This document shows, in pieces, positions 1-64,000 of a DNA stretch of 64,000 nucleotides. Positions within the stretch are counted from its first letter, which is position 1. Every line of letters begins with the position of its first letter. The stretch lies in assembly GCA_903868145.1 (NCBI GenBank), contig CAIPTY010000036.1:9-64008 (forward strand). Direction: 5' to 3'. The stretch comes from an uncultured Desulfuromonadales bacterium (GTDB lineage: Bacteria > Desulfobacterota > Desulfuromonadia > Geobacterales > Pseudopelobacteraceae). The notes under the pieces were generated by a model that was not told where the DNA came from, ran no database searches, and worked only from the letters and a program-made list of their open reading frames with translations. The position numbers and the translations under genes are program-made.

Positions 1-3000
1 TTGTATAGTTGGCGTTGTCGAGGGTCAGGTTGGTCAGGCTGGAGATATTCTGGCTGCCGAAGTTTTTGCCGGCGAGCGTACCGGTACCCCCAACTGTTAC
101 GGTGTCGCTTCCAACCTTGTTGGATACGGTGAGTAGTGATCCGGCGATTGAGGTGGTGCCGTCATACGCCCTGCCGCCGGTCAGGGTGATGGGTCGCTGG
201 CTGACCGTCCAGGTCACCGCATTGCCGGCGGACAAGACGTAGGCGCTGTTACCCAAGGTGATGCCATTAAGAAAAGGCGTCAGGCTGTAGGTGGTGGCGT
301 TGGACGTCGACGTGGGGGGCGTGCCGGACAGATAGCTGGACCCTGATGGCGATACCACGCTGGGCGAAGCATCGGCCACCGCCGTCATGCCACTGGTCCA
401 CGTGGGTGACAGGAAGTAGCCAAAGGTATAGACCGGCGCGTTGCCATATACGCTACTGCTGGTGATCAGGTCGAGATAGATGGGTGTCGTGAATTTCTGC
501 CACACAAAGGTGGGATACCCCTGATTCCCGCCGGCGTCGACTTTCCAGGTATTTGCAAAATCCCAAGCGGGATTCACGTTGCCATTGGCTGCGGTTGCCG
601 AAGTGAAATTGGCTTGCAGCTTCATGTTAGCAGTGCTCATGCCCCAGAATTGTCCCGCCACATCAGCGGCACCTCCAGCACCAGTTGCAGCACTGCCTTT
701 ACCGTTGGTTCGTCCGGTGGTTTGATTGTCGTAAAACGAATTCGTAATCGCTGCGCCACTAGAGACACCAACCAGTCCGCCCGTCCACGCGGCACCACCA
801 GAGGAAACAGCGCCAGTGGCATAGCTATTGGTAATTCCCGTGCCGTAGCCAGCCAGCCCACCAACCGATCCTGTGCCTGTGACACTTCCTGTGGCATAGC
901 TATTACTGATTGTGGCGACGTTACCCCAGGATGCCCCGCCAACCAACCCGCCCACGCTCGAAGTTCCGTTGACATTGCCAGTGGCGTAGCTGTACCGCAC
1001 AGTACTCCTGTTATCTCCGACCAACCCGCCAGCCCGACTTCCGCCGTTAACTGCGCCCGTCGCATAACTATTGCTTACGATCCCTCCGCTTAAGTTCATT
1101 CCAACTAAGCCGCCACCAATGGCATTGACAACGGTAACGCCACTTGTGGCATAGCTGTTATAGACCGTGCCACCATTAAGCCCAACGAGCGAGCCAACCC
1201 CCGAATACGCATCAAGACTCCCCCCAAGTAACCCCACATTTCGAGCCACTCCACCAGTGTCGATTTTTCCAATAAGACCAAACCCGTATCCAGCGCCTGG
1301 AACATTAATAAAATTAGTACCCAATGTAATGGTGTGTCCCAATCCATCGAACGTTCCAGTGAAAGGCGATGCGGAGCTACCAATTGGCGAAAAGCCTGTG
1401 CTGGCATTCCATGCGGAGGCACTGGTCGCATCAATGTTCGTACCCAGCACATAATTGGTGGTTAAGTTTGCCGTCGCAGCCATGCCCTGCAAGGTAGCCG
1501 CGCCGCCCGTGGCATCGGTAGCAACGCCCAAGCTGGTAATCACGGTGTAGTTTTTAACCGCACCATCCGAGCCCTGCTTGGTGGTGAAGTTAGTCGTGCC
1601 TGCGGGGAGGTTCACCACGCCGCCAGTCGTGGTGATGTTGCTGGTATTGCCTGCCGCGACTGCGCCCTGACCGTAGTACAGCGCGAGGCTGGCGGTGCTG
1701 GTTGCCGTCATGGTCGCGTTGATATTGATATTGCGATACGCATTCAATGTGAGCAAATTGGCAGACCACGAGACGGCATCGTTCACAAAAATATCGCCAT
1801 TACCCGCAACAGTGCCCGTACCACATCCGGCAACACCGGTGCAAGTCACCGAGCCAACTGCGGTTTGAATCGTCACGGCCCCGGCACTTAGTGCTGACGT
1901 TAATGCTGCTCCGGTGATGTCGCCGCCACTGGCGGCGATGGTGAAGTCATAGGGGTCAAGCAACCATGAGCCAGACAAGCCCATTGCTGCTGCAGTACCA
2001 ATGCGGGCGGTGTCGCTTACCTTCACATGCGCACCTGATGTTTCCACAAACCCGCCGTTACCCCCGTTTGGAGCAGACGCATCCAGGGTTCCACTCACCG
2101 TCGTGGTGCCGCCTTCCATGTCTGACACCAGCAGGATGCGCCCCGATTTGTTGTCCAGTGTCTGCGCCTCGATAATGCCACTGTTATTGACCGCCGCCTT
2201 GGTCAGAGTGCTGGCCGCCTTGGCGGTCATAACCACCATGCCTCCGTCGGCCTTGATCAGACCCTTGTTTTCGGCCAGGGCATCCACGGCCCCTTTATCC
2301 ACGGTGTAGCTGATCAGGCCGTCGCCGGTGAAATCAAGTGACACCTGGTTTCCTGCCGCCAGCAGCACGCTGCCGCCGTTGGCTGTGATGCTGCCTTCGT
2401 TCTGCACTTTTGGGGCGATCAGGGCAACGACACCACCCGGCATGGCGTTGATGACGCCCTGATTGATGACCGAACCGGCGTTGCCGGGGTTGGTGAAGGT
2501 GAATTTATTGGCCAGGAAGTCGCTGTCCTGCATGTTCAGGCTGGAGGCCACCAGTCCGCCGACATCGACACGGGCACTGCTGCCGAAGATGATGCCGCTG
2601 GGATTGAGCAGGAATACCTTGCCATTGGCTGAGAGGGAACCAAGTATCTGCGATGGGTTCTGATCCTGGATGCGGTTGAGCGCGGTGGACGAGCTGTTGG
2701 GCTGAATGAATCTGACACCGGCGCCAGATCCGATGTTAAAGGTGTTCCAGTTGGCAATCAACTGCTGGCTGGACTGATTGACCGTCATCTGGCTGCCGCT
2801 GGTGGCGATGCTGCCGCTGCCGGTGGTTATCCTGCCACCGGTCGGCAAAGCGCCGGGGTCAAGGGCAAAGGCTGCCCCGCCCGCCGCCAGCAGCGCAGCA
2901 ACGGTAAGCGCGCCGACGGTGCCGCCGGGGCAGCTCCCTCTGGCGGATACCTTTTCCGACGCAACGACCCACATTTCCCTGGCTTTCGACCAGATCAGGC

Positions 3001-3016
3001 GATAAATTCTGTTCAT
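1..3016 (-). CDS. Two-partner-secretion exoprotein (TpsA): filamentous-haemagglutinin-type N-terminal TPS domain followed by GLUG-type repeats. The 5' end is complete; the 3' end runs off the window.
   Basis: It is missing from the ORF track because it has no stop inside the window. The ATG is at 3016-3014, preceded by AAGGAG. Hand translation of the minus strand gives MNRIYRLIWSKAREMWVVASEKVSARGSCPGG..., an extended TpsA-type signal peptide. This is followed by LIANWNTFNIGSGAGVRFIQPNSSSTALNRIQDQNPSQILGSLSANGKVFLLNPSGIIFG, a TPS domain with NxxFNIG and NPSGI motifs. Around 1140-1300 I hand-translated PGAGYGFGLIGKIDTGGVARNVGLLGGSLDAYSGVGSLVGLNGGTVYNSYATSG, which are GLUG-like repeats. No listed minus-strand ORF shares this frame (coordinate mod 3 = 1), consistent with it staying open to the window edge. 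It lies directly downstream of a TpsB gene. Confidence 0.85.
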   Translation of the reverse strand, partial: MNRIYRLIWSKAREMWVVASEKVSARGSCPGGTVGALTVAALLAAGGAAFALDPGALPTGGRITTGSGSIATSGSQMTVNQSSQQLIANWNTFNIGSGAGVRFIQPNSSSTALNRIQDQNPSQILGSLSANGKVFLLNPSGIIFGSSARVDVGGLVASSLNMQDSDFLANKFTFTNPGNAGSVINQGVINAMPGGVVALIAPKVQNEGSITANGGSVLLAAGNQVSLDFTGDGLISYTVDKGAVDALAENKGLIKADGGMVVMTAKAASTLTKAAVNNSGIIEAQTLDNKSGRILLVSDMEGGTTTVSGTLDASAPNGGNGGFVETSGAHVKVSDTARIGTAAAMGLSGSWLLDPYDFTIAASGGDITGAALTSALSAGAVTIQTAVGSVTCTGVAGCGTGTVAGNGDIFVNDAVSWSANLLTLNAYRNININATMTATSTASLALYYGQGAVAAGNTSNITTTGGVVNLPAGTTNFTTKQGSDGAVKNYTVITSLGVATDATGGAATLQGMAATANLTTNYVLGTNIDATSASAWNASTGFSPIGSSASPFTGTFDGLGHTITLGTNFINVPGAGYGFGLIGKIDTGGVARNVGLLGGSLDAYSGVGSLVGLNGGTVYNSYATSGVTVVNAIGGGLVGMNLSGGIVSNSYATGAVNGGSRAGGLVGDNRSTVRYSYATGNVNGTSSVGGLVGGASWGNVATISNSYATGSVTGTGSVGGLAGYGTGITNSYATGAVSSGGAAWTGGLVGVSSGAAITNSFYDNQTTGRTNGKGSAATGAGGAADVAGQFWGMSTANMKLQANFTSATAANGNVNPAWDFANTWKVDAGGNQGYPTFVWQKFTTPIYLDLITSSSVYGNAPVYTFGYFLSPTWTSGMTAVADASPSVVSPSGSSYLSGTPPTSTSNATTYSLTPFLNGITLGNSAYVLSAGNAVTWTVSQRPITLTGGRAYDGTTSIAGSLLTVSNKVGSDTVTVGGTGTLAGKNFGSQNISSLTNLTLDNANYT

Positions 3017-3062
3017 ATTATATTCTCCTTTGTACGGGAAATTGATTGTGTATTCAGAGCCT

Positions 3063-4763
3063 TCAGAAAAACAGCATCCCCTGCAACCAGAAGCGGTTGG
3101 CTTCGGATCGGCCATCGGAATCCTTGCCGGTCATGCTGCGACCGGGGTTATCGCCGATGACATGGGCCCAGCTTGAACGCAGCGAGAAGATGCCGTTGAA
3201 GGAGTAATTGACGCCCAGACCCGCGCCCTGCAGCCAGTAATCGTTCTTGTTGGTTGCCGTGCCGAGCGGTACGGTGGTGAAAAACTTGCGCTGGCTGACA
3301 AAACCGGCGTCATAGAAGCCCGCTGCCTGAATACTGCCCCAGGATGCAGGGGCGGGGATGTCATAGCGCAGGTCTACGTTGAAGATGTGCCCCTGATCGC
3401 CCCCACCTTCACCGACCGGGTAGGAACGGACACCGCTGGGACCGCCCAGGTAGAGCTTTTCGCTGCTGCCCAGGTTATCGCCGGAAAGCTGCCCGCTGTA
3501 GGAGAGGTTGATTGTGGTGCGATCCACCAGGCGTTGCAGGCGGGTGACGCCGAAGTTGTAGCGGGTAAAGGCGCCCTGGGTTCTGGTGATGTTGGCATCG
3601 GCGATGGATTCGTGGTAGTGGCCGGTGGTGGCGCTGATGTTCCAGGTGCTGTAGCCGCCCCCCAGAATGGTGTCGTACGTATCGCCGCTTACACCGATGA
3701 CGCCGCTGTTGATCTGCCTGTCGCTGGTGTCAACGTTGCTGGAGCTGTCGGTGAGCGCCTTGAATGAGTAGGTCAGCGAGGTGCTGATATTGGCGGTGCG
3801 GCTGCGCAGTACCGGATAGCTGAGGCCCGCGTCAACGCTGTGGCTCTGGCCTTCGGGCTTCAGAGACTGGGTGGAACCGGAGATTATGTCGTAGTGCATG
3901 CCGGTGTAGGCCAGGTTGGCCTTGAGCCCCCGTGAACCGATAGGGGCGGTGTAGCCAAAACGCCCCGAGGTGAGCCCTTCGGAGCCGGTAATCATCAGTG
4001 TCATCTGGTCGCCGTAGCGGAATGGATCGTTGATGGATAAGAGGCCGTTGCCCCTCCAGGAACCGGTGTAACGGTTACCGTAGTTGTCGCCCCAGATGTT
4101 GCCGGTGAAGAGGCGTCCTTCGGTGACATCGATCTCGATGCCGCTGCTGCCGGGCTGTGCGCCTGCAGCCAGCGAGGCCTTGGCGGTGACTCCGGGGAGG
4201 TCGTTCATCAGCAATACGGCACGCTCAAGCCTTTTCTCGTTCAGCGGCTGATCGGGGCAAATAGCATGCTTACCGATGTCGCGCAGTACACCGTCCCTGA
4301 TACGGGCTGAACTGGTGCGCTTGATGGTGAGAGCGCCGTCGACTTTACCCTGGACAATAGCTATTTCAACCGTACCGGAGGTCACATCCTGACCCGGCAG
4401 ATAGGCGCGTGCCAGAAACCACCCCTTTTCCTTGAGAAAGGCGCTGACCTTTTCGGCCACGCCCTGCAACTCGCCAAAGGAATGGCTCTTGCCGACGAAA
4501 CCTGCTACGACACGCTGAAGTTCCGGTTCCGTGGCAAGTCCTTCGTAACCGCTGAACCTGAAGGCTTTGACGTCTACCCTGACACCGGAATCGGCGAGTG
4601 GCTGACGTTCTTTGGACTCTTCCGCCTTCGGCAACTGCTGTGGAAGCTGCCGCTGGGGCTGCTGCTCACGCAGAAGCTGACCGGAATCCGGCGCTGACGC
4701 AGCATTGGTAGCGACGGCGACGGTGAAGAGAAATAGCAATAAGACGAGAGTTTTTCGGTGCAT
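3063..4763 (-). CDS. TpsB outer-membrane transporter (ShlB/FhaC/HecB family haemolysin activator/secretion protein)
   Basis: This is ORF 3063-4883. I start it at the internal ATG 4763 (MHRKTLVLLLFLFTVAVATNAASA, a signal peptide), which is preceded by AGGAG. It has a POTRA-like N-terminal region and a beta-barrel that ends ...RFWLQGMLFF with a terminal aromatic residue. It sits 46 nt upstream of the TpsA start. Confidence 0.9.
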   Translation of the reverse strand: MHRKTLVLLLFLFTVAVATNAASAPDSGQLLREQQPQRQLPQQLPKAEESKERQPLADSGVRVDVKAFRFSGYEGLATEPELQRVVAGFVGKSHSFGELQGVAEKVSAFLKEKGWFLARAYLPGQDVTSGTVEIAIVQGKVDGALTIKRTSSARIRDGVLRDIGKHAICPDQPLNEKRLERAVLLMNDLPGVTAKASLAAGAQPGSSGIEIDVTEGRLFTGNIWGDNYGNRYTGSWRGNGLLSINDPFRYGDQMTLMITGSEGLTSGRFGYTAPIGSRGLKANLAYTGMHYDIISGSTQSLKPEGQSHSVDAGLSYPVLRSRTANISTSLTYSFKALTDSSSNVDTSDRQINSGVIGVSGDTYDTILGGGYSTWNISATTGHYHESIADANITRTQGAFTRYNFGVTRLQRLVDRTTINLSYSGQLSGDNLGSSEKLYLGGPSGVRSYPVGEGGGDQGHIFNVDLRYDIPAPASWGSIQAAGFYDAGFVSQRKFFTTVPLGTATNKNDYWLQGAGLGVNYSFNGIFSLRSSWAHVIGDNPGRSMTGKDSDGRSEANRFWLQGMLFF

Positions 4764-4872
4764 GGCAGCTCCTTGGCTGAGGATCAGAATATATTGTGAT
4801 CGTTGCATACGTATGTACTGAAAATAAATGGCGCTGAATTTAACATTACTAAAATCCTCTTCGCTACTGACG

Positions 4873-4892
4873 AATCCTGACAAATCCTGACA
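4873..4892. promoter_or_regulatory. Perfect tandem 10-bp direct repeat (AATCCTGACA x2) in the divergent TpsB / response-regulator intergenic region; candidate OmpR-family binding site
   Basis: The sequence cgAATCCTGACAAATCCTGACAaa was read directly. One-helical-turn direct repeats are the usual site architecture for winged-helix OmpR/PhoB regulators. One such regulator is encoded 112 nt away. Confidence 0.35.
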
Positions 4893-5003
4893 AACTTAAT
4901 TTTGTTGTGATTTTCATGCATATTCATCCCTGTTTTCTGTTTCATATTTTTAGTTGTGTGATAAATTACGCGGCGCTTACTGAAAATATCGGGAGAGTGA
5001 AAC

Positions 5004-5732
5004 GTGCGGATTACAACTCCACCCACTGAAAAACCACCCTGCGTAATCGCAATTGTGGAAGATGAACCTGAGATACGCGCCCTTGTTGCCAGATTTCTTG
5101 AATCACACGGCTTTGTGGTCTGGACGGCGGATTCGGCAGAGAGTTTTTATCGTGAGCTGGTGGGCAGACATACCGATCTGGTGGTTGTGGACCTGGGATT
5201 GCCGGGCGAAGATGGGTTGAGCCTTATTGCCCATCTGCACGCCAACGGGGAACACGCTATAGTGGCGTTGACGGCGCGGGGAACGCCTGATGATCAATCT
5301 ATCGGCCTGGATGCCGGTGCGGACTACTACTTCGTCAAACCGGTTGATCCGCAGCTTCTTATTTCCGGGATCAACGCAGTTTTACGCAGACGATCCGGCT
5401 TTATCATCCCCCCTGCTGACGATGGCACCGGTACATGGCTGCTCGTGCAGGAAGAGGGGACGCTGGTGACGCCAAACGGCTTATCGCTTTCTCTCACCTC
5501 ACGCGAGGTGCTGCTGCTGGAGTGCCTGATGGGTCATGAACATGCTGTTATTTCAAAGGGACAGTTGCTGGAGTTGTTCAAACAAGGAAACGACGAAGGT
5601 GATTTCAATCGTATTGAAGCCCTGATCTCCCGCCTGCGCGGCAAGGTAATGAGCGCTTCTGGGCTGCGTTTGCCGGTACGTTCAGTTTATGGCCAGGGGT
5701 TGTCGTTCGTCGGTCACGGCATGGTAAAGTAG
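5004..5732 (+). CDS. OmpR/PhoB-family response regulator (REC domain plus winged-helix domain)
   Basis: It has a GTG start after GGGAGAG. The REC domain reads VIAIVEDEPEIRALV...DLVVVDLGLPGEDG...ALTARG. The C-terminal trans_reg_C-like region reads LTSREVLLLECLM...RIEALISRLRGK. Confidence 0.9.
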   Translation: MRITTPPTEKPPCVIAIVEDEPEIRALVARFLESHGFVVWTADSAESFYRELVGRHTDLVVVDLGLPGEDGLSLIAHLHANGEHAIVALTARGTPDDQSIGLDAGADYYFVKPVDPQLLISGINAVLRRRSGFIIPPADDGTGTWLLVQEEGTLVTPNGLSLSLTSREVLLLECLMGHEHAVISKGQLLELFKQGNDEGDFNRIEALISRLRGKVMSASGLRLPVRSVYGQGLSFVGHGMVK

Positions 5733-5771
5733 ATACCGTCCGAGTGGGAGCGGTATATTGAAGGTCAATCC

Positions 5772-7151
5772 ATGAAAATTGATATAAAAACGCTTGCGGT
5801 TATACTCTGTCTCAGCAGCTTTCTCCATGTTATTGGGCTTTCAGTGCTGTACCGCATAAACATGGTTCGCAGGGGGCTTGGCTGCTGGTTAACCGGGAAT
5901 GCGCTCTGGGCACTGGGGTTTGTCTTCAACTTTGTGCGAGATGTGCCCGGTGTCGGCCCGTTTGCAATTGTCGCCAACAACGCCCTGTTCATGTCCGGAC
6001 TGGCGTTCATCCATATCGGCGTGCAGCGTTTCTTTGACCGGGACGAACACCACGCGTGGCTGGTGGCCTTCTGCACGTTTGCAACCGTGACGGCCTTTTA
6101 TTTCACCTTTATTGATAACGATCTGGCGGCCCGGCGGGTTAATTTCTCCTTCGGCAGTGGCATACTGTTACTTGCAATCGCCCGTGCCCTCTCGGTAAAC
6201 CGGACCCATCCGCTTGCCTCATCTACATTTGCTCTACGCGCGGTGTTTCTCGTCGGGGGTATTTTCTTTGTGCTACGGGGCCTGACACCGTTTATCGGCG
6301 CAGATGTGGGCAGCATTTTTTCCGCTACACTGACCCAGACTGCAACCTATGTGGTTGCGCTTGTTATCAGCACCCTCTGGACCCTGGGCTTCATCATCTT
6401 GATCAACCAGCGCCTGGCTTTTGAGACCCGGCAAGCAAATGAGCTGGCCGAGGATGCGCGCCGTGCCGAGCACATGATGCTGCTGGAACAGCGGCAGTTT
6501 CTCAGTATGATGAGCCACGAGTTCCGCACCTCGTTGGCAGTGGCCGATTTTGCTGCGGCAAACCTGACGGAGGTGCCGCCGCTTGATCAGGACGACATTG
6601 ACCGGCGGGCACAGATGATCCGGCGGGCAACCGGTTCAATGTCGCAGTTGATTGAAAACTGCATGAGCAATGAACGGATCGAGTTGGGTGGATTTAAACT
6701 GATGCGTCAAGAGACCGATATCAATCAGCTGATTTCTGAGGCGACTCATCTGGTGAACGTGTCGCCATATCACCACCTGCAGATCGAGTGTGACGAGGCA
6801 ACGCCCATATGGTCGCTTGATCCGACGCTGATGAGGATTGCGTTGTCTAACCTGGTTGACAATGCGGTCAAATATTCTACAGGGGGTACGATAACGGTGC
6901 GGAAGCGGCGATCCGGCGACGCTCTGAGCATTACGGTGGCAAATCAGGGGTCTGGTATCAGCGCAGATGAATCAGAGAAACTGTTTCACAAGTTTGTACG
7001 GGGTTCCGCTGCCAATCGGGGCAAGGGGATACGGGGCACCGGCCTGGGACTGTTCATCAGCCAGCACATTGCCCGGGCCCACGGTGGTGATGTTCGGCTG
7101 CTGTCAGGTGAGAAAGAGGCTACGGTGTTTGAGATCAGGATACCTGAATGA
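5772..7151 (+). CDS. Membrane sensor histidine kinase (multi-TM N-terminus, HisKA plus HATPase_c)
   Basis: About six hydrophobic segments occupy the first ~210 aa. The H-box is MSHEFRTSL, the N-box is LVDNAVKYS, and the G-boxes are GTGLGLFISQHIARAHGG. It lies immediately downstream of the response regulator. Confidence 0.9.
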   Translation: MKIDIKTLAVILCLSSFLHVIGLSVLYRINMVRRGLGCWLTGNALWALGFVFNFVRDVPGVGPFAIVANNALFMSGLAFIHIGVQRFFDRDEHHAWLVAFCTFATVTAFYFTFIDNDLAARRVNFSFGSGILLLAIARALSVNRTHPLASSTFALRAVFLVGGIFFVLRGLTPFIGADVGSIFSATLTQTATYVVALVISTLWTLGFIILINQRLAFETRQANELAEDARRAEHMMLLEQRQFLSMMSHEFRTSLAVADFAAANLTEVPPLDQDDIDRRAQMIRRATGSMSQLIENCMSNERIELGGFKLMRQETDINQLISEATHLVNVSPYHHLQIECDEATPIWSLDPTLMRIALSNLVDNAVKYSTGGTITVRKRRSGDALSITVANQGSGISADESEKLFHKFVRGSAANRGKGIRGTGLGLFISQHIARAHGGDVRLLSGEKEATVFEIRIPE

Positions 7152-7273
7152 GAAACGTACCCGGTGGGCAGGGGTTTGGAAAAATACGGACTTTCTCAGT
7201 CATTTCCTTTGTGTTCTCTGCGTCTCTGTGGTAATGAAGCTCTCTAAAATCACATGTCGGGAGCTGGACGGGT

Positions 7274-7546
7274 ATGGAATTTGACAAGAGCAGACAATTT
7301 TCATCCGAAGCTGAGATATTAAAGGTGCTTGGTCATCCGATCCGGCTCAAGATTGTGGCGGGGCTCTGTACGAAAGAGTGTAACGTCAAACACATCTGGG
7401 AGTGCCTCGAGTTGCCCCAGGCCACCGTTTCCCAGCATCTGGCGCTCCTGAAACACAAAGGGATCATCGAGGGAAAACGTGAGGGGGTTGAGGTTCATTA
7501 CCGCGTCATCAATCCGCTGGCCAAAAAGATCATTGCCACTCTGTAA
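7274..7546 (+). CDS. ArsR/SmtB-family transcriptional regulator
   Basis: The 90-aa protein contains the HTH_5 signature LKVLGHPIRLKIVAGL...ATVSQHLALLKHKGII. Confidence 0.85.
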   Translation: MEFDKSRQFSSEAEILKVLGHPIRLKIVAGLCTKECNVKHIWECLELPQATVSQHLALLKHKGIIEGKREGVEVHYRVINPLAKKIIATL

Positions 7547-8372
7547 CCTGACTGCCGGGCTTTCTGGCTACCAGGTAAAACACCTCGTACGTCGCGGGAA
7601 TGGCTCCTCCTGATTGAAAACGCTCCTGATACACCCTGGATGTCTCATCCAGAATTCTGCGCCAGCCCAATCCCCCCCCACCATGTCTATGTGCACCCGC
7701 CCCGATATTTTTGATTGACCGTAATAATTCAAACATATCCGCATGATACTCGATTTCAATCTCGCTCGTCAGCAGCGCACCGTCAAAACCTGCCCGCTCA
7801 AGGGACTGCCTGACTTCCGCCATCTCCCTGAAGGTATGCAGACGGTTCAGCAGAACATTTCCTCTCTCGCCGAATCGCTCCACCATATAACGGCAACATT
7901 CCCGCAGCTCCCGCAGGGTGTTGCCGCCAAAAAACGCGATGCAGAGCAGGCTGTCAGAGCTCATTACCCGGTGGCATTCCTGAAAAAAACCATCCAGATC
8001 TGCCAGCCATTGCAGTGTCGATGTAGATACCAGCAAATCCGTCGATCCCCGGCGGAAAGGCAGCAGTCCGGCATCCGCCTGCACGAGCGTTACTCCCGGG
8101 CCGAGGCGCTCTCGGGAGCGGCAGAGCATGGAATACGCCAGATCAAGTCCGCTCAGCCGACTCTCCGGATACAGACGACGCAGAGAATCGAGCAGCAGAC
8201 CGGTTCCGCAGCCGATATCAAGTACAGACGCAGGCGCAGCGGAAAGATGGCTCTGCACAAGCTCTACGAGTCGTCCGATCACCCGTTTCTGGACGGAAGC
8301 ATGCCGGTCGTACTGCGGGGCATGGCGGTTAAATGCACCGGATACGCTATGGGTGTCGCGCACTATTTCCAC
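7530..8372 (-). CDS. bioC: Malonyl-ACP O-methyltransferase (BioC-like class I SAM methyltransferase)
   Basis: The sequence FNRHAPQYDRHASVQKRV...VLDIGCGTGLL carries SAM motif I. It is the last gene of a bioF-bioH-bioC run, and its start overlaps the bioH 3' end. Confidence 0.75.
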   Translation of the reverse strand: MEIVRDTHSVSGAFNRHAPQYDRHASVQKRVIGRLVELVQSHLSAAPASVLDIGCGTGLLLDSLRRLYPESRLSGLDLAYSMLCRSRERLGPGVTLVQADAGLLPFRRGSTDLLVSTSTLQWLADLDGFFQECHRVMSSDSLLCIAFFGGNTLRELRECCRYMVERFGERGNVLLNRLHTFREMAEVRQSLERAGFDGALLTSEIEIEYHADMFELLRSIKNIGAGAHRHGGGGLGWRRILDETSRVYQERFQSGGAIPATYEVFYLVARKPGSQVTEWQ

Positions 8373-9171
8373 TCACATTCTCCACAAAATCCTTCACACA
8401 GGCATTAAACTCTGCCGGACGAGTCAGGAACGGGGCGTGCCCGCAACCGGCAAATACAAACCGTTCGGCCTTCGGCATCCTGTCTGCCATGAAACCGGAT
8501 GCCCCCGGCAGGCAGATATCATCCTGATCGCCGTTCACAATCAGCGTTGGAATATCAATCAGACTCAGGCTCTCACGGATATCGGTATCAATCAGTGACG
8601 TTAGCGCCTGCAGGGCTGCGGATGTGTCGGGCAGGGGAACCGCGGCGAGCAGTTCTTGCACCTGATATGCCTGCGCCGGAGTTTCCAGCTCACCCGACGC
8701 GAACATGCGTGCGGAAAAGCCGTCCCGGGCACGCTGAATATTTCTCTTGACCTTGAGCGCCATACCTTCCGCTTCTGCCAGCGGCAATCCGTGAGGATAC
8801 CCGGCTGTCCGCGTAAATCGCGGGGTGGCACCGATCAAGACCAGAGCGGACAATCGGTCTGCAAGCAGACGCGATGCGGCAACTGCGATTTGGGCGCCAA
8901 GCGACCAGCCAAGCAATACTGCGCCCTGAAGATCGAGTTGCGTAAACAGATCTGCAATCGCTTCGGCACATCCAGCCAGAGAAAATCCCTCCGAAGGAGG
9001 CGAGGACAGGCCATGACCCGGCAGATCGAGCGTTACCAGCCGGAAGGTTCCACCCAGCCCTTCAATCTGAGGAGCCCAGATCGCAGATGACATACACCAG
9101 CCATGAAGCAGCACAAGCGGCGTTCCACCCCCCTGAACCTGATACCAGACCCTCCCGCTGCGACAGTACAT
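8347..9171 (-). CDS. bioH: Alpha/beta hydrolase, BioH-like pimeloyl-ACP methyl ester esterase
   Basis: It has LVLLHGW, the nucleophile elbow GWSLG, and His in GCGHAPF. I start it at ATG 9171 ([12 protein letters not shown]), which overlaps the bioF TGA by 1 nt. Its position between bioF and bioC supports the call. Confidence 0.7.
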   Translation of the reverse strand: MYCRSGRVWYQVQGGGTPLVLLHGWCMSSAIWAPQIEGLGGTFRLVTLDLPGHGLSSPPSEGFSLAGCAEAIADLFTQLDLQGAVLLGWSLGAQIAVAASRLLADRLSALVLIGATPRFTRTAGYPHGLPLAEAEGMALKVKRNIQRARDGFSARMFASGELETPAQAYQVQELLAAVPLPDTSAALQALTSLIDTDIRESLSLIDIPTLIVNGDQDDICLPGASGFMADRMPKAERFVFAGCGHAPFLTRPAEFNACVKDFVENVSGNSARHP

Positions 9172-10346
9172 CAGATAACTCCCAGCGATCTTCCCACGGT
9201 GGCGATACGATCTGCGGCCCATTCCAGATCATCGCGTGTGTGTGTTGCCATTACCGTGCAGCGCAACCGGGATGCACCGGCCGGCACCGTAGGGGGTCGG
9301 ATGCCCTGGACAAAAACGCCTTCATCCAGCAGAAGCCGGGAAAACCGCATGGTGGTCTCTGCCTCTCCAACCATGATGGGGATGATCTGGGTGGTGCTTC
9401 CCGGCAGTTCAAAACCGGCCTGCCCCAGTAGCTTTCTGAACAGCGCCGCATTTTCGGCGAGCCGCAGTCTGCGCTGTGCACCTTCCGGTGACCGAACAAC
9501 CCCGATGGCGGCAGATGATGCGGCCAGCACTGCCGGAGGGAGAGACGTGGAAAAAATGAAACTGCGGGCGCGATTGATCAGCAGATCCCGCAGCGGAGCT
9601 GATACGGCCGAATATGCGCCGAAACTCCCCAGGGCTTTCCCGAAGGTTCCCATCTGGATATCAATATCATCCGAGACCCCCAACAGCTCCGCAACGCCCC
9701 TGCCCTGCTCTCCCACAACGCCGCTGCCATGGGCGTCATCCACCATGAGCAGCCCCTTGAATCTGCGTTTCAGTTCAACAAGCTCGCGCAGGTGCGCCAT
9801 ATCGCCATCCATGCTGAAGACGCCATCGGTAACAATCAGGATGCGCCCGTTGCTGCGATTTTTTTCCATACGTTTTGACAACGCAACATGGTCATTGTGC
9901 GGATACCGAATCAGCCGCGCTCCCGACAGCAGTGCGCCATCAATGATGCTGGCATGATTGAGCCGGTCTGAATAGATGACATCTCCTCGACCGGCCAGCG
10001 CCGGGATGATGCCGGTATTGGCGGCATAGCCGCTATTAAAGAGCAGCGCCGCATCGGTATTCTTGAAGCTGGCAACTTCAGACTCCAGGCGTTCATGCAG
10101 TTCCATGGTGCCCGACACGAGCCGTGAAGCGCCGCTTGAGGTGCCATACTGTTGGGCAGCCCGCACAGACGCCTCGATCAGCACCGGATGATCGGCCAGG
10201 CCGAGGTAGTTGTTGGAGCAGAGTATCAGCACCGACCTTCCGTCTATCTGCACGTGAGCAGATTGACAGCCGCCGATAACACGGGTAGAGCGAAACAATC
10301 CCCGTTCCCGAATCTCTTGAAGTTGTTCTTCTATCGAAATTTCCAC
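9171..10346 (-). CDS. bioF: 8-amino-7-oxononanoate synthase
   Basis: This 391-aa class II aminotransferase shows NNYLGL, DDAHG and the PLP-lysine region GTFGKALG. Confidence 0.9.
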
Positions 10347-10396
10347 GAGCCACCTGAATGGTCAACCAGTAAAAATAATCTGGTTGACAATAGATT

Positions 10397-10430
10397 AAAA
10401 AAAACACGAGCCCTGTTAGACCGGGGCTCG
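10397..10430 (-). terminator. Rho-independent terminator downstream of the guanylyltransferase gene
   Basis: The minus strand reads CGAGCCCC-GGTCTAACA-GGGCTCG followed by TGTTTTTTTT. Confidence 0.6.
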
Positions 10431-10443
10431 CGTTGAAAACCTT

Positions 10444-11520
10444 TTACAACACAGCAGAGCTGCCTTTGCGGCCCAACTCCTCCACAACCTTCTTGACATC
10501 CTGGGCTCGCCCGCGGTCACAGACCAGCAGGGCATCGGGGGTGGAGACAACAATCAGATCGTGCACACCCACCGTGGCCACCACCCTGTTATCGGCATAG
10601 ATCAGACAATCCGAGGAATCTATCGAGATGTGTTCGGTCGAGTTGATACAGACGGTTCCTGCAGAGTCCGGTTCAACCACTTCAGGCAGGGAACTCCAGC
10701 TTCCCACATCGCTCCACCCCATCTCCACCGGAAGTACCTGCACTTTTGACGATTTTTCCATAACCGCGTAATCTATGGATACGTTCTCGACGGCTTCGTA
10801 GATCGATTCGATCTGTTCATCAAGATCAGAGAGTTCCCAGACATCATTATTAAAGGTTATTTTTGAAAGCGCTGCAGACAGGTTGGCGCCATACGCAGCG
10901 ATCTCTGCGAGAATTGTATCGGCTCGCCAGACAAACATGCCGCTGTTCCAGAAAAAATTACCCTCATCCAGATACCTGACAGCCTCTTCCAGAGGGGGTT
11001 TTTCCACAAAACGTCTGACCGGGAACGGCCCCTCTCCCCGAAGTTCCATATCCGCCTCAATATACCCGTATCCTGTCTCAGGGCGTGACGGCATAATGCC
11101 AAGGGTTACCAGATAGCCGTTGCGTGCGGTGTGGGCGGCATGAATCAGGGTCTGTCGCAGGGCCTCCTCATCCTTGATGAAATGGTCGGCGGGCAGGATT
11201 GCCATAACCCCTTCCGGGTCATGCGCGGCAATAACCGCTGCAGCCAGGCCGATTGCAGGGGCAGTGTTTCTGCCAACCGGTTCTGAAATAACGTCAATGG
11301 GGATCTTGCGGAAATGAGCCAGTTGACGCTCGGTTTCTTCCGTCTGAATCCGATTGGTGATGATCAGGATGCGTTTTGGCTTGAGGGGGAGTATCCGCTC
11401 TACCGTTCGCTGGAGCATGGTACGATCGCCGGTGATGGAAATGAGCTGTTTGGGGCGTGCGGCGCGTGATAAAGGCCAGAATCGGGTTCCTGAGCCACCC
11501 GCCAGAATAACAATGTACAT
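10444..11520 (-). CDS. Mannose-1-phosphate guanylyltransferase (NTP-transferase domain only, no C-terminal cupin)
   Basis: It begins MYIVILAGGSGTRFWPLSR, the G-rich NTP loop, with typical ManC/CpsB N-domain similarity across 358 aa. Confidence 0.85.
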   Translation of the reverse strand: MYIVILAGGSGTRFWPLSRAARPKQLISITGDRTMLQRTVERILPLKPKRILIITNRIQTEETERQLAHFRKIPIDVISEPVGRNTAPAIGLAAAVIAAHDPEGVMAILPADHFIKDEEALRQTLIHAAHTARNGYLVTLGIMPSRPETGYGYIEADMELRGEGPFPVRRFVEKPPLEEAVRYLDEGNFFWNSGMFVWRADTILAEIAAYGANLSAALSKITFNNDVWELSDLDEQIESIYEAVENVSIDYAVMEKSSKVQVLPVEMGWSDVGSWSSLPEVVEPDSAGTVCINSTEHISIDSSDCLIYADNRVVATVGVHDLIVVSTPDALLVCDRGRAQDVKKVVEELGRKGSSAVL

Positions 11521-11531
11521 ATCCGGCTCCT

Positions 11532-12071
11532 CTATTTGTATTGTATCCGATCAATAAAATCGGCAATTTCACGTGAGAGAAGGTTGACGGCACCGGTAGT
11601 GTCGTAGATATCCCAGAGCGTCTGACGGAAGTAGGCGACCTCCTGGCCATTGCCACCGTCATGCAGTGTCCCCACTACCGATATGCGAAACCTGCCGATC
11701 CGTACAAAGGTACCTTTCAAGACGAGCGTTGTAGCCGTAGCAGTACCGTTTCGCGAGATATTCTGATAGGTCCGGCGTGATTTGACGTAACGCTCTATTC
11801 CCTCGGACATCTCGGCAGGAATCCGTGAGTAGCGTAACTCCCTGCTGCTCATCTGTCCGTCGCCAGCACTGCTGTAAAGTTCCCGCTTAAGCTCAAAATC
11901 GGTGATCAGCAGGGATTTGTAGGCAGACAGGTGCTTCTGGTTGGTGACGATTTCCTCGTCCATCACAGCCGTGGATGTGGCGGCACATCCGGCAGTCAGA
12001 AGGATCAGAAGCAGGACACCCAAAAACGTCTTCAGGCGTCGGGTGATGTGTGTCACCCGATCAGACCGCAT
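11532..12071 (-). CDS. Lipoprotein of unknown function
   Basis: The lipobox LLTAGC follows a hydrophobic stretch (TFLGVLLLILLTAGCAAT). The start is ambiguous (12071, 12101 or 12107) and overlaps the 3' end of the cupin gene. Confidence 0.6.
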   Translation of the reverse strand: MRSDRVTHITRRLKTFLGVLLLILLTAGCAATSTAVMDEEIVTNQKHLSAYKSLLITDFELKRELYSSAGDGQMSSRELRYSRIPAEMSEGIERYVKSRRTYQNISRNGTATATTLVLKGTFVRIGRFRISVVGTLHDGGNGQEVAYFRQTLWDIYDTTGAVNLLSREIADFIDRIQYK

Positions 12072-12423
12072 CGGGTTTCGTATCGCTGCGGTTGTAGTCA
12101 TCGTCAAACCGCACGATATCGTCTTCGCCCAGGTATTCTCCGTTTTGAACCTCTATGATCACCAGGGGAATCTTGCCGGGATTCTCCAGGCGATGATTCT
12201 TGCCGATTGGAATGAAGGTGGATTCGTTGACGTTGACCACCTGCTGCTGATCCCCGCAGGTTACCAGGGCTGTGCCTGAAACCACAATCCAGTGTTCGCT
12301 GCGATGGTGGTGTTTCTGCAGGGATAGCCGCTGTCCCGGCTTCACTTCAATGCGCTTTATTTTGTAGCTGGTGCTCTCGTCGAGTACCAGATATGAACCC
12401 CACGGACGTTCGCCTCGTTCCAT
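12061..12423 (-). CDS. Stand-alone cupin, mannose-6-phosphate isomerase type II C-terminal domain-like
   Basis: The sequence ERPWGSYLVLDESTSYKIKRIEVKPGQRLSLQKHHHRSEHWIVVSGTA matches the cupin part of bifunctional ManC. Confidence 0.75.
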   Translation of the reverse strand: MERGERPWGSYLVLDESTSYKIKRIEVKPGQRLSLQKHHHRSEHWIVVSGTALVTCGDQQQVVNVNESTFIPIGKNHRLENPGKIPLVIIEVQNGEYLGEDDIVRFDDDYNRSDTKPDAV

Positions 12424-12440
12424 ACTTTCTCCCCCGGAAT

Positions 12441-13271
12441 TTATGATGTTCTCGCATCAAGATAGTTTTTCAATGCGGATCGCCATTGCTGGAGACGTAA
12501 ACCGGTATCCCGCTCAAGTTTTCCGCAATCCAGTGTTGAATACAAAGGGCGGCGGGCCGGTCGATTCAATTCATCGGTCGTCATGCCCCGGACGAGAACC
12601 TGCCGTCCCGTTTCTTCAAAAATGGCCTGTGCAAAGCCATTCCATGAGCAGAAGCCGGAGTTTGCAGCGTGATAGACGCCCCGACTCCCGGTTTTCACAA
12701 GCGCCAGGATGGCGTGAGCCAGATCGACCGTCCAGGTGGGCGATCCGATCTGGTCATCAACAACGGATAGCTCATCCTTTTCTGCGGCCAGACGCAGCAT
12801 GGTTTCTACGAAATTCTTACCGTGCCGTCCGTATAACCACTGGGTACGAATAATCAGATGATCGGGATTGAAGGCCGCATTCATCTCGCCGGCCAGCTTT
12901 GATTCTCCGTAAACGCCCAGCGGACAGGGGGCGTCATCCTCCATATAGGGACTGCCCTTGCCGCCATCAAAGACATAATCGGTGCTGACATGGATCAGTC
13001 GAGCGCCGATTCCTCGGCTTGCCATGGCAAGATGCGCCACCCCTTCGCCATTGACCTGCATGGCGGTTTCCACGTTGATCTCGCAGGCATCCACGTCGGT
13101 ATATGCGGCACAGTTTATGACAACTTCCGGCTTCAGGGTCCTGATGATACGCTCGGTCGACTCCAGCGAGGTGATGTCGATTTCATCAATATCCACGCCA
13201 CGGGCCGCATCACCGATGAGAGCCATCATGTCGCGTCCCAGCATGCCATTGGCGCCGACCACCAGGATCAT
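12441..13271 (-). CDS. rfbD: dTDP-4-dehydrorhamnose reductase
   Basis: It begins MILVVGANGMLG (Rossmann fold) and contains STDYVFDG. Its start overlaps the rfbB stop. Confidence 0.9.
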   Translation of the reverse strand: MILVVGANGMLGRDMMALIGDAARGVDIDEIDITSLESTERIIRTLKPEVVINCAAYTDVDACEINVETAMQVNGEGVAHLAMASRGIGARLIHVSTDYVFDGGKGSPYMEDDAPCPLGVYGESKLAGEMNAAFNPDHLIIRTQWLYGRHGKNFVETMLRLAAEKDELSVVDDQIGSPTWTVDLAHAILALVKTGSRGVYHAANSGFCSWNGFAQAIFEETGRQVLVRGMTTDELNRPARRPLYSTLDCGKLERDTGLRLQQWRSALKNYLDARTS

Positions 13272-14338
13272 GACCGGCCGCCATACTGATTTTCATAATA
13301 TGTTCGATATGCTCCGGAGGTAACATCCGCCACCCACTCCTGGTGCGCCAGGTACCAGTCGATGGTTTCGGTTATTCCACTCTCGAAGGTGTAGGCAGGT
13401 TCCCAGCCCAGATCCCGTTTGAGCCGTGAGGCATCGATGGCATAGCGCCGGTCATGGCCGGGGCGATCCTTGACAAAGGTTATCAATTTTCGGTTCTCAC
13501 CTGCCACACGGTGTAGACGCGCGTCAAGCAGGTCGCAGACCAGGTTGACGATGTCGATGTTCTTCCATTCATTATTGCCGCCGATGTTATAGACCGAACC
13601 GGGACACGCCGTCTTAAGGACAACTTCGATGGCGGCAGCATGATCGCCCACATGCAGCCAGTCCCGGATATTCAGACCATCTCCGTAGACCGGCAGTGGC
13701 CTCTTATTTATGATATTGTGTATCATCAGCGGAATCAGCTTCTCGGGGAAATGGTAGGGGCCGTAGTTGTTGGAGCAACGGGTATTGAGCGTCGGCATGC
13801 CAAAGGTTTCGTGGTAGGCCCGCACCAGCAGGTCAGCCCCGGCCTTGCTGGCAGAATAGGGGGAATTGGCGGCCAGAGGGGTCTCTTCCGTAAAGTAGCC
13901 GGAGTCTCCCAGACTGCCGTACACCTCATCTGTGGAAATCTGCAAAAAACGGAAATCCGCAACAATACCTGCCTGCCAGTGTTTTCGGCTCTCTTCCAGC
14001 AGTATCTGTGACCCCAGCACGTTGGTACGGATGAAAATTTCCGGCCCGGTGATGGAGCGATCCACATGGGATTCCGCTGCGAAATGGACGACCGCATCCA
14101 CCTTTTCCTGCGTCAGAAGTTCTGAAACAAGCGCTGCATCGCCAATGTCACCCTTCACAAAACGATACCGGGCATTGTCGGCGATAGCCGTGAGATTCTT
14201 CAGGTTGCCGGCGTAGGTCAGTGCGTCCAGGTTTGTTATCCGGCAAGCCGGATTGTTGGCGGAAAATGAATGAATAAAGTTTGAACCTATAAAACCGGCT
14301 CCACCGGTAACCAGTATGGATGTGGGAGAAAAAGACAC
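13268..14338 (-). CDS. rfbB: dTDP-glucose 4,6-dehydratase
   Basis: It shows ILVTGGAGFIGSNF, ISTDEVYG and the YSASKAG catalytic motif. Confidence 0.95.
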   Translation of the reverse strand: MSFSPTSILVTGGAGFIGSNFIHSFSANNPACRITNLDALTYAGNLKNLTAIADNARYRFVKGDIGDAALVSELLTQEKVDAVVHFAAESHVDRSITGPEIFIRTNVLGSQILLEESRKHWQAGIVADFRFLQISTDEVYGSLGDSGYFTEETPLAANSPYSASKAGADLLVRAYHETFGMPTLNTRCSNNYGPYHFPEKLIPLMIHNIINKRPLPVYGDGLNIRDWLHVGDHAAAIEVVLKTACPGSVYNIGGNNEWKNIDIVNLVCDLLDARLHRVAGENRKLITFVKDRPGHDRRYAIDASRLKRDLGWEPAYTFESGITETIDWYLAHQEWVADVTSGAYRTYYENQYGGRS

Positions 14339-14461
14339 GCGGGTAGCTTCCTTTCAAAACATGATCAGCATGAAATCTTCACGTTTCCTTTTAGCACATT
14401 ATTTGCTAGGATGGGAACACTTTTACCAACCGGTTGTGCAAAAATGAAAGGAGACGTTGAT

Positions 14462-14647
14462 ATGGGAAATAAGCCTAAATGCAGGTGCGGCAGTGATGAG
14501 CACGCACATCTCTGCATGCTTCGCAGTAACCTGCTGCACGATGAGATTGAAAGGATAACCAGTAAGCCGGAATTCTATTGTTTCATCTGTGGAGGCGAGG
14601 CAAACTGCGCCGACAACGTCTGCGAGCCCGCACAGATCAAAAAATAG
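14462..14647 (+). CDS. Small Cys-rich protein (61 aa), unknown function
   Basis: The ATG at 14462 is preceded by AAAGGAG. The protein starts MGNKPKCRCGSDEHAHLCML and includes FYCFICGGEANCADNVCEP, with 7 Cys in total. No family was recognised. Confidence 0.4.
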   Translation: MGNKPKCRCGSDEHAHLCMLRSNLLHDEIERITSKPEFYCFICGGEANCADNVCEPAQIKK

Positions 14648-14716
14648 ATCTTTTCTGCTTTCAGTCAACTCTCCGCCACAGCACCGTAATCATTCATCTT
14701 ACAGGGAGGAAAGCTT

Positions 14717-15640
14717 ATGCGCGCGATATTTTTTGGCATGGTTCTGTTCTACACTTCGGTTGCCACAGCCGATGTCATCAACATGGAGTTCAAGTTCACC
14801 CCCTACATTGGTGATTCGGCACAATCAAAACAGGTTGAGACTGTTCCCGGTAACGCCAGGGTATTTATCAATAACGTATTCCTGGCCGAGCAGGAGGTTC
14901 GCGAAGAAAAGGTTCCGGTTCTGTTTGAGGAACGGGAGATCGCTCCGGCAGTATGGATGCCGATGAGCTCGCTGGGAGCAGCTCTGCGCAAGGGCAAAAA
15001 CATGATACGCATCGAGTTTGTGCCCGCAAAAGCCAATAAGCCATATAACGCACGGCTTAGCTGGGCGTATGTGATGGATCAGTCAACCGAGAAAAGCGAT
15101 AACGGCCATTTTCAATCAACAAACCAGAGCGGTACGGGCCAGGAGGACAAGACCGTAACCGGTAAAATCGTGCTACAGCGTGAATTCATTGCAAATTTTG
15201 CTGCTGACCAGCCGTGGCATCATTATCCGCCGGTGATATCACTGAGTGACGAAGACAAGAAGATTCTGGCTCTTATGGTGAAAAAACGGTCGGAGATGTT
15301 TAAACCCAATTTTGCTGGACTCTACGAGGTGCTGGGTAAATATCCGAATATGAATCTTGATGAGCTGAAAAAAGCACGATGTCTCGATAAGGCATATACT
15401 GCGGGTGTTCGGATCAATCCTCCCACCCAGAATCAACTTGACTTTATCCTCTCCGGCAATCCGGAGGTCGTTGTCAGCCGCACAGCTTATGCTCCGCTCT
15501 ATGCTTTCGATGAGAAAACCTTTTCACGCATCAAAGGAGATGAAACCCAGATGTGCGCCGCCATGGCACTTTCCTTTGCCTATCCGCCTCGATTTGTAGT
15601 GGTGCGGTCACCGGCAGGTACCTGGGAGATCGTCTACTAA
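14717..15640 (+). CDS. Secreted hypothetical protein
   Basis: RBS GGGAGGAAAG precedes the start. The signal peptide is MRAIFFGMVLFYTSVATADV. No family was recognised. Confidence 0.6.
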   Translation: MRAIFFGMVLFYTSVATADVINMEFKFTPYIGDSAQSKQVETVPGNARVFINNVFLAEQEVREEKVPVLFEEREIAPAVWMPMSSLGAALRKGKNMIRIEFVPAKANKPYNARLSWAYVMDQSTEKSDNGHFQSTNQSGTGQEDKTVTGKIVLQREFIANFAADQPWHHYPPVISLSDEDKKILALMVKKRSEMFKPNFAGLYEVLGKYPNMNLDELKKARCLDKAYTAGVRINPPTQNQLDFILSGNPEVVVSRTAYAPLYAFDEKTFSRIKGDETQMCAAMALSFAYPPRFVVVRSPAGTWEIVY

Positions 15641-15769
15641 CGCGGTACGTTAACGCCTCATGTTCGTTGTTTCACCGTGGATGGCACTTGGTTGTCACCT
15701 GGAGCGGGTCGGCTGCATTTTCATATTGTAGCCGCTACTGTCAGTAAACGTACTTCAAATGAGATCGGT

Positions 15770-16654
15770 ATGAAAACGAGAACAATCAGACTGCTGATAG
15801 CATTGGCGTTCATGGCACTTGTTCCAGCATGCGCCACCACGCCTTCACACCCTGACCTGCCTCAAAAACCTGTAAAGATAGCCCTGGTATTAGGAGCAGG
15901 TGCGGCCAAAGGGTTCGCACACGTGGGGGTTATTAAAATTCTGGAGGCACAGAAGATACCGATTCACATGATTGTCGGTACCAGCTCTGGAAGCTTTGTG
16001 GGTTGCCTGTATGCCTACGGCTACGATGGATATGCATTGCAGGGTATTGCGCTCGCACTACAAAAAAAAGATGTTGCGGAACTGACCATACCTGACAACG
16101 GATTTGTCAAGGGAGAACGACTGCGCGATTTCATCAACACAAAAGTCCATAATCTGCCGATTGAAAAATTTAAAATCCCTTTTTATGCGATCGCAACAGA
16201 CATTAAGAGCGGAGAAGGGGTCGTCTTTAACTCCGGAAACGCAGGCATGGCGGTACAGGCAAGTTCAGCAGTGCCGGGGGTCTATCAACCGGCGAAATTC
16301 TCCGGGACAAGCTATGTTGACGGGGGCGTGGTCAATCCCCTTGCTGTCGATGTCGCCAGAAAATACGGAGCAGATGTGGTAATCGCGGTTGACATCACCT
16401 ACGGCGTTGATGCAACAGTGCCCACCTCTACTATGGAAACTGTCATGAAGTCCATGGAGATCATGTACAACAAGATATCACAGATTCCTGTCAGTCAAGC
16501 CGACGTCGTCATCAGGCCAAAAGTGGGATTCGTCGGAGCAGCGGATTTCAACTCACGTAACGCAGCCATCCTGGAAGGAGAAAAAGCAGCCTCGGCAACC
16601 ATCCCGAAAATAAATGCGATACTGGACAAACTCCGCCAGGAAGGGCGGTTATAG
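15770..16654 (+). CDS. Patatin-like phospholipase, lipoprotein-type signal
   Basis: I start it at MKTRTIRLLIALAFMALVPAC. It has the GxGxxG motif (GAGAAKG), the GxSxG motif (GTSSG) and the Asp of the catalytic dyad in YVDGGV. Confidence 0.85.
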   Translation: MKTRTIRLLIALAFMALVPACATTPSHPDLPQKPVKIALVLGAGAAKGFAHVGVIKILEAQKIPIHMIVGTSSGSFVGCLYAYGYDGYALQGIALALQKKDVAELTIPDNGFVKGERLRDFINTKVHNLPIEKFKIPFYAIATDIKSGEGVVFNSGNAGMAVQASSAVPGVYQPAKFSGTSYVDGGVVNPLAVDVARKYGADVVIAVDITYGVDATVPTSTMETVMKSMEIMYNKISQIPVSQADVVIRPKVGFVGAADFNSRNAAILEGEKAASATIPKINAILDKLRQEGRL

Positions 16655-16753
16655 TATTCAAGCACAGTACGTGTCTGTTTTCGGGGACAATTCCCTTGTT
16701 GCAATGGCGGTCACCTTACAGATGCTGCTGGTTTTTGTCATTGCGCATTCGCA

Positions 16754-17143
16754 TCAAGTTTTTGCGCCACAAGATCCGCAGAATTTTACTCCGGCTGCCA
16801 AATCGGCACCACAACTACATTTTACTGAAGATTTGCCAGCATCAGAAGACTCATTTGATTTGTTCTGATGCTGGACTATTGAATCTTCAAGCGACCTGAT
16901 CTGCACTGTCAGTTCTTGTATTTCCGAACTTTTAACCTGCAGTTTTCCCTCATCAATAGCACCGTTTTGAATCATCTCATGCGCAAGTTCGCCCAAATCA
17001 GTGAGTAGTTTTTTCTTCTGGGCTTCCAAAGCGCATATATCGCTTTTCAGCTTGGTTGTATCAATCAACTCCTGAGTTAATGCGGATGCAGTCGCAACCC
17101 CTTTATTGATGGTGTCCTTCAACTTGTCAAAAAAGTCAGCCAT
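16754..17143 (-). CDS. Coiled-coil protein with a C-terminal zinc ribbon
   Basis: The ATG at 17143 follows GGGAGGAATT. The C-terminus reads VKCSCGADLAAGVKFCGSCGAKT. Confidence 0.6.
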   Translation of the reverse strand: MADFFDKLKDTINKGVATASALTQELIDTTKLKSDICALEAQKKKLLTDLGELAHEMIQNGAIDEGKLQVKSSEIQELTVQIRSLEDSIVQHQNKSNESSDAGKSSVKCSCGADLAAGVKFCGSCGAKT

Positions 17144-17407
17144 AATTCCTCCCACACGATAATTTATTAACATTCATACATATATGCTACATGGTATATC
17201 ACCCAAACATCTTGCCGTCAAATAAAAACCCACGAGTAAGAAAGATTTGGCTACTCAAAAAAACTCTTCAGTAAATCAGATGTATGCCATAACGGTTCTC
17301 CTATATTTTGGTGTTCAGTAAACGATACAAACTCTCAGACAGAAAACAAATACATGTGATAATACAGCCTGTTTAAAATATTGTTGGCATCTGACTAAAA
17401 ATAATTG

Positions 17408-17436
17408 TTGCAAGTATTCAAAAGATCGAGTATCAA
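17408..17436 (+). promoter_or_regulatory. Candidate sigma70 promoter of the tRNA-fMet gene
   Basis: TTGCAA (17408-17413) is followed by a 17-nt spacer and TATCAA (17431-17436). The -10 element ends 17 nt before the mature tRNA 5' end. Confidence 0.35.
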
Positions 17437-17453
17437 TGGGATTCACTTCATGT

Positions 17454-17530
<77 letters not shown>

Positions 17531-17540
17531 AATAATTTCA

Positions 17541-17571
17541 GGGACTTGCGTAACCGGCAAGTCCCTTTTTT
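17541..17571 (+). terminator. Rho-independent terminator after tRNA-fMet
   Basis: GGGACTTGC-GTAACCG-GCAAGTCCC is followed by TTTTTT. Confidence 0.7.
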
Positions 17572-17590
17572 ATTACGTTATTGGTCATTT

Positions 17591-17621
17591 GTACCCTAAA
17601 TTGTACCCTAACGTACCCTAA
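17591..17621. repeat. Three direct copies of GTACCCTAA just inside the left island end; candidate integrase arm-type sites
   Basis: The copies are at 17591-17599, 17603-17611 and 17613-17621. Two more copies in the same orientation lie at the right end (30187-30195 and 30199-30207). Confidence 0.5.
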
Positions 17622-17657
17622 GGGGCCTCTGCCGCCGCTCTATGAGAGGATGCGCAC

Positions 17658-18899
17658 ATGGCCAGTCTTAAGAAACGTGGTAAAACCTATTACGCTCAAT
17701 ACTATAACGGCACCCAGCAAGTAAGAAAAAATCTCTATACCGACAGCCTCCAGATTGCCAAGGAGAAGCTCCGGCAACTGGAATCCGCTCTATATCGTCA
17801 AGTTGATATCCCCCTTCCCACCAGGAACACCGTCGAGAAGATTGTCGGCGATTACGTTGATCACCTTTATATCGTAAAGCGCGACAAGAACGCTCAGAAG
17901 GTTATCTCATACCTGCGGGACGCTTTAGGCCCGATCTGCGACCAGCTCAAAATCAAGAAGCAAAAGGTGGCAGATAAGTCTGTCAAACGGAAGGCCGTTC
18001 ACCCGATTAATCCGATTCAATCGGTTTACTTCGAGCAGATCACTACTGAGGATATCTCACGATTCATTGCCTCGGTTGTCCGCAGTAAGGGGATCAAACC
18101 GAAGACTGCCAACCGGTACCGGGAAATCCTCACCAGGTTGTTCAACTGGGCTACCACACAGCGTGGTGTTGTGCTGCCAGGCGGAAAGAACCCTGCTGCA
18201 GCCGTTGAACGTTACAAGGAAGCTGACCCGGTGATCGTGTACCTGTCTTTGAATGAGATCGAAGAGCAACTTACCGCGCTGGCAGATGAACCACAGCTCC
18301 AGACAATGGTGGCCCTCTATATCTATACTGGCGTCCGACGGGAAGAGGCTCTATGGTTGACGACTGCCGATATTGATCTGGATGCCGGTCCCTACGGCAT
18401 GATCTATATTGTGACCAAGTCTATTGATGACAAGGACTGGCATGCCAAGACTCATAAGAAACGGGTAGTTCCCATCAGCAGCCAACTCAGAGCCTATCTG
18501 GATCGGTATACTCCGATGAAGACTGAAGAGAACTGGTTTTTCCCCTCACCTAAAGGGGCTTTCTGGGATCCTGATAACTTTTCATCGGACTTGAGGGAGT
18601 TCAACAGGAAGATGGGGTTGAAATGGTCATGTGATGAATACCGGCATACCTTCGGCAGCCAGCTGGCGAGAAAGGGGGAGAGTCTATACAAGATCTCCAA
18701 ATTGATGGGTAATTCCCCCGAGGTATGCCGGAAGCATTATGCTCACTTGGAGCCTGATGCATTGATTGACTCGGTTGAGTTTCCTGTCGAAGGTGGGAAG
18801 GCAGTATCACCCCCCCAGCCCTTGGTTTCATTATCGGCTCCCATAGCGGTACAGGAACCCGAAACGCCCAGGCTGAGGTTGGTGGTCAATAACCGGTAG
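17658..18899 (+). CDS. int: Tyrosine-type site-specific integrase
   Basis: The 413-aa protein has a SAM-like N-domain. The catalytic signature includes RREE...(R), HKKRVVPI, YRHTFGS (HxxR) and CRKHYAHL (the Tyr). It is adjacent to the tRNA att site. Confidence 0.9.
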   Translation: MASLKKRGKTYYAQYYNGTQQVRKNLYTDSLQIAKEKLRQLESALYRQVDIPLPTRNTVEKIVGDYVDHLYIVKRDKNAQKVISYLRDALGPICDQLKIKKQKVADKSVKRKAVHPINPIQSVYFEQITTEDISRFIASVVRSKGIKPKTANRYREILTRLFNWATTQRGVVLPGGKNPAAAVERYKEADPVIVYLSLNEIEEQLTALADEPQLQTMVALYIYTGVRREEALWLTTADIDLDAGPYGMIYIVTKSIDDKDWHAKTHKKRVVPISSQLRAYLDRYTPMKTEENWFFPSPKGAFWDPDNFSSDLREFNRKMGLKWSCDEYRHTFGSQLARKGESLYKISKLMGNSPEVCRKHYAHLEPDALIDSVEFPVEGGKAVSPPQPLVSLSAPIAVQEPETPRLRLVVNNR

Positions 18900-18978
18900 T
18901 AACATCGATAGGGGTAGTGCGGGGACTACCTCGGGGGACTCGCGAATCCGAGGTAGCGGAGCTATTCAATTGTAGGGG

Positions 18979-19203
18979 TTAGCGCATGGCAATCATGCGC
19001 GATGCTTCATAGGCCTCCACCTCCGTGATGAGATACCGAACTGTCCCATTCCGACCGCTACCGAGACAGAGACGGGTCATACCGGCCAACCGGGCAAGGC
19101 GATCGACCGAAGATCGACCGCACCGCCAGCGGGCAGCCAGCTCCCTCGGCGAGATGAAAGGCCCCCCCGAGTCGGCTCGTACTACAGAACCACGATGGCT
19201 CAT
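18979..19203 (-). CDS. Excisionase/AlpA-like helix-turn-helix DNA-binding protein
   Basis: The 74-aa protein reads ISPRELAARWRCGRSSVDRLARLAG...GTVRYLITEVEAYE, which is the HTH_17 / excisionase pattern. It lies next to the integrase. Confidence 0.65.
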   Translation of the reverse strand: MSHRGSVVRADSGGPFISPRELAARWRCGRSSVDRLARLAGMTRLCLGSGRNGTVRYLITEVEAYEASRMIAMR

Positions 19204-19327
19204 AACTCTCCTCCAGACGCAAGAAGGCTCGCTATGGGTGTCCCCATGCGAGCCTCAGCGTCCAACCGATGTGTAGATTTTACTCCCTAATAGTCTGTTG
19301 TATGTTACATAGCAGCCGATGTTCCGC

Positions 19328-19472
19328 TGGTTGGCTGGAGTTTCGCCGAGCACTCAGTGGTTGGCTGGATGCAGGGTTTCACCCTTTGATAGGCTGGGGT
19401 TTGACAATCAACCGGTTGTGGGTATTGCTAATGATTGACTGGTGATTGCAACGCTTCCAGTAGTTGGTTGGG
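19328..19472. repeat. Phased iteron-like repeats (TGGTTGGCTGGA and degenerate copies) upstream of the Xis-like gene
   Basis: TGGTTGGCTGGA occurs at 19328-19339 and 19358-19369, TGATAGGCTGGG at 19387-19398, and TAGTTGGTTGGG at 19461-19472. The first three are spaced about 30 bp apart. Confidence 0.4.
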
Positions 19473-19518
19473 GATACGGCTACGGCCTTAATTTTCCTGC
19501 CTTCTTGTACCGAGACCT

Positions 19519-20076
19519 TCAGCTTTCCTTCAGATATTTATATAGCGTCTCTCTGGAACATTTGTATTCCCGCGCAACCTTTGCTTTTGGCACCCCGGCG
19601 GTAATCATCTGCCTAACCTCTTCCACCTGGGCGTTAGTCAACGACGCTTTCCTTCCTTTATAGACACCCTTCATCTTTGCGATCCGGATTCCCTCCGCCT
19701 GCCGCTCCTTCAGGATCGCCCTTTCAAATTCAGCAACCGCGCCCATGACAGAAAGCAGTAATACTGACATGGCGGCGTCATCGCCGTTGAATACGAGGTT
19801 CTCCTTGACGAAGGTTACTCTGACTCCACGGTTGGTCAGATCCTGCACCATCTGTCGCAGGTCGATGAGGTTGCGGGCAAGTCGGTCCATGGAATGCACG
19901 AACAGATGATCCCCGTCGCGGACGAAACGTAACATCTCCTGTAACTGTGGTCGGTCGGTTGACTTGCCGGAAATTTTGTCGGTGAAGATGCGATCCATTG
20001 CTAGACCGTCCAGTTGCCGTTCGGTGTTCTGATCGGCGGATGAAACTCTGATGTATCCAATTTTCTGACCATTCAT
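19519..20076 (-). CDS. Serine recombinase (resolvase/invertase family)
   Basis: It begins MNGQKIGYIRVSSADQNTERQ, which contains the catalytic Ser motif. The C-terminal HTH is AKVAREYKCSRETLYKYL. RBS AGGAGG precedes the start. Confidence 0.9.
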   Translation of the reverse strand: MNGQKIGYIRVSSADQNTERQLDGLAMDRIFTDKISGKSTDRPQLQEMLRFVRDGDHLFVHSMDRLARNLIDLRQMVQDLTNRGVRVTFVKENLVFNGDDAAMSVLLLSVMGAVAEFERAILKERQAEGIRIAKMKGVYKGRKASLTNAQVEEVRQMITAGVPKAKVAREYKCSRETLYKYLKES

Positions 20077-20095
20077 GTATGCCTCCTGACGATGT

Positions 20096-20180
20096 TGTCA
20101 AAAATCACTTTAGACCAACCTCAGTTTGACATTTATCGGCTATTCTGACGGGTGATGTGTGGGGTAAACCCTATTCTGAC
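20096..20180. promoter_or_regulatory. res-like site upstream of the serine recombinase gene
   Basis: An inverted pair TGTCAAA (20096-20102) / TTTGACA (20125-20131) spans 36 bp. Two direct CTATTCTGAC copies follow at 20140-20149 and 20171-20180. TGTC-type half-sites are typical of Tn3-family res sites as I recall them. Confidence 0.4.
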
Positions 20181-20235
20181 TTGTTACTTCAACGTTGCTG
20201 TGCCGGCTTTTATCATTATCGAACATCTCTTGGCA

Positions 20236-20850
20236 TCATTTTTTGAAAGTGGTCAACATTCCCTCCATCACAGTAAACATGGCCGCTGGGAGTTCTTGAA
20301 TGTTATGGATGATCCGGTGATTGTCCCAGAAGTTGCGTACCCCGGTATGCATTATCCCTATGGCCGCGATCTCTATGCCGTCCTTCGTTGTCCGGACCGT
20401 CGCTTCCTTGGTTGCCGTAGCATTATCCGGACAGCCGTCGGTGAGGATCAGCAGGATTTTTCGCGGCTCGGTGCGCTGGAGCAGCATGGCCCTGGCCGCC
20501 CAGATAGCCTTGTCCGTTGGCGTCCCGTCGAACGGGTGGTGGTTGAAATGCTCCGATTGGGGCTTTCTCCCAAAGTCGACGAGGACGTTGACTTGGGATT
20601 CCTTATTCTTGCCGCTGAACTCCATGCAGCAGATGGCTACGCCCTTCAGGCCAAACAGCGTCGTATGCAGGGCAAACGCGGCGGCGTTAGCGACCTCGTA
20701 CTTATCACCCATGCTCCCGGATAGATCGAGGAGTACGGCGACAGCTGTACTCGTATCGAATGATGGGGTTCGTGATGTGAATGTTGCAATGCCAAAAGCA
20801 ATATGAAAACTGTCTATAATAAAATGGAGCCTGTTAAAAATGGAATTCAC
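20236..20850 (-). CDS. von Willebrand factor A (VWA) domain protein, probably the 5'-truncated remnant of a larger CobT/VWA-type gene
   Basis: The MIDAS motif is LLDLSGSM, followed by GTPT and [10 protein letters not shown]. The ORF begins with a GTG that has no RBS and is preceded by AT-rich sequence. Only about 35 aa precede the VWA fold. Confidence 0.6.
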
Positions 20851-20942
20851 AAATAAAAAATCCGTTTGCGTCTTATTCTGTCGTGCCTCTGCTGTATAGT
20901 AATTCCCAGGATCATGTAAAAAATATCGGAGCTAATCGAGAT

Positions 20943-22502
20943 ATGGATATTTTCTGGAACAACGGAGAGAGGGAGACCATTCAAGGCCTTGATATCCTTG
21001 CTTTGCGTCAGCTGGATCAGCGCATCGAACAGGATTGGGTTGCGAATATCACCACCATCTCGATCAGAGCACGTTACCTGTCTCTCCTGCCATGGTTGTT
21101 TGCGGAATTTTATACATCACAACTGGCTGCCGATGGCGGGCAAGCTGTTTTTGATAGCGACCTGTTCAGACAGGCGGCAGCCCGAATGGAGTTAATCGTA
21201 CTCGCTGCGACGCGGATGGGGAAGAAATGGGGAGAGTCTGGGATTACGTACGGCGCTATCGGTTCGGAGCTCTATCATGAGGAGGTTACTGCTTTAGAAG
21301 CTAACGGGAGCCTGACATTGGTTACAGGCACACGGGGTGGCTCGGTATACGGAACCTATGTAATGCCCTGTCGCGGCTTCGGGTTGTTGAACACCACCAA
21401 TAACCCGTCGGTACCGGTCAAAGTGGAACCTAGAGGGCAAAAGCTTCATCAAGTCCGAAGAGAGATGATCCCTCCCGATGGGTTAGTACAACTCATATTG
21501 GCGGGAGGTACCCTGACGACAGACCTGCTGGAGAAAGAAGGTGTCCACTTCTCATTGAATGGTCTGAGTGCCAACCCGGAGGAGATGAGTCTGCTGCGAG
21601 AGGCCCTGATTGAACCGTATCTGGACCATTCCGAGATCAAACAGACTTATGCACGGTTCACCGAATCCGCCCAGTGGTTCCTCTCCATGAGTCAGTCCTC
21701 CACCTCCAATATGAATTCCGATGAAATTTTGAAAACAAACTTCCGCAACATCGTCACCACACCGGATCTCACCCCCTCAAAAGTAGAACTCGGTTGGGGG
21801 GAATATGAACTAAGGAGAAGAGTTCACTTTGCCCTCGAATTGTTGCTGGGGGCGTTGACTCGGACGCTCGTCGACTTGGTGGATGGGACAGTGGAAGAGG
21901 TATTGGATGAGTGGATGGGTAACTGGCAATTGCCTCCATTTTTGAATGCTCTGGTGCCTCCAAACGACAACCCGTTTGAACTCAGGCTTGCCGCTATTGT
22001 TGATCAGATCCCTGCGGATGCTTTTCTGGACCGAGGCCCGAATCGTGGTTCAGCAAGAGATCTTAGCCCAGCCCAACAAGCGGTGTATGCGTTAGCTAAC
22101 CTGATAGCGTGCCGAACCCAGTCTGCTGCCTTATGCACGGCTGGGGTGATCCCGAACAGGAATCATTACATGGAGCGGGCATTCAACATTCTGGAGGATA
22201 GCGATCGAACGGTTTACGAAAGCTTACGGGAACTACTCATCTGCACGGTGATTGAGCCCCATCTCAGAACTTCACTGCGCAAGCTTGGGCAAGGTCAGAA
22301 ATGTTCTCTCAGGTTTTTTCCCGAAGGTAATATTCTGCGCCCTACTGGTACTCTGGTGGCTGCGAGCTACAGCGGGGACCGCCTTGGTAATGTCATGGGT
22401 TTCTTTGCTGATGTCGGGTATCTGGATCGGATTGAAAGCTCACGGTTTGCCATATCAGCTGATGGCCGGACACTGCTTGAATCCTGGGAGGCTACAGCAT
22501 GA
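20943..22502 (+). CDS. Hypothetical protein (519 aa) with no recognisable motif; first gene of the PLD operon
   Basis: The track ORF is 20883-22502. I prefer ATG 20943 ([11 protein letters not shown]) because GGAG lies about 10 nt upstream. A TATAGT -10-like hexamer at 20895-20900 is downstream of the alternative GTG. Its stop TGA overlaps the ATG of the next gene (ATGA at 22499-22502). Confidence 0.7.
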
Positions 22503-25135
22503 GACGGGATATCGTGAGGCTGATCGAAGCTGAAAAAGATGTAACCAATGTCGTGGTACTGACCCACAACATTGACTTCGTGTACATCCAGTCGGTCGTG
22601 CTACCGGCGTTGCGCCGCTGCGGTCACCCTACACTGACCATATTCGCGGATGCCCAATGCGCCAGTGAAACATATCAGCACCAGCATCTGGTACTGGACT
22701 CCCTAGGCCACCGGTTCAGGGTTGTGCCGGTGGCTATGCGGCCGGGATTCCGGTTCCACCCCAAGGCGATCCTGCTCTCGGCCCAGAACAAAGGGACTCT
22801 CCTGGTGGGAAGTGGTAATCTCACCTTCGGTGGATGGCGGGAAAATGCGGAGATATGGTGCCGATACGACTCAGATAAGGACGGGACTGCCCCTTTTTCG
22901 GCATTCAGGAATTATCTCAATTCGGTTCTTTCCCTCACCCCCCTACAGGAGTCTCTCGTTGCTGAAATCGAAGAATGCTTTGAAGGCGCCAACAGACCTT
23001 GGGCGATCGATATGGATGCACCGGATCGGTTATTGGGCAGCCCCGGTACAAGTGCAGCACTGATAGATCAGATGAAAACTGCTATCGGCGATAAACCGGT
23101 CAACGATCTTCTGGTCTGCACTCCCTATTTTGATGATGCCGGGGATGCGTTGATGGCCTTATCGACAGCATTCAATACGAAAGTGAAAGTAGCGCTACAG
23201 AGCAGACACAGCGGCCTGAAGACCGAGGCTGCTAAGGCGTTAGGAGACCGTTTCGATCTGTCTACGGTTAATTTCCACCATCTTGATATCGAAAACAACC
23301 TTCGGGAAGCTTTCATTCATGCCAAGTGGTATGGATTCGAGCATGAAGATGACGTCACCGTTTTTCTGGGGAGCGCCAACTGTTCCAAGGCGGCGCTTAC
23401 GATTCCCGGAACAGCTGGCAATGCTGAACTGTTAACTGTTGTTACCCTGTCCAAAGAAGAGTTCCACGCTCAATTCGTTGCCGAACTTGAATTTGTAGAT
23501 GCGCCCCCACAGCTCACTTCCATCGCCGATACCGATCAGCCGGCTGACAACTTACTGCCATCTATTCGTATCATGGCTGCCCGCCTCGACCAAGGAGTCA
23601 TGCAAATCGCCTATACCTGTTCAGAGGGAATCAGGCTCTCAGGATTAGTCCTGCACGTTGCAGGAGGTCTTGTCGTTCCCACCGACTACACAGAGGTGGA
23701 GCCTGGCGTCCTTGTAGTACGTGGCGTGCAACCTGACAGTCGTCAAGTCTGTCTGAAGGGTCAGGCTTCCCATGGCGAAATACTTTCAAACCTCATGTGG
23801 GTTGACCACGAACAGTCTCTGAGCACTACCGCTCGCAGCAGATCGGTTGTCGATGCAGTCCGCAAGAAAGTGCAGTCGCAAGATTGGTCCATCGGAGCGT
23901 GGTCGGAAATAGCCAATGTTTTCTTCCGAAACTTGCAGTACATGCCATTACGAGCTACTGGCTCCCGTTTTACGAGCGATGGTAGCAGGAACCCCGGTGA
24001 AGCCCAGCCTGTGTACAGTGCTGGTGATGTGTTCGCAGACAGCTATGGCTTACCGTCCTTTACCAGACATCTGCCTCATGAACTGGCGAACAGTGATGAC
24101 CGGGTTACCAGCCTGCGTCAATTACTGCTGCGCTGGTTTGGCTTGAAAGATGACAGCGATCCGGACAAACCGCCAATAGACACCGTGGTGCTAAGTGGCA
24201 GCGGTGAACCGGAAGAAGAGCCGTTGCCACCGCTGGCACCAAAACCAGCCGCACCGCCCGTACCACCTGCCAGGTCCGTTACTGACAGCGATCGCAAACG
24301 CGCTCTGCAGATGCTGCAGATCATTACCGATGCCATGTCATCGCCGGAATATCTGGCCAAGCGCCAGCCAGAAACCCTCTCAGTCGATATACAGTTTGCC
24401 TCTGTTCTCTTGAGAGAAGGGCTTCACGAATCATGGATCACCGAAGCGGAGTACTTCGCAAGTACTCATAAAATATGGAGTGCTCTCTTCTTCTCTTGTG
24501 TCGCTGATGCCAAGATTGGATGGCTTGAGTACCGATACCGCAATGACGAAGACCCTGAAACTTTCGTCTCTAGGATGGCTTCACCGAAGCTCACCGCCGC
24601 ATTAGCTGCATGGGCGTTTGCCGTGCCAGATGGGGGGAATGCCCCTGAGAACGTCCGGTTCCGCCTCTCTCAAGTCTTGTCAGTGGCCCGCCTCCCATGG
24701 CTCTGGGAGCAGGCTGGTATGGAGGACGTTGCAAAGGAATTAAGAGAGCTGCTTAGTATCACGTCCGCTACATGGTCTGAAGATTTCTGGCAGTCCATCG
24801 AGACTCGCTGGAATAAATTGATACGTCAAGGATATGCTCTATGCCTTGTTGAGGAGGCCCTGGCCACGAAAACACCGGTAGAAATCAAAGGAGCGATCCA
24901 ACAGACCACTGTCAAGAAGGGGGAACTGCTCTGGCAGGGGACAGCAGGTTTTTGTATTGCAGTTCAGGATTTTTCCCGATCCAGTGGTAATGCACAAGTC
25001 CTATATCTTCAACAGGCCAGAGAAGGTGCTATCAAGGCTGAATTTGCCATCCCGCTGAAAGGGCTTGTTGAGTCGAAGATCATCTCGTTGCCAGATAAGC
25101 CGAAGGTTGTCCTTACAGAGATGTCATGCACCTGA
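22499..25135 (+). CDS. PLD-superfamily (double HKD motif) protein, putative nuclease, with a long uncharacterised C-terminal extension (878 aa)
   Basis: Motif 1 is [24 protein letters not shown] (H87 codon at 22757). Motif 2 is [24 protein letters not shown] (H274 codon at 23318). A Pro-rich linker [21 protein letters not shown] follows, then a Trp-rich C-terminal domain of about 290 aa with no motif I recognise. Confidence 0.8.
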
Positions 25136-25202
25136 CCCAACCCGAGTGAGTAGCGCAACCCAATTTCTTTTCTACCATACAAACTGTTCGCTGTTGTCCC
25201 TG

Positions 25203-25246
25203 TTGACATCCATCAATTTCCATAATATAGTTGACATGCGTCAACG
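25203..25246 (+). promoter_or_regulatory. lexA promoter with an overlapping palindromic operator (candidate LexA box)
   Basis: TTGACA (25203-25208) is followed by a 17-nt spacer and TATAGT (25226-25231). The perfect palindrome GTTGAC-ATGC-GTCAAC (25230-25245) overlaps the -10 element and the predicted +1. Confidence 0.55.
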
Positions 25247-25276
25247 TATAACGTTTGACAACTATATGGAGGATGT

Positions 25277-25879
25277 ATGTCTCAACCCACAGCGCGCCAG
25301 CAGCAGGTGCTGGATTATATCCAATCTCACATTGATAACGATGGTTACCCCCCCACCATCCGGGAGATATGCGCCCACCTTGGGGTCTCTGGGACCGTCT
25401 CCGCCATGCGGCACCTGGATGCTTTAGAGAAGAAGGGGTATATCAAGCGGGACTCCTACTCCAGGGGCATAGCCATCACCTCCCCCACAGCTGGCTCAGC
25501 CTCACTACCCATTATAGGCACCGTCCGGGCCGGGGCGCTCTCTTCGGCAGTAGAGGACATCACGGGCTATCTTTCCCTGGACCGTTTGCGCCTGCACGGT
25601 GGTAAGTTTTTACTTCGGGTGCAAGGAGACTCCATGATCAATGCCAGCATCAGCGACGGCGACCTGGCGCTGGTACGCCCGCAGCCCACAGCAAACAATC
25701 GGGACATCGTGGTTGCCATGGTAGAGGGGGAGGCAACCCTGAAACGCTACTACCGGGAAAAGGACTGTATCCGTCTTCAGCCGGAAAACCCGAACATGGC
25801 GGCCATCATCGTACCGGAGGGCTCCAGTGATGTTACCATCATCGGCAAGGTTGTGGGCATCTACCGCGATCTGGGGTAA
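25277..25879 (+). CDS. lexA: LexA-family repressor (S24 peptidase), island-borne copy
   Basis: The N-terminal winged HTH reads QQQVLDYIQSHIDNDGYPPTIREICAHLGV...LDALEKKGYIKRD. The cleavage region is VRAGAL. The Ser is in GDSM and the Lys is in ATLKRY. Confidence 0.9.
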   Translation: MSQPTARQQQVLDYIQSHIDNDGYPPTIREICAHLGVSGTVSAMRHLDALEKKGYIKRDSYSRGIAITSPTAGSASLPIIGTVRAGALSSAVEDITGYLSLDRLRLHGGKFLLRVQGDSMINASISDGDLALVRPQPTANNRDIVVAMVEGEATLKRYYREKDCIRLQPENPNMAAIIVPEGSSDVTIIGKVVGIYRDLG

Positions 25880-25882
25880 GCT

Positions 25883-26125
25883 GTGCGGATCAAGGAACCG
25901 ATACGCGTGGCTGTGGTCTTCGGGCCAGGACGAACCATCAAGCCGGTCTGGTTTGACTGGCATAACCGGAAGCATGCCGTCCTGGAGACGACCTATACCT
26001 GGATGGACCTGAAAGGCAGCGCCAAACGTCTGCACTTTGCCGTTCGGGATGAAGGCGGATTGTACGAGCTAACCTACGACACTGCCGAACAGACCTGGGA
26101 ACTGAGCGGGCTTGAAGGTACCTGA
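25883..26125 (+). CDS. Small hypothetical protein (80 aa) co-transcribed with lexA
   Basis: A GTG start lies 3 nt after the lexA stop. No family was recognised. It occupies the slot between lexA and the dinB remnant. Confidence 0.45.
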   Translation: MRIKEPIRVAVVFGPGRTIKPVWFDWHNRKHAVLETTYTWMDLKGSAKRLHFAVRDEGGLYELTYDTAEQTWELSGLEGT

Positions 26126-26126
26126 C

Positions 26127-26300
26127 GTGACAAACCGAGCGGTAATGCTCATCGCCATGAACGCTTTCTTTGCCTCTGTCGAGCAGGCGGCCAACCCGGA
26201 ATTATCGGCCCCGAAGAGGTTTTACGGAGCCTTGAGTATATGCCTATCAAGGAGCTCTGTGGGATTGGCAGGAAGATGGAACGACACCTGATGGCTTCAA
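26127..26300 (+). pseudogene. dinB: Decayed remnant of a Y-family DNA polymerase IV (dinB) gene
   Basis: Frame 1 gives VTNRAVMLIAMNAFFASVEQAANPEL, close to the DinB N-terminus (xDMDAFFASVEQ) but with both catalytic Asp positions replaced. After about 30 codons a different frame gives EEVLRSLEYMPIKELCGIGRKMERHL, which is the DinB HhH/GIG region normally about 150 codons further on. Unrelated AT-rich sequence follows. Confidence 0.6.
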
Positions 26301-26448
26301 AATGTAGATGTGCGGTAAGAGGTAAAGGTACGGTCTGCTTCTATAGATCAGACTAAAAAATACTACCGCCATACTGCATAACTGTGTTATTTATTACAAA
26401 TTTAGTGTGCTCACTGACTATATTTCCAGCTACACTACGGAGTTTCAA

Positions 26449-27438
26449 ATGGCCAGGGCCGATATACTATTAAGTATAGTCAAGTCAGCAATCGGCAACG
26501 ACAACCTTTCTTTGCGAAAAGCTGTCGAGACGCTGGCTGCAGATGAACGCGCCAAAAATCATAGTATTCTGGCTGATCGTCTGATTGAACTGTTATCCAT
26601 GCACGGTAATCAGGTGAATAAGACAACCCCCTTCATACAAAACGGTACCAAAGATTTGGTGTATGAGATTATCCCCGAAAAAAGCTTCAGCGACCTTGTT
26701 CTTGATAAAGATGTGTTAGACATATGCCGGGAACTGATCGAGGAGCATCACCGTGCCGACCTTCTAGTATCATATGGTGTTGAGCCCCGACACCGCATTC
26801 TGTTCGCCGGTCCGCCGGGTAACGGTAAGACAACACTGGCAGAGGCCTTCGCATCGGAACTGATGTACCCGCTCATCGTGGTTCGCTATGAAAATATTAT
26901 AGGCAGTTATCTGGGTGAAACCGCCTCGAGGTTGCAGAAGGTATTTGAAACAGCTCGATCACGAAAGTGCGTTATCTTCTTGGACGAATTTGAAACCTTG
27001 GGTAAAGAGCGTGGAGATACCCGAGAGACCGGTGAGATCAAGCGAGTTGTCAGTTCCCTGCTGTTACAGATAGACCGACTCCCTTCCCATACGGTTGTCA
27101 TCACCGCAAGTAATCACCCCGAACTGCTCGACAGGGCCGTATGGCGTCGGTTCCAGGTCAAGGTTCAGCTGCCACCCCCTACCAAGGAGCAATGTATTAT
27201 CTTTATCAAAAATTTTGAAATGAGGACCGGTTTCAACTTCAAGACGGCCTACAACACGTTGGCTGATAAGTTGGCTGGTATAAGTTTTTCTGAAATTGAG
27301 GAGTTCTGTCTTGATGTTTTACGTCGTTGTATTCTGAACCATCAGCAGGACAATCCGAAAGAGATCATCAAAAGCCGGATAAAGAATCTTGAGTGCAGGT
27401 TTGTTCCTAGTAGGCGGGAGGTAGTTGATGCCGGATAG
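26449..27438 (+). CDS. AAA+ ATPase, IetA-like
   Basis: The ATG at 26449 (MARADILLSIV) follows ACGGAG. Walker A is GPPGNGKTT and Walker B is VIFLDEFE. ITASNHPELLDRAVWRRF covers the sensor-1 and Arg-finger region. It overlaps the downstream S8 peptidase gene by 11 nt. Confidence 0.85.
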   Translation: MARADILLSIVKSAIGNDNLSLRKAVETLAADERAKNHSILADRLIELLSMHGNQVNKTTPFIQNGTKDLVYEIIPEKSFSDLVLDKDVLDICRELIEEHHRADLLVSYGVEPRHRILFAGPPGNGKTTLAEAFASELMYPLIVVRYENIIGSYLGETASRLQKVFETARSRKCVIFLDEFETLGKERGDTRETGEIKRVVSSLLLQIDRLPSHTVVITASNHPELLDRAVWRRFQVKVQLPPPTKEQCIIFIKNFEMRTGFNFKTAYNTLADKLAGISFSEIEEFCLDVLRRCILNHQQDNPKEIIKSRIKNLECRFVPSRREVVDAG

Positions 27439-30178
27439 GCCCTTACTGTTATTGCCACGCTCTGCACCGCTACCAAGAGAAACTTCGCGTAGAATACCGA
27501 GAAGCAAGTTGAGATTTCCTGCAAGAGCTGAACAGGGGAATAGACTTGGTGCTCAACTTTCAACTATGCTGGATGTATATGTATCCGATTCCCCTGCTGG
27601 CACGAGCACGGAAAATATTCTGGTCATGGAGACTATCGGCAGGCCTGATAATTTTCGGACTGCTGTTGCTGCCATACCCGATCTGAAATGGCTTGCGGAA
27701 ATCGATCTGGAAAACATAGAGGCTGATGCCCGTTTCTTTGAACGCCCCAAGATAGGGGCTTTTTTCTTTAAAGGTGTGTCAGAAGGGCTAGGTACCAGAG
27801 AATCACGTGAAATTGTTGCTGCCTTCACTGCGAGTAATATCATTGATGCAGAAGGTATCCTGCGGGATGATATCTCTGCCGAAGATATCCGTGCTGTAAT
27901 CCCACATGCATACCAAGATCATGCAGACACTATCTCTGAAGCTGTTGAATCAAAGAAGAATGTGCCACTTCCCGGACGAATGTACCTGAGCCTCAGTAAC
28001 CGTCAGGCTTTGAGAGATGTAAAGTCATTATTCGACGCATGGGAAAGGGATGGGCGCCTTGAGCGAGGTGCGGGCGCATGGAGTGATATTTTTGCCCAAC
28101 TTCGTACTGTTCGTTTCTGGAATGTTAAGGACAGGGTTACTGATACTGGAATTCTTGAATATTGGCGCGAGGAAGTTGAGTGCAAGAGGGGCACTTCATC
28201 TTTGATCGCCTTTGAAGTCGAGTTCTCATATGAAGAGAACGCACTAAGCAGACGTAGTCGGCAACAACACGTTGAAGAGCTAGTGGCAGCTGAAGATGGA
28301 AGAGTTATAGCTTCGTGTGATATGAAGGAAATCCATTTTCATGCGATCAAGGTTGAGTTGCCTATCGCTTGTATCGAGCGGGTACTAGGTGAAGATTACA
28401 GTGAGCTTTTTCAAGATGGAGGTATCCTCTTTTTTCGCCCCTCCCCCCAGTGTGCGGTTGAATCGTTCGCAGAAGGTACAGAAGAAGATCTTTCATCTTC
28501 AACAGTGCCGGACGCCGCTCCAGTTGTTGCTGTTCTTGACGGTCTTCCGTTTTCTAGGCACCAACTGCTTGACGGCTTTATCATTATCGATGATCCGGAC
28601 GACGTTGCCGCTGACTATCAACCTCGGGAGATGAATCATGGCACTGCCATGCTGTCACTTATCTGCCATGGTGAACTAGATGCCAAGGAATCACCTATCA
28701 CTCGGAAGATATATGTAAGACCGATTCTGCGACCGGATAAAGAGTCTCCCCAGGACAGACGTCCGGAGAAGATTCCAAAAAATGTTTTCTTTGAAGATTT
28801 GGTCGAAAGGGCCGTGCGCAAGATGTTCACTGGTGACTCCGGTGAAGCCCCTTCAGCTCCGACAGTGAAGATCATCAGCCTATCTGTTGCTGATCCGGAC
28901 CGAATGTTTCACCAGTTCCCTGGTCCGACTGCTAGACTGCTGGACTGGCTGTCCTTCAAATACAAGGTGCTTTTTTGTGTCAGTGCTGGAAATATTAAGG
29001 AATCAGTTAAATTAGGAGTCGAGCCGGATGAGTTTTCCGCTAGATCCAGTGATGAGCAAGTTTCTTCCGTCTTGTCGGTGTTGTATGAGAACAGGAGAAA
29101 CCGCAGAATACTAGCACCTTCAGAATCAATCAATTCTATAACCGTAGGTGCCCTGCATGATGACGCTTCGACTCCCGTTATTCTTGATGGTTGCCTTGAT
29201 ATTTTACCATCTTCGGATCTTCCCTCACCACTTTCCCCGTTCGGGCATGGATTCCGCTCCTCTATAAAACCCGAGATTCTTGTTCCCGGCGGCCGCCAAC
29301 TCTTTACTCACGTGGGTGCTGGAGAATACGCCCTTCACAGACTCCAGGCACGCTCGGGGCAAAAGGTCGCTTCAGTACCGGTAAGACTTGGTGATAGGAC
29401 GCGTACTGTCTACACATGCGGCACCAGCAATGCCAATGCACTCGCTGTGCGCGGTGCTGCTTTTATCCATGATGCTGTTTTGGACGTCCTTGAAAAGCAG
29501 GGGTTGGAAAGCTACGATAGTTCAATCGCCGCTTTGATCAAAGCTTTGCTGGTTCATAGTGCTTCTTGGGGTGAGGCTGCGGATATTATCGAAAATGTGC
29601 TTATGAGCGGGAAACACTCGACGGAAGTAAAAAAAGTGATTGCCCGTTGCCTTGGTTATGGTCGACCTGATTTTGCCAAGTCGATCGAGTGTTCAACAAC
29701 AAGGGCGACGGCTATCGGCTACGGCCTCATTGCTAAGGATAAGCGGCACGAGTACAGGTTACCTTTACCCCCGAGTCTAAGTGGATTGGATTGTTGGCGA
29801 AAATTGACCATTACACTAGCGTGGCTAACGCCCATAAGTGTTGATAATCGCAAGTATCGCAAGGCGGCTCTGGGGTTTGAGGCTACGGATGCTGCTACGG
29901 CTGTTGGAGGTAAGAGAGCAGAAGCTCAGCACCAGCAAGTAAGAAACGGAACCTTACAGCATGAAATTATTGAGGGTGCGGATGTGCGCGCATTTTATGA
30001 AGGTGAATGTCTGATGATCCCTGTCCAGTGCCGAGAAGATGCAGGGACATTAGACGTTGAAGTGCCATATGGTTTAGCGGTTTCTCTGGAGGTCAAGGAG
30101 GAAGTTGGAATTGATCTGTATGAGGAGATCCAGAACATGATTGAGGTTTCCGTTAGAGAAGCTGTCAGGGCTGGATAA
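27428..30178 (+). CDS. S8 (subtilisin-like) serine peptidase with a ~360-aa uncharacterised N-terminal region, IetS-like
   Basis: The catalytic triad motifs are VAVLDGLPF (Asp), NHGTAMLSL (His) and CGTSNANALAVRG (Ser). The ATG is at 27428; a TTG at 27425 is also possible. Confidence 0.85.
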   Translation: MPDRPLLLLPRSAPLPRETSRRIPRSKLRFPARAEQGNRLGAQLSTMLDVYVSDSPAGTSTENILVMETIGRPDNFRTAVAAIPDLKWLAEIDLENIEADARFFERPKIGAFFFKGVSEGLGTRESREIVAAFTASNIIDAEGILRDDISAEDIRAVIPHAYQDHADTISEAVESKKNVPLPGRMYLSLSNRQALRDVKSLFDAWERDGRLERGAGAWSDIFAQLRTVRFWNVKDRVTDTGILEYWREEVECKRGTSSLIAFEVEFSYEENALSRRSRQQHVEELVAAEDGRVIASCDMKEIHFHAIKVELPIACIERVLGEDYSELFQDGGILFFRPSPQCAVESFAEGTEEDLSSSTVPDAAPVVAVLDGLPFSRHQLLDGFIIIDDPDDVAADYQPREMNHGTAMLSLICHGELDAKESPITRKIYVRPILRPDKESPQDRRPEKIPKNVFFEDLVERAVRKMFTGDSGEAPSAPTVKIISLSVADPDRMFHQFPGPTARLLDWLSFKYKVLFCVSAGNIKESVKLGVEPDEFSARSSDEQVSSVLSVLYENRRNRRILAPSESINSITVGALHDDASTPVILDGCLDILPSSDLPSPLSPFGHGFRSSIKPEILVPGGRQLFTHVGAGEYALHRLQARSGQKVASVPVRLGDRTRTVYTCGTSNANALAVRGAAFIHDAVLDVLEKQGLESYDSSIAALIKALLVHSASWGEAADIIENVLMSGKHSTEVKKVIARCLGYGRPDFAKSIECSTTRATAIGYGLIAKDKRHEYRLPLPPSLSGLDCWRKLTITLAWLTPISVDNRKYRKAALGFEATDAATAVGGKRAEAQHQQVRNGTLQHEIIEGADVRAFYEGECLMIPVQCREDAGTLDVEVPYGLAVSLEVKEEVGIDLYEEIQNMIEVSVREAVRAG

Positions 30179-30186
30179 TAAATCCT

Positions 30187-30207
30187 GTACCCTAAAACGT
30201 ACCCTAA
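30187..30207. repeat. Two direct copies of GTACCCTAA just inside the right island end
   Basis: The copies are at 30187-30195 and 30199-30207. They share the sequence and orientation of the three copies at 17591-17621. Confidence 0.5.
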
Positions 30208-30321
30208 ATGACTTGACAACATGGGAAATATGGGCTACATAGAGTACAGATTTTTTAAGGGGAATTATGTAGTATCAGCAAGTTGCTGAAATTACAAAGC
30301 GCGCAGGGTATGAATTCAGAC

Positions 30322-30367
30322 GCTCATAACCCGAAGGTCATAGGTTCAAATCCTATCCCCGCAACCA
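30322..30367. repeat. attR: displaced 3' half of tRNA-fMet (not an intact tRNA)
   Basis: The sequence is GCTCATAACCCGAAGGTCATAGGTTCAAATCCTATCCCCGCAACCA. The upstream sequence (gcgcagggtatgaattcagac) cannot form the acceptor or D arms. The two differences from attL are a compensatory pair in the T-stem (G:C changed to T:A). Confidence 0.8.
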
Positions 30368-30377
30368 AAAAAATCTG

Positions 30378-30408
30378 GGACTTAGGCTTAATTGCTTAAG
30401 TCCTTTTT
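30378..30408 (+). terminator. Terminator-like hairpin after the displaced tRNA 3' end
   Basis: GGACTTAGGC-TTAATT-GCTTAAGTCC has one mismatch in the stem and is followed by TTTTT. It resembles the terminator at 17541-17571. Confidence 0.5.
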
Positions 30409-30624
30409 CTGTATCTGGCTGTTTAGCTATTAAATGCAGAACCGAATGAATACGTAGCGCATCCGGTGACAGTGCTGGCAATGGCAACGATGACCGGATC
30501 CGCTTCGCCTGCTCCTGCCTACAAAAATTATGTGCCAAGTCAGTGCATATACCCTTGCCCGTCAGGGGTTTAAATGGTAATTTATCTCCAGATTGTACGT
30601 GAACTATGGAGGTTCTTGGTGAGC

Positions 30625-31803
30625 ATGCTTCGTTATCTGACCGCAGGGGAATCCCACGGCCCGCAACTGACAGCCATAATCGAAGGACTGCCGGCAGGCG
30701 TTCCGGTCGTTGTCGCCGGTATCAATCGCGAACTTTCCCGCAGACAGCAGGGGTATGGCCGCGGTGGCCGGATGAAAATTGAAACCGACACGGCGGAAAT
30801 ACTGTCCGGGGTCCGCTGGGGAGAAACTCTGGGGTCGCCGCTGACGCTGACAGTAAAAAACCGCGACTGGGAGAACTGGAGTGAAAAGATGTCACCCCTG
30901 CCCGGGTTCAGGGACGATTCCGGTGCCGTCACGCGGCCGCGTCCCGGTCATGCCGATTTGGCCGGCGCCCTGAAATACGGCCAGCGTGATGTCAGGAACA
31001 TACTGGAACGTTCCAGTGCGCGCGAGACTGCCATGCGTGTTGCCGTTGGCGCCGTGGCGCGCTGTCTGCTTGGAGAGTTCGGCATTCATATCGGCGGCTA
31101 CGTCACAGGGATAGGCGGTATTACAGCCAAGGCATCCGGTCTGCCCTTTGAAAAACTCTGGCAGGCCGCCGCGGGTTCAGAACTTTTTTGCTGTGACCCC
31201 TTGTATGATGATGCCATGAAACAGGCAATCGACACTGCCAGGGCGGATGGTGATACCCTGGGCGGTATATTTGAGGTTCAGGTGCTGGGGTGTCCCCCGG
31301 GTCTCGGAAGCTGCGTCCATTGGGATCGCAAGCTCGATGCACGACTGGCCATGGCACTGATGAGCATCCAGGCCATCAAGGGGGTGGAGGTCGGTTTGGG
31401 TTTCGATGTGGCGAATCGCCCCGGTTCGCTGGTTCACGACGAGATCGAGTACGGCTCAGGCAATGATTGCAGCTCGACGAAAACGTACCATCGCATTACC
31501 AATAATGCGGGCGGGATCGAGGGGGGCATGTCAAACGGGGAACCGATCGTGGTGCGCGCAGCCATGAAGCCGATCCCCACCCTGTACAAACCGCTTCGAT
31601 CGGTTGACATCAAAACCCATGAACCCTTTGAGGCAACGGTGGAACGCTCCGATGCGTGCGCGGTACCCGCAGCTCTGGTGGTGGCAGAGGCGGTTGTTGC
31701 AATTGAGATTGCAACCGCTTTCCTGGAAAAGTTTGGCGGTGACTCACTGGTTGAGATCAGACGCAACTATGACGGTTACCTGCAGCAGGTGTTAAATGCC
31801 TGA
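30625..31803 (+). CDS. aroC: Chorismate synthase
   Basis: It begins [15 protein letters not shown] and contains GRSSARETA-type motifs ([12 protein letters not shown]). The ATG at 30625 follows GGAGG; a GTG at 30619 is also possible. Confidence 0.95.
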
Positions 31804-32314
31804 AAAGCCCCTGATTCTGACAGGTTTCATGGGGAGCGGAAAAAGCAGCGTCGGACGGGTTCTCGCACAAAAACTCTCATGCCCGTTTATCGATCTGGAT
31901 GCGGAGATTGTCTCCGCAGCGGGACGCTCCATCAATGAGATATTCGCCCAGGCCGGTGAAGTGGGCTTCCGGGCGATGGAACGGGAATGTCTCGGGCACA
32001 TCCTTCAGGGCGGTATGGCTGTGATTGCAACGGGTGGTGGCGCCGTTATTGACGATCGAAACCGCAGGGTTATGCGCAGCAACGGAACCGTTGTACATCT
32101 GTTTGTATCTCTACCCCAGGTTCTGGCCAGGCTGCTGGGAACTTCCGACAGGCCGCTGCTTGCAGGTGGAGACGCTACCAACAGGGTAAAATCACTGATG
32201 GATGAACGTGAACATTTTTATGCAGACGCCGATATTAGAATTGACACGAATGATAAATCCGTGGAAGATGTTTCCGCGGAAATACTGAGGTTTGTGCGGG
32301 GATTGTCGGTGTGA
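31796..32314 (+). CDS. aroK: Shikimate kinase
   Basis: The P-loop is [13 protein letters not shown]. It overlaps the aroC stop. Confidence 0.9.
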
Positions 32315-33390
32315 GTGTTCTGACGGTGCATCTTGCTGATAACAGCTATGATATTCATATCGGCGCAGATTCGCTGGACACACTCGGAAGGCTGTGCGAG
32401 CAGATCGGCCTGACGTCACGGGCTGCGGTGGTAACAAACCCGACTGTCAACCGCCTGTATGGCTCCACCGTCCGAACATCGCTTGAGAATTCAGGTTTCA
32501 CCGTTTCAGTGATCGAGATACCCGACGGCGAAGAGCATAAAAACGCTGCAACGCTGTCAGCTGTGTACGACGCCCTGATCGAAGCCGGGTTGGACAGGAA
32601 ATCCTTTATTGTCGCGCTTGGCGGCGGTGTTGTCGGTGATCTGGCCGGTTTTGCCGCAGCGACTTATCTGCGCGGCATACCTTTCGTGCAGGTTCCAACG
32701 ACCTTGCTGGCCCAGGTTGACAGCAGTGTCGGGGGCAAAACCGCCATCGACCATCCCCGGGGCAAGAATCTGATCGGCGCATTCTATCAGCCGCGTCTTG
32801 TACTGATTGATGTGGTGACACTTTCCACGCTGCCTGAACGTGAGTACCGCGCCGGTATGGCAGAGGTCATCAAATATGGTGTGGCTCTGGATCTGGCATT
32901 TTTCGAGTGGCTTGAGGAGCAGACAGCCAACATCACCCTGCTTGAGCAGGAATGTCTGCAGACCCTGATACGCCGCTGCTGCGAGATCAAGGCGCGGGTG
33001 GTCGAACAGGACGAAAAAGAATCAGGCCTGCGGGCCGTTCTTAATTATGGTCATACCTTTGGCCATGCTTTTGAAACCCTGGCAGGATATCAGCAATTGG
33101 TGCACGGTGAAGCGGTTGCCGTCGGCATGGCGGTTTCTGCGCGGATTTCGTGTATGCTGGGTCACTGTGGCGTTGCGGAAAAAGAGCGGATTACGGCACT
33201 TATATCCTCCTTCAGGCTGGAAACGGCTGCACCGCATGCCGAACGGGAAAAGCTGGCCGCAGCCTTGGCTCTGGACAAGAAGAGCTGTAACGATACGGTT
33301 GGATTTATCTGCAATATGGGAATTGGCAATTATGCAGTCGAACAGCTTGTGCCTGAAAAACTGCTTGCCCTAAGCGGGCTGGAGGTGTAA
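32311..33390 (+). CDS. aroB: 3-dehydroquinate synthase
   Basis: It shows GGGVVGDLAGFAAATYLRGIPFVQVPTTLLAQVDSSVGGKT and HGEAVAVGM. Confidence 0.9.
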   Translation: MSVLTVHLADNSYDIHIGADSLDTLGRLCEQIGLTSRAAVVTNPTVNRLYGSTVRTSLENSGFTVSVIEIPDGEEHKNAATLSAVYDALIEAGLDRKSFIVALGGGVVGDLAGFAAATYLRGIPFVQVPTTLLAQVDSSVGGKTAIDHPRGKNLIGAFYQPRLVLIDVVTLSTLPEREYRAGMAEVIKYGVALDLAFFEWLEEQTANITLLEQECLQTLIRRCCEIKARVVEQDEKESGLRAVLNYGHTFGHAFETLAGYQQLVHGEAVAVGMAVSARISCMLGHCGVAEKERITALISSFRLETAAPHAEREKLAAALALDKKSCNDTVGFICNMGIGNYAVEQLVPEKLLALSGLEV

Positions 33391-33392
33391 TC

Positions 33393-34502
33393 GTGCAGAA
33401 GAATGAAGCTTCGTTCTGGTCCGACATACAAACGCTCGACGAACGCCTGAAACAGGATCCCGACTCGTACTGTTTTGCCCGGCTGTCCGAGGTCTACCTC
33501 AAGGTGGGATTAACAACAGATGCCCTTCATACAGCCCGCAAGGGTGTAGCCAGGCATCCGGGCTATCTTGCCGGTCAGCGTGCTCTGGCAATGGCCTGCC
33601 ACGCCAACGGACTCTCCGACGAATGTCAGGGCGCACTTGAGCAGGTTACGTCTGCCATGCCCGAAGATGTCGATGCACTGAAGATACTGGCTCACATATA
33701 CGCGGAAAAGGGAGAAAACAGGGCTGCCATCCGGGCCTATCGGACCCTGTTGGAATTCCGGCCGGAGGATCTGGAAAGCGCAACCCGCCTGGGGACTCTT
33801 CAGGGTTTACCGGAAAATGACTCCCGCGGTTCCGCCTGCGATGATCACGACGTCACAGCCTTTGAAGCAAACGATGATTATGGATATGCTGAAGAGAAAC
33901 GGTTCGACGAAGATGATATTTATGAGCTGAACGAGTCGGATATATTTTATGACGAGCCGTCTGCAGAGGCGCCATGCTCATCTGAACCGGAAATTCAGCC
34001 GCCGACATCCGAACATCACGACCCGCTCTCAACGGTAACCCTCGCGGAACTCTACGTCCAACAGGGATTTTATTCAAAAGCTCTTGATATCTATCGATCG
34101 ATTCTTACGGATGATCCGGCCAATGAACAGATCCGGGCAAAAGTCACCCAGCTTGAAGCACAGGACGCACCGGAAAAATTCCGGGATGAAGAGGATTTGA
34201 CATCCGCATCCGACGAGTACGAGCCTGAGCCGGAACAATTTTTCACCACGGCGTTTGATGAGGAAATCCCGCCATCCGGACCTGCGGTATCGGAGTTCGT
34301 ACAGGAAACCGCACCGATTGCGGATATATTTCCTGAGCAACCTGAGCGTCCGGCAGAAATTCCGGCTTTTTTTGTGCCGCTTCCCGCGCCTGTAGAGACG
34401 GCCGCACCCTTTGCCGCACTTCAAAATCAGAGGGCCGACAACAGAGTGACCACCCTGGAAAATTGGCTGGAAAACATCAGGAGGATCAAGGCATGTCGCT
34501 GA
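33393..34502 (+). CDS. TPR-repeat protein with an acidic low-complexity centre
   Basis: TPR-like helices are present at both ends (for example LAELYVQQGFYSKALDIYRSIL). The middle is rich in Asp, Glu and Pro. Confidence 0.7.
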   Translation: MQKNEASFWSDIQTLDERLKQDPDSYCFARLSEVYLKVGLTTDALHTARKGVARHPGYLAGQRALAMACHANGLSDECQGALEQVTSAMPEDVDALKILAHIYAEKGENRAAIRAYRTLLEFRPEDLESATRLGTLQGLPENDSRGSACDDHDVTAFEANDDYGYAEEKRFDEDDIYELNESDIFYDEPSAEAPCSSEPEIQPPTSEHHDPLSTVTLAELYVQQGFYSKALDIYRSILTDDPANEQIRAKVTQLEAQDAPEKFRDEEDLTSASDEYEPEPEQFFTTAFDEEIPPSGPAVSEFVQETAPIADIFPEQPERPAEIPAFFVPLPAPVETAAPFAALQNQRADNRVTTLENWLENIRRIKACR

Positions 34503-34855
34503 GAGATACGCTTAAAAGCATCGTTGAGAATGTAGATGGTGGTCTGGCGGCAATGATCATGGCATATGACGGCATTCCGGTGGATGAGGTCTGTCTGGAG
34601 CAATCAGAGTTCGACATGCAGCTTCTGTCCGTCGAATACGCCACCGTACTCAAGGAGATCCGACGCACCATCGAGGTTATAAAGGCCGGGGAGATGGAAG
34701 AGGTATCCATTACAACCAGTCGTACCTGCGTTGCAATCCGCGTCCTGAACGACGAGCTGTTTGTGGTGCTTATCATGAAGCGCGACGGCAATTTCGGCAA
34801 AGGACGTTACCTCTTGCGCCTGCATTCGTTTGAAATGGCACAGACGCTGGCATAG
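34493..34855 (+). CDS. Roadblock/LC7 (MglB-like) domain protein
   Basis: The ATG at 34493 follows AGGAGG. The sequence [32 protein letters not shown] fits the Robl_LC7 pattern. Confidence 0.65.
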
Positions 34856-34863
34856 GTGTGATT

Positions 34864-35295
34864 ATGAAGTTTATCGTCCTGCATGGCCCCAACCTCAACC
34901 TTCTCGGGCGTCGCGAACCGGATGTGTACGACACGCTGACACTTGAAGAGATCAATGATTCAATTGCACAGCTGGCGGATGAACTGGGCTGCTCGGTGAC
35001 ATTTCTTCAGACAAACGCCGAAGGTGGACTGATAGATGCGATACAGGCCACTCCCGGTGTTTATGATGGAATTATCATCAATCCGGCGGCCTACACCCAC
35101 ACCAGCATTGCAATACGGGATGCCCTGGCCTCCGCAGGTGTGCCGTTTGTAGAGGTTCACCTTTCAAACATCCACCGACGTGAGGCATTCCGTCACATCA
35201 GCATGACTGCACCACTGGCTGTCGGCCAGATCTGCGGATTTGGCAGAGACAGTTACCTGCTTGGACTTCGCGCACTTTTCAGCCATCTTGACTGA
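34864..35295 (+). CDS. aroQ: Type II 3-dehydroquinate dehydratase
   Basis: It begins [19 protein letters not shown] and contains [12 protein letters not shown] and HLSNIHRRE. Confidence 0.9.
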
Positions 35296-35386
35296 TCCCA
35301 CATTGGGGCTGTGTTGCCTCATCCCGGAGCAATTGCCTGGATAGGACTGTACGGCATAAAAACTGTTTGTAGAGTTGGTTTCTTGT

Positions 35387-36454
35387 ATGCTAAAAAACAG
35401 GCGAACGCGGCTGGAACCGTTCTTTGAAGATCATGCCCTTGAAGGGATTCTGTTCACAGACCTCAAGAATATCCGCTACCTGAGCGCTTTCACCGGTTCT
35501 GACGGCGCCCTCCTGTTGACTCGTGACACGGCCTGGTTTCTCTGCGATTCCCGGTATATCACTCAGGCGAGGGATGAGGTTGTCGCTGATGAGATCATCG
35601 AATACCAGGTGAAATTTGAAGCCATCTGCTCGCTGATCCGTGACAGAAATATCAGGCGGCTCGGTTTTGAGGCCTCCCATACCGTGGTTTCTGATTTCAG
35701 AAAGATGACGGAGCGCCTGACCGAATGCGATCTGGTGGGGATTGGCACCTCTCTCGATTCCATACGCTCCTGCAAGGATGGGGATGAAATTGCTCTTTTG
35801 GGTGAGATTGCACAACTCGCCTCAGCGTCCCTTATGACGACCCTCGCGATTCTCAAGCCGGGAATCAGGGAGTCCGACATCGCATTGGAACTGGAAATCG
35901 AGATGCGACGACGGGGAGCAGATGCGCGTGCTTTCGACTTTATCGTTGCATCGGGAGATAGGGGGGCGCTGCCTCACGGTCGCGCCACCGACAGGGTGAT
36001 ACGTCCAGGCGATATGGTGACAATTGATTTTGGCGCCGTCATGCACGGGTACCATTCGGATGAAACGGTTACCGTGGCAACAGGAAGCCCGGATGCCCGT
36101 TGCTGTGAGATTCATTCCATCGTCAGGGAAGCGCACGACCGGGCCATTGCTGCTGTCCGCCCCGGCATAAGCTGCCGGGAACTCGATGCGGTTGCCAGAG
36201 ATTACATCAGGCTCCAGGGTTATGAAGAATATTTCGGTCATGGCCTGGGACACGGCGTCGGTCTTGACATCCACGAAAAACCGGTCATTTCCCCGCGCAG
36301 TGACTCTGTTGTTGAAGAGGGAATGGTCTTTACCATTGAACCCGGTGTCTACATACCCGGATTCGGCGGTGTGCGGATTGAGGACACGGTTGCAGTAACG
36401 TCGGATGGCTGCTCGATTCTGACCGCGGCCCCGAAAGAATTTATGCTGCTGTAG
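35387..36454 (+). CDS. M24-family Xaa-Pro aminopeptidase/dipeptidase
   Basis: It has a creatinase-like N-domain. The metal ligands lie in [27 protein letters not shown] and VRIEDT. The start is uncertain (35375 or 35387). Confidence 0.85.
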
Positions 36455-36528
36455 CTCTCAATAAAATCACTTCTGGACCAGGCAGCACTGTCATCATGAC
36501 CAACATTTGTATTCAAAGGAGAAACGGG

Positions 36529-37002
36529 ATGGACATCAAGGACCTGAAACTGCTGATAAGAATGATCACGGAAACCGATATTACTGAATTCGAGCTGGAT
36601 AATGCGGAAGAAAAAATCGTGATCCGCCGCGGTCCGAAGACTGAATACATCAATGTCGCAGCGCCGCCGCATCCCGTTTTTGCAGCACCTCACCATGCAC
36701 CTGCGCCGCTGTCACCGGTCGCATCCCATGCCGCCACTTCAGCAACACCGGCCAACGAACCGGGTGACACGGTAAATTCCCCGATTGTCGGAACCTTCTA
36801 CCGCTCTCCGGCCCCCGACGCCGCTCCATATATCGAGGTAGGCCAGGTGGTCGAGAAGGGTCAGGTTCTGTGCATTGTGGAGGCAATGAAGCTTATGAAC
36901 GAAATTGAGGCGGAATATCGCTGTAAAGTTTTAAAAATCTGCAAGGATAACGCCCAGGCAGTAGAATTTGGCGACCCGCTGTTTGTTGTTGAAAGGGTGT
37001 AG
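36529..37002 (+). CDS. accB: Acetyl-CoA carboxylase biotin carboxyl carrier protein
   Basis: The biotinylation motif is [23 protein letters not shown] precedes ATG 36529. Confidence 0.9.
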
Positions 37003-37003
37003 C

Positions 37004-38344
37004 ATGTTCCATAAAATTCTTATCGCAAACCGGGGCGAGATTGCCATCCGCATTATTCGCGCCTGCAAAGAAATGGGCATCAAGACTGTTGCAGTCTATT
37101 CTCAGGCCGACAGTCACTCTCTGCACGTAAAACTCGCGGACGAAAGCGTCTGCATCGGTCCGGCGTCCAGTGCCTTGAGCTACCTCAATATGAATTCGAT
37201 CATCAGCGCCGCCGAGGTAACTGACGCCGATGCCATCCATCCCGGCTACGGATTCCTGTCGGAGAATGCCAAATTTGCCGAAATATGCGAGCAGTGCGGG
37301 ATTGTCTTCATCGGCCCCACTGCCGAGAGCATGCGGGTTATGGGTGACAAAATCTCTGCCCGGCAGGCCGTTATCGAGCAGGGTGTTCCGATTCTGCCCG
37401 GCACAAAGGAAAGCGTAACCTCGGTGGAGGAGGCGGTCAGGATTGCGAAAGAGATCGGCTTTCCGGTGATCATCAAAGCCACTGCCGGCGGCGGAGGCAG
37501 GGGCATGAAGATTGTCCACTCCCAGGCTGCGCTGCCGAATGCCTTTGCGACAGCTCGGGCAGAAGCCCAGGCCGGTTTCGGCAATCCCGAAGTTTACATC
37601 GAAAAATACTGTGTCGAACCTCGTCACGTCGAGATACAGATTCTGGCCGACAAGCATGGTAACGTGATTCATCTGGGAGAGCGTGATTGTTCGATACAGC
37701 GCCGCCACCAGAAGCTGATCGAAGAAGCACCCTGTCCGGTGCTCTTGCCTGAGACCCGGGCAGCCATGGGAGCAGCGGCCGTGAAGGCGGCAAAGGCGGT
37801 CAACTACTGCAGCGTCGGTACGGTTGAATTTCTGCTTGATAAAAGCGGCAAGTTTTTTTTCATGGAAATGAATACCCGCATACAGGTTGAACACCCGGTT
37901 ACCGAAATGATTACCGGTGTCGATCTGATTCGTGAGCAGATTCGCTCCGCTGCCGGCTTGCCTCTGCGCTACACCCAGGATGACATACAGATACGCGGAC
38001 ATGCCATCGAGTGCCGCATCAACGCGGAAGATCCCTTCAAGTTCACCCCTTGTCCGGGTAAAATCACCGCATATCATCAACCCGGCGGTCTGGGTGTCAG
38101 GGTTGACTCCTTCGTCTACGACCAGTATTCCGTCGTGCCCCACTACGACTCCATGATCGGCAAGCTCATTGTCCACGCCGATACCAGGGAGGATGCCATC
38201 AAACGAATGGCACGCGCGCTGGACGAGTACATTATTGAAGGGATCAAGACTACCATTTTTTTCCACAAACGTATCATGGCTCATAAGGATTTTATTGACG
38301 GAAACGTAGATACCTCTTTTCTTGAAAAGATCGTCTTGGAGTAA
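37004..38344 (+). CDS. accC: Acetyl-CoA carboxylase biotin carboxylase subunit
   Basis: It begins [21 protein letters not shown] and contains GGGGRGM and [14 protein letters not shown]. Confidence 0.95.
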
Positions 38345-38348
38345 TGAC

Positions 38349-38735
38349 ATGGACTTTCCAGAAGAACTGAAATATTCCAGAGAGCATGTGTGGGTAAGGG
38401 TTGAAGGTTCCAGCGCCGTCATCGGAGTTACCGACTTTGCACAGGAAGAGCTTGGAATTATCACCGGTCTGGAACTGCCCGATGAAGGGGATGAGATCGA
38501 GCAGGACGACTCGGTTGGCTCCATCGAGGCTCGAAAAACCGTGGCTGTCGTCTATGCCCCCTTCAGTGGCGCCGTTCTGGCTGTCAATCATGAGGCGCTG
38601 GACAATCCGACACTGATCAACGACGATCCCTACGATGGAGGCTGGCTGGTGGAGGTTGCCCTGGAGGATAGGGAAGAATTGAAAGGTCTGATGTCAGCCG
38701 ATGATTATGCCGATTATGTTGAAAATAGAGATTAA
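38349..38735 (+). CDS. gcvH: Glycine cleavage system H protein / lipoyl carrier
   Basis: It shows YSREHVWVRVEG and SIEARKTV (the lipoyl-Lys region), and ends with DPYDGGWL. Confidence 0.9.
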   Translation: MDFPEELKYSREHVWVRVEGSSAVIGVTDFAQEELGIITGLELPDEGDEIEQDDSVGSIEARKTVAVVYAPFSGAVLAVNHEALDNPTLINDDPYDGGWLVEVALEDREELKGLMSADDYADYVENRD

Positions 38736-38758
38736 ATATAATGGAAAGTGGTATAAGG

Positions 38759-38791
38759 GGGGCGAGCCAGATAATCTCGCCCTGTTTTTTT
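38759..38791 (+). terminator. Rho-independent terminator after gcvH
   Basis: GGGCGAG-CCAGATAAT-CTCGCCC is followed by TGTTTTTTT. Confidence 0.65.
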
Positions 38792-38806
38792 GAAAGGAAG
38801 TTCAAC

Positions 38807-40285
38807 GTGAGAATGATAGTTCTTTCAATAGCATGTCTGCTCTTTTTGTGGCAGAGCGCATCAGCGGCTGATGCGCCGCTGAAGCTTTCGTTGCACGAAG
38901 CAGTTAAAATGAGTGTGGAAAAAAATCTGGATCTGCGGGTCGAGGTTTACAACCCCGCTATTTTTGAGGCGGATATCAATCGAAACAGGTCGATCTATGA
39001 CCCGCTGCTTCTTCTCAACGCCAGCTTTACAGAGTCGAGGACACCGTACGCTCCCACTATTGGCTATGGACAATCTGTCTATCTGGATGGTTCTCTCAGT
39101 CAACTCTTCTGGACAGGTGCGACTGCAACGCTCGCACACAACAACACCTATATTGGCAATGACTCCTGGTCTGCATCCCGTAAGAACTTCTGGCAATCGG
39201 ATCTGGGTGTCACCCTGACCCAACCGCTACTCAGGAATGTCGGGAGAGAGAACACCGAGGTCAATATTCTTGTATCCCGCCTTTCCAAGTTCGCATCCAT
39301 CGAGCATTTGAACACCCGGCTGATCAATACGGTCGCCCTGGTCAGGACCGAGTATTTCAAGCTCTACAGCTTGAGAGAACAGTTGGAGGTAAAGAAGGTA
39401 TCGTTGGAGTTGGCTCGTAAAATTCTCAGCGAGACCAAGGCGCGCGTTGCGGCCGGTGTGTTACCTGCAATGGAGATTCTTAATGCCGAATTCGGCGCAG
39501 TCTCGCGGGAAAAGGATCTAATCGATGCCGAAAAAGCCGTTCGGGATCAGGTTGATGTACTGCGACTGCTGCTTCAGATCGAGAGTCGTGACGATATTCA
39601 GACGGTTGATCTCCCCCGCCGTGATGTATTCGATATTTCTGAAGAAGCCTCGATTAAATTGGCTCAGAATCGCTCCGACATCAAGGAACAAAAACGAAAT
39701 CTCGAAATCAACGAACTGCAGACTCGTGTCTTCAATAATAAAGTCAAGCCGGATCTTTCGCTGGTTGCAAAGGCAGGGGCTGCCAGCCAGGAAAAGACCT
39801 ACTCACGAGACTGGGAAAAACTGGGATCCTTCAATACTCCCTACTGGTCGGTGGGCCTGAACTTCTCGTATCCTTTGGGTAATCGCGCGGCAGAAAATGA
39901 TTACCGCAAGAGCCGCCTCAAAACTGAACAGACAGCTCTCCAGATAAAAAGCCTCGAGGAAAGTGCTGCCAAGGAGGTAAAGGCCGCCATCCGTGCTGTC
40001 ACCTCGGGATATAAGCAGATTGATGTTGCCGATCGGGGACGTGCGTACGGTGAGGAGCGCCTCAAAGCCTTTATGCGCAAGAATGAAGTCGGTTTGGCCA
40101 CCACAAAGGATGTTCTCGATGTGGAGAATGATCTGGTGGCCGCCAAGAACAACCAGATCACGGCGGTCGTCGGGTATGTCAATGCCATTACGCAACTGTG
40201 GCTTATCACGGGGGAGCTGCTGGAGCGTGAAGATGTCCGCATCGTCGAAGGTGATGCGGACAAGCTCTATTCAAATACCCGCTGA
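38807..40285 (+). CDS. TolC-family outer-membrane efflux protein
   Basis: A GTG at 38807 (or ATG at 38813) follows AAAGGAAG, and the upstream part of the track ORF contains the gcvH terminator. It has a signal peptide MIVLSIACLLFLWQSASA and two OEP repeats. Confidence 0.8.
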   Translation: MRMIVLSIACLLFLWQSASAADAPLKLSLHEAVKMSVEKNLDLRVEVYNPAIFEADINRNRSIYDPLLLLNASFTESRTPYAPTIGYGQSVYLDGSLSQLFWTGATATLAHNNTYIGNDSWSASRKNFWQSDLGVTLTQPLLRNVGRENTEVNILVSRLSKFASIEHLNTRLINTVALVRTEYFKLYSLREQLEVKKVSLELARKILSETKARVAAGVLPAMEILNAEFGAVSREKDLIDAEKAVRDQVDVLRLLLQIESRDDIQTVDLPRRDVFDISEEASIKLAQNRSDIKEQKRNLEINELQTRVFNNKVKPDLSLVAKAGAASQEKTYSRDWEKLGSFNTPYWSVGLNFSYPLGNRAAENDYRKSRLKTEQTALQIKSLEESAAKEVKAAIRAVTSGYKQIDVADRGRAYGEERLKAFMRKNEVGLATTKDVLDVENDLVAAKNNQITAVVGYVNAITQLWLITGELLEREDVRIVEGDADKLYSNTR

Positions 40286-41130
40286 TGTTGCGCATCGGGC
40301 GAATAGATTATGCCAACTGCACCCCGATCTTTCACGCGCTTCAGGATCATGCGGCCCCGGGGGACTATCAGTTTATATCCGGCGTTCCATCCCACCTGAA
40401 CTCGATGCTGGCATCCGGCGAGCTGGATGCCTGTCCGTCATCCTCGTTTGAATATGCCGTACACCCCGAGCGATACCGTATCATACCTCAGGTTTCCATC
40501 AGTAGTTGCGGAGCAGTGGCTAGCGTCCTGCTCTTCTCCCGTATCCCTGTTGAAGAACTCGACGGCCATATCGTACTGCTGAGCTCTGAGTCTGCCACCT
40601 CGGTTAATCTGCTGAAGATTCTGCTCGCCAGAAGATACGGACTCTGCTGCACATTCGAGCAGACGAGACTTTCCATTGACGATGCATTAATGAGCGCTCC
40701 CGCTATTCTTCTGATCGGTGACACCGCACTGCGCGCCTCCCTTCAGAGACTCGATGTACACATCTACGATCTGGGAGAAATCTGGCACAGTTGGACCGGA
40801 CTGCCATTCGTGTTTGCCCTGTGGCTCTGTACACGAAGTGCCGTACAGGAACGTCGGGATGAGCTGATACGCCTGTCAGAACGCCTGCAGGTGGCAAAAC
40901 TGGAATCCCGCAGGTACATCGAGGCCCTTGCAGAGTATGCATCGGAAGCTGAATGGCTGGGAAAGCAACGACTCATTGATTATTGGCGGGACAATATTTC
41001 GTACGAGCTCGGTCCGAGCCATCTGGAGGGATTGAAACATTTTTTTCGCGGATGTGCGGAACTGGGGCTTCTGGCTACTGCACCGGAACTGCATTTTTTA
41101 CAGGATGAGCAGTCTGCTGCTTCCTTTTAA
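40285..41130 (+). CDS. mqnA: Chorismate dehydratase (futalosine-pathway MqnA)
   Basis: It begins MLRIGRIDYANCTPIFHAL, has a periplasmic-binding-like fold pattern, and contains LPFVFALW. Confidence 0.75.
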   Translation: MLRIGRIDYANCTPIFHALQDHAAPGDYQFISGVPSHLNSMLASGELDACPSSSFEYAVHPERYRIIPQVSISSCGAVASVLLFSRIPVEELDGHIVLLSSESATSVNLLKILLARRYGLCCTFEQTRLSIDDALMSAPAILLIGDTALRASLQRLDVHIYDLGEIWHSWTGLPFVFALWLCTRSAVQERRDELIRLSERLQVAKLESRRYIEALAEYASEAEWLGKQRLIDYWRDNISYELGPSHLEGLKHFFRGCAELGLLATAPELHFLQDEQSAASF

Positions 41131-41554
41131 GGTAATCTCCCAGAATGGCCGCGTGATCGAAACAGAGTTCTCCGGGCACCGCCTCAATGGGAAAGACGGC
41201 AAGGTTGGATGCGTCATCGGCAGCCTGAGGTGTACCGCTCCCCTCTGCGACGAAGACTGTTGAAATTGTGTGCATCCGGGAGTCCCTGCAAGGCTCGGAA
41301 TAACACCCCAACAGACTCAAATGACTGATGTCAAGCCGCGTCTCTTCCCGCGCCTCACGAATCGCCGCATGTTCCAGAGTCTCGCCATAATCCACAAACC
41401 CGCCGGGCAATGCCCAGCCAAAGGGCGGGTTTCTGCGCTCAATCAGAACGATGCCCCCCTGTATCTCAATAATGATGTCAACAGTGGGTACGGGATTCCT
41501 GTAGTTTTTAACGGGTGCACCGCATTCCGGGCAATTAAGAACATTATACGACAT
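41075..41554 (-). CDS. NUDIX hydrolase with an N-terminal zinc ribbon
   Basis: The ATG at 41554 follows GGAGGAG. The zinc ribbon is CPECGAPV. The Nudix box is GGFVDYGETLEHAAIREAREETRL. Confidence 0.8.
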   Translation of the reverse strand: MSYNVLNCPECGAPVKNYRNPVPTVDIIIEIQGGIVLIERRNPPFGWALPGGFVDYGETLEHAAIREAREETRLDISHLSLLGCYSEPCRDSRMHTISTVFVAEGSGTPQAADDASNLAVFPIEAVPGELCFDHAAILGDYLKRKQQTAHPVKNAVPVQ

Positions 41555-41569
41555 GACTCCTCCAGGCAC

Positions 41570-41593
41570 AAAAAAAGGGGGACACAATCCCCC
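41570..41593 (-). terminator. Rho-independent terminator after the PxxKW gene
   Basis: The minus strand reads GGGGGA-TTGTG-TCCCCC followed by TTTTTTT. It lies between the stop at 41619 and the NUDIX start. Confidence 0.5.
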
Positions 41594-41618
41594 TTTCCGT
41601 AACCAGCATGCTTGGCTG

Positions 41619-41912
41619 CTACTTCTTCTTGCTACCGCCCGAGGCCTTCTTGGATGCCTTCAGCGGGTTGACTTTTGCGTCATCAACCTTGAGCTCGATC
41701 TTGACATGGGTAGCAAAGTTGCAAATGCCGCTGAGCCACTTCTTGGCAGGCGCCGGATAGGCGCTACAAACCTGACCGATGGTGCCCGTCACGACCCGCT
41801 CGCATCCTTCGCAGTTTTCTGCTATCGTCTGGCAGGAGCCATCCGGAAAAATGCACCCCTGTTTGCCCCATAAAGTACACTCGGTACCTGGAAGTACTGT
41901 CTGACACTGCAT
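41619..41912 (-). CDS. PxxKW-family Cys-rich small protein
   Basis: The 97-aa protein has 10 Cys, the motif YPAPAKKW (PxxKW) and a Lys-rich tail. The family name is recalled from NCBI annotation of deltaproteobacteria. Confidence 0.6.
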   Translation of the reverse strand: MQCQTVLPGTECTLWGKQGCIFPDGSCQTIAENCEGCERVVTGTIGQVCSAYPAPAKKWLSGICNFATHVKIELKVDDAKVNPLKASKKASGGSKKK

Positions 41913-42082
41913 GCTTCTTCCTCCTGAATTTGTTCTGAATTGATTTATGACTGTAACAAGTATGGATTAAAAATGTCAACAGGAAAAATCCTGTATATAA
42001 AGCGGCTCTTTGGCTTGACTGGTGAGTAATGGTGTATTATTGTAACAGGACTAAAGCTATCTTTTAATACGAGTGGGGGTAT

Positions 42083-43504
42083 GTGATGACACGAATTGCA
42101 TTCGGAACATCCGGCTGGCGGGGGATACTGTGTGAAGATTTCACCTTTGACAACGTCAAGGTTGTGATTCAGGCCATAGCAGATAATCTTACCGCGGCTG
42201 GCGAACATCATAAAGGAGTGGTCATCGGTTGCGACACACGATTTATGGGCCAGCGTTTTGCCCAGGAGGCTGCACAGGTTTTTGCCGGTGCCGGCATCAA
42301 ATCCTACCTGTGTGACAGGGACACCCCGACGCCGGTCATCTCTTTCGAGATTTTGCGCCGTGGCGCCGCAGGTGCCGTCAATTTTACCGCCAGCCATAAT
42401 CCGCCCGAATACAACGGCGTCAAATTTTCTCCATCCTGGGGGGGGCCGGCACTGCCGGAAACAACCAGCGATATCGAGCGCCGCGCCAATCAAATGCTGG
42501 GGGAGATCTGTCATAAAGAGGTCCAGCTGGACGTCGCACTGAAAAACGGTCTGATTGAACGCATCGACCCAGGCCCGGCCTATCTGGAAGATCTGGAAAC
42601 CAAGATCGATTTTGATGCCATCAAGGCAATTGGAAAACTGGGCGTTGACACGCTCTACGGAACGGGTCGCGGCTACCTGGATGCGCCACTGCGCACACAC
42701 GGGATTCCCTTCACGATCATCAACGATAATCCCGATCCCTACTTCGGTGGCCATCCCCCCGAGCCGGCGGAAAAGCATATCCCCGACTTCATTTCACTTG
42801 TAAAGGGCGACCCGGCAATCCGGCTTGGCATCGCCACCGACGGAGACGCCGACCGCTTCGGTATTCTGGATGCCGATGGCAGCTATATCGAGCCGAACTA
42901 TATCATCGCCCTGTTGCTGGATTACCTGATTCGTGTACGCAAGATGCAGGGGGGGGTTGCCCGCAGTGTCGCAACATCGCATCTGATTGATGCAGTGGCA
43001 AAAAAGCATGGAGTGCCTGTTTTTGAGACACCGGTCGGCTTCAAGTATATCGGCGAACTGATCAGTCAGGACAGGATTGTTATCGGAGGAGAAGAAAGCG
43101 CCGGCCTGACCATTCGCGGCCATGTACCCGAAAAAGACGGTATCCTGGCCTGCTTCCTGGTTGCCGAAATGGTAGCCAGGGAAGGCAAGACGGTACGGGA
43201 ATTGCTGGAGAGGTTGTACGGCGAAGTGGGCAGGGTTGTGACCATGCGGGATAATTTGAAGCTTTCACCTGAATTGGAAGCCATCTATGCCGACAAGGTG
43301 AATGCAGTTCCTGCTGAAGTTGCCGGATCGAAAGTCAGGGAGGTTATCAGGATTGACGGAACCAAGTTATTGCTCGATGACGGAAGCTGGATGCTGTTCC
43401 GCAAGTCGGGAACAGAGCCGGTGGTGAGACTGTATGGAGAGGCGGGCAACGATGCGCGCCTGGCTGAAGTCATGGCCGCCGGGCGTAAGTTCATTCTCAA
43501 CTAA
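42083..43504 (+). CDS. Phosphoglucomutase/phosphomannomutase family protein
   Basis: It shows FGTSGWRG, the active-site Ser loop FTASHNPPEYNG, and the Mg site ATDGDADR. Confidence 0.85.
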   Translation: MMTRIAFGTSGWRGILCEDFTFDNVKVVIQAIADNLTAAGEHHKGVVIGCDTRFMGQRFAQEAAQVFAGAGIKSYLCDRDTPTPVISFEILRRGAAGAVNFTASHNPPEYNGVKFSPSWGGPALPETTSDIERRANQMLGEICHKEVQLDVALKNGLIERIDPGPAYLEDLETKIDFDAIKAIGKLGVDTLYGTGRGYLDAPLRTHGIPFTIINDNPDPYFGGHPPEPAEKHIPDFISLVKGDPAIRLGIATDGDADRFGILDADGSYIEPNYIIALLLDYLIRVRKMQGGVARSVATSHLIDAVAKKHGVPVFETPVGFKYIGELISQDRIVIGGEESAGLTIRGHVPEKDGILACFLVAEMVAREGKTVRELLERLYGEVGRVVTMRDNLKLSPELEAIYADKVNAVPAEVAGSKVREVIRIDGTKLLLDDGSWMLFRKSGTEPVVRLYGEAGNDARLAEVMAAGRKFILN

Positions 43505-43526
43505 AATATCTGGAGGTTTATACATC

Positions 43527-44399
43527 ATGTGGGATTACACACCAATTGTTAAGGATCATTTCCTCAACCCCCGTAACGTGGGAGACATTCCTGATGCGGA
43601 TGCAGTCGGCGAGGTGGGCAGCCTGGCTTGCGGCGATGCGCTCAAACTCTACCTTAAACTGGACGCGGACAAGGACAGGATAGTTGACGCAAAATTTCAG
43701 ACCTTCGGCTGCGCCAGCGCCATTGCTTCGTCATCTGCCTTGACCGAGATGGTCAAGGGCAAGAACCTGGATGAAGCACTGGCTATCAGCAACCAGGACA
43801 TCGCCGATTTTCTGGGCGGCCTGCCCGAGGAGAAGATGCACTGCTCGGTCATGGGTCAGGAGGCGCTGGAGGTGGCGATATTCAAATATCGCGGAATGGA
43901 CATCCCTGCCCATGACAGCGAGCATGACCACGGACACGCCTATCCCGACTATGAAGGCGAAATAGTCTGCAAATGTTTCGGGATCACGGATACGTTTCTC
44001 AAGAAAGTAATTGAAACCAACAGCCTGACGACCGCCGAACAGGTGACAAATTTTACCAAGGCGGGTGGTGCCTGTGGCGGTTGCATCCCCAAAATAAAGG
44101 AACTGATTGCCCAGGTGCTCGGCGAAGCCGCTGCAAAACCGCGCACACGCCCGGAGAAACTCTCGAATATGAAAAAGATGCAGTTGATTCAGGAGGTTCT
44201 GGAGCGTGACGTTCGTCCGCTGTTGTGGGCGGATGGCGGCGATCTTGAGTTGATTGATATTGACGGATCGAGGGTACAGGTGGCCTTTCGCAAGGCATGC
44301 GCCGGTTGTGCTTCATCCGGCAATACCGCCCGCATGGTCGAGATCAAGCTGCGCGACCTGGTAGCGGAAGATATTGTGGTTGAGGAGGTCTCGGCATGA
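43527..44399 (+). CDS. nifU: Fe-S cluster assembly scaffold NifU (IscU-like N-domain, BFD-like 2Fe-2S centre, NifU C-domain)
   Basis: The ATG at 43527 follows GGAGG. The motifs are GSLACGDA, FGCASAIASS, CKCFGITD and CAGCASS. Confidence 0.85.
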   Translation: MWDYTPIVKDHFLNPRNVGDIPDADAVGEVGSLACGDALKLYLKLDADKDRIVDAKFQTFGCASAIASSSALTEMVKGKNLDEALAISNQDIADFLGGLPEEKMHCSVMGQEALEVAIFKYRGMDIPAHDSEHDHGHAYPDYEGEIVCKCFGITDTFLKKVIETNSLTTAEQVTNFTKAGGACGGCIPKIKELIAQVLGEAAAKPRTRPEKLSNMKKMQLIQEVLERDVRPLLWADGGDLELIDIDGSRVQVAFRKACAGCASSGNTARMVEIKLRDLVAEDIVVEEVSA

Positions 44400-45571
44400 A
44401 AGAGATCTATCTTGACAACAACGCTACCACCAAGGTCGACGAAGCGGTCTTTGAAGAGATGCGCCCCTACTTTTGTGAACTGTACGGCAATCCCAGTTCG
44501 ATGCATTTTTTCGGCGGCCAGGTCCAGAGCAAGGTGAACGAGGCCAGAAACAGGGTCGCTGATCTTCTGGGGGCCTCACCTGACGAGATCATCTTCACGG
44601 CCTGTGGCACTGAAAGCGACAACGCCGCCATTCGATCGGCGCTGGATGTGTTTCCCGACCGGCGGCACGTCATAACAAGTCGCGTGGAACATCCTGCCGT
44701 CCTGACACAGTGCCGTAATCTGCGCCAGAAAGGCTACCGGGTTACGGAGATCGGCGTGGACGGGGCCGGGCGTCTGGATATGGAAGAGCTAAAGGGAGCT
44801 GTAGATGATGACACTGCCATTGTGTCCCTGATGTGGGCCAACAACGAGACCGGTGTAATTTTCCCGGTGGAGGAGGCGGCAGGCATTGCCAAGGCCAAGG
44901 GTGCCCTCTTTCACAGCGATGCCGTGCAGGCCATCGGCAAGATACCGATCAACATGGCCGCTTCGGGTATCGACATGCTGTCACTTTCCGGTCACAAGCT
45001 GCACGCCCCCAAGGGAATCGGCGTACTGTACCTCCGCAAGGGGACACCGTTCAGGCCACTGCTGGTTGGGGGGCATCAGGAAAAGAGCCGTCGGGCCGGC
45101 ACCGAGAACGCCGCCGCCATCATCGCGCTGGGCAAAGCCTGTGAGTTGGCGGGTCTGCATATGGTTGCCGAAAACACCACCGTCAAGGCGCAGCGCGACC
45201 TGCTGCAGGACACCCTGATGAGGGCGATCCCCCACGCCCGCATAAACGGCGGCGGAGCCGAGCGGCTGCCCAATACCACCTCGATCGCCTTTGAGTACGT
45301 TGAAGGTGAGGCCATCCTGCTGCTCCTTTCGGAGTTTGGTATCTGCGCTTCTTCAGGCAGCGCCTGCACCTCGGGGTCGCTGGAACCCTCCCATGTCCTG
45401 CGCGCCATGGGTGTACCCTTCACCTGCGCCCACGGTTCGATCCGTTTTTCGCTCTCGCGCTACACCACCGATGCGGAGATAGACACGGTTATCCGCGAGC
45501 TACCCCCCATCATAGCCCGTCTGCGGTTGATGTCACCATTCGGCCGCGAACATCTGCAGGGGCAGAAGTAG
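44396..45571 (+). CDS. nifS: Cysteine desulfurase NifS
   Basis: It begins MKEIYLDNNATT, has the PLP-Lys in SLSGHKLHAPKG, and the active Cys in SSGSACTSG. It overlaps the nifU stop. Confidence 0.9.
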   Translation: MKEIYLDNNATTKVDEAVFEEMRPYFCELYGNPSSMHFFGGQVQSKVNEARNRVADLLGASPDEIIFTACGTESDNAAIRSALDVFPDRRHVITSRVEHPAVLTQCRNLRQKGYRVTEIGVDGAGRLDMEELKGAVDDDTAIVSLMWANNETGVIFPVEEAAGIAKAKGALFHSDAVQAIGKIPINMAASGIDMLSLSGHKLHAPKGIGVLYLRKGTPFRPLLVGGHQEKSRRAGTENAAAIIALGKACELAGLHMVAENTTVKAQRDLLQDTLMRAIPHARINGGGAERLPNTTSIAFEYVEGEAILLLLSEFGICASSGSACTSGSLEPSHVLRAMGVPFTCAHGSIRFSLSRYTTDAEIDTVIRELPPIIARLRLMSPFGREHLQGQK

Positions 45572-45597
45572 ATGATGTAACGTTTTTGGGCTCTTTC

Positions 45598-45627
45598 AGG
45601 GCGACCTTCGGGTCGCCCTTTGTTTTT
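45598..45627 (+). terminator. Rho-independent terminator after nifS
   Basis: AGGGCGACC-TTCG-GGTCGCCCT is followed by TTGTTTTT. Confidence 0.7.
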
Positions 45628-45690
45628 GCTGGAGAATTGTGTAAATTGAGTTAAAATGTCCTCGAATCGGATACTAAAGGAGTGACACTC

Positions 45691-47001
45691 ATGGAAATAA
45701 AAGTCCCGGAAGTAGGAGAATCGGTTCGTGAAGCGCTGCTGGCCAAATGGTTCAGACAGGACGGCGCAACGGTAACAAAGGATGAGCCGCTGTGCGAAAT
45801 CGAGACGGACAAGATCACACTCGATATTCCCGCCGATGCCTCCGGTACTCTTACGATAACGGTGACAGAGGGTACAACCGTCAGGATTGGAGCCGTAGTC
45901 GGAACGATTTCCGAACAGGATGTCCAGCCACCCCAATCCATAACTGCAGCAGCTTCCGCCGAATCGCCTCCCATGCGCGACAGCGGAATAGCCCCTTCAG
46001 CAACATCTCCTTCAGTTCGGAGCACACTGCGTGAGCAGGGGATTGATCCCGCTTCCATAACCGGAACAGGCAAAAACGGTCGCATAACCAACAACGATCT
46101 GTCGCAGCAGAAAGAGGTCAAGGGGAGCCAGGCTTCGGTTTCTCAGACAGACACCGCCCAGCCTATCCCTCAAGCGCCGTCGAGCCCGGTGTTGTATCCA
46201 TCTCGGACGAGCGATTCAGCTGAGCATGCAGCTACACTCACCCCTGCTGACACCATTGCCGTTTCCTCCATACGTACGGAAGATCCGCCGCTGTATACAT
46301 CTTCACGTGAAGATCGAAAAAAAATGTCGCCGATCCGCAAGCGAATCTCCGAGCGTTTGCTGGCCGCCCGCCAACAGACCGCCATGCTGACAACCTTCAA
46401 CGAGGCCGATCTGAGCCATGTCAAGGCCTTGCGCGAAAGGTACCGGGAGCATTTTAAAAGTCGCCACGGTATTGGCCTGGGTTTCATGTCTTTCTTTGTC
46501 AGAGCCTGCTGCGAGGCACTCAAGGAGTTTCCGGCGGTGAATTCCCGCATCGATGGCGATGACCTCGTGTATCACAAATATTTCGATATCGGCGTCGCCA
46601 TAGGCGCTGAGAAGGGGTTGGTGGTCCCGGTACTGCGCAACGCAGACAGGATGAGGCTGCATGAGATTGAACAGGTCATCGCGGACTTTTCCGAAAAGAT
46701 TCGGACAAACCGGCTGGCAATCAGCGATCTTGAGGGCGGCACCTTCAGCATATCCAACGGCGGCGTGTACGGATCGATGCTCTCTACTCCCATCCTGAAC
46801 CCACCGCAAAGCGGCGTACTCGGTATGCATGCCATCCAGGATCGGGCAGTTGTCCGGGATGGCCAGATTGTTATTCGCCCAATGATGTACCTGGCTCTCT
46901 CATACGATCACCGCATCGTTGACGGTCGTGAGGCTGTCGGTTTTCTGAAGAAGGTTAAGGAGTTTATCGAAGAACCGGAAGAACTTCTGCTGGAGAGCTG
47001 A
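45691..47001 (+). CDS. 2-oxoacid dehydrogenase E2 component (dihydrolipoamide acyl/succinyltransferase)
   Basis: The lipoyl domain motif is CEIETDKITLDI. The E3-binding domain is PSVRSTLREQGIDPASITGTGKNGRIT. The catalytic motif is LSYDHRIVDGREA. Confidence 0.85.
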   Translation: MEIKVPEVGESVREALLAKWFRQDGATVTKDEPLCEIETDKITLDIPADASGTLTITVTEGTTVRIGAVVGTISEQDVQPPQSITAAASAESPPMRDSGIAPSATSPSVRSTLREQGIDPASITGTGKNGRITNNDLSQQKEVKGSQASVSQTDTAQPIPQAPSSPVLYPSRTSDSAEHAATLTPADTIAVSSIRTEDPPLYTSSREDRKKMSPIRKRISERLLAARQQTAMLTTFNEADLSHVKALRERYREHFKSRHGIGLGFMSFFVRACCEALKEFPAVNSRIDGDDLVYHKYFDIGVAIGAEKGLVVPVLRNADRMRLHEIEQVIADFSEKIRTNRLAISDLEGGTFSISNGGVYGSMLSTPILNPPQSGVLGMHAIQDRAVVRDGQIVIRPMMYLALSYDHRIVDGREAVGFLKKVKEFIEEPEELLLES

Positions 47002-47011
47002 GGAAACTGTT

Positions 47012-48202
47012 TTGAACCTGCTACGGCACATATCCATTCTCATGATCCTCCTCCTGATTCCGCTTTCTGTATCTGCCGGAATCATCGAAGGCCGTCATGC
47101 CTATCGTAAAGGTGATTTTGCGGCTGCCAGGCATGAGTTTGAATCAGATCTGCATGCGGGAGCGACAGGAAACTATTTTCTGGCAATGATGTATCTGCGT
47201 GGCGAGGGTCTTGCGAGAGATGATGTCCGCGGTCTTGGCCTTTTGAAAATATCTGCCGATCAGGGATATGCCGCTGCCCGGTATCATCTGGGAAAGCTGC
47301 ATCTATACGGACATGGGGTAAAGAAGAACAGATCTCTGGCTCTGTCGCTTCTGCACTCTGCCGCAACCGATGATGATTACCGGGCGGTAGTATTGCTAAA
47401 AATTATTAGAAATGGAAGCCGCGGTGAGCGTAAAGATCAGGAGCAGGTTGTAGCCGGCGTCAGGCAGAAAGCACACGCCGGCAAACCCGTCGCCCAGCTT
47501 ACGCTTGCATTCATGCATCTGGTGGGCGATGGAGTTGCGAAGGACAGAAATCAGGAACTGCGGTGGTACAAGGCGGCATCCCTAAAAAATGCCCGGGCGG
47601 GATTCATGCTTGCCCTGATGTATTATTTTGGTGACGGGGTCCCACAGAATCCGGTCGAGGCAGTCCGGATCATGCGGCTGGCCGCCGAAAGAGGCGATTA
47701 CCGAGCCCAGTATTATCTGGGAACATTTTATTATCATGGCGTTGTGGCTCAGATGAACCGGCAGTCAGCCGCCGCCTGGTTCAAAAAATCGGCCGAGGCG
47801 GGATATGCGGAAGCACAACTGGTGTATGGTATGGTACTGCTCTCCGGCGATGGTGTCGGCCAGGACAGGGGGCTGGCAATCGAATGGCTCGGCAAAGCGG
47901 CTCGCCAGGATAACAGCAGGGCAAAAGAGGTCATAGGAGAGCTGTTGACCTATCGAGGGCGGCCGCACAGTACAACACCGGTCGATCCCCTTGCCGTAAG
48001 GCAATCGGATGCGACACAGTCCGACAGCCAATTGCGCCTGGAAGGCAAGGGGCTGATACTCGATCAGGGGGAGTATGGCCTCAAGTTCTCCCTGCCTAAC
48101 ATTTACGACGCCTACGCCCCTCAAAGCAAGTTGCAATCCCGCACGGTACTGGAGAAGCTGCAGGGTGCAACGTTTGAAATTATTTTTCGCACGCCGGATT
48201 AA
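47012..48202 (+). CDS. Sel1-repeat (SLR) protein with a signal peptide
   Basis: It has a TTG start and the signal peptide MNLLRHISILMILLLIPLSVSAG. Repeated motifs of the type A..WY.KAA.QG...AQ..LG..Y..G.GV are present. Confidence 0.8.
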   Translation: MNLLRHISILMILLLIPLSVSAGIIEGRHAYRKGDFAAARHEFESDLHAGATGNYFLAMMYLRGEGLARDDVRGLGLLKISADQGYAAARYHLGKLHLYGHGVKKNRSLALSLLHSAATDDDYRAVVLLKIIRNGSRGERKDQEQVVAGVRQKAHAGKPVAQLTLAFMHLVGDGVAKDRNQELRWYKAASLKNARAGFMLALMYYFGDGVPQNPVEAVRIMRLAAERGDYRAQYYLGTFYYHGVVAQMNRQSAAAWFKKSAEAGYAEAQLVYGMVLLSGDGVGQDRGLAIEWLGKAARQDNSRAKEVIGELLTYRGRPHSTTPVDPLAVRQSDATQSDSQLRLEGKGLILDQGEYGLKFSLPNIYDAYAPQSKLQSRTVLEKLQGATFEIIFRTPD

Positions 48203-48262
48203 CCTGATGGCGTCTGAAGGTACAGAAGTAATGATCCGTAAAGAAACCCGGAGGAACGTGTA

Positions 48263-49732
48263 ATGGCTGAAGATGTCTGTTTCGATCTGATAATTGTCGG
48301 GGCCGGACCTGGCGGATATGTTGCGGCGATCCGGGCAAACCAGTTGGGTATGAAAGTGGCGGTGATCGAGAAACGCGCCACCCTGGGTGGAGTCTGCCTG
48401 AACGAGGGATGCATACCCAGCAAGGCCCTGCTTGATTCCAGTGAACTTTTTGCCCTGGCTCGTGACAAGTTTGCCCTGCATGGCATCGGCATAGATCCTC
48501 CGAAGCTTGATCTGGCGGCAATGATGCGCCGAAAGGATGACGTCGTAAAAAAACTTACCGACGGGATTTCCTACCTTTTCAAGAAAAACGGGATAACGCT
48601 GTATAAGGGGTCTGCCACCCTGAAGGGATCGGAAACCGGAGGCATGCAGCGGGTGGCGGTTAAAACCGTCTGGGAGCTGACACATCCAGACGGAAGCAGC
48701 CAACCCCTGAGCGACGAAGGTGCAGGATTGATCATGCTGCGCGGAAAACGCGTTCTGCTTGCCACCGGCAGCGAAGCCGCCGCCTTGCCCGGCATTCCGT
48801 TTGACGGCCAGGTGGTCGTGAGCGCTCGTGAGGCCTTGTCCTTTGAAAAACTCCCGGAGCATATCGTGGTGGCGGGTGGCGGGTTTATCGGACTGGAAAT
48901 GGGCTCAGTCTGGCGTAGACTCGGCTCGCAGGTCACCGTGATGGAGATGCTGCCGCAAATTTTACCCGGCATGGATCACCAGGCGGCTGACGCCCTGTAC
49001 AAATCGCTGCGCAAACAGGGCATCCAGTTCAAGCTCGGCACACGCATCACCGCCGTCCGGCGTCTTGGCTCCAAGGCGATGGTACAGTTTAATCCCGGCA
49101 GCGGAAGCGAAGAGCTGGATTGTGACCGGGTTCTTGTTGCCGTAGGTCGCAGAACGAGTTTTGCAGATATGGGCATCGAGGAGATGGGAATGCGGGTGGA
49201 TGAAAGGGGTCGCATCGCTGTCAACGCCGATTATCAAACCTCCGTTCCCGGCGTCTATGCCATCGGAGATCTGGTTCCCGGCCCTATGCTCGCGCACAAG
49301 GCATCCGAGGAGGGTATTGTCTGTGTCGAGCGCATGGCAGGGCAGCACTCTGTCGTTGAATACGACCATATTCCCGGTGTGTGCTATACCTGGCCCGAGG
49401 CCGCGTCCGTGGGAAAAACCGAAGAACAGCTCAAGTCGGATGGAAGCGTGTACAAAACCGGAAAATTCAATTTCGCCTCCCTCGGGCGCGCCCGCTGCAT
49501 GGACGAATCAGAGGGGTTTGTGAAGATATTGGCCCATGCGGAAAACGACCGGATTCTGGGCGTCCATATTGTCGGACCACGGGCATCCGATCTGATAAGC
49601 GAGGCGGTGACGGTTATGGCTTTTGGCGGCACCGCCCGTGATATCGCCCTTACCTGCCATGCACATCCAACACTCTCCGAAGCGGTCAGGGAGGCGGCGC
49701 TGGATGTGCACAAGGAGGCGCTCCATATATGA
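48263..49732 (+). CDS. lpdA: Dihydrolipoyl dehydrogenase (E3)
   Basis: It shows DLIIVGAGPGGYVAA, the redox disulfide GGVCLNEGCIPSK, and HAHPTLSE. Confidence 0.9.
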   Translation: MAEDVCFDLIIVGAGPGGYVAAIRANQLGMKVAVIEKRATLGGVCLNEGCIPSKALLDSSELFALARDKFALHGIGIDPPKLDLAAMMRRKDDVVKKLTDGISYLFKKNGITLYKGSATLKGSETGGMQRVAVKTVWELTHPDGSSQPLSDEGAGLIMLRGKRVLLATGSEAAALPGIPFDGQVVVSAREALSFEKLPEHIVVAGGGFIGLEMGSVWRRLGSQVTVMEMLPQILPGMDHQAADALYKSLRKQGIQFKLGTRITAVRRLGSKAMVQFNPGSGSEELDCDRVLVAVGRRTSFADMGIEEMGMRVDERGRIAVNADYQTSVPGVYAIGDLVPGPMLAHKASEEGIVCVERMAGQHSVVEYDHIPGVCYTWPEAASVGKTEEQLKSDGSVYKTGKFNFASLGRARCMDESEGFVKILAHAENDRILGVHIVGPRASDLISEAVTVMAFGGTARDIALTCHAHPTLSEAVREAALDVHKEALHI

Positions 49733-49785
49733 CACTGGCAGGTAGCACCTTCTGAATCCGCTTGACCTGACGCAGCGTGCCCGGC

Positions 49786-51114
49786 TCACGTATCATAACG
49801 CCATTTAAAGCTGACAGTCTTGCACCGGGGCATGATCCGGCGCAGCCGGGACAGCCCCTCTTCGGTGGTTGCAGTCCCGCTGCAGGTAAGATTGACCAGG
49901 CCGGGAAGCTGAACAAGGTTCATAAGCCCCGAATCACTGATGTCGGTATGGTAGACGTACAGACGTTTCAGGCATCGCAGAGGGGCGAGCAGCCTCAAAC
50001 CGTTGTCGCTGACGGTGGTATTGGAAAGGTACAGTTCCTCAAGACCGGACAGATTGGCAAGATACGGCAGCGCACCATCATCAACCTCATAGAGAAAAAG
50101 TGATTGAAGGTCATGCGGTTTCAGTGAGGTGAGAAAAGCAGGGTTGTTCCGTGAAGAGCCCTTTACATCAAGCCGCAGACTCTTGTCAAGAAAGACTTCC
50201 CGCGCTCCGCACGCATTTCCGAGACGTTTCCAGTCGCGGTAATCCACCGACCCTTTGCTTCGTTCGTAAAGTGTTCCGCAGATCCGGTCAGCGGGAAATG
50301 ACACTATGCGGGTTTCCAGTGGCATACCGTGGCGGTCACCTGTGCCAGCCTCGTCTCCACGCAGAACCGCGAGCCGGTTCAGGGTTCTGGAAATCTCCAG
50401 TTCCACAGCCGCCGCCATCTCCGTCAGCAGGTCGCGTCCGTCTGATCCCGCCTCATCCACCCGAATTTTAAACTGGTAGATATCAGTAGCCTTCAATTCA
50501 TCAATCTGACGCGCCAGGGCCTGCAGATTCTGTTCTGCACGGGCAATTTCCCGAATAACCCTGACGAGTTCCAGGGCAACATCCAGCTCCGATGAATGCT
50601 CAGGACCCTGTTCCTCCCAGTCCGCAAGTAAATTCTCCAGCGTCTGTCTGTCACCGGAGCCGTATGCATGGTTGGCAACCGCCATCAACTCCTGTCGTCG
50701 CAAACGTTCACTCTCGTCAGGCGCCAGATCGGGATGAATGGCCTTGGCAACTTCCCGGTAGATTGATTTCATACTTTTGCAGGAGTGGTTTGCATACATT
50801 TCGGTATCATCCAGAAGATCGGTTCGATGGTGAAAGTGTGCAAATGCGTCCAGAGGCGGTGTTGCCGAAGCGTACTCCGTCGAATCCGAATTTTGCAGCA
50901 GACCATTCAGCTGCCACTCCAGATCCTCAAGCCGTACAATACGCGATCCGAGGATCTCTTCATAAACCCGCTCGAAGGCGCGAATCTCGGATTTGAGAGC
51001 AAGAAAACGCGATTCACGGTCAGAACAGCGCTCCTTCATGCCGGTCAGTTCGTCACGTTTTTTCCTCAGTTCAATCTCTTCAGGAGTCTTTAAGCTGTTT
51101 TTGAAAGGGCTCAT
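49786..51114 (-). CDS. J-domain (HPD motif) / coiled-coil / C-terminal leucine-rich-repeat protein
   Basis: The J-domain reads IYREVAKAIHPDLAPDESERLRRQELMAVANHAY. The C-terminal LRR-like units read LPYLANLSGLEELYLSNTTVSDNGLRLLAPLRCLKRLYVYHTDISDSGL. Its start overlaps the stop of the upstream Hda-like gene (ATGA). Confidence 0.65.
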   Translation of the reverse strand: MSPFKNSLKTPEEIELRKKRDELTGMKERCSDRESRFLALKSEIRAFERVYEEILGSRIVRLEDLEWQLNGLLQNSDSTEYASATPPLDAFAHFHHRTDLLDDTEMYANHSCKSMKSIYREVAKAIHPDLAPDESERLRRQELMAVANHAYGSGDRQTLENLLADWEEQGPEHSSELDVALELVRVIREIARAEQNLQALARQIDELKATDIYQFKIRVDEAGSDGRDLLTEMAAAVELEISRTLNRLAVLRGDEAGTGDRHGMPLETRIVSFPADRICGTLYERSKGSVDYRDWKRLGNACGAREVFLDKSLRLDVKGSSRNNPAFLTSLKPHDLQSLFLYEVDDGALPYLANLSGLEELYLSNTTVSDNGLRLLAPLRCLKRLYVYHTDISDSGLMNLVQLPGLVNLTCSGTATTEEGLSRLRRIMPRCKTVSFKWRYDT

Positions 51115-51824
51115 GATTCGTTACCAGGCACAGGCCGTTCGCGGGACTCACGGGCAAGCGGAAGCGAAATTTTCCGTTTGCTGGCCATGGAAAGGCGATA
51201 GATATTTTCAAAGGCGGAGATCAGGTCGCCAACCTCGCGGCTTGTGGTTATGAGAATGAAATCAAGCACCTCGTCCGGAACCCGGACCTGCCGATCCTCG
51301 GCGATTTTCTGGAGTATCATCCGCCGCGACGCGTCATCGGATGCATCAACGCGGGCTACCAGTCCCCACAGCAGGCGGGAGACCAGATGATCATCCAGAT
51401 GGGGCAATTCCCGTGGCGGCACATTACCGGTCATGACGATCGTGCGACCGGCCGAGTGGAAGTCGTTGAACAACTGCCAGAGGGCGTTATGGAGAGCGGC
51501 ATCGGCAGGCAGGAGATGCAGATCATCCACCAGAAGAAGCGGTGAGTCAGCGAAGTGGAGGGTAAGCTCCCCGGGTGAAAAATGTTCGCGAAAGGAGATG
51601 TGCGGGAAAGAACGCCCATCTGCCTTTCCAATGGCATGGGCAATTGCCGACAGGAGATGGGTCTTGCCGGAACCGGTCGGGCCATAGAGGTACAGCAGAT
51701 TCTCCGGTTCGGCGGGGACAGCAATGCGGCGGGCAAGTTCAAGGGCCGCGGCATTGCCGGCACAGCTTACAAAACTGTCAAAGGTAGCGGCGGAGACAAC
51801 GGGAAAATCGAAAAACTGCTGCAT
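51111..51824 (-). CDS. DnaA-domain-III-like AAA+ protein (Hda/DnaA regulatory inactivator-like)
   Basis: It shows FDSFV.C.GNAAA, Walker A YGPTGSGKTHLL, Walker B LLLVDDLH, and SRLLWGLV. Confidence 0.7.
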   Translation of the reverse strand: MQQFFDFPVVSAATFDSFVSCAGNAAALELARRIAVPAEPENLLYLYGPTGSGKTHLLSAIAHAIGKADGRSFPHISFREHFSPGELTLHFADSPLLLVDDLHLLPADAALHNALWQLFNDFHSAGRTIVMTGNVPPRELPHLDDHLVSRLLWGLVARVDASDDASRRMILQKIAEDRQVRVPDEVLDFILITTSREVGDLISAFENIYRLSMASKRKISLPLARESRERPVPGNES

Positions 51825-51826
51825 CG

Positions 51827-52846
51827 TCAGAACAACTTCCCTTGGAGAGATACGGGCGCAATACGGCCAAAATGGAGATAGGCGGCCGGAGAAGCCACCC
51901 GGCCACGCGGAGTGCGGTTGAGGAAGCCGTTCTGGATCAGAAAAGGCTCGTACACATCCTCGATGGTATCACTCTCCTCACTGATGGCCGCTGCGATGGT
52001 GTCCAGTCCCACCGGACCACCGCCAAACTTGTCGATGATCGTCAGCAGGATCATGCGATCCATCTGATCGAAGCCCATTTCATCTATTTCCAGCAATTTA
52101 AGCGTTTCCTGCACCACAGTGCGGGTAATGATGCCGTCGGCCCGTACCTGGGCATAGTCTCGGACCCTTCGCAACAGGCGGTTTGCGATGCGGGGCGTAC
52201 CTCGGCTGCGCAGCGCAAGTTCATCAGCGGCATTGTGCTCAATCTCCATCCCCAGAATTCCGGATGAACGGGTAATGATGGTGGCCAACTCACCATGTGA
52301 ATAGAATTCCAGTCGTGAGATAACTCCGAAACGGTCTCTCAGGGGAGAAGAGAGCAGGCCGGCCCTGGTGGTGGCTCCAACCAGGGTGAATCTGGGCAGA
52401 TCAAGCTTGATGGAGCGGGCGCTTGGTCCCTGGCCGATAATAATGTCAAGCTGGAAATCCTCCATGGCCGGGTAGAGAATCTCCTCAACCACATGGGAAA
52501 GCCGGTGTATCTCGTCAATAAAGAGGACATCGTGCGGCTCAAGATTGGTCAGGATTGCCGCAAGGTCTCCGGGACGCTCAATAACCGGACCCGAGGTGGA
52601 TTTGATATTCACACCCATTTCGGTGGCGATGATGTGAGCCAGCGTTGTCTTGCCCAGACCGGGAGGACCGTAGAGCAGGACATGATCGAGGGCTTCTCTC
52701 CTGCCACGGGCAGCATCAATGAAAAGTTTCAGGTTTCCCTTGATCTTTTCCTGGCCGATATAATCGTCAAGGGCGCGCGGACGCAGGGTGGCGTCAAGCT
52801 GGAAGTCGTCATCGCATTTTTCCGGCGTTATGGCACGCGGCTGCAT
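51827..52846 (-). CDS. ruvB: Holliday junction branch-migration helicase RuvB
   Basis: I start it at ATG 52846 ([10 protein letters not shown]), which follows GGAGAA. It shows [36 protein letters not shown] and a typical RuvB C-terminus. Confidence 0.95.
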
Positions 52847-52907
52847 ATATTCTCCAATGGGTACCTCAGAAGCAACGCGGAAACTATGACCTAAAACATA
52901 ACGATTG

Positions 52908-53570
52908 TCAAAGGTGAGGCGGTTTAAGTAAACGGAGCTGGTTCTCGTGCAGAAAAACTGCCGCCGGTATGATCGTATCCAGCTCGCCGACCGCACACCC
53001 TGAAATCCGGCGGGTCAGTTCATGAAACAGGAGCAGCTCCTGAGAGAACAGGTCGTTGAAAGGATACCGCATATCCACAAGCCCTGTCGGATCCATATCG
53101 GTAAAATTGAGGCTGCACCACTCATCAAAGAACTCTTCGCCGGACAGATCAATCAGCGGGATACCGTTCAGGCGACAGGTCATGGGACGATGGGCATACA
53201 CACGACAACTCCCGTCGCCGGACAGCAGGGGACAGGGGGTCGTGTCTTCCTCCGGCATCATCTCGTCCCACTGATCCTCCGGGATGCCATTGAGAATCCA
53301 CGGTTCCCTGAATTCAGGCCACCTGCGGGACAAACCTGACAGGCGCGCTGCGGATAGAGAACGCACCTGTTCCTGGATATCCTCCGGCAACAGATCGAAC
53401 CCCCGTTTCAGATACAGCGCATCCAGCACGGTAATATCGAACAACCCCCGGCAACACTCGGAACAGCCCTGCCGACAGGTGATCGATCCGGGGTGCAGAT
53501 TCAGACAGGACTCGAACCACCTGTCTACCTCACCCAGAAGCTCGCCATAACGTTCCAGAAGATCATTCAC
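52908..53570 (-). CDS. YkgJ-family Cys-cluster (CxxCxxCC) zinc/iron-chelating domain protein
   Basis: It contains [11 protein letters not shown] and further Cys pairs (CPLL...CRVY...C). Confidence 0.7.
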
Positions 53571-53618
53571 GGTTGAACCAGATTCTTAACAATACTCCCC
53601 CTCAGGCCGGATACAGGA

Positions 53619-53654
53619 GTGCCGCATCCCTAACTACCCACAGGGATGCGGCAC
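53619..53654. other. Perfect 13-bp stem hairpin in an intergenic region
   Basis: GTGCCGCATCCCT (53619-53631) pairs with AGGGATGCGGCAC (53642-53654) across a 10-nt loop. Neither strand has a U-tract. Confidence 0.4.
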
Positions 53655-53694
53655 ACACCGAAAAACGGACTTTCTTCACGGAAAACCGTCCTTG

Positions 53695-54192
53695 CTACAT
53701 ATACACCATAACCGAAAGACGTATTGATCCATCCGCTGTTCTGAATGGGATGGTCACACCCTTGCACTGAACATTGATACTGGACGTCTGATCTGCCGCC
53801 AGTGATTCGGATATGGCCTGCAACCGGCCGGAAACCACCAAGGGCAGTCCAAGCGCAACACTGCCGTACTGTTCATGATATTTGGTCTTGAATCCTCCGG
53901 CGATGTTGTTCGCCAGTTCACCCATGGCATCCCTGATACATTCATCATCTGCCTCATCTATCAACAGCAACCCTTTGGCAACACGCTGGGCACTGGCCTT
54001 GTCCGTGGCGATGATGATATAACCGACCCTGTCGCCTGCTATGCCGACTATTCCGGTCACATCGGAGTCAACGGGCTCAACCTTCTTCTCCACTATTCCC
54101 GCCAGAAGATCGATATTCATGTAGCTCTTGAATGTATCCTGCGTAGCAGACATGATACTTAACATGAGCTCTTCAAAGGAAATGGCTGCCAT
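53695..54192 (-). CDS. CheX-like chemotaxis phosphatase domain protein
   Basis: The 165-aa protein reads ...VTGIVGIAGDRVGYIII...GELANNIAGGFKT..., which fits the CheX/CheC-like pattern. Confidence 0.65.
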   Translation of the reverse strand: MAAISFEELMLSIMSATQDTFKSYMNIDLLAGIVEKKVEPVDSDVTGIVGIAGDRVGYIIIATDKASAQRVAKGLLLIDEADDECIRDAMGELANNIAGGFKTKYHEQYGSVALGLPLVVSGRLQAISESLAADQTSSINVQCKGVTIPFRTADGSIRLSVMVYM

Positions 54193-54218
54193 ACTGAAAT
54201 TCTCCGAAATCAGACAGA

Positions 54219-54713
54219 TTATTTAAGCGACAGAATAAACTCGGCAAGCCCCTCAACCTGTTCAGAATTGATCTGATTGGCAAAGATCGGCATACCGCCC
54301 GGACGCCCCTCGGCAATGCTCTTGATAATGTCAAGACGAGTTTTGCCGTACTTATACTTCGAGTTGGTCAGATCAGGCCCCACACCACCCTTGGCACCTT
54401 CGCCGTGGCAGGCGACGCAGTGTTTTGCAAACAACTGTTTACCGGCGGCAATATAGGTCTCCACGCTATGGGAGGGGGTGCCCTGATATTTGGTACCGGT
54501 TGATTCGATAGTCATATGGGCAGTATGTTTCTTGTCCGCAATCACCTTTCGGGCCGCGTCGGCCTCAGCCTGAGAGCTCCAGCCGCTGAAAAGATAATAC
54601 CCCATGAAAGCCACGCCCCATACCACCAGCACCGTCAGAAGCACGCGAAAGACAGCGGGAGACTGCTTCTCTTCGCGATACTCTATTCCATCATAATCAT
54701 GTTTTTCTGACAT
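54219..54713 (-). CDS. Membrane-anchored mono-haem c-type cytochrome (CcoP-like subunit of cbb3 oxidase)
   Basis: It has an N-terminal TM segment (VFRVLLTVLVVWGVAFMGYYLF), the FixP-type N-terminus DGIEYREE, and a single CVACHG haem site. Confidence 0.75.
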   Translation of the reverse strand: MSEKHDYDGIEYREEKQSPAVFRVLLTVLVVWGVAFMGYYLFSGWSSQAEADAARKVIADKKHTAHMTIESTGTKYQGTPSHSVETYIAAGKQLFAKHCVACHGEGAKGGVGPDLTNSKYKYGKTRLDIIKSIAEGRPGGMPIFANQINSEQVEGLAEFILSLK

Positions 54714-54736
54714 GTCATCTGCTCCTTGTAAATTGA

Positions 54737-54877
54737 TTAGTCATCGTCGAGCATCCTGAACTTCGGCTCTTCAAGCTTCTGTTTGCTTTTTTTTCTGAGT
54801 GTAATAACTCCGATAGCCACCAGAATGGCAAGCAGCAATGCCGTCAGCAGCAGGAAGGTAACACGCGCCTCAATCAT
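54737..54877 (-). CDS. Small single-TM protein (46 aa), CcoQ/FixQ-like; absent from the ORF track
   Basis: My hand translation gives MIEARVTFLLLTALLLAILVAIGVITLRKKSKQKLEEPKFRMLDDD. The ATG overlaps the ccoO 3' end by 8 nt. The gene sits in the ccoQ position between ccoO and the ccoP-like gene. Confidence 0.5.
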   Translation of the reverse strand: MIEARVTFLLLTALLLAILVAIGVITLRKKSKQKLEEPKFRMLDDD

Positions 54878-55757
54878 CCTGTTTACCCAGTTTTATATAT
54901 GTTACCAGCTTCCAAAGTTTCTGATCATCCAGAGAACTCCTGAAACCGGGCATTCCATTAGCCTCAACACCTTTTGCAATAAGGGTGAACAACTCGGAAT
55001 CAGACTTGGCGGAACCTTTGAGGGCCGGTCCAAGATTGCCTTCACGTTTCTCACCATGACACGAGGCACAATGCTGCTTGTAAAGAGCCTCGGCCTCTTC
55101 CTTGACAGCCTTTAGATCGCTGAAAGGATTTTTCTGTGCCGGCGCGGGCAGTGTGGCGGCCTCGGCCTTTTTAACCGGAATATCGGTTCCCAGTTTACGC
55201 AGGTAGGCAATCATGGCATCCATCTCGGTTTTCCCCTTCAACTCATCCAGATCAGCCTGGGTGTAGGGGAACTTGAGCAGCTTCATTTTACGCTCGGAGT
55301 AGGTCGTGCTGAGCGGAGCGTTCAGGAACGCATATGAAGGCATGTTTGAAGCGGGAACCACAGACCGGGGATCTGCCATATGTTTGCGGTGCCAGGCTCC
55401 GTTGGGATCGGGGTATTTGAGGCCGATGCGTGCCAGATCCGGTCCGGTGCGCCGTGAACCCCACAGATGCGGGCGGTCGTAGACGAATTCACCCGATTTC
55501 GAGTAGCCGCCTCCGTTACCGTAACGTTCCACATCCGCCGCCAGAGTGCGAACGGTCTGGGAGTGACAGTTGTTACACCCTTCTCTCATGTAGATATCGC
55601 GCCCCTCCTGCTGCAGGGGGGTGTACGGCTTGACCTCTGCAATCCGGTCACCGGCGCCGTTTATCCATTTGAATGGGGCAATCATGGTGATCGCTGTGCC
55701 GACCATGATCACGACAAAGGCCAGAATAATAAAAATAACGGGATTTTTTTCCAACAT
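54870..55757 (-). CDS. ccoO: cbb3-type cytochrome c oxidase subunit II (CcoO) fused to an extra C-terminal c-type haem domain
   Basis: It has an N-terminal TM segment, CNNCHSQ in the FixO domain, and a second site CASCHGEKREG in the last ~90 aa. Confidence 0.85.
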   Translation of the reverse strand: MLEKNPVIFIILAFVVIMVGTAITMIAPFKWINGAGDRIAEVKPYTPLQQEGRDIYMREGCNNCHSQTVRTLAADVERYGNGGGYSKSGEFVYDRPHLWGSRRTGPDLARIGLKYPDPNGAWHRKHMADPRSVVPASNMPSYAFLNAPLSTTYSERKMKLLKFPYTQADLDELKGKTEMDAMIAYLRKLGTDIPVKKAEAATLPAPAQKNPFSDLKAVKEEAEALYKQHCASCHGEKREGNLGPALKGSAKSDSELFTLIAKGVEANGMPGFRSSLDDQKLWKLVTYIKLGKQDD

Positions 55758-55786
55758 GGTATTGACCTCGTTCGGTATGGATTTTA

Positions 55787-57187
55787 TTACACTTTAGCAG
55801 TTTGCGAAGATGCGTCCTTCTGGAAGGTCTTGTAGATGTTGTAAATGAACACAACCAGACCGGCAAGATAGATGACTCCGCTGATCGCCCGTATCTTGTA
55901 ATAGGGGAGAATGGCAACCATAGTTTCCATAAAGCTGTAATGAAGCGACCCATCGGGGTTTGTGGACAGCAGCATACTGCCCTGCTGCACACCGGCAATC
56001 CACATCGTGATCGAATAAATCAACTGTCCGACCAGAATCAGCCAGAAGTGGGTGTTGGCAAGTTTGATACTGTAGATCTCGGTATCATTGATTTTAGTTA
56101 CGGTATAGTAGATCGAGGCGAAAAGAATCATGGAAACCCAACCCAGTGTCCCCATGTGGACATGGCCGGGAACCCAGTCAGTGTAGTGAATGAAGGCCGA
56201 AAAGGTGCGGATCGCCTGCATGGGTCCCTGCAAAGTCTGGAGGCCGTAAAAGGTTATGCCACAGATGAGGAACTTGACCAGGTAGTTGGTCTTCATCTGC
56301 TCCCATTTGCCGTTCATGGTCAGATATCCGTTGAAGACCGCGCCCCAGGAAGGTGCAATCAGCATGACCGAAAAAGCCATGGCCACGGTCTGAATCCAGT
56401 CGGGAATCGGTGTCCAGAGCAGATGGTGGGCGCCGGTCCAGAGATACATGAAGATAAGGCTCCAGAAGGCGATAATCCCCATGCGGTGACTATAGATCGG
56501 ATTGCCGGTAACCTTCGGCAGAAAATAGTAAAAGAGCGCCAGAGGAGGGGCGGTCAACACCATGGCTACCGCGTTGTGGCCATACCACCACTGCACATTC
56601 GCATCGTTGGTTCCGGCAAAGATCGGATAGGACTTGAAGAGATGCAGCGGCACCCCCAGGTTGTTGACGACATACAGCACCGTCACGCCGACCAGGGCCG
56701 CCATGATATACCAGAGCGAGATATACATCAACTCTTCCTTGCGCTTCAGGATCGTCATGAACACGTTGATCGAGAACAGCACCCAGATGATAGCCACAAC
56801 AACGGCCAGCGGCCATTCAAGCTCGGCGTATTCCTTGGTGCGGTTGATCCCCATCGCCAGCGTCACAGCCGCAGACGCAATGCCGATATTGAAAAGCCAC
56901 AGGGTGACACGGGCCAGCCCCGGACTCCAGAGCGGGGTTTTGGTAAGCCGCTGGGTGATGTAGAAAAACATGCCGATAAAACAGCCGATGCCCCATCCGA
57001 AGATGCCGGCGTTGGTATGAATCGGCCTCAGCCTGCCATATGTAAGGTATGGCGCCACATTCAGCTGCGGCCAGGCCAGTTGCAGGGAGATCAGGATCCC
57101 GACCACGACTGCAATCGTTCCCCAGATGATGCTCCAGGTGATGAAACCTTTAACCGATTCATCGTAGTACCGCGTTGGTGCCTTCAT
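55787..57187 (-). CDS. ccoN: cbb3-type cytochrome c oxidase subunit I (CcoN)
   Basis: I start it at ATG 57187 (MKAPTRYYDE), which follows AAAGGAG. It is a 12-TM haem-copper oxidase with His ligands in motifs such as WWYGHNAV and HHLLW. Confidence 0.9.
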   Translation of the reverse strand: MKAPTRYYDESVKGFITWSIIWGTIAVVVGILISLQLAWPQLNVAPYLTYGRLRPIHTNAGIFGWGIGCFIGMFFYITQRLTKTPLWSPGLARVTLWLFNIGIASAAVTLAMGINRTKEYAELEWPLAVVVAIIWVLFSINVFMTILKRKEELMYISLWYIMAALVGVTVLYVVNNLGVPLHLFKSYPIFAGTNDANVQWWYGHNAVAMVLTAPPLALFYYFLPKVTGNPIYSHRMGIIAFWSLIFMYLWTGAHHLLWTPIPDWIQTVAMAFSVMLIAPSWGAVFNGYLTMNGKWEQMKTNYLVKFLICGITFYGLQTLQGPMQAIRTFSAFIHYTDWVPGHVHMGTLGWVSMILFASIYYTVTKINDTEIYSIKLANTHFWLILVGQLIYSITMWIAGVQQGSMLLSTNPDGSLHYSFMETMVAILPYYKIRAISGVIYLAGLVVFIYNIYKTFQKDASSQTAKV

Positions 57188-57340
57188 GCTTCCGCTCCTT
57201 TGGTGGGATGTTTCAAGGCAATTGCCATCTGCCTCGATCAAAAATGGATTCAGGTGAAAAACTTACGGACACACTCTAACCGATGCCCGCTGTAAAGCCT
57301 AGCAGACAATTTCAAAATTGCACGTGCCGCATTTATTTTT

Positions 57341-58903
57341 TCATTCCCATTCGATAGTTGCCGGCGGTTTGCTGGAGATATCGTAGACCACCCGGTTGAT
57401 TCCTTTGACCTCGTTTATGATGCGCCCGCTGATACGTGCCAGATCCTCGTAGGGGAGCGGATACCACCCTGCGGTCATAAAATCCCTGGTCTCAACTGCA
57501 CGTAACGCGACCACAAACTCATATGTTCGAGCGTCCCCCATCACGCCAACACTCCTGACCGGCAGGAAGACGGCGAAGGCTTGACTGATCTTGTCGTAAT
57601 GACCGGAAGAGTACAGCTCCTCGATGTAGATGGCATCGGCCCGACGGAGAATGTCAGCGTACTCCTTTTTCACCTCACCCAGGATGCGAACAGCCAGACC
57701 AGGGCCGGGAAAGGGGTGACGCCAGACCATCTGATGCGGCAGGCCAAGCTCTTCACCGATAGCCCGCACCTCATCCTTGAACAGTTCACGCAACGGCTCA
57801 AGCAGTTTCAGTTTCATATATTCCGGCAGGCCGCCGACATTGTGATGGCTCTTGATAGAGTGGGCCTTGCCGGTTCTGGCGCCGGCTGATTCAATAACAT
57901 CCGGATAAATCGTCCCCTGGGCCAGCCAGTTTGCGTCCGTTATACGTTTCGACTCTTCTTCAAATATCTCGACAAACAGCCCGCCGATAATCTTGCGCTT
58001 TTTTTCGGGGTCACATTCACCTGCCAGGGCTGTCAGAAACCGCTGTTCCGCGTCCACGCGAAGAACCTTGACCCCCAGATTCTCGGCGAAAGTCGCCATC
58101 ACCTGATCCCCTTCACCAAGTCGCAACAGACCGTTGTCGACAAAGACGCAGGTCAGCTGGTCGCCGATGGCCCGGTGTATCAGGGCTGCTGCAACTGAAG
58201 AGTCAACACCGCCCGAAAGTCCGAGAATCACCCGATCACTGCCGACCTGCAGGCGTATGCGCGCCACGGCGTCTTCGATGATCCGTCCGGGAGTCCATTG
58301 ACCGGTGCAACCGCACACCGTGCGGACAAACGTATCGATCAGCACTTCACCGCGCGGGGTATGATTTACTTCAGGATGAAACTGCACGCCGTAAAGATTC
58401 CGAACCACATCCTGAATGGCGCAGACAGGGGCATTGTCAGTCTCAGCCACGATCTCGAAACCGGTTGGAACCCGAGAAACATGGTCACCATGACTCATCC
58501 AGACCGGACTGTTTCCTTCGACAAAAAAACCGTCAAACAACGGCCCGGGACAACCTTTGGATCTGAGGATGGCGTAGCCGAATTCACGCTTACCCGCAGG
58601 TATAACCTCGCCGCCAAAATGCCTGCTCATAAGCTGCATGCCGTAGCAGACCCCCAGAACCGGGATGCCAAGCTCGAACAACTCCCCGGCTACGGCCGGG
58701 GCGCCCTCTTCATAGACGGATTTCGGGCCTCCCGAGAGGATGATACCGCTCGGAGAAAAAGCGCGAACCGCTGACAGTTCCATGTCAAAGGGATGAAGCT
58801 CGCAGTAGACATGTGCTTCTCGAACCCTGCGGGCAATCAATTGGGAATATTGTGATCCAAAATCGAGAATGAGGATTTTTTGGCGGTGAATATCGGGCGT
58901 CAT
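57341..58903 (-). CDS. guaA: GMP synthase (glutamine-hydrolysing)
   Basis: The GATase motif is GVCYGMQ. The PP-loop is [10 protein letters not shown]. The C-terminus is PPATIEWE. Confidence 0.95.
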
Positions 58904-58991
58904 GGATCGAATAAGTCCTCTTGAAGAACTTTATTACCACTAAAATTATTGCCGTGTCAAACATTAGTACGGCCGACGCTCAAATATCCGT

Positions 58992-60461
58992 TCAGTTCCC
59001 TACCCGGTAATTGGGCGCTTCTTTTGTTATGGTTACATCGTGAACATGCGACTCTTTGAGGCCGGCTCCGGTGATTCGGATAAAACGCCCATTTTTCTGG
59101 AGCTCCGCGATATTTGCACAACCGGTGTAGCCCATGCCGGAACGAAGCCCGCCCAGCAACTGGTGAATATTGGCTGACAGGGGGCCGCGTAACGGCACCA
59201 TTCCTTCGATCCCTTCGGGAACAAGCTTGACATCGTCTCCGACTTCGGACTGAAAGTAGCGATCCTTGCTGCCATCCTTCATCGCCCCGATCGATCCCAT
59301 GCCGCGATAGGTCTTGTAGGTGCGTCCCTGATACAGCACCGTATCACCGGGTGACTCCTCGGTGCCCGCAAACAGCGACCCGATCATGATGCAGTCGGCA
59401 CCCGCCGTGACAGCTTTGGGGAGGTCACCGGAATACTTGATGCCGCCATCGGCAATCACCGGAATCCCGTATTTGTGGGCAATCCGGGAACATTCGAGAA
59501 TGGCGGTAATTTGGGGAACACCCACACCTGCGACCACGCGGGTGGTGCAGATCGATCCCGGTCCGATTCCAACCTTGATGCCGTCGACCCCCGCCTTGAT
59601 CAGAGCCTCTGCCGCTTCTGCCGTTGCAATGTTGCCGGCAATTATCTCAACACCCTTAAACACCGACTTTGCACGAATAACCGCATCGATAACGGCCTGA
59701 GAGTGTCCGTGAGCGGTGTCGATGACAATGACATCAACCCCGGCCTTGATAAGGGCATCCATGCGGGCATCCATCTCTGCCGTCGGACCCACGGCCGCTC
59801 CGACCCGCAGGCGTCCGAAGGAATCCTTGCAGGCATTGGGATACTTTTTTACCTTTTCAATATCCTTGATCGTAATCAGGCCTTTGAGAAATCTTTCGTC
59901 ATCAACGACAAGAAGTTTCTCCACTCTGGTATGCTTGAGATGCTCCTTGGCCTGTTCCAGGGTGGTACCCACCGCAACGGTCACCAGATTGCGCTTGGTC
60001 ATTCGTGCCGAAATAGGCAGTTCGTAATCGGTCTCGAAACGCAGGTCGCGATTGGTCAGTATCCCTACCAGTTTGCCATTTGCCTTGGTTACGGGAACCC
60101 CTGAAATGCGGTAGCGGGACATGATATCCAGAGCTTCACTGATTTTCTGGGTAGGGCGCATGGTAATCGGGTCAACAATCATACCCGACTCGCTCTTTTT
60201 GACCTTGTCAACCTCGTAGGCCTGTTCCTGAATTGTCAGATTTTTATGAATGATTCCGATGCCTCCCTCTCGCGCCATGCAGATTGCGGTTCGAGCCTCG
60301 GTAACCGTATCCATTGCAGCGCTGACAAGCGGAATATTGAGTGGAATATTGCGTGAGACATGGGTTGCCAGGTTGGCATCCCGCGGAAGAATCAGGGAAT
60401 GTGCAGGGAGAAGGAGCACATCATCAAAGGTAAGGCCTTCAATCAGCTTGTTAAGTGACAT
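58992..60461 (-). CDS. guaB: IMP dehydrogenase
   Basis: I start it at ATG 60461 ([20 protein letters not shown]), which follows AGGAG. It has a CBS pair, the catalytic loop [11 protein letters not shown], and [12 protein letters not shown]. Confidence 0.95.
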
Positions 60462-60671
60462 CAGCAGACTCCTGAAAGAGATAAACCTCGGCAAAGTTAG
60501 TACAGGCGGCACGGCAAGTCAAGAGCAAAGGCTATATGGCTGAAAGAACGGAATCACAATAAAAGCGCGGATCATTGATGAGCAATCCTGCTTAACAGGA
60601 ATGCACACAAGCCAGTACGGGACAGAACATCAGTGATTGACAAATCGCTGCCGAAATGGAGAATGAATTAC

Positions 60672-61142
60672 ATGCACTCCACGATCAAAAACATCCGGAA
60701 ACGAAGGATCTACAAAATTTCCATCATACAGGTACTGTGCCTTCTGGCCGTTTTCGCGATTGCGACGAGTCAGGTTTCCGGCGCTGCAGAGAGTGAACGG
60801 CTCTCTTTGGGGCATACTTCACTCGTATCAACTCAATCAGACCTGAATAGCTCGACCGTAGGCGCCGTAACGGCGAAATACGGTTTCCTGAACAAGGAGG
60901 AATTCAAGCCGTATATCGGTGTCGGGGTAGCGTACAGCATAGACAAAGAGTTCAGAGGCAGCAACCCCACAACCAGGATTAAAACCGGTGCCGCCTACCA
61001 GGTGGGTTTCAGTTATATTCTAAACGAAACATCCTCACTGAATCTCAATTACGACCTTTACACTGTTTCGCCTGAATCACCTCATCGACAAAACGATGCC
61101 ACACCCAATCAGCTGGGATTGGGTCTGAAAATCAGGTTCTAA
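60672..61142 (+). CDS. Small outer-membrane beta-barrel protein (OmpW/OmpA-like porin family)
   Basis: The signal peptide ends SQVSGA. It has alternating beta-strand patterns and a C-terminal LGLGLKIRF. The start is uncertain (60633, 60663 or 60672). Confidence 0.6.
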   Translation: MHSTIKNIRKRRIYKISIIQVLCLLAVFAIATSQVSGAAESERLSLGHTSLVSTQSDLNSSTVGAVTAKYGFLNKEEFKPYIGVGVAYSIDKEFRGSNPTTRIKTGAAYQVGFSYILNETSSLNLNYDLYTVSPESPHRQNDATPNQLGLGLKIRF

Positions 61143-61206
61143 CCCAGCAGTTTTGCGATATTCTGGGGAAATTATGGCAGCCGGGGTATGAGGGGTAATC
61201 ACGTGT

Positions 61207-62415
61207 TCAGCTGTTTGCAGCCGAATCCCCGCAAAGGTTGAGAATTTTCTGCGTGATCTCGGCATGTTGTCTGTCAATATCGAAATCCGCGTGGCGCCCG
61301 GCGAACGCCAGTGCCTGCTGTCTGAAACGACTATCCTCAACCAGCGAGCGCATGAGCGGAGTTAGAGGCGGTGCCGGATTGTCGGGGTTGATGACGACTC
61401 CGGCGCCGAGTGACTGAACGCGCCAGGCGGTGAGGAAGCGCTCCAGATGATTGGGGAACATCATCAACGGCACCCCGGATAACAGCAACTGTGCCACCAT
61501 GCCGTGACCGCAGTAGGTCAGGGCAAAGTCGCAATCCTTGACAATCTTCTCCAGACGGAACGGGCCGGATGAAATGACAATGCCGCTGTCCTGCCACTTT
61601 TTGATGGTATTCATGGAAACGCCGGGCGAGCAGATCAGAGCCCGTGCCCTGACTTCAGCCAATCCCTGCATCGCAACCTCAAAATCGCGTGCCCCAGGCT
61701 CCAGATAACCGAACACGCACGGCCCCGCGCCTTCCGGCCACGCCGCTTCTGCACCGGCTCCGGAACTGAACATCGGACCGTAGTAATGAGCGTCACGCCG
61801 TTGCGGATAGTGATCGAGTTCGGGGAAGGTGGTCAGGAAATTTTCAGCAACATCGAAGAGTTCGCCCAGAAAAGTCAGGCGTTTCACACCATAGTTTTCC
61901 AGCAGGGTGTTGACGGTGTTCAGCACCAGCGCCTCGGACTCGGACAGCCGCTGATGTGGCACCGAAGCCCACGGGCGCATGTTGGGCATCGGCGTTTCAC
62001 GCGGCGGCACCAGAAAACCGTAACCCAGAGTGGCGGCCTTCAGGTCGAGGCTTTTCGCTGCCAGCAGAGCGGTAGGCGCGTGGCTCGCCACCACCAGATC
62101 AGGTTGCAGAACCTGATACAGATTACGCCAGGCATCAACCAGACCAACCAGGTTTGCAGGACTGTGGTAGCCAAAACGCAGCAGGATTTCCGCGTAACTC
62201 AGCGGCGGCTCCGGCAGTCCGTGGATCGCGGGCAGCCATACCGGCGCCTGAAGTATTGGAATATCGCCAACCTCCAGACTACGCAGGTTGTGCAGTTCCC
62301 TCGCGATGAAAATAACCCGATGCCCGGCGGCCTTCAGCGGCTTGGCCAGCTCGAGGAAGTGACTGATATAACTCAGGCTGGTGCCCATCTCCCAGACGAA
62401 AACAATAGTGCGCAT
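61207..62415 (-). CDS. GT1-family (MGT/UDP-glycosyltransferase-like) glycosyltransferase
   Basis: The N-terminus MRTIVFVWEMGTSLSYISHFLELAKPLKAAGHRV fits the GT28_N-like pattern. The C-terminal nucleotide-sugar motif is YCGHGMVAQLLLSGVPLMMFP. Confidence 0.8.
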   Translation of the reverse strand: MRTIVFVWEMGTSLSYISHFLELAKPLKAAGHRVIFIARELHNLRSLEVGDIPILQAPVWLPAIHGLPEPPLSYAEILLRFGYHSPANLVGLVDAWRNLYQVLQPDLVVASHAPTALLAAKSLDLKAATLGYGFLVPPRETPMPNMRPWASVPHQRLSESEALVLNTVNTLLENYGVKRLTFLGELFDVAENFLTTFPELDHYPQRRDAHYYGPMFSSGAGAEAAWPEGAGPCVFGYLEPGARDFEVAMQGLAEVRARALICSPGVSMNTIKKWQDSGIVISSGPFRLEKIVKDCDFALTYCGHGMVAQLLLSGVPLMMFPNHLERFLTAWRVQSLGAGVVINPDNPAPPLTPLMRSLVEDSRFRQQALAFAGRHADFDIDRQHAEITQKILNLCGDSAANS

Positions 62416-62598
62416 TTGATTCCTGGCGGTGACGAAACATCGTTCGGCATTGATTATTGAAAAACCGCATGTAACAACAATTTATGGGACATGTATCGGA
62501 GATTTAAGCCTTAAAACAGTGGCATGGCAGGACTCAGATATTACTCAACCCCTGAAATTGGGCGTGTCGGACTTTCGTGATCTCCTCCATATCCTCCA

Positions 62599-62784
62599 TT
62601 ATTTTTCGTTTGCATGTTTTCGGACACATACGACATCGTATGGCTTGCCAACAATATCCTTCATATAGGTAAATTCCATACCAGCGTCAGTGCATTTTTG
62701 GACTTTGGCATTCAATTCTTCCTGACTTACACTGGGACAGCCACACAATAAAACAGCCGGCAGCATTAACAATAAAAATTTCAT
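62599..62784 (-). CDS. Small lipoprotein (61 aa)
   Basis: The ATG at 62784 follows AGGAG. It begins MKFLLLMLPAVLLCGC, which contains the lipobox. Confidence 0.5.
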   Translation of the reverse strand: MKFLLLMLPAVLLCGCPSVSQEELNAKVQKCTDAGMEFTYMKDIVGKPYDVVCVRKHANEK

Positions 62785-63051
62785 GTAGAATCTCCTGTAA
62801 GGTATTAAATTGCACCCCGAACAAGCCGAAAAACCCGCGCTAAAGTAATTTTTTCCGGCAGGATTCAAGCCGCAATTTTTATCGGCGCCATGTTACCTCG
62901 ATAATCCCGGATTCAACAATAAAAAATTCAATGCTGCTTAAATTTGTCGGCATTCGTACTGAAAGAATACCTGTTGACAGCATTATTCAAGCGGTATAGC
63001 TTATGCCATCAAAACATTATTTTCACAACATGCTAAAATTAAAGGAGAAAA

Positions 63052-63654
63052 ATGATGAGAAGGATTATCACAGCTATCAGCACCATCATCGCCCTGGCCC
63101 TTCCGACGTTTGCCGTTGCCTCAACATGGACCATTGACCCTGAACATTCCAATGTAGGTTTCAAGGTGCGCCACATGATGGTATCCAGTGTCAAGGGCAG
63201 TTTTAACACGTACACAGGCACCGTCGAACTTGACGACAAGGACATCACCAAGTCCAGGGTGGAGGTTACAATCAACACAAACTCTATCAACACAAACGTC
63301 CAGAAGCGTGATGATCACTTGCGCGGCGCCGACTTTTTCGATGTTGCCAAATTTCCGACCATGACCTTTGCTTCGAAAAAGGTAACCAGGAATGGCAATG
63401 ACAAGCTGAAAGTCACTGGCGACCTGACCCTGCACGGCGTAATCAAAACAGTAGTGCTTGACGTGGAAGGACCTACCGCAGAGAGTAAAGACCCCTGGGG
63501 GAATATTCGCATAGGGGCAACTGCCACGACAAAAATCAGCCGCAAGGATTTCGGCCTTGTCTGGAATAAAGCTCTTGAAACCGGTGGGGTCGCTGTTGGT
63601 GATGAGATTACCATTACTCTGGAAATAGAGATGGTCAAAGCGAAAGCCAAGTGA
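63052..63654 (+). CDS. YceI-family periplasmic polyisoprenoid-binding protein
   Basis: It has a signal peptide followed by WTIDPEHSNVGFKVRHMMVSSVKGSF and TLHGV, the YceI signature. Confidence 0.85.
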   Translation: MMRRIITAISTIIALALPTFAVASTWTIDPEHSNVGFKVRHMMVSSVKGSFNTYTGTVELDDKDITKSRVEVTINTNSINTNVQKRDDHLRGADFFDVAKFPTMTFASKKVTRNGNDKLKVTGDLTLHGVIKTVVLDVEGPTAESKDPWGNIRIGATATTKISRKDFGLVWNKALETGGVAVGDEITITLEIEMVKAKAK

Positions 63655-63723
63655 AGCTGAATGACCCGGTAAGTTTCAGTCAGAGGCTTTAACGCAGAGA
63701 CGCCAGGACACGGAGATCGCTTC

Positions 63724-63999
63724 ATGAAATTTGAATGGCATGGCAAAAAAGCGGCTGCAAGCCTCCTAAAACATGGGGTCTCGTTTGATGAGGCCGCTAC
63801 GGTTTTTGCAGATGTTTTTTCATACATCTTTCCTGATCTGGATCATTCAAGTGATGAGTCTCGCATGCTGATTATTGGAATGTCAGAAAGCAGGCGAATA
63901 CTGGTTGTTTCTCATACCGACAGAGGCGAGCAAACACGGATAATATCGGCCAGGGAGGCCACTCGAAAGGAGCGCACATTTTATGAAGAGGGCCATTAA
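63724..63999 (+). CDS. brnT: BrnT-family (DUF497) toxin
   Basis: It reads MKFEWHGKKAAASLLKHGVSFDEAATVF...RIISAREATRKERTFYE. Confidence 0.75.
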   Translation: MKFEWHGKKAAASLLKHGVSFDEAATVFADVFSYIFPDLDHSSDESRMLIIGMSESRRILVVSHTDRGEQTRIISAREATRKERTFYEEGH

Positions 64000-64000
64000 A
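63983..64000 (+). CDS. Possible 5' end of the cognate brnA antitoxin gene, cut off by the window edge
   Basis: An ATG at 63983 (MKRAIK...) lies about 10 nt after AAAGGAG. It overlaps the brnT 3' end in another frame. Only 6 codons are visible. Confidence 0.3.

Follow-up and report, generated by a model that had tools for sequence, protein, structure and literature searches.

A mobile two-gene cassette encoding a double-HKD PLD-family protein and its partner, probably remotely related to the ZacA-ZacB part of Azaca

The gene pair and its island

The window, i.e., the whole stretch of DNA analysed, comprises 64,000 nucleotides of contig CAIPTY010000036.1 from an uncultured Desulfuromonadales bacterium. 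It contains an island of 12.8 kb, bounded by 51-nt repeats, in which two adjacent genes (hereafter A and B) encode a partner protein and a PLD-family protein. The features are as follows.

17454 to 17535, + strand: tRNA-Met(CAT) gene (17454–17530) with attL, the left 51-nt repeat (17485–17535)
17658 to 18899, + strand: tyrosine integrase of the island (Pfam Phage_integrase, E 4.9e-16)
20943 to 22502, + strand: gene A, partner protein of 519 aa (ORF and translation)
20943 to 21272, + strand: N-terminal module of A, residues 1–110, the ZacA-like region (conservation, PADLOC ZacA)
22314 to 22496, + strand: C-terminal alpha/beta module of A, residues 458–518 (AF2 model, Pfam HTH_45)
22486 to 22502, + strand: coupling signals, a GGGAGG Shine-Dalgarno sequence (22486–22491) and an ATGA overlap (22499–22502)
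22499 to 25135, + strand: gene B, single-chain double-HKD PLD-family protein of 878 aa with long C-terminal extensions (translation)
22499 to 23503, + strand: two-lobed PLD catalytic domain of B, residues 1–335 (Foldseek, hhalign)
22757 to 22819, + strand: HKD motif 1, H87-P-K89 ... G104-S-G-N107 (translation, alignment)
23318 to 23380, + strand: HKD motif 2, H274-A-K276 ... G291-S-A-N294 (translation, alignment)
23561 to 24136, + strand: beta-sandwich (residues 355–430) followed by a helical segment (438–546) of B (DSSP on the model)
24155 to 24262, + strand: Pro-rich disordered linker of B, residues 553–588 (pLDDT below 50)
24284 to 25132, + strand: C-terminal Trp-rich helical domain (596–800) and small beta-barrel (803–850) of B (model pLDDT 82–92)
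30322 to 30372, + strand: attR, the right 51-nt repeat, 94% identical; end of the island, followed by aroC

The sequence-only reading had placed the two genes in an integrase-bounded island of the kind that usually houses defence genes, and its elements were confirmed: besides the tRNA gene and the integrase, the island holds a resolvase, a VWA gene remnant and, at 26407–30178, genes for an IetA AAA+ ATPase and an IetS subtilase (PADLOC E 3e-140 and 6e-279) that make up an IetAS (Gao_Iet) system. IetAS is a system separate from the pair, and neither IetA nor IetS is found with the pair at other loci. The coordinates and + strand of both ORFs were reproduced, as was the ATGA in which the TGA of A (22500–22502) overlaps the ATG of B (22499–22501); the GGGAGG sequence sits 7 nt upstream of the start of B, inside the end of A. 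Homologues of A begin at the methionine of the ATG at 20943 (MxxFWN...), indicating that a GTG at 20883 is a mechanical ORF start only. Homologues of A number at least 580, hundreds of them full-length (816 clusters at 50% identity, E≤1e-3), and full-length homologues of B also run to hundreds, from which it follows that the ORF pair is not a chance occurrence.

Conservation, mobility and neighbourhoods of the pair

The pairing recurs elsewhere. Across at least 12 phyla, B directly follows A in 46 of 46 intact loci, with a start/stop overlap in 38 and a gap of no more than 6 nt in the rest, and wherever a locus had a complete A with enough sequence after it, a same-strand B followed. Among the loci surveyed, no intact A or B occurred on its own. 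Pairwise divergence of A and of B is correlated with r=0.96, a value reached by none of 999 Mantel permutations. The distribution spans Geobacter, Sorangium, Sulfurimonas and Planctomycetes, and distant relatives with the same two-gene layout are found on plasmids of Actinomycetota, Bacteroidota and a haloarchaeon. A 5.2-kb segment containing only the pair is present, with 99.4% identity, in two unrelated contexts. Decayed copies are frequent, including solitary remnants of A (loci L057, L067, L069 and L071), truncated B genes (L013 and L030) and, at L063, a pair split by an insertion. No third gene is conserved, the commonest neighbour family occurring in only 6 of about 57 loci, and the pair has no methyltransferase or other gene for self-marking conserved in its vicinity.

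The surroundings of homologous pairs also bear out the expectation that they lie in defence islands, with BREX, DISARM, restriction-modification (types I, IIG and ISP), SIR2 and helicase-nuclease genes among the neighbours. A complete DISARM system adjoins the pair at locus L002; since it has its own DrmC, A and B constitute a separate unit. Plasmid copies are nested between hsdS and hsdR, or lie near AbiEii, NACHT and Sir2 genes, and other loci show SIR2, a PLD-helicase, a type IIG methyltransferase with an SNF2 helicase, HsdR, Type ISP or UvrD-PDDEXK nearby. In viral collections the pair is almost absent.

Domain structure of the two proteins

The first protein had been described as devoid of recognisable motifs, and profile searches indeed found no Pfam or NCBIfam family in A, the window protein giving no Pfam match at E≤1. 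Its AF2 model is confident (pLDDT 90, pTM 0.89) and mostly alpha-helical, and a Foldseek comparison with PDB and BFVD returned no match (all E>0.1), making A a good target for structure determination and possibly a new sensor of nucleic acids or infection. The N-terminal module is the best-conserved part (49% mean pairwise identity); it bears the motif GLDILxLRQLDQ...[15 protein letters not shown] and an invariant Trp5, which lies in an N-terminal peptide of low confidence (residues 1–20, pLDDT about 50). The C-terminal module (46% mean identity) is modelled in the order strand-strand-helix-strand-strand-helix. Pfam HTH_45 matches it in four of 47 family members (best E 2.3e-4), and a PRL...L.D..L....T..G segment at the C-terminus is retained in the distant plasmid relatives. 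On the model, this module is winged-helix-like and a candidate DNA-binding part of A.

B is a member of the PLD superfamily. Pfam PLDc_2 (PF13091) matches it in two stretches with 43.2 bits (cutoff 27), both HxK...GSxN motifs are present, and the AF2 model (pLDDT 83.6 overall, about 90 over residues 1–335) has the two-lobed fold, which Foldseek recognises as PLD. Motif residues and their non-canonical spacing are exactly as first described, and the family assignment made then holds, the nearest profiles being PLDs of the defence nuclease type. Each motif keeps its H, K, G, S and N in 47 of 47 independent loci; where the textbook HxK(x)4D has its Asp, Asp is never found, the residue being S, A, T or G at position 94 and variable at 281. 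The catalytic domain aligns with that of a Polaromonas plasmid relative (hhalign probability 99%, residues 17–325). Its best PDB matches over the whole domain, spanning roughly 400 columns, were PPK1 C-domains (E 4.5e-8) and TDP1 (about 1e-7); with vaccinia F13 and PssA, which it also matches, the range is 5e-8 to 1e-5. Single lobes match SauUSI (1.7e-4), the NgoAVII R protein (9e-4) and NucT.

Beyond the PLD domain, conservation drops from 51% in the catalytic lobe to 23–30%. The beta-sandwich and helical region is the most variable folded part (23–28% mean identity versus 51% for the first PLD lobe), and the sandwich has weak Ig/FnIII-like Foldseek matches (E about 6e-3). The proline-rich linker noticed in the sequence coincides with the disordered stretch of the model and shows 18% mean identity. 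The C-terminus, noted as rich in tryptophan, contains six invariant ones (W646, W660, W705, W736, W771 and W812), of which W812 lies in the beta-barrel together with Q813 and R827. No Pfam family matches this domain, the sole sequence hint being the Hfq/Sm-like entry 3hfn (E 0.017, residues 775–834), and neither Pfam nor Foldseek detected known reader domains, including those of PLD-type restriction enzymes (B3-like barrel, iEndoIII, EVE, SRA), anywhere in B. We regard the C-terminal domain as a candidate target-recognition module.

Since phospholipases and phospholipid synthases also belong to the PLD superfamily, the matches to PssA and vaccinia F13 raise the question of whether B could act on lipids, as a membrane-damaging effector or phospholipid-modifying enzyme regulated by A. 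We consider this very improbable: Pfam assigns neither protein to a transmembrane or lipid-binding family, the models consist of soluble globular domains, every profile match that rises above noise is to a PLD of the nuclease type, and A carries a winged-helix-like module.

The match to TDP1, whose motifs are HKN and which resembles B in lacking the Asp of both motifs, points to another option, namely that the pair serves DNA processing or maintenance in mobile elements, e.g., as an A-guided TDP1-like phosphodiesterase that resolves covalent protein-DNA adducts left by a relaxase, recombinase or topoisomerase. Islands with an integrase and a resolvase carry the pair, and some plasmid copies adjoin TraG or replication-relaxation genes and UvrD/Top zinc-finger genes. 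However, TM-scores to TDP1 are only about 0.5 (rmsd 6–8 Å), as expected of any two-lobed PLD, profile matches favour defence nucleases, and the neighbours are overwhelmingly restriction or defence genes with no fixed class of mobile-element gene, the same cassette recurring in unrelated elements. Such a role is thus doubtful. A variant in which B is likewise a TDP1-like phosphodiesterase rather than an endonuclease, guided by A to covalent links between protein and DNA in invaders (phage terminal proteins, relaxase-DNA or topoisomerase-DNA adducts), which it would attack or resolve, would represent an immune principle not yet described; we hold it to be rather improbable.

Proposed role and comparison with known systems

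No library places the pair in a named system at family thresholds. The sequence-only reading had gone further, stating that it could not be assigned to any such system, and here a qualification is needed, since PADLOC profiles point to a remote relationship to the ZacA-ZacB part of Azaca, a ZacA-ZacB-ZacC system reportedly described by Millman and colleagues in 2022. ZacB is the top match of all 50 B homologues examined (best E 1.2e-20; window B, 2.4e-17), covering only profile positions 98–344 of 586, the PLD core; the remaining 550 aa of B are without a counterpart. For A, the one PADLOC model that matches recurrently is ZacA. In the window protein it is weak (E 0.038 over 27 residues, 37–63); among family members, the model matches 40 of 47 at E≤1 (best 2.2e-5), weakly and always N-terminally, and it matches three of three distant plasmid relatives (1.5e-5, 6.6e-4 and 8.4e-4), all within profile positions 25–116 of 396. 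Pfam DUF6361 (PF19888), the ZacA family, does not match window A and touches one of 47 members (E 0.1). A remote kinship of both proteins with ZacA-ZacB is thus suggested at the level of profiles, its ZacA side being weak. The SF2 helicase ZacC is absent from the att-bounded island, which holds no helicase and has IetA as its only NTPase, and from about 57 related loci.

ZacA- and ZacB-like signals without ZacC, in an island that contains a gene remnant such as the VWA fragment, might be taken for a decayed Azaca locus, i.e., a non-functional remnant that lost its helicase. This is already refuted by the comparative data: none of the 46 intact pairs, which span at least 12 phyla, comes with a conserved third gene, the ORFs are full-length with invariant catalytic residues, and both proteins exceed the ZacA and ZacB profiles in length by a wide margin.

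The reading that we prefer, with a probability of about 0.5, is that the pair is an autonomous, horizontally mobile cassette that most probably confers immunity against phages or plasmids, shares ancestry with ZacA-ZacB and works without ZacC. The defence role is suggested by genomic context and remote homology. Translational coupling would supply A and B in a fixed proportion, and the two would form a complex, in which A, with its ZacA-like N-terminus, helical body and winged-helix-like C-terminus, and the fast-evolving post-PLD domains of B may together recognise foreign DNA. As no methyltransferase accompanies the pair, what is recognised could be a modified base or a structural feature of the DNA. 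The double-HKD site of B would then cut DNA via a covalent phospho-histidine intermediate, with no need for metal or ATP, a chemistry that is established for Nuc, BfiI and other nucleases of the PLD family. Strict pairing with no third partner, cassette mobility, invariant motifs, nuclease-type relatives, the ZacA link, defence neighbourhoods and the conservation pattern all count in favour of an immune cassette. Counting against it are the many phosphodiesters on which the PLD superfamily acts, the fact that the best whole-domain matches are PPK1 and TDP1 rather than endonucleases, the near-absence from viral collections, the plasmid copies near transfer or replication genes, the weakness of the ZacA link, and the requirement for ZacC in Azaca. 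If the pair does protect against phages or plasmids, it would amount to a compact immune module of two genes that works without an ATPase.

Several of the same traits could also fit a toxin-like, abortive-infection module, in which A holds an indiscriminate PLD nuclease (or other phosphodiesterase) inactive until an infection cue frees B to destroy host and phage nucleic acids. The operon is tightly coupled with the non-enzymatic partner first, no self-marking gene or methyltransferase is conserved nearby, and frequent decay would suit a costly module; moreover, in Hachiman a partner is reported to restrain the nuclease (PMC12278908). By contrast, ZacA in the nearest characterised relative is needed for cleavage and is not an inhibitor, A is large and as conserved as B, unlike typical antitoxins, and intact solitary genes are not seen. 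We consider this alternative possible, albeit unlikely.

Regarding other known systems, PDC-M27B matches all 50 B members (best E 1.8e-14; window B, 2.8e-10), less well than ZacB, and DrmC (10 of 50), PbeA (five of 50) and DpdK (E 0.16) give weaker matches; for all four, the resemblance lies in the HKD regions and is weak to moderate at profile level. PDC-M27 was rejected because A matches no PDC-M27 model, PDC-M27A included, and PDC-M27C-like proteins occur in only two of the 104 nearest neighbours. DISARM was rejected too, in agreement with the first reading: DrmA, DrmB and a methyltransferase are missing from the island and are not conserved partners of the pair, and NCBIfam DrmC scores 17.6 against a cutoff of 133. 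BfiI, NgoAVII, SauUSI and END resemble B in having an N-terminal PLD fold followed by variable, presumptive recognition domains, and type IV-like PLD enzymes, like the pair, have no cognate methyltransferase; in modification-dependent enzymes, N-terminal PLD nuclease domains combine with variable C-terminal sensor domains (PMC12191111). Unlike B, which has both HKD motifs in one chain, BfiI, NgoAVII, SauUSI and END have one motif per chain and dimerise, and they lack an obligatory ZacA-like partner; SauUSI has a helicase motor. TDP1 shares the single-chain two-lobed fold and the two Asp-less HxK motifs and is among the best whole-domain structural matches, but it is only 12–14% identical to B (TM about 0.5), and it is a eukaryotic repair enzyme with neither partner protein nor C-terminal extensions.

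Azaca is the closest parallel, combining a two-HKD PLD nuclease with a non-enzymatic protein encoded immediately upstream, in defence islands. It differs in possessing the ZacC helicase, in the lengths of its proteins (396 profile positions for ZacA versus 519 aa for A, and 586 for ZacB versus 878 aa for B), and in lacking the extra beta-sandwich, helical and barrel domains of B. Azaca ZacABC cleaves phage T4 DNA and requires ZacA for it; in vitro, cleavage also needs ZacC and its Walker A motif, and mutations of conserved ZacA residues had no effect (bioRxiv 10.1101/2025.07.10.664194). Because of this dependence on ZacC, activity of a relative without the helicase is an assumption. The pair could even represent the ancestral state, a core that is self-sufficient and independent of ATP and that recruited a helicase to become Azaca, an idea that we find more likely than TDP1-like action on invader linkages. 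Given its probable remote relationship to ZacA-ZacB, the pair is more aptly viewed as a relative of a known system, without the helicase, than as one unrelated to all known systems, and, as a natural combination of only ZacA-like and ZacB-like proteins, it would isolate that partnership from the helicase and so bear on the role of ZacA in Azaca cleavage.

The operon and its island

Genes A and B lie end to end in a 12.8-kb island of the window, delimited by two copies of a 51-nt direct repeat of the 3' half of a tRNA-Met gene. The sequence-only reading had given the coordinates of both open reading frames and the ATGA in which the stop of A overlaps the start of B, and the sequence bore these out. 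The mechanically called ORF of gene A opens at 20883, an in-frame GTG upstream of the ATG at 20943; in the family alignment, A homologues start at the Met encoded by this ATG (consensus MxxFWNSGER). Gene B has the sequence GGGAGG 7 nt before its ATG.

Features of the island (window positions)
17454-17530, tRNA-Met(CAT), at the island end
17485-17535 and 30322-30372, the 51-nt direct repeat copies, 94% identity
19519-20076, minus strand, serine resolvase stretch, upstream of gene A
20236-20850, minus strand, truncated VWA/CobT_C-like ORF, upstream of gene A
20943-22502, plus strand, gene A, 519 aa (ORF and translation)
22499-25135, plus strand, gene B, 878 aa (ORF and translation)
25203-25879, LexA-like repressor gene

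Besides the pair, the island contains an integrase, a resolvase, a VWA-domain remnant, a LexA-like gene and IetA/IetS (PADLOC E 3e-140 and 6e-279), and is followed by aroC, aroK and aroB. Repeats and profile matches confirmed the setting proposed from the sequence, namely an island with a tRNA, an integrase, an IetAS-like module, a recombinase and gene remnants. The VWA/CobT_C-like ORF (203 aa), directly upstream of gene A and adjoining the serine resolvase, looks like the remnant of another island module. The 200-aa product of the LexA-like gene, which is located between the pair and IetAS, contains LexA_DNA_bind and Peptidase_S24 domains. A sigma-70 promoter close to consensus (TTGACA-17-TATAGT, 11/12 matches) stands before this gene, which was not found accompanying the pair at other loci and may subject part of the island to SOS-type control.

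Linkage, spread and mobility of the pair

Full-length homologues of the same size were found in at least 580 (A) and at least 656 (B) clusters at 90% identity. An exhaustive profile search for the A family returned 816 clusters (50% identity) at E<=1e-3 and 207 at E<=1e-30, the best 150 matches belonging throughout to the close family. A locus scan restricted to one genome per species yielded 71 loci, with the closest relatives in Geobacter (67% identity) and Geomonas (63%), both Thermodesulfobacteriota. Other loci came from Acidobacteriota, Myxococcota (Sorangium cellulosum), Alpha-, Beta- and Gammaproteobacteria, Campylobacterota, Chloroflexota, Gemmatimonadota, Planctomycetota, Latescibacterota, Bacillota and others. 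Three IMG/VR viral contigs carried the pair, no pair was found in GenBank phages, and the window locus had no megablast match in 5,426 complete E. coli genomes. The pair is real and widespread, but uncommon, and in viral data it is rare.

Wherever A was full-length and the sequence continued far enough past it, it was followed on the same strand by a full-length B. Stop and start overlapped, mostly by 4 nt, in 38 of the 46 intact pairs, the remainder having gaps of at most 6 nt. Pairwise identities of A and B were strongly correlated (r=0.96), a value reached in none of 999 Mantel permutations. The co-occurrence of both families as neighbours, which the sequence-only reading had proposed to check, held across the intact pairs. 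No third conserved gene was found, the commonest neighbour family being present at 6 of about 57 loci. The exceptions to pairing have arisen by decay. In L057, L067, L069 and L071 only an N-terminal piece of A remains, with no B within 10 kb; B is truncated in L013 and L030; and in L063 a 2.6-kb insertion splits the genes. That decayed copies are common suggests frequent loss of the module.

Two metagenomic contigs, L084 (8830-14004) and L085 (8829-14004), share a 5.2-kb segment that is 99.4% identical within otherwise unrelated DNA. The segment includes about 170 nt before the start of A and about 770 nt beyond the end of B, and holds only the pair and, downstream, an 80-aa ORF. Both surrounding contexts are rich in transposases and resolvases. 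Given the strict linkage of A and B, the lack of a third gene and the occurrence of this segment in unrelated DNA, the pair is a discrete cassette that moves as a whole. Its two genes are coupled, co-evolve and are mobile as one operon.

More distant relatives were found on plasmids. A tblastn search with the PLD domain of B hit 27 plasmid records at 23-29% identity, and in all seven inspected (from Myroides, Sphingopyxis, Polaromonas, Streptomyces, Miltoncostaea, Prevotella and the haloarchaeon Halorussus) the gene for an unannotated protein (495-629 aa) overlapped the start of one for a PLD-type protein (791-889 aa). The upstream protein of Polaromonas aligned over its full length with the A family (hhalign probability 96%, E 1.6e-9), and the PLD domains with those of the B family (probability 99%). 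For the post-PLD half of B, the same comparison with the plasmid relatives gave a probability of 37%, leaving homology across clades unsupported for this region. A search seeded with the seven distant A-like proteins recovered only unannotated proteins lacking Pfam domains. These alignments point to a wider superfamily with a common two-gene layout, to which the pair probably belongs.

The two proteins and their neighbourhoods

Protein B passes the Pfam PLDc_2 threshold (43.2 versus 27 bits). Its two HKD motifs, HPK 87-89 with GSGN 104-107 and HAK 274-276 with GSAN 291-294, have the positions and the unusual spacing described from the sequence. In 47 of 47 loci the five key residues of each motif were invariant, and the canonical Asp was missing from both motifs across these loci; the PLD site looks catalytically intact from this conservation. 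The AlphaFold model (pLDDT 83.6) was divided as follows.

Domains of protein B in the AlphaFold model
1-335, two-lobed PLD domain
355-430, beta-sandwich
438-546, helical segment
553-588, Pro-rich disordered linker
596-800, Trp-rich helical domain
803-850, small beta-barrel

In Foldseek searches the PLD part resembled two-lobed PLD folds, with PPK1 (4.5e-8) and TDP1 (about 1e-7) ranking first, then F13 and PssA, while single lobes matched two restriction enzymes, SauUSI and NgoAVII, and the nuclease NucT. The TDP1 match bears on a rival reading, in which B would process DNA for mobile elements in the manner of TDP1, and the fold itself on another, a lipid-directed PLD; the nearest relatives of B are nuclease-type PLDs. 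Profiles of the A and B families searched against all PDB sequences gave no PLD match by sequence and a marginal Hfq-like match. The latter concerns the beta-barrel near the C-terminus of B (residues 804-850, window 24908-25048), which contains the near-invariant residues W812, Q813 and R827, resembles the Hfq/Sm-like protein PDB 3hfn (E 0.017), and may be a nucleic-acid-binding knob. No match to the C-terminal helical domain was present among the best 50 Foldseek matches listed. The first PLD lobe was the most conserved part of B (mean identity 51%) and the post-PLD domains the least (23-30%), a variability that would fit recognition of evolving targets.

Protein A matched no family in Pfam or NCBIfam. 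Its confident model (pLDDT 90, pTM 0.89) consists mainly of helices and ends in a strand/helix module, and Foldseek comparison with PDB and BFVD returned only noise (all E >0.1, TM about 0.1). Four of 47 A members touched the winged-helix family HTH_45 (best E 2.3e-4). Conservation was highest at the two ends, over the first 110 residues (49%) and the last 60 (46%). Residues 1-20 (window 20943-21002) were modelled with low confidence (pLDDT about 50), yet contain a Trp, W5, that is invariant in 47 of 47 loci and reappears within a P-x-W motif in the distant relatives from plasmids and archaea. This segment is a candidate docking peptide.

The neighbours of the pair vary between loci and are mostly immune genes.

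Genes found beside the pair or its relatives
Window: IetAS
Geomonas propionica: BREX
L002: complete DISARM, immediately upstream
L074 (Myroides odoratimimus plasmid pFM-G13), 4385-8502: distant A-B pair between hsdS and hsdR, same strand
Other plasmids, beside distant relatives: AbiEii, NACHT and Sir2 genes
Further loci: SIR2, a PLD-helicase-DUF3427 protein, UvrD, and a PLD-SNF2 helicase with a type IIG methyltransferase
Sample of ten nearest neighbours: HsdR, Type ISP, Eco57I-type methylase, PIF1, UvrD-PDDEXK and an SMC-like ATPase

These surroundings are defence islands. When 104 nearest neighbours were compared with the PADLOC models, the matches spread over many different defence families, with 367 models hit, each in at most three proteins. 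The distant pair of L074 is located inside a type I restriction-modification operon, and four close-family loci (L008, L038, L041 and L043) adjoin type I restriction-modification genes. At about one in ten loci, a DrmD-like PLD-SNF2 helicase with a type IIG/Eco57I-type methyltransferase, or full DISARM, directly adjoins the pair (L010/L088, 1700-8677; L020, 2868-9850; L036, 692-7977; L002, upstream). Such adjacency may reflect no more than clustering in defence islands, or else a functional link.

Proposed action and relation to Azaca

As a working model, A and B would form a complex in which foreign DNA would be recognised jointly by A and the variable C-terminal domains of B, and would be cut by B through a phospho-histidine intermediate, without ATP. 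Since no methyltransferase travels with the pair, the most economical guess is that modified bases or DNA structures would be the target. This is plausible because Azaca prefers T4 DNA, and because END nucleases and SauUSI follow a 'PLD plus sensor' logic. A rival arrangement of the same two proteins is an abortive-infection nuclease B restrained by A.

Among named systems, the PADLOC model best matching B was ZacB (E 2.4e-17), which also ranked first in 50 of 50 homologues tested (best E 1.2e-20), followed by PDC-M27B and, more weakly, by DrmC and PbeA. ZacA was the only recurrent match of the A family. The match was weak for A of the window (E 0.038), reached E<=1 in 40 of 47 members (best 2.2e-5), ranged from 1.5e-5 to 8e-4 for three distant plasmid relatives, and always joined the N-terminal module of A to profile positions 25-116. 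DISARM and PDC-M27 were both rejected by membership tests as the identity of the pair, and a decayed Azaca was refuted by the comparative data. A literature search of incomplete coverage found no paper naming such a two-gene system.

The sequence-only reading had held that the pair, proposed as a PLD nuclease with a sensor or specificity partner, could not be assigned to any named system. Its interpretation was partly supported: the nuclease-type relatives of B, the coupling of the genes, the defence neighbourhoods and the exclusion of DISARM all agreed with it, but the remote likeness to ZacA and ZacB had been missed.

Azaca comprises three genes, encoding a DUF6361 protein, a PLD nuclease and an SF2 helicase, and cleavage of T4 DNA in vitro needs all three proteins and the Walker A motif of the helicase, the role of ZacA being not known (bioRxiv 10.1101/2025.07.10.664194). 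By contrast, the pair has no helicase in the window or at any related locus, A does not match Pfam DUF6361, the family of ZacA, and both A and B far exceed the Zac profiles in length, each profile being matched only in part. For these reasons the pair is not a member of Azaca. New candidate defence cassettes are numerous in general; this one includes a protein, A, without structural match in the libraries searched. From the profile matches, we take the pair to be related to the Azaca core but without its helicase; as such it would isolate the unexplained ZacA-ZacB partnership in a clean and compact form.

What the first reader, a model, noticed from the sequence alone, without database searches (positions are those of the whole stretch)
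26449..30178. AAA+ ATPase plus S8 subtilase pair resembling the IetAS toxin-antitoxin/defence family, with a large unexplained N-terminal region on the protease
Seen in sequence: a classical AAA+ ATPase (Walker A GPPGNGKTT, Walker B VIFLDEFE) overlaps by 11 nt a 916-aa protein. That protein carries a complete subtilase triad: VAVLDG, NHGTAM and CGTSNANA. Established knowledge, recalled from memory: an AAA-ATPase/subtilisin-like pair named ietA/ietS was described as a stability and TA-like module on Agrobacterium plasmid pTiC58. An ietAS system was later reported as an anti-phage system (Gao et al. 2020; the DefenseFinder model is Gao_Iet). This module is therefore probably a member of that family rather than a new system. 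Its mechanism is still unknown, and here the protease has about 360 N-terminal residues with no motif I recognise. The cassette looks more AT-rich than its surroundings by eye. It abuts a truncated dinB remnant, which suggests separate acquisition.
Basis: partly seen in the sequence, partly recalled or inferred. Interest (0 to 1): 0.6.

Follow-up and report, generated by a model that had tools for sequence, protein, structure and literature searches.

The report
Ordinary IetAS defence pair on island
These two overlapping genes are a clear, intact member of the known IetA/IetS (AAA+ ATPase plus subtilisin-like protease) toxin-antitoxin and anti-phage family, and the "unexplained" front part of the protease is the family's normal N-terminal domain plus a 65-residue insertion.

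Summary

- **Family membership.** ietA (26449-27438) and ietS (27428-30178) overlap by 11 nt. They match the PADLOC IetA and IetS profiles at E=2.7e-140 and 5.7e-279.
- **Intact residues.** All ATPase motifs, the pore loop, the Asp371/His404/Ser667 triad and the oxyanion Asn522 are intact.
- **Co-occurrence.** An IetA homologue lies directly upstream of the IetS relative in 76 of 76 testable genomes from many phyla.
- **The N-terminal 345 residues are not peculiar to this copy.** Alone they hit the IetS profile at E=3.8e-67. Only residues ~106-170 are extra: a helical insertion found in a minority "long" (~916 aa) subtype.
- **Structure.** AlphaFold models the region confidently as alpha/beta subdomains. 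The last subdomain (258-345) sits where a subtilase propeptide sits. The region has no Pfam family and no significant PDB fold match.
- **Context.** The pair is the terminal cargo of a 12.9-kb island integrated at tRNA-fMet. It is more AT-rich than its flanks, replaces the 3' part of dinB, and was found in only 5 of 151 genomes of the order.
- **Mechanism.** This is inferred from published relatives: IetA restrains a zymogen-like IetS until infection, which then causes abortive infection.

Verdict: a new member of a known kind, of low interest. Earlier notes from this scan had already described the island and the dinB scar.

The parts
26449..27438 (+). ietA: a 329-aa classical-clade AAA+ ATPase, the presumed antitoxin or regulator. 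It has Walker A G121-T128 (K127), Walker B D179/E180, pore loop 1 S-Y-L-G156-E157, sensor-1 N222 and Arg fingers R233/R234. Residues 1-~70 form a family-specific N-terminal helical domain.
   Evidence: PADLOC IetA PDLC04232 E=2.7e-140. Pfam AAA PF00004 E=1.9e-31. The best PDB sequence matches are the D2 rings of VAT/p97/Cdc48, E~4e-45, covering residues 70-306. Invariant columns in 28 sequences. dN/dS is 0.03 against the closest relative.
26439..26442 (+). GGAG Shine-Dalgarno, 6 nt upstream of the ietA ATG
   Evidence: Read directly from the sequence. The PADLOC profile aligns from residue 1 when the ATG at 26449 is used as the start.
27416..27421 (+). GGGAGG Shine-Dalgarno for ietS, lying inside the 3' end of ietA. 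Together with the 11-nt overlap (27428-27438) it suggests translational coupling.
   Evidence: Sequence. The same 11-nt overlap geometry is seen in L001, L002 and L021.
27428..30178 (+). ietS: a 916-aa intracellular S8 subtilase, the presumed toxin or effector
   Evidence: PADLOC IetS PDLC04233 E=5.7e-279. More than 3242 homologues at E<=1e-10. AlphaFold2 model with pLDDT 84.2 and pTM 0.85. dN/dS is 0.06.
27428..27517 (+). IetS residues 1-30: conserved N-terminal tail MPDRPLLLLP... (P5, L7 and P10 are invariant)
   Evidence: Invariant columns. pLDDT is 81-83 in the full-length model but 40-44 when residues 1-345 are modelled alone. In the model, therefore, the tail packs against residues beyond 345.
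27518..28198 (+). IetS residues 31-257: a long helix followed by the first alpha/beta subdomain (strands 63-70, 87-97, 181-190, 225-230). This subdomain is interrupted by the insertion.
   Evidence: Secondary structure of the models. Matches IetS profile positions 1-110 and from 109 onward.
27743..27937 (+). IetS residues ~106-170: a helical insertion specific to the long (~905-925 aa) subtype. It is absent from the ~850-aa majority and from the PADLOC profile.
   Evidence: Alignment of long and short forms. No PADLOC hit for this segment alone. It is the least conserved folded segment among long forms (39% mean identity against 50-66% elsewhere). Only about 7 of the 150 best cluster representatives have it.
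28199..28462 (+). IetS residues 258-345: a beta-alpha-beta-beta-alpha-beta subdomain directly before the catalytic domain, with subtilase-propeptide-like topology (inferred)
   Evidence: Secondary-structure order E259-266, H272-288, E292-299, E304-312, H313-320, E333-338. The best whole-protein Foldseek hits are pro-forms that keep their prodomain (ProN-Tk-SP 3afg E=5e-16; PCSK9). Their alignments are ~100-270 columns longer than those to mature subtilisins.
28514..29692 (+). IetS residues 363-755: S8 catalytic domain with D371, H404, N522 and S667
   Evidence: Pfam Peptidase_S8 E=9.9e-13. Invariant columns. Foldseek hits to subtilases.
29693..30175 (+). IetS residues 756-916: C-terminal beta-sandwich domain plus a terminal helix. 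This part is shared with pTiC58 IetS.
   Evidence: Model secondary structure. The hhalign alignment to pTiC58 IetS extends to column 906. No Pfam family.
26127..26300 (+). dinB (Pol IV) remnant: the N-terminus in one frame and the HhH region in another, followed by stops. It marks the left junction of the cassette.
26301..26448 (+). AT-rich spacer upstream of ietA. GC over 26127-26448 is 0.46. No consensus promoter was found here.
   Evidence: DNA homology to the closest relative starts only at 26431.
30187..30207 (+). Two GTACCCTAA repeats starting 9 nt after the ietS stop. They are identical to three copies next to attL (17591-17621) and are probably integrase arm-type sites.
   Evidence: 5 matches against 0.07 expected by chance
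30323..30367 (+). attR: a 45-nt copy of the 3' end of tRNA-fMet, with 2 compensatory T-stem differences from the intact gene
   Evidence: A terminator-like hairpin follows at 30377-30404.
17454..17530 (+). Intact tRNA-Met(CAT), which forms attL of the 12.9-kb island. A tyrosine integrase gene lies at 17658-18899.

Best explanation
This is a functional two-gene IetAS module. IetA is a hexameric classical AAA+ ATPase and acts as the antitoxin or regulator. IetS is a cytoplasmic subtilisin-like protease and acts as the toxin or effector.

**Shown here:**
- Both genes belong to the IetA and IetS families.
- Both are intact, under strong purifying selection, translationally coupled and always found together.
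- The pair is the terminal cargo of a tRNA-fMet integrative island.

**Taken from published relatives:** IetS is toxic and IetA neutralises it. The pair protects by abortive infection and needs the protease active site.

**Inferred by me:**
- IetS is held in a zymogen-like state by its own N-terminal region. That region comprises a conserved tail, an alpha/beta subdomain and a propeptide-like subdomain in front of the S8 domain.
- IetA has a Cdc48/VAT-type pore loop and Arg fingers. It uses ATP to engage that region and keep the protease inactive.
- A phage product, or loss of IetA after loss of the island, releases IetS. IetS then cleaves host proteins and stops growth.
- The 65-residue helical insertion of this long subtype is the most variable folded part. 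It is a candidate specificity or sensor surface.
For: - **Membership.** PADLOC IetA E=2.7e-140 and IetS E=5.7e-279. The N-terminal region alone matches at E=3.8e-67.
- **Pairing.** The pair is conserved in 76 of 76 testable loci across many phyla. No third gene is shared by more than 7 of 80 loci.
- **Intact residues.** Catalytic and ATPase residues are invariant.
- **Selection.** dN/dS is 0.03 for ietA and 0.06 for ietS, and 0.07 for the N-terminal region.
- **IetA type.** It is most similar to the unfoldase rings of VAT/p97/Cdc48, E~4e-45.
- **IetS model.** The model is confident (pLDDT 84). Its best fold matches are pro-subtilases that retain the prodomain. The tail is ordered only when the rest of the protein is present.
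- **Literature.** Toxin and antitoxin roles are cited or shown for pTiC58, SGI1 and mycoplasma pairs (PMC5006074, PMC8562856). Abortive infection triggered by a phage gene is reported in bioRxiv 10.1101/2022.08.27.505566. The requirement for the protease, and the failure to clone systems with mutated ietA, are reported in PMC13069673.
- **Mobility.** attL and attR, the integrase, lower GC, and presence in 5 of 151 genomes of the order.
Against: - No experiment exists on this locus or on the long subtype.
- The propeptide-like reading of residues 258-345 rests on topology and on the lengths of Foldseek alignments. The N-terminal model alone has no significant PDB match (best E=0.037, probability 0.15).
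- No consensus promoter was found upstream of ietA, so expression is unverified.
- The N-terminal region of pTiC58 IetS did not align with this one. Results from that pair may therefore not transfer in detail.
Confidence: 0.55

Rival explanations
1. The pair works mainly as an addiction (post-segregational killing) module that stabilises the 12.9-kb island, not as phage defence. This is the role described for pTiC58 IetAS and SGI1 SgiAT. The molecular mechanism is the same; the biological role differs.
For: - The founding members were described as plasmid- or island-stability toxin-antitoxin systems (PMC5006074, citing Yamamoto 2009).
- The pair sits at the very edge of an integrative element, 9 nt from the arm repeats and attR.
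Against:
- In other genomes the pair is nested in R-M-like operons or sits next to other defence-type genes.
- Homologues of this PADLOC subfamily are annotated as anti-phage.
- The two roles are not exclusive.
Confidence: 0.25
2. IetA and IetS form a two-component ATP-dependent protease, analogous to ClpXP. IetA unfolds selected substrates, such as a phage protein, and feeds them to IetS. IetA is therefore an activator and specificity factor rather than an inhibitor.
For: - IetA has the full unfoldase equipment: pore loop YLGE, Arg fingers and a Cdc48-like core.
- The two genes are strictly coupled.
Against: - Published genetics show that IetS alone is toxic and that loss or mutation of IetA is lethal (PMC8562856, PMC13069673). 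This fits an inhibitor better than an obligatory activator.
- Subtilases are not known to form gated chambers that dock on AAA+ rings (general knowledge of the families).
Confidence: 0.12
3. The cassette is a decaying, unexpressed passenger: a remnant of a recombination event that also destroyed dinB.
For: - No consensus sigma-70 promoter lies upstream.
- The cassette is adjacent to a degraded gene.
- The third gene seen in the closest relatives is missing here.
Against: - Both frames are full length.
- Every catalytic residue and both Shine-Dalgarno sites are intact.
- dN/dS is 0.03-0.07 against the nearest relative.
Confidence: 0.05

Closest known systems
IetAS anti-phage system (Gao et al. 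2020; DefenseFinder Gao_Iet; PADLOC IetA PDLC04232 and IetS PDLC04233)
   Same: - Both proteins match over their full length (E=2.7e-140 and 5.7e-279).
- Gene order, overlap, catalytic residues and the N-terminal domain (profile positions 1-280) are the same.
   Different: - A ~65-residue helical insertion lies at IetS residues ~106-170. It is absent from the 855-position profile and from most family members.
- This copy has not been tested experimentally.
pTiC58 IetA/IetS (Agrobacterium fabrum C58 Ti plasmid, ATU_RS23410 and ATU_RS23415), the founding toxin-antitoxin pair
   Same: - IetA is 33% identical (E=4e-42).
- The IetS S8 and C-terminal domains are homologous (hhalign probability 97.9%, columns 364-906 against 288-823).
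- ietA lies upstream of ietS and the two genes are adjacent.
   Different: - It belongs to a different subfamily. pTiC58 IetS is 836 aa and matches PDLC02198 best.
- Its N-terminal ~287 residues do not align with residues 1-360 here.
- It is plasmid-borne, whereas this pair is on a chromosomal island.
SgiAT of Salmonella Genomic Island 1, and the mycoplasma AAA-ATPase/subtilisin TA132/133
   Same: The same two-protein logic on integrative or chromosomal elements. Toxin and antitoxin roles were shown experimentally (PMC5006074, PMC8562856).
   Different: These are more distant sequences and were not compared directly here. They are described as stability toxin-antitoxin systems, not as defence.
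ietHAS (Liu-DS4; PMC13069673)
   Same: The IetA plus IetS core.
   Different: ietHAS needs an adjacent SNF2 helicase, IetH. No helicase gene flanks the pair in the window: upstream are lexA, an 80-aa ORF and the dinB remnant, and downstream is attR.
Pro-subtilases with a retained N-propeptide (ProN-Tk-SP, PDB 3afg; PCSK9)
   Same: These are the best structural matches to the whole IetS model (E=5e-16 to 1e-10). An alpha/beta domain precedes the catalytic domain, and Tk-SP also has a C-terminal beta-domain.
   Different: - Sequence identity is only 10-13%.
- Those are secreted enzymes, whereas IetS has no signal peptide.
- IetS carries a further ~257 N-terminal residues and is partnered with an AAA+ ATPase.

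Membership tests
IetAS (Gao_Iet / PADLOC IetA+IetS) | An AAA+ ATPase that matches the IetA profile over its full length | tested here: met
   PDLC04232 E=2.7e-140, residues 1-320 against profile positions 1-322 of 330
IetAS (Gao_Iet / PADLOC IetA+IetS) | An S8 protease that matches the IetS profile, including its N-terminal domain | tested here: met
   PDLC04233 E=5.7e-279. Residues 1-345 alone match at E=3.8e-67, covering profile positions 1-110 and 109-280.
IetAS (Gao_Iet / PADLOC IetA+IetS) | The two genes are adjacent on the same strand, with ietA first | tested here: met
   11-nt overlap. The same order is seen in 76 of 76 testable related loci.
IetAS (Gao_Iet / PADLOC IetA+IetS) | Intact Walker A and B motifs and an intact Asp-His-Ser triad | tested here: met
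   K127, D179/E180, R233/R234; D371, H404, N522, S667. All are invariant in the alignments.
IetAS (Gao_Iet / PADLOC IetA+IetS) | Homology to the founding pTiC58 IetA/IetS pair | tested here: met
   IetA E=4e-42, 33% identity. IetS hhalign probability 97.9% over the S8 and C-terminal domains. The N-terminal regions did not align.
IetAS (Gao_Iet / PADLOC IetA+IetS) | IetS is toxic and IetA neutralises it | not testable with these tools
   Needs expression assays. Known only for relatives (PMC5006074, PMC8562856).
IetAS (Gao_Iet / PADLOC IetA+IetS) | Protection against phage by abortive infection | not testable with these tools
   Needs phage challenge. Known for relatives (bioRxiv 10.1101/2022.08.27.505566; PMC13069673).
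ietHAS (helicase-containing variant) | An SNF2-type helicase gene adjacent to ietAS | tested here: not met
   No helicase ORF flanks the pair. The neighbours are lexA, the dinB remnant and attR.
Subtilase with I9-type propeptide | Sequence match to the Inhibitor_I9 family or another propeptide family | tested here: not met
   No Pfam hit for residues 250-345 or 1-345 at E<=10. The only resemblance is in topology and in Foldseek alignment lengths.

The most novel reading that the evidence does not exclude
The IetS N-terminal region may be an autoinhibitory, zymogen-type module. In this reading, the invariant tail (MPDRPLL.LP) docks on the catalytic half as a pseudo-substrate or as a handle for IetA. 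Residues 258-345 act as a built-in prodomain. The IetA unfoldase controls the release of both. The 65-residue insertion of the long subtype would then be the phage-sensing surface. If correct, this would give the still-unknown IetAS mechanism a concrete, testable structural model.
Probability: 0.2. Interest if true: 0.55.

Novelty: new member of a known kind. Interest (0 to 1): 0.25.

Why it matters
Standard defence-system annotators would already call this locus, so its existence is not news. Three things are of modest value.

- The large N-terminal region is a family-wide, strongly constrained module. It is found only at the N-terminus of IetS-type proteins (1542 cluster representatives). 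It has no known fold relative, apart from a propeptide-like last subdomain.
- There is a minority long subtype with a variable helical insertion.
- The locus is a clean example of a minimal two-gene defence cassette. It has been swapped into the end of an integrative island at the expense of dinB.

Because the IetAS mechanism is unsolved, the domain map gives specific mutants to test. Any IetAS locus would serve equally well for that.

Tried and rejected
- **PDB sequence search with IetS.** No hit at E<=0.01.
- **Pfam on IetS pieces.** Nothing for residues 1-345, 55-249, 250-345 or 756-916, even at E<=10.
- **Foldseek with the N-terminal model alone.** The best hit was E=0.037 at probability 0.15. 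The hits were a scatter of ferredoxin-like and ACT-type proteins, so no fold assignment is claimed.
- **Looking for an empty tRNA-fMet/aroC site in relatives.** aroC was found in 30 of 31 relatives, but at only ~72-74% DNA identity. No tRNA lies in the ~1.5 kb of flank fetched on each side of the aroC match in the 9 loci examined. Synteny is therefore not conserved and no empty site could be shown.
- **Direct protein search of pTiC58 with IetS.** It found nothing. The pair was located with the PADLOC IetA family instead.
- **Third component.** The HD-CE/HATPase_c gene that follows IetS in the closest relatives has no counterpart in the window. It was rejected as part of the system because only 4 loci have it.
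- **Promoter scan.** No consensus promoter was found upstream of ietA.
- **Other architectures for the N-terminal module.** The best 150 of 1542 representatives are all IetS-length proteins or fragments with the module at residue 1. Weaker hits were not listed.


Full report
**Observation**

ietA runs from ATG 26449 to TAG 27436-27438 (329 aa). ietS runs from ATG 27428 to 30178 (916 aa). The ORF lister offers an in-frame TTG one codon earlier for ietS. Each gene has a Shine-Dalgarno 6 nt upstream: GGAG at 26439-26442 and GGGAGG at 27416-27421. The overlap is 11 nt. All quoted motifs are present:
- Walker A at IetA residue 121 and Walker B at 175.
- IetS D371, H404 and S667, plus the oxyanion residue N522.

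The cassette is moderately AT-richer than its surroundings. GC is 0.475 and 0.486, against 0.534 for the window. GC3 is 0.52 and 0.43, against 0.54-0.70 for neighbouring genes.

Directly upstream, from 26127, one frame encodes a DinB N-terminus (Pfam IMS, E=0.013). A second frame encodes the DinB HhH region (IMS_HHH, E=0.0036). Stops follow, so this is a dinB remnant with an internal deletion and a 3' truncation.

**Family membership**

IetA matches PADLOC IetA PDLC04232 at E=2.7e-140 over essentially the whole profile. IetS matches IetS PDLC04233 at E=5.7e-279. Pfam sees only AAA and Peptidase_S8, the latter at residues 367-723.

I located the founding pTiC58 pair at NC_003065 97873-101373. 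The comparison gave:
- IetA is 33% identical (E=4e-42).
- IetS is homologous across the S8 and C-terminal domains (hhalign probability 97.9%, columns 364-906 against 288-823). The N-terminal regions do not align.
- pTiC58 IetS scores best on a different PADLOC IetS profile, PDLC02198. The window's pair therefore belongs to a different subfamily of the same system.

**Co-occurrence**

A scan of one genome per species returned 80 loci encoding IetS relatives. They come from many phyla, including Desulfobacterota, Actinomycetota, Planctomycetota, Bacteroidota, Bacillota, Nitrospirota and Chloroflexota. In 76 of them an IetA homologue (47-87% identity) lies immediately upstream on the same strand. 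In the other four the IetS match starts at the contig end.

Clustering all neighbouring ORFs showed that no third gene is shared by more than 7 of the 80 loci. The pair is therefore the conserved unit.

Both genes are under strong purifying selection against the closest relative. dN/dS is 0.03 for ietA and 0.06 for ietS, and 0.07 for the N-terminal 345 residues.

**The N-terminal region**

It is not peculiar to this copy.
- Full-length homologues at 43-87% identity cover 99-100% of the protein.
- A 36-sequence alignment has many invariant N-terminal columns, including P5, L7, P10, L65, V66, E68, W88, E91, R184, R229, D235, R236 and E263.
- Residues 1-345 alone hit the IetS profile at E=3.8e-67. 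Residues 1-105 match profile positions 1-110, and residues 171-344 match positions 109-280. The segment between them matches nothing.

An alignment of long (~905-925 aa) and short (~840-890 aa) family members shows that residues ~106-170 are an insertion found only in the long forms.

A profile of the N-terminal region, searched against 1.84 billion cluster representatives, found 1542 proteins. In the best 150 the module always starts at residue 1. All of these are IetS-length proteins or fragments, and only about seven carry the insertion. The module therefore appears exclusive to IetS, and the window's copy belongs to a minority long subtype.

**Structure**

AlphaFold2 with the 36-sequence alignment gave a confident model (pLDDT 84.2, pTM 0.85). 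The domain order is:
1. A conserved tail (residues 1-30).
2. A long helix.
3. An alpha/beta subdomain whose strands (63-70, 87-97, 181-190, 225-230) are interrupted by the helical insertion.
4. A beta-alpha-beta-beta-alpha-beta subdomain (258-345).
5. A low-confidence linker (346-362).
6. The S8 domain (363-755).
7. A C-terminal beta-sandwich with a final helix.

The best Foldseek matches to the whole model are pro-subtilases that keep their propeptide: ProN-Tk-SP 3afg at E=5e-16, and PCSK9. Their alignments span 480-750 columns. Alignments to mature subtilisins span about 370-450 columns. This is what would be expected if residues 258-345 occupy the prodomain position and the C-terminal domain matches the beta-domain of Tk-SP.

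That reading is an inference. The N-terminal region modelled alone (pLDDT 85.6) has no significant PDB match (best E=0.037). It also has no Pfam match.

One further hint concerns the tail. Residues 1-20 have pLDDT 81-83 in the full-length model but 40-44 when residues 1-345 are modelled alone. In the model, therefore, the tail packs against the catalytic or C-terminal half. I could not read where, because coordinates are not returned.

**IetA**

IetA is a classical-clade AAA+ protein. Its best PDB sequence matches are the D2 rings of VAT, p97 and Cdc48 (E~4e-45, residues 70-306). Across 28 sequences, including pTiC58 IetA, these residues are invariant: Walker A, Walker B D179/E180, the pore-loop G156-E157-T158 (in S-Y-L-G-E-T), sensor-1 N222 and R233/R234. 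Residues 1-70 form a conserved, family-specific helical domain.

**Genomic context**

An intact tRNA-Met(CAT) lies at 17454-17530. A 45-nt copy of its 3' end lies at 30323-30367, with two compensatory T-stem differences. Together they bracket a 12.9-kb island. The island carries:
- A tyrosine integrase and a serine recombinase.
- A PLD-type gene pair with weak ZacB similarity.
- lexA, an 80-aa ORF and the dinB remnant.
- ietAS as the last genes.

The ietS stop is followed after 9 nt by two GTACCCTAA repeats. These are identical to three copies beside attL.

DNA homology to the closest relatives (70-80% identity) spans only 26431/26449 to 30171/30181. That is the two ORFs and almost nothing else.

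IetS was found in only 5 of 151 genomes of the same order, and that count includes this genome. One of the five is only a 62-residue remnant. It was found in none of the six other same-genus genomes searched. The own genome holds a single copy.

The better description is that a minimal two-gene cassette replaced the 3' part of dinB at the distal end of an integrative island. Earlier notes of this scan had already described the island, the repeats and the dinB scar. I reached the attL/attR pair independently and re-tested the rest.

**Mechanism**

Nothing can be shown directly here. The published evidence on relatives is:
- The protease is the toxin and the AAA ATPase is the antitoxin. This was shown for SGI1 SgiAT (PMC5006074) and for the mycoplasma pairs (PMC8562856). 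Both papers cite Yamamoto 2009 for pTiC58.
- ietAS from B. cereus acts by abortive infection and becomes toxic when a phage gene is co-expressed (bioRxiv 10.1101/2022.08.27.505566).
- The protease active site is needed for defence, and constructs with mutated ietA could not be obtained. That paper states that the anti-phage mechanism "remains unknown" (PMC13069673).

Combining this with the anatomy above, my preferred model has three steps:
1. IetS is a zymogen-like intracellular subtilase, restrained by its own N-terminal module.
2. The IetA unfoldase engages that module, perhaps through the invariant tail, to keep the protease off.
3. Infection, or loss of IetA, frees the protease.

Two rivals remain open. 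One is a mainly island-stabilising (addiction) role. The other is a ClpXP-like cooperative protease in which IetA feeds substrates to IetS. A decayed-passenger reading is unlikely, given the intact motifs and the low dN/dS.

**Verdict**

This is a genuine, intact and well-supported IetAS system. It is a new member of a known kind and standard tools would annotate it. The only non-canonical feature is the 65-residue insertion of the long subtype. Interest is low. The domain map of IetS is a modest by-product that could guide experiments on the unsolved IetAS mechanism.

Two limits apply. Multimer modelling was not available.

Noticed in passing
L008:1120-10023; also L010-L013, L016, L019, L020, L045, L048, L050, L051, L055, L059, L062, L073: In roughly a dozen unrelated genomes the IetA-IetS pair is nested inside a type III-like restriction-modification operon. 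A DNA methylase (PF01555) lies directly upstream of ietA. A ResIII helicase with a C-terminal endonuclease domain (PF04851 plus PF19778 or TnsA-like N) lies directly downstream of ietS. This may be a four-gene variant distinct from the published ietHAS.
   Followed up: partly
L091:6034-8592; L092:10762-13323; L093:7499-8794; L003:8765-11329: In the closest relatives of the window's pair (IetS 69-86% identical), an ~852-aa gene starts 8 nt after ietS. It has HD-CE (PF24391, E=1.8e-46) and GHKL HATPase_c_3 domains. It has no PADLOC family apart from very weak TmtA hits, and it is absent from the window.
   Followed up: partly
window 25277-26448: No terminator-like hairpin is predicted between lexA (25277-25879), the 80-aa ORF (25883-26125; weak DUF6504 match, E=0.013), the dinB remnant and ietA. 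No consensus promoter precedes ietA either. ietAS could therefore be transcribed by read-through from the LexA-controlled operon, which would make it SOS-inducible. This is untested.
   Followed up: no
L103 (G061:C104:9962-10147): A genome of the same order holds only a 62-residue C-terminal fragment of an IetS gene (82% identity) with an in-frame TAG. It is a decayed copy.
   Followed up: no
L092:5063-6850: Next to the IetAS cassette of a 78%-identical relative, a draT (PF07357) gene appears split into 248-aa and 50-aa pieces by an inserted nucleotidyltransferase pair (NTase_sub_bind and NTP_transf_2). The whole block sits inside a nitrogenase gene cluster.
   Followed up: no
window 20883-25135: The 539-aa protein has no family match. 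It is translationally coupled to an 878-aa PLD-domain protein (PLDc_2; PADLOC ZacB E=2.4e-17, PDC-M27B E=2.8e-10).
   Followed up: partly
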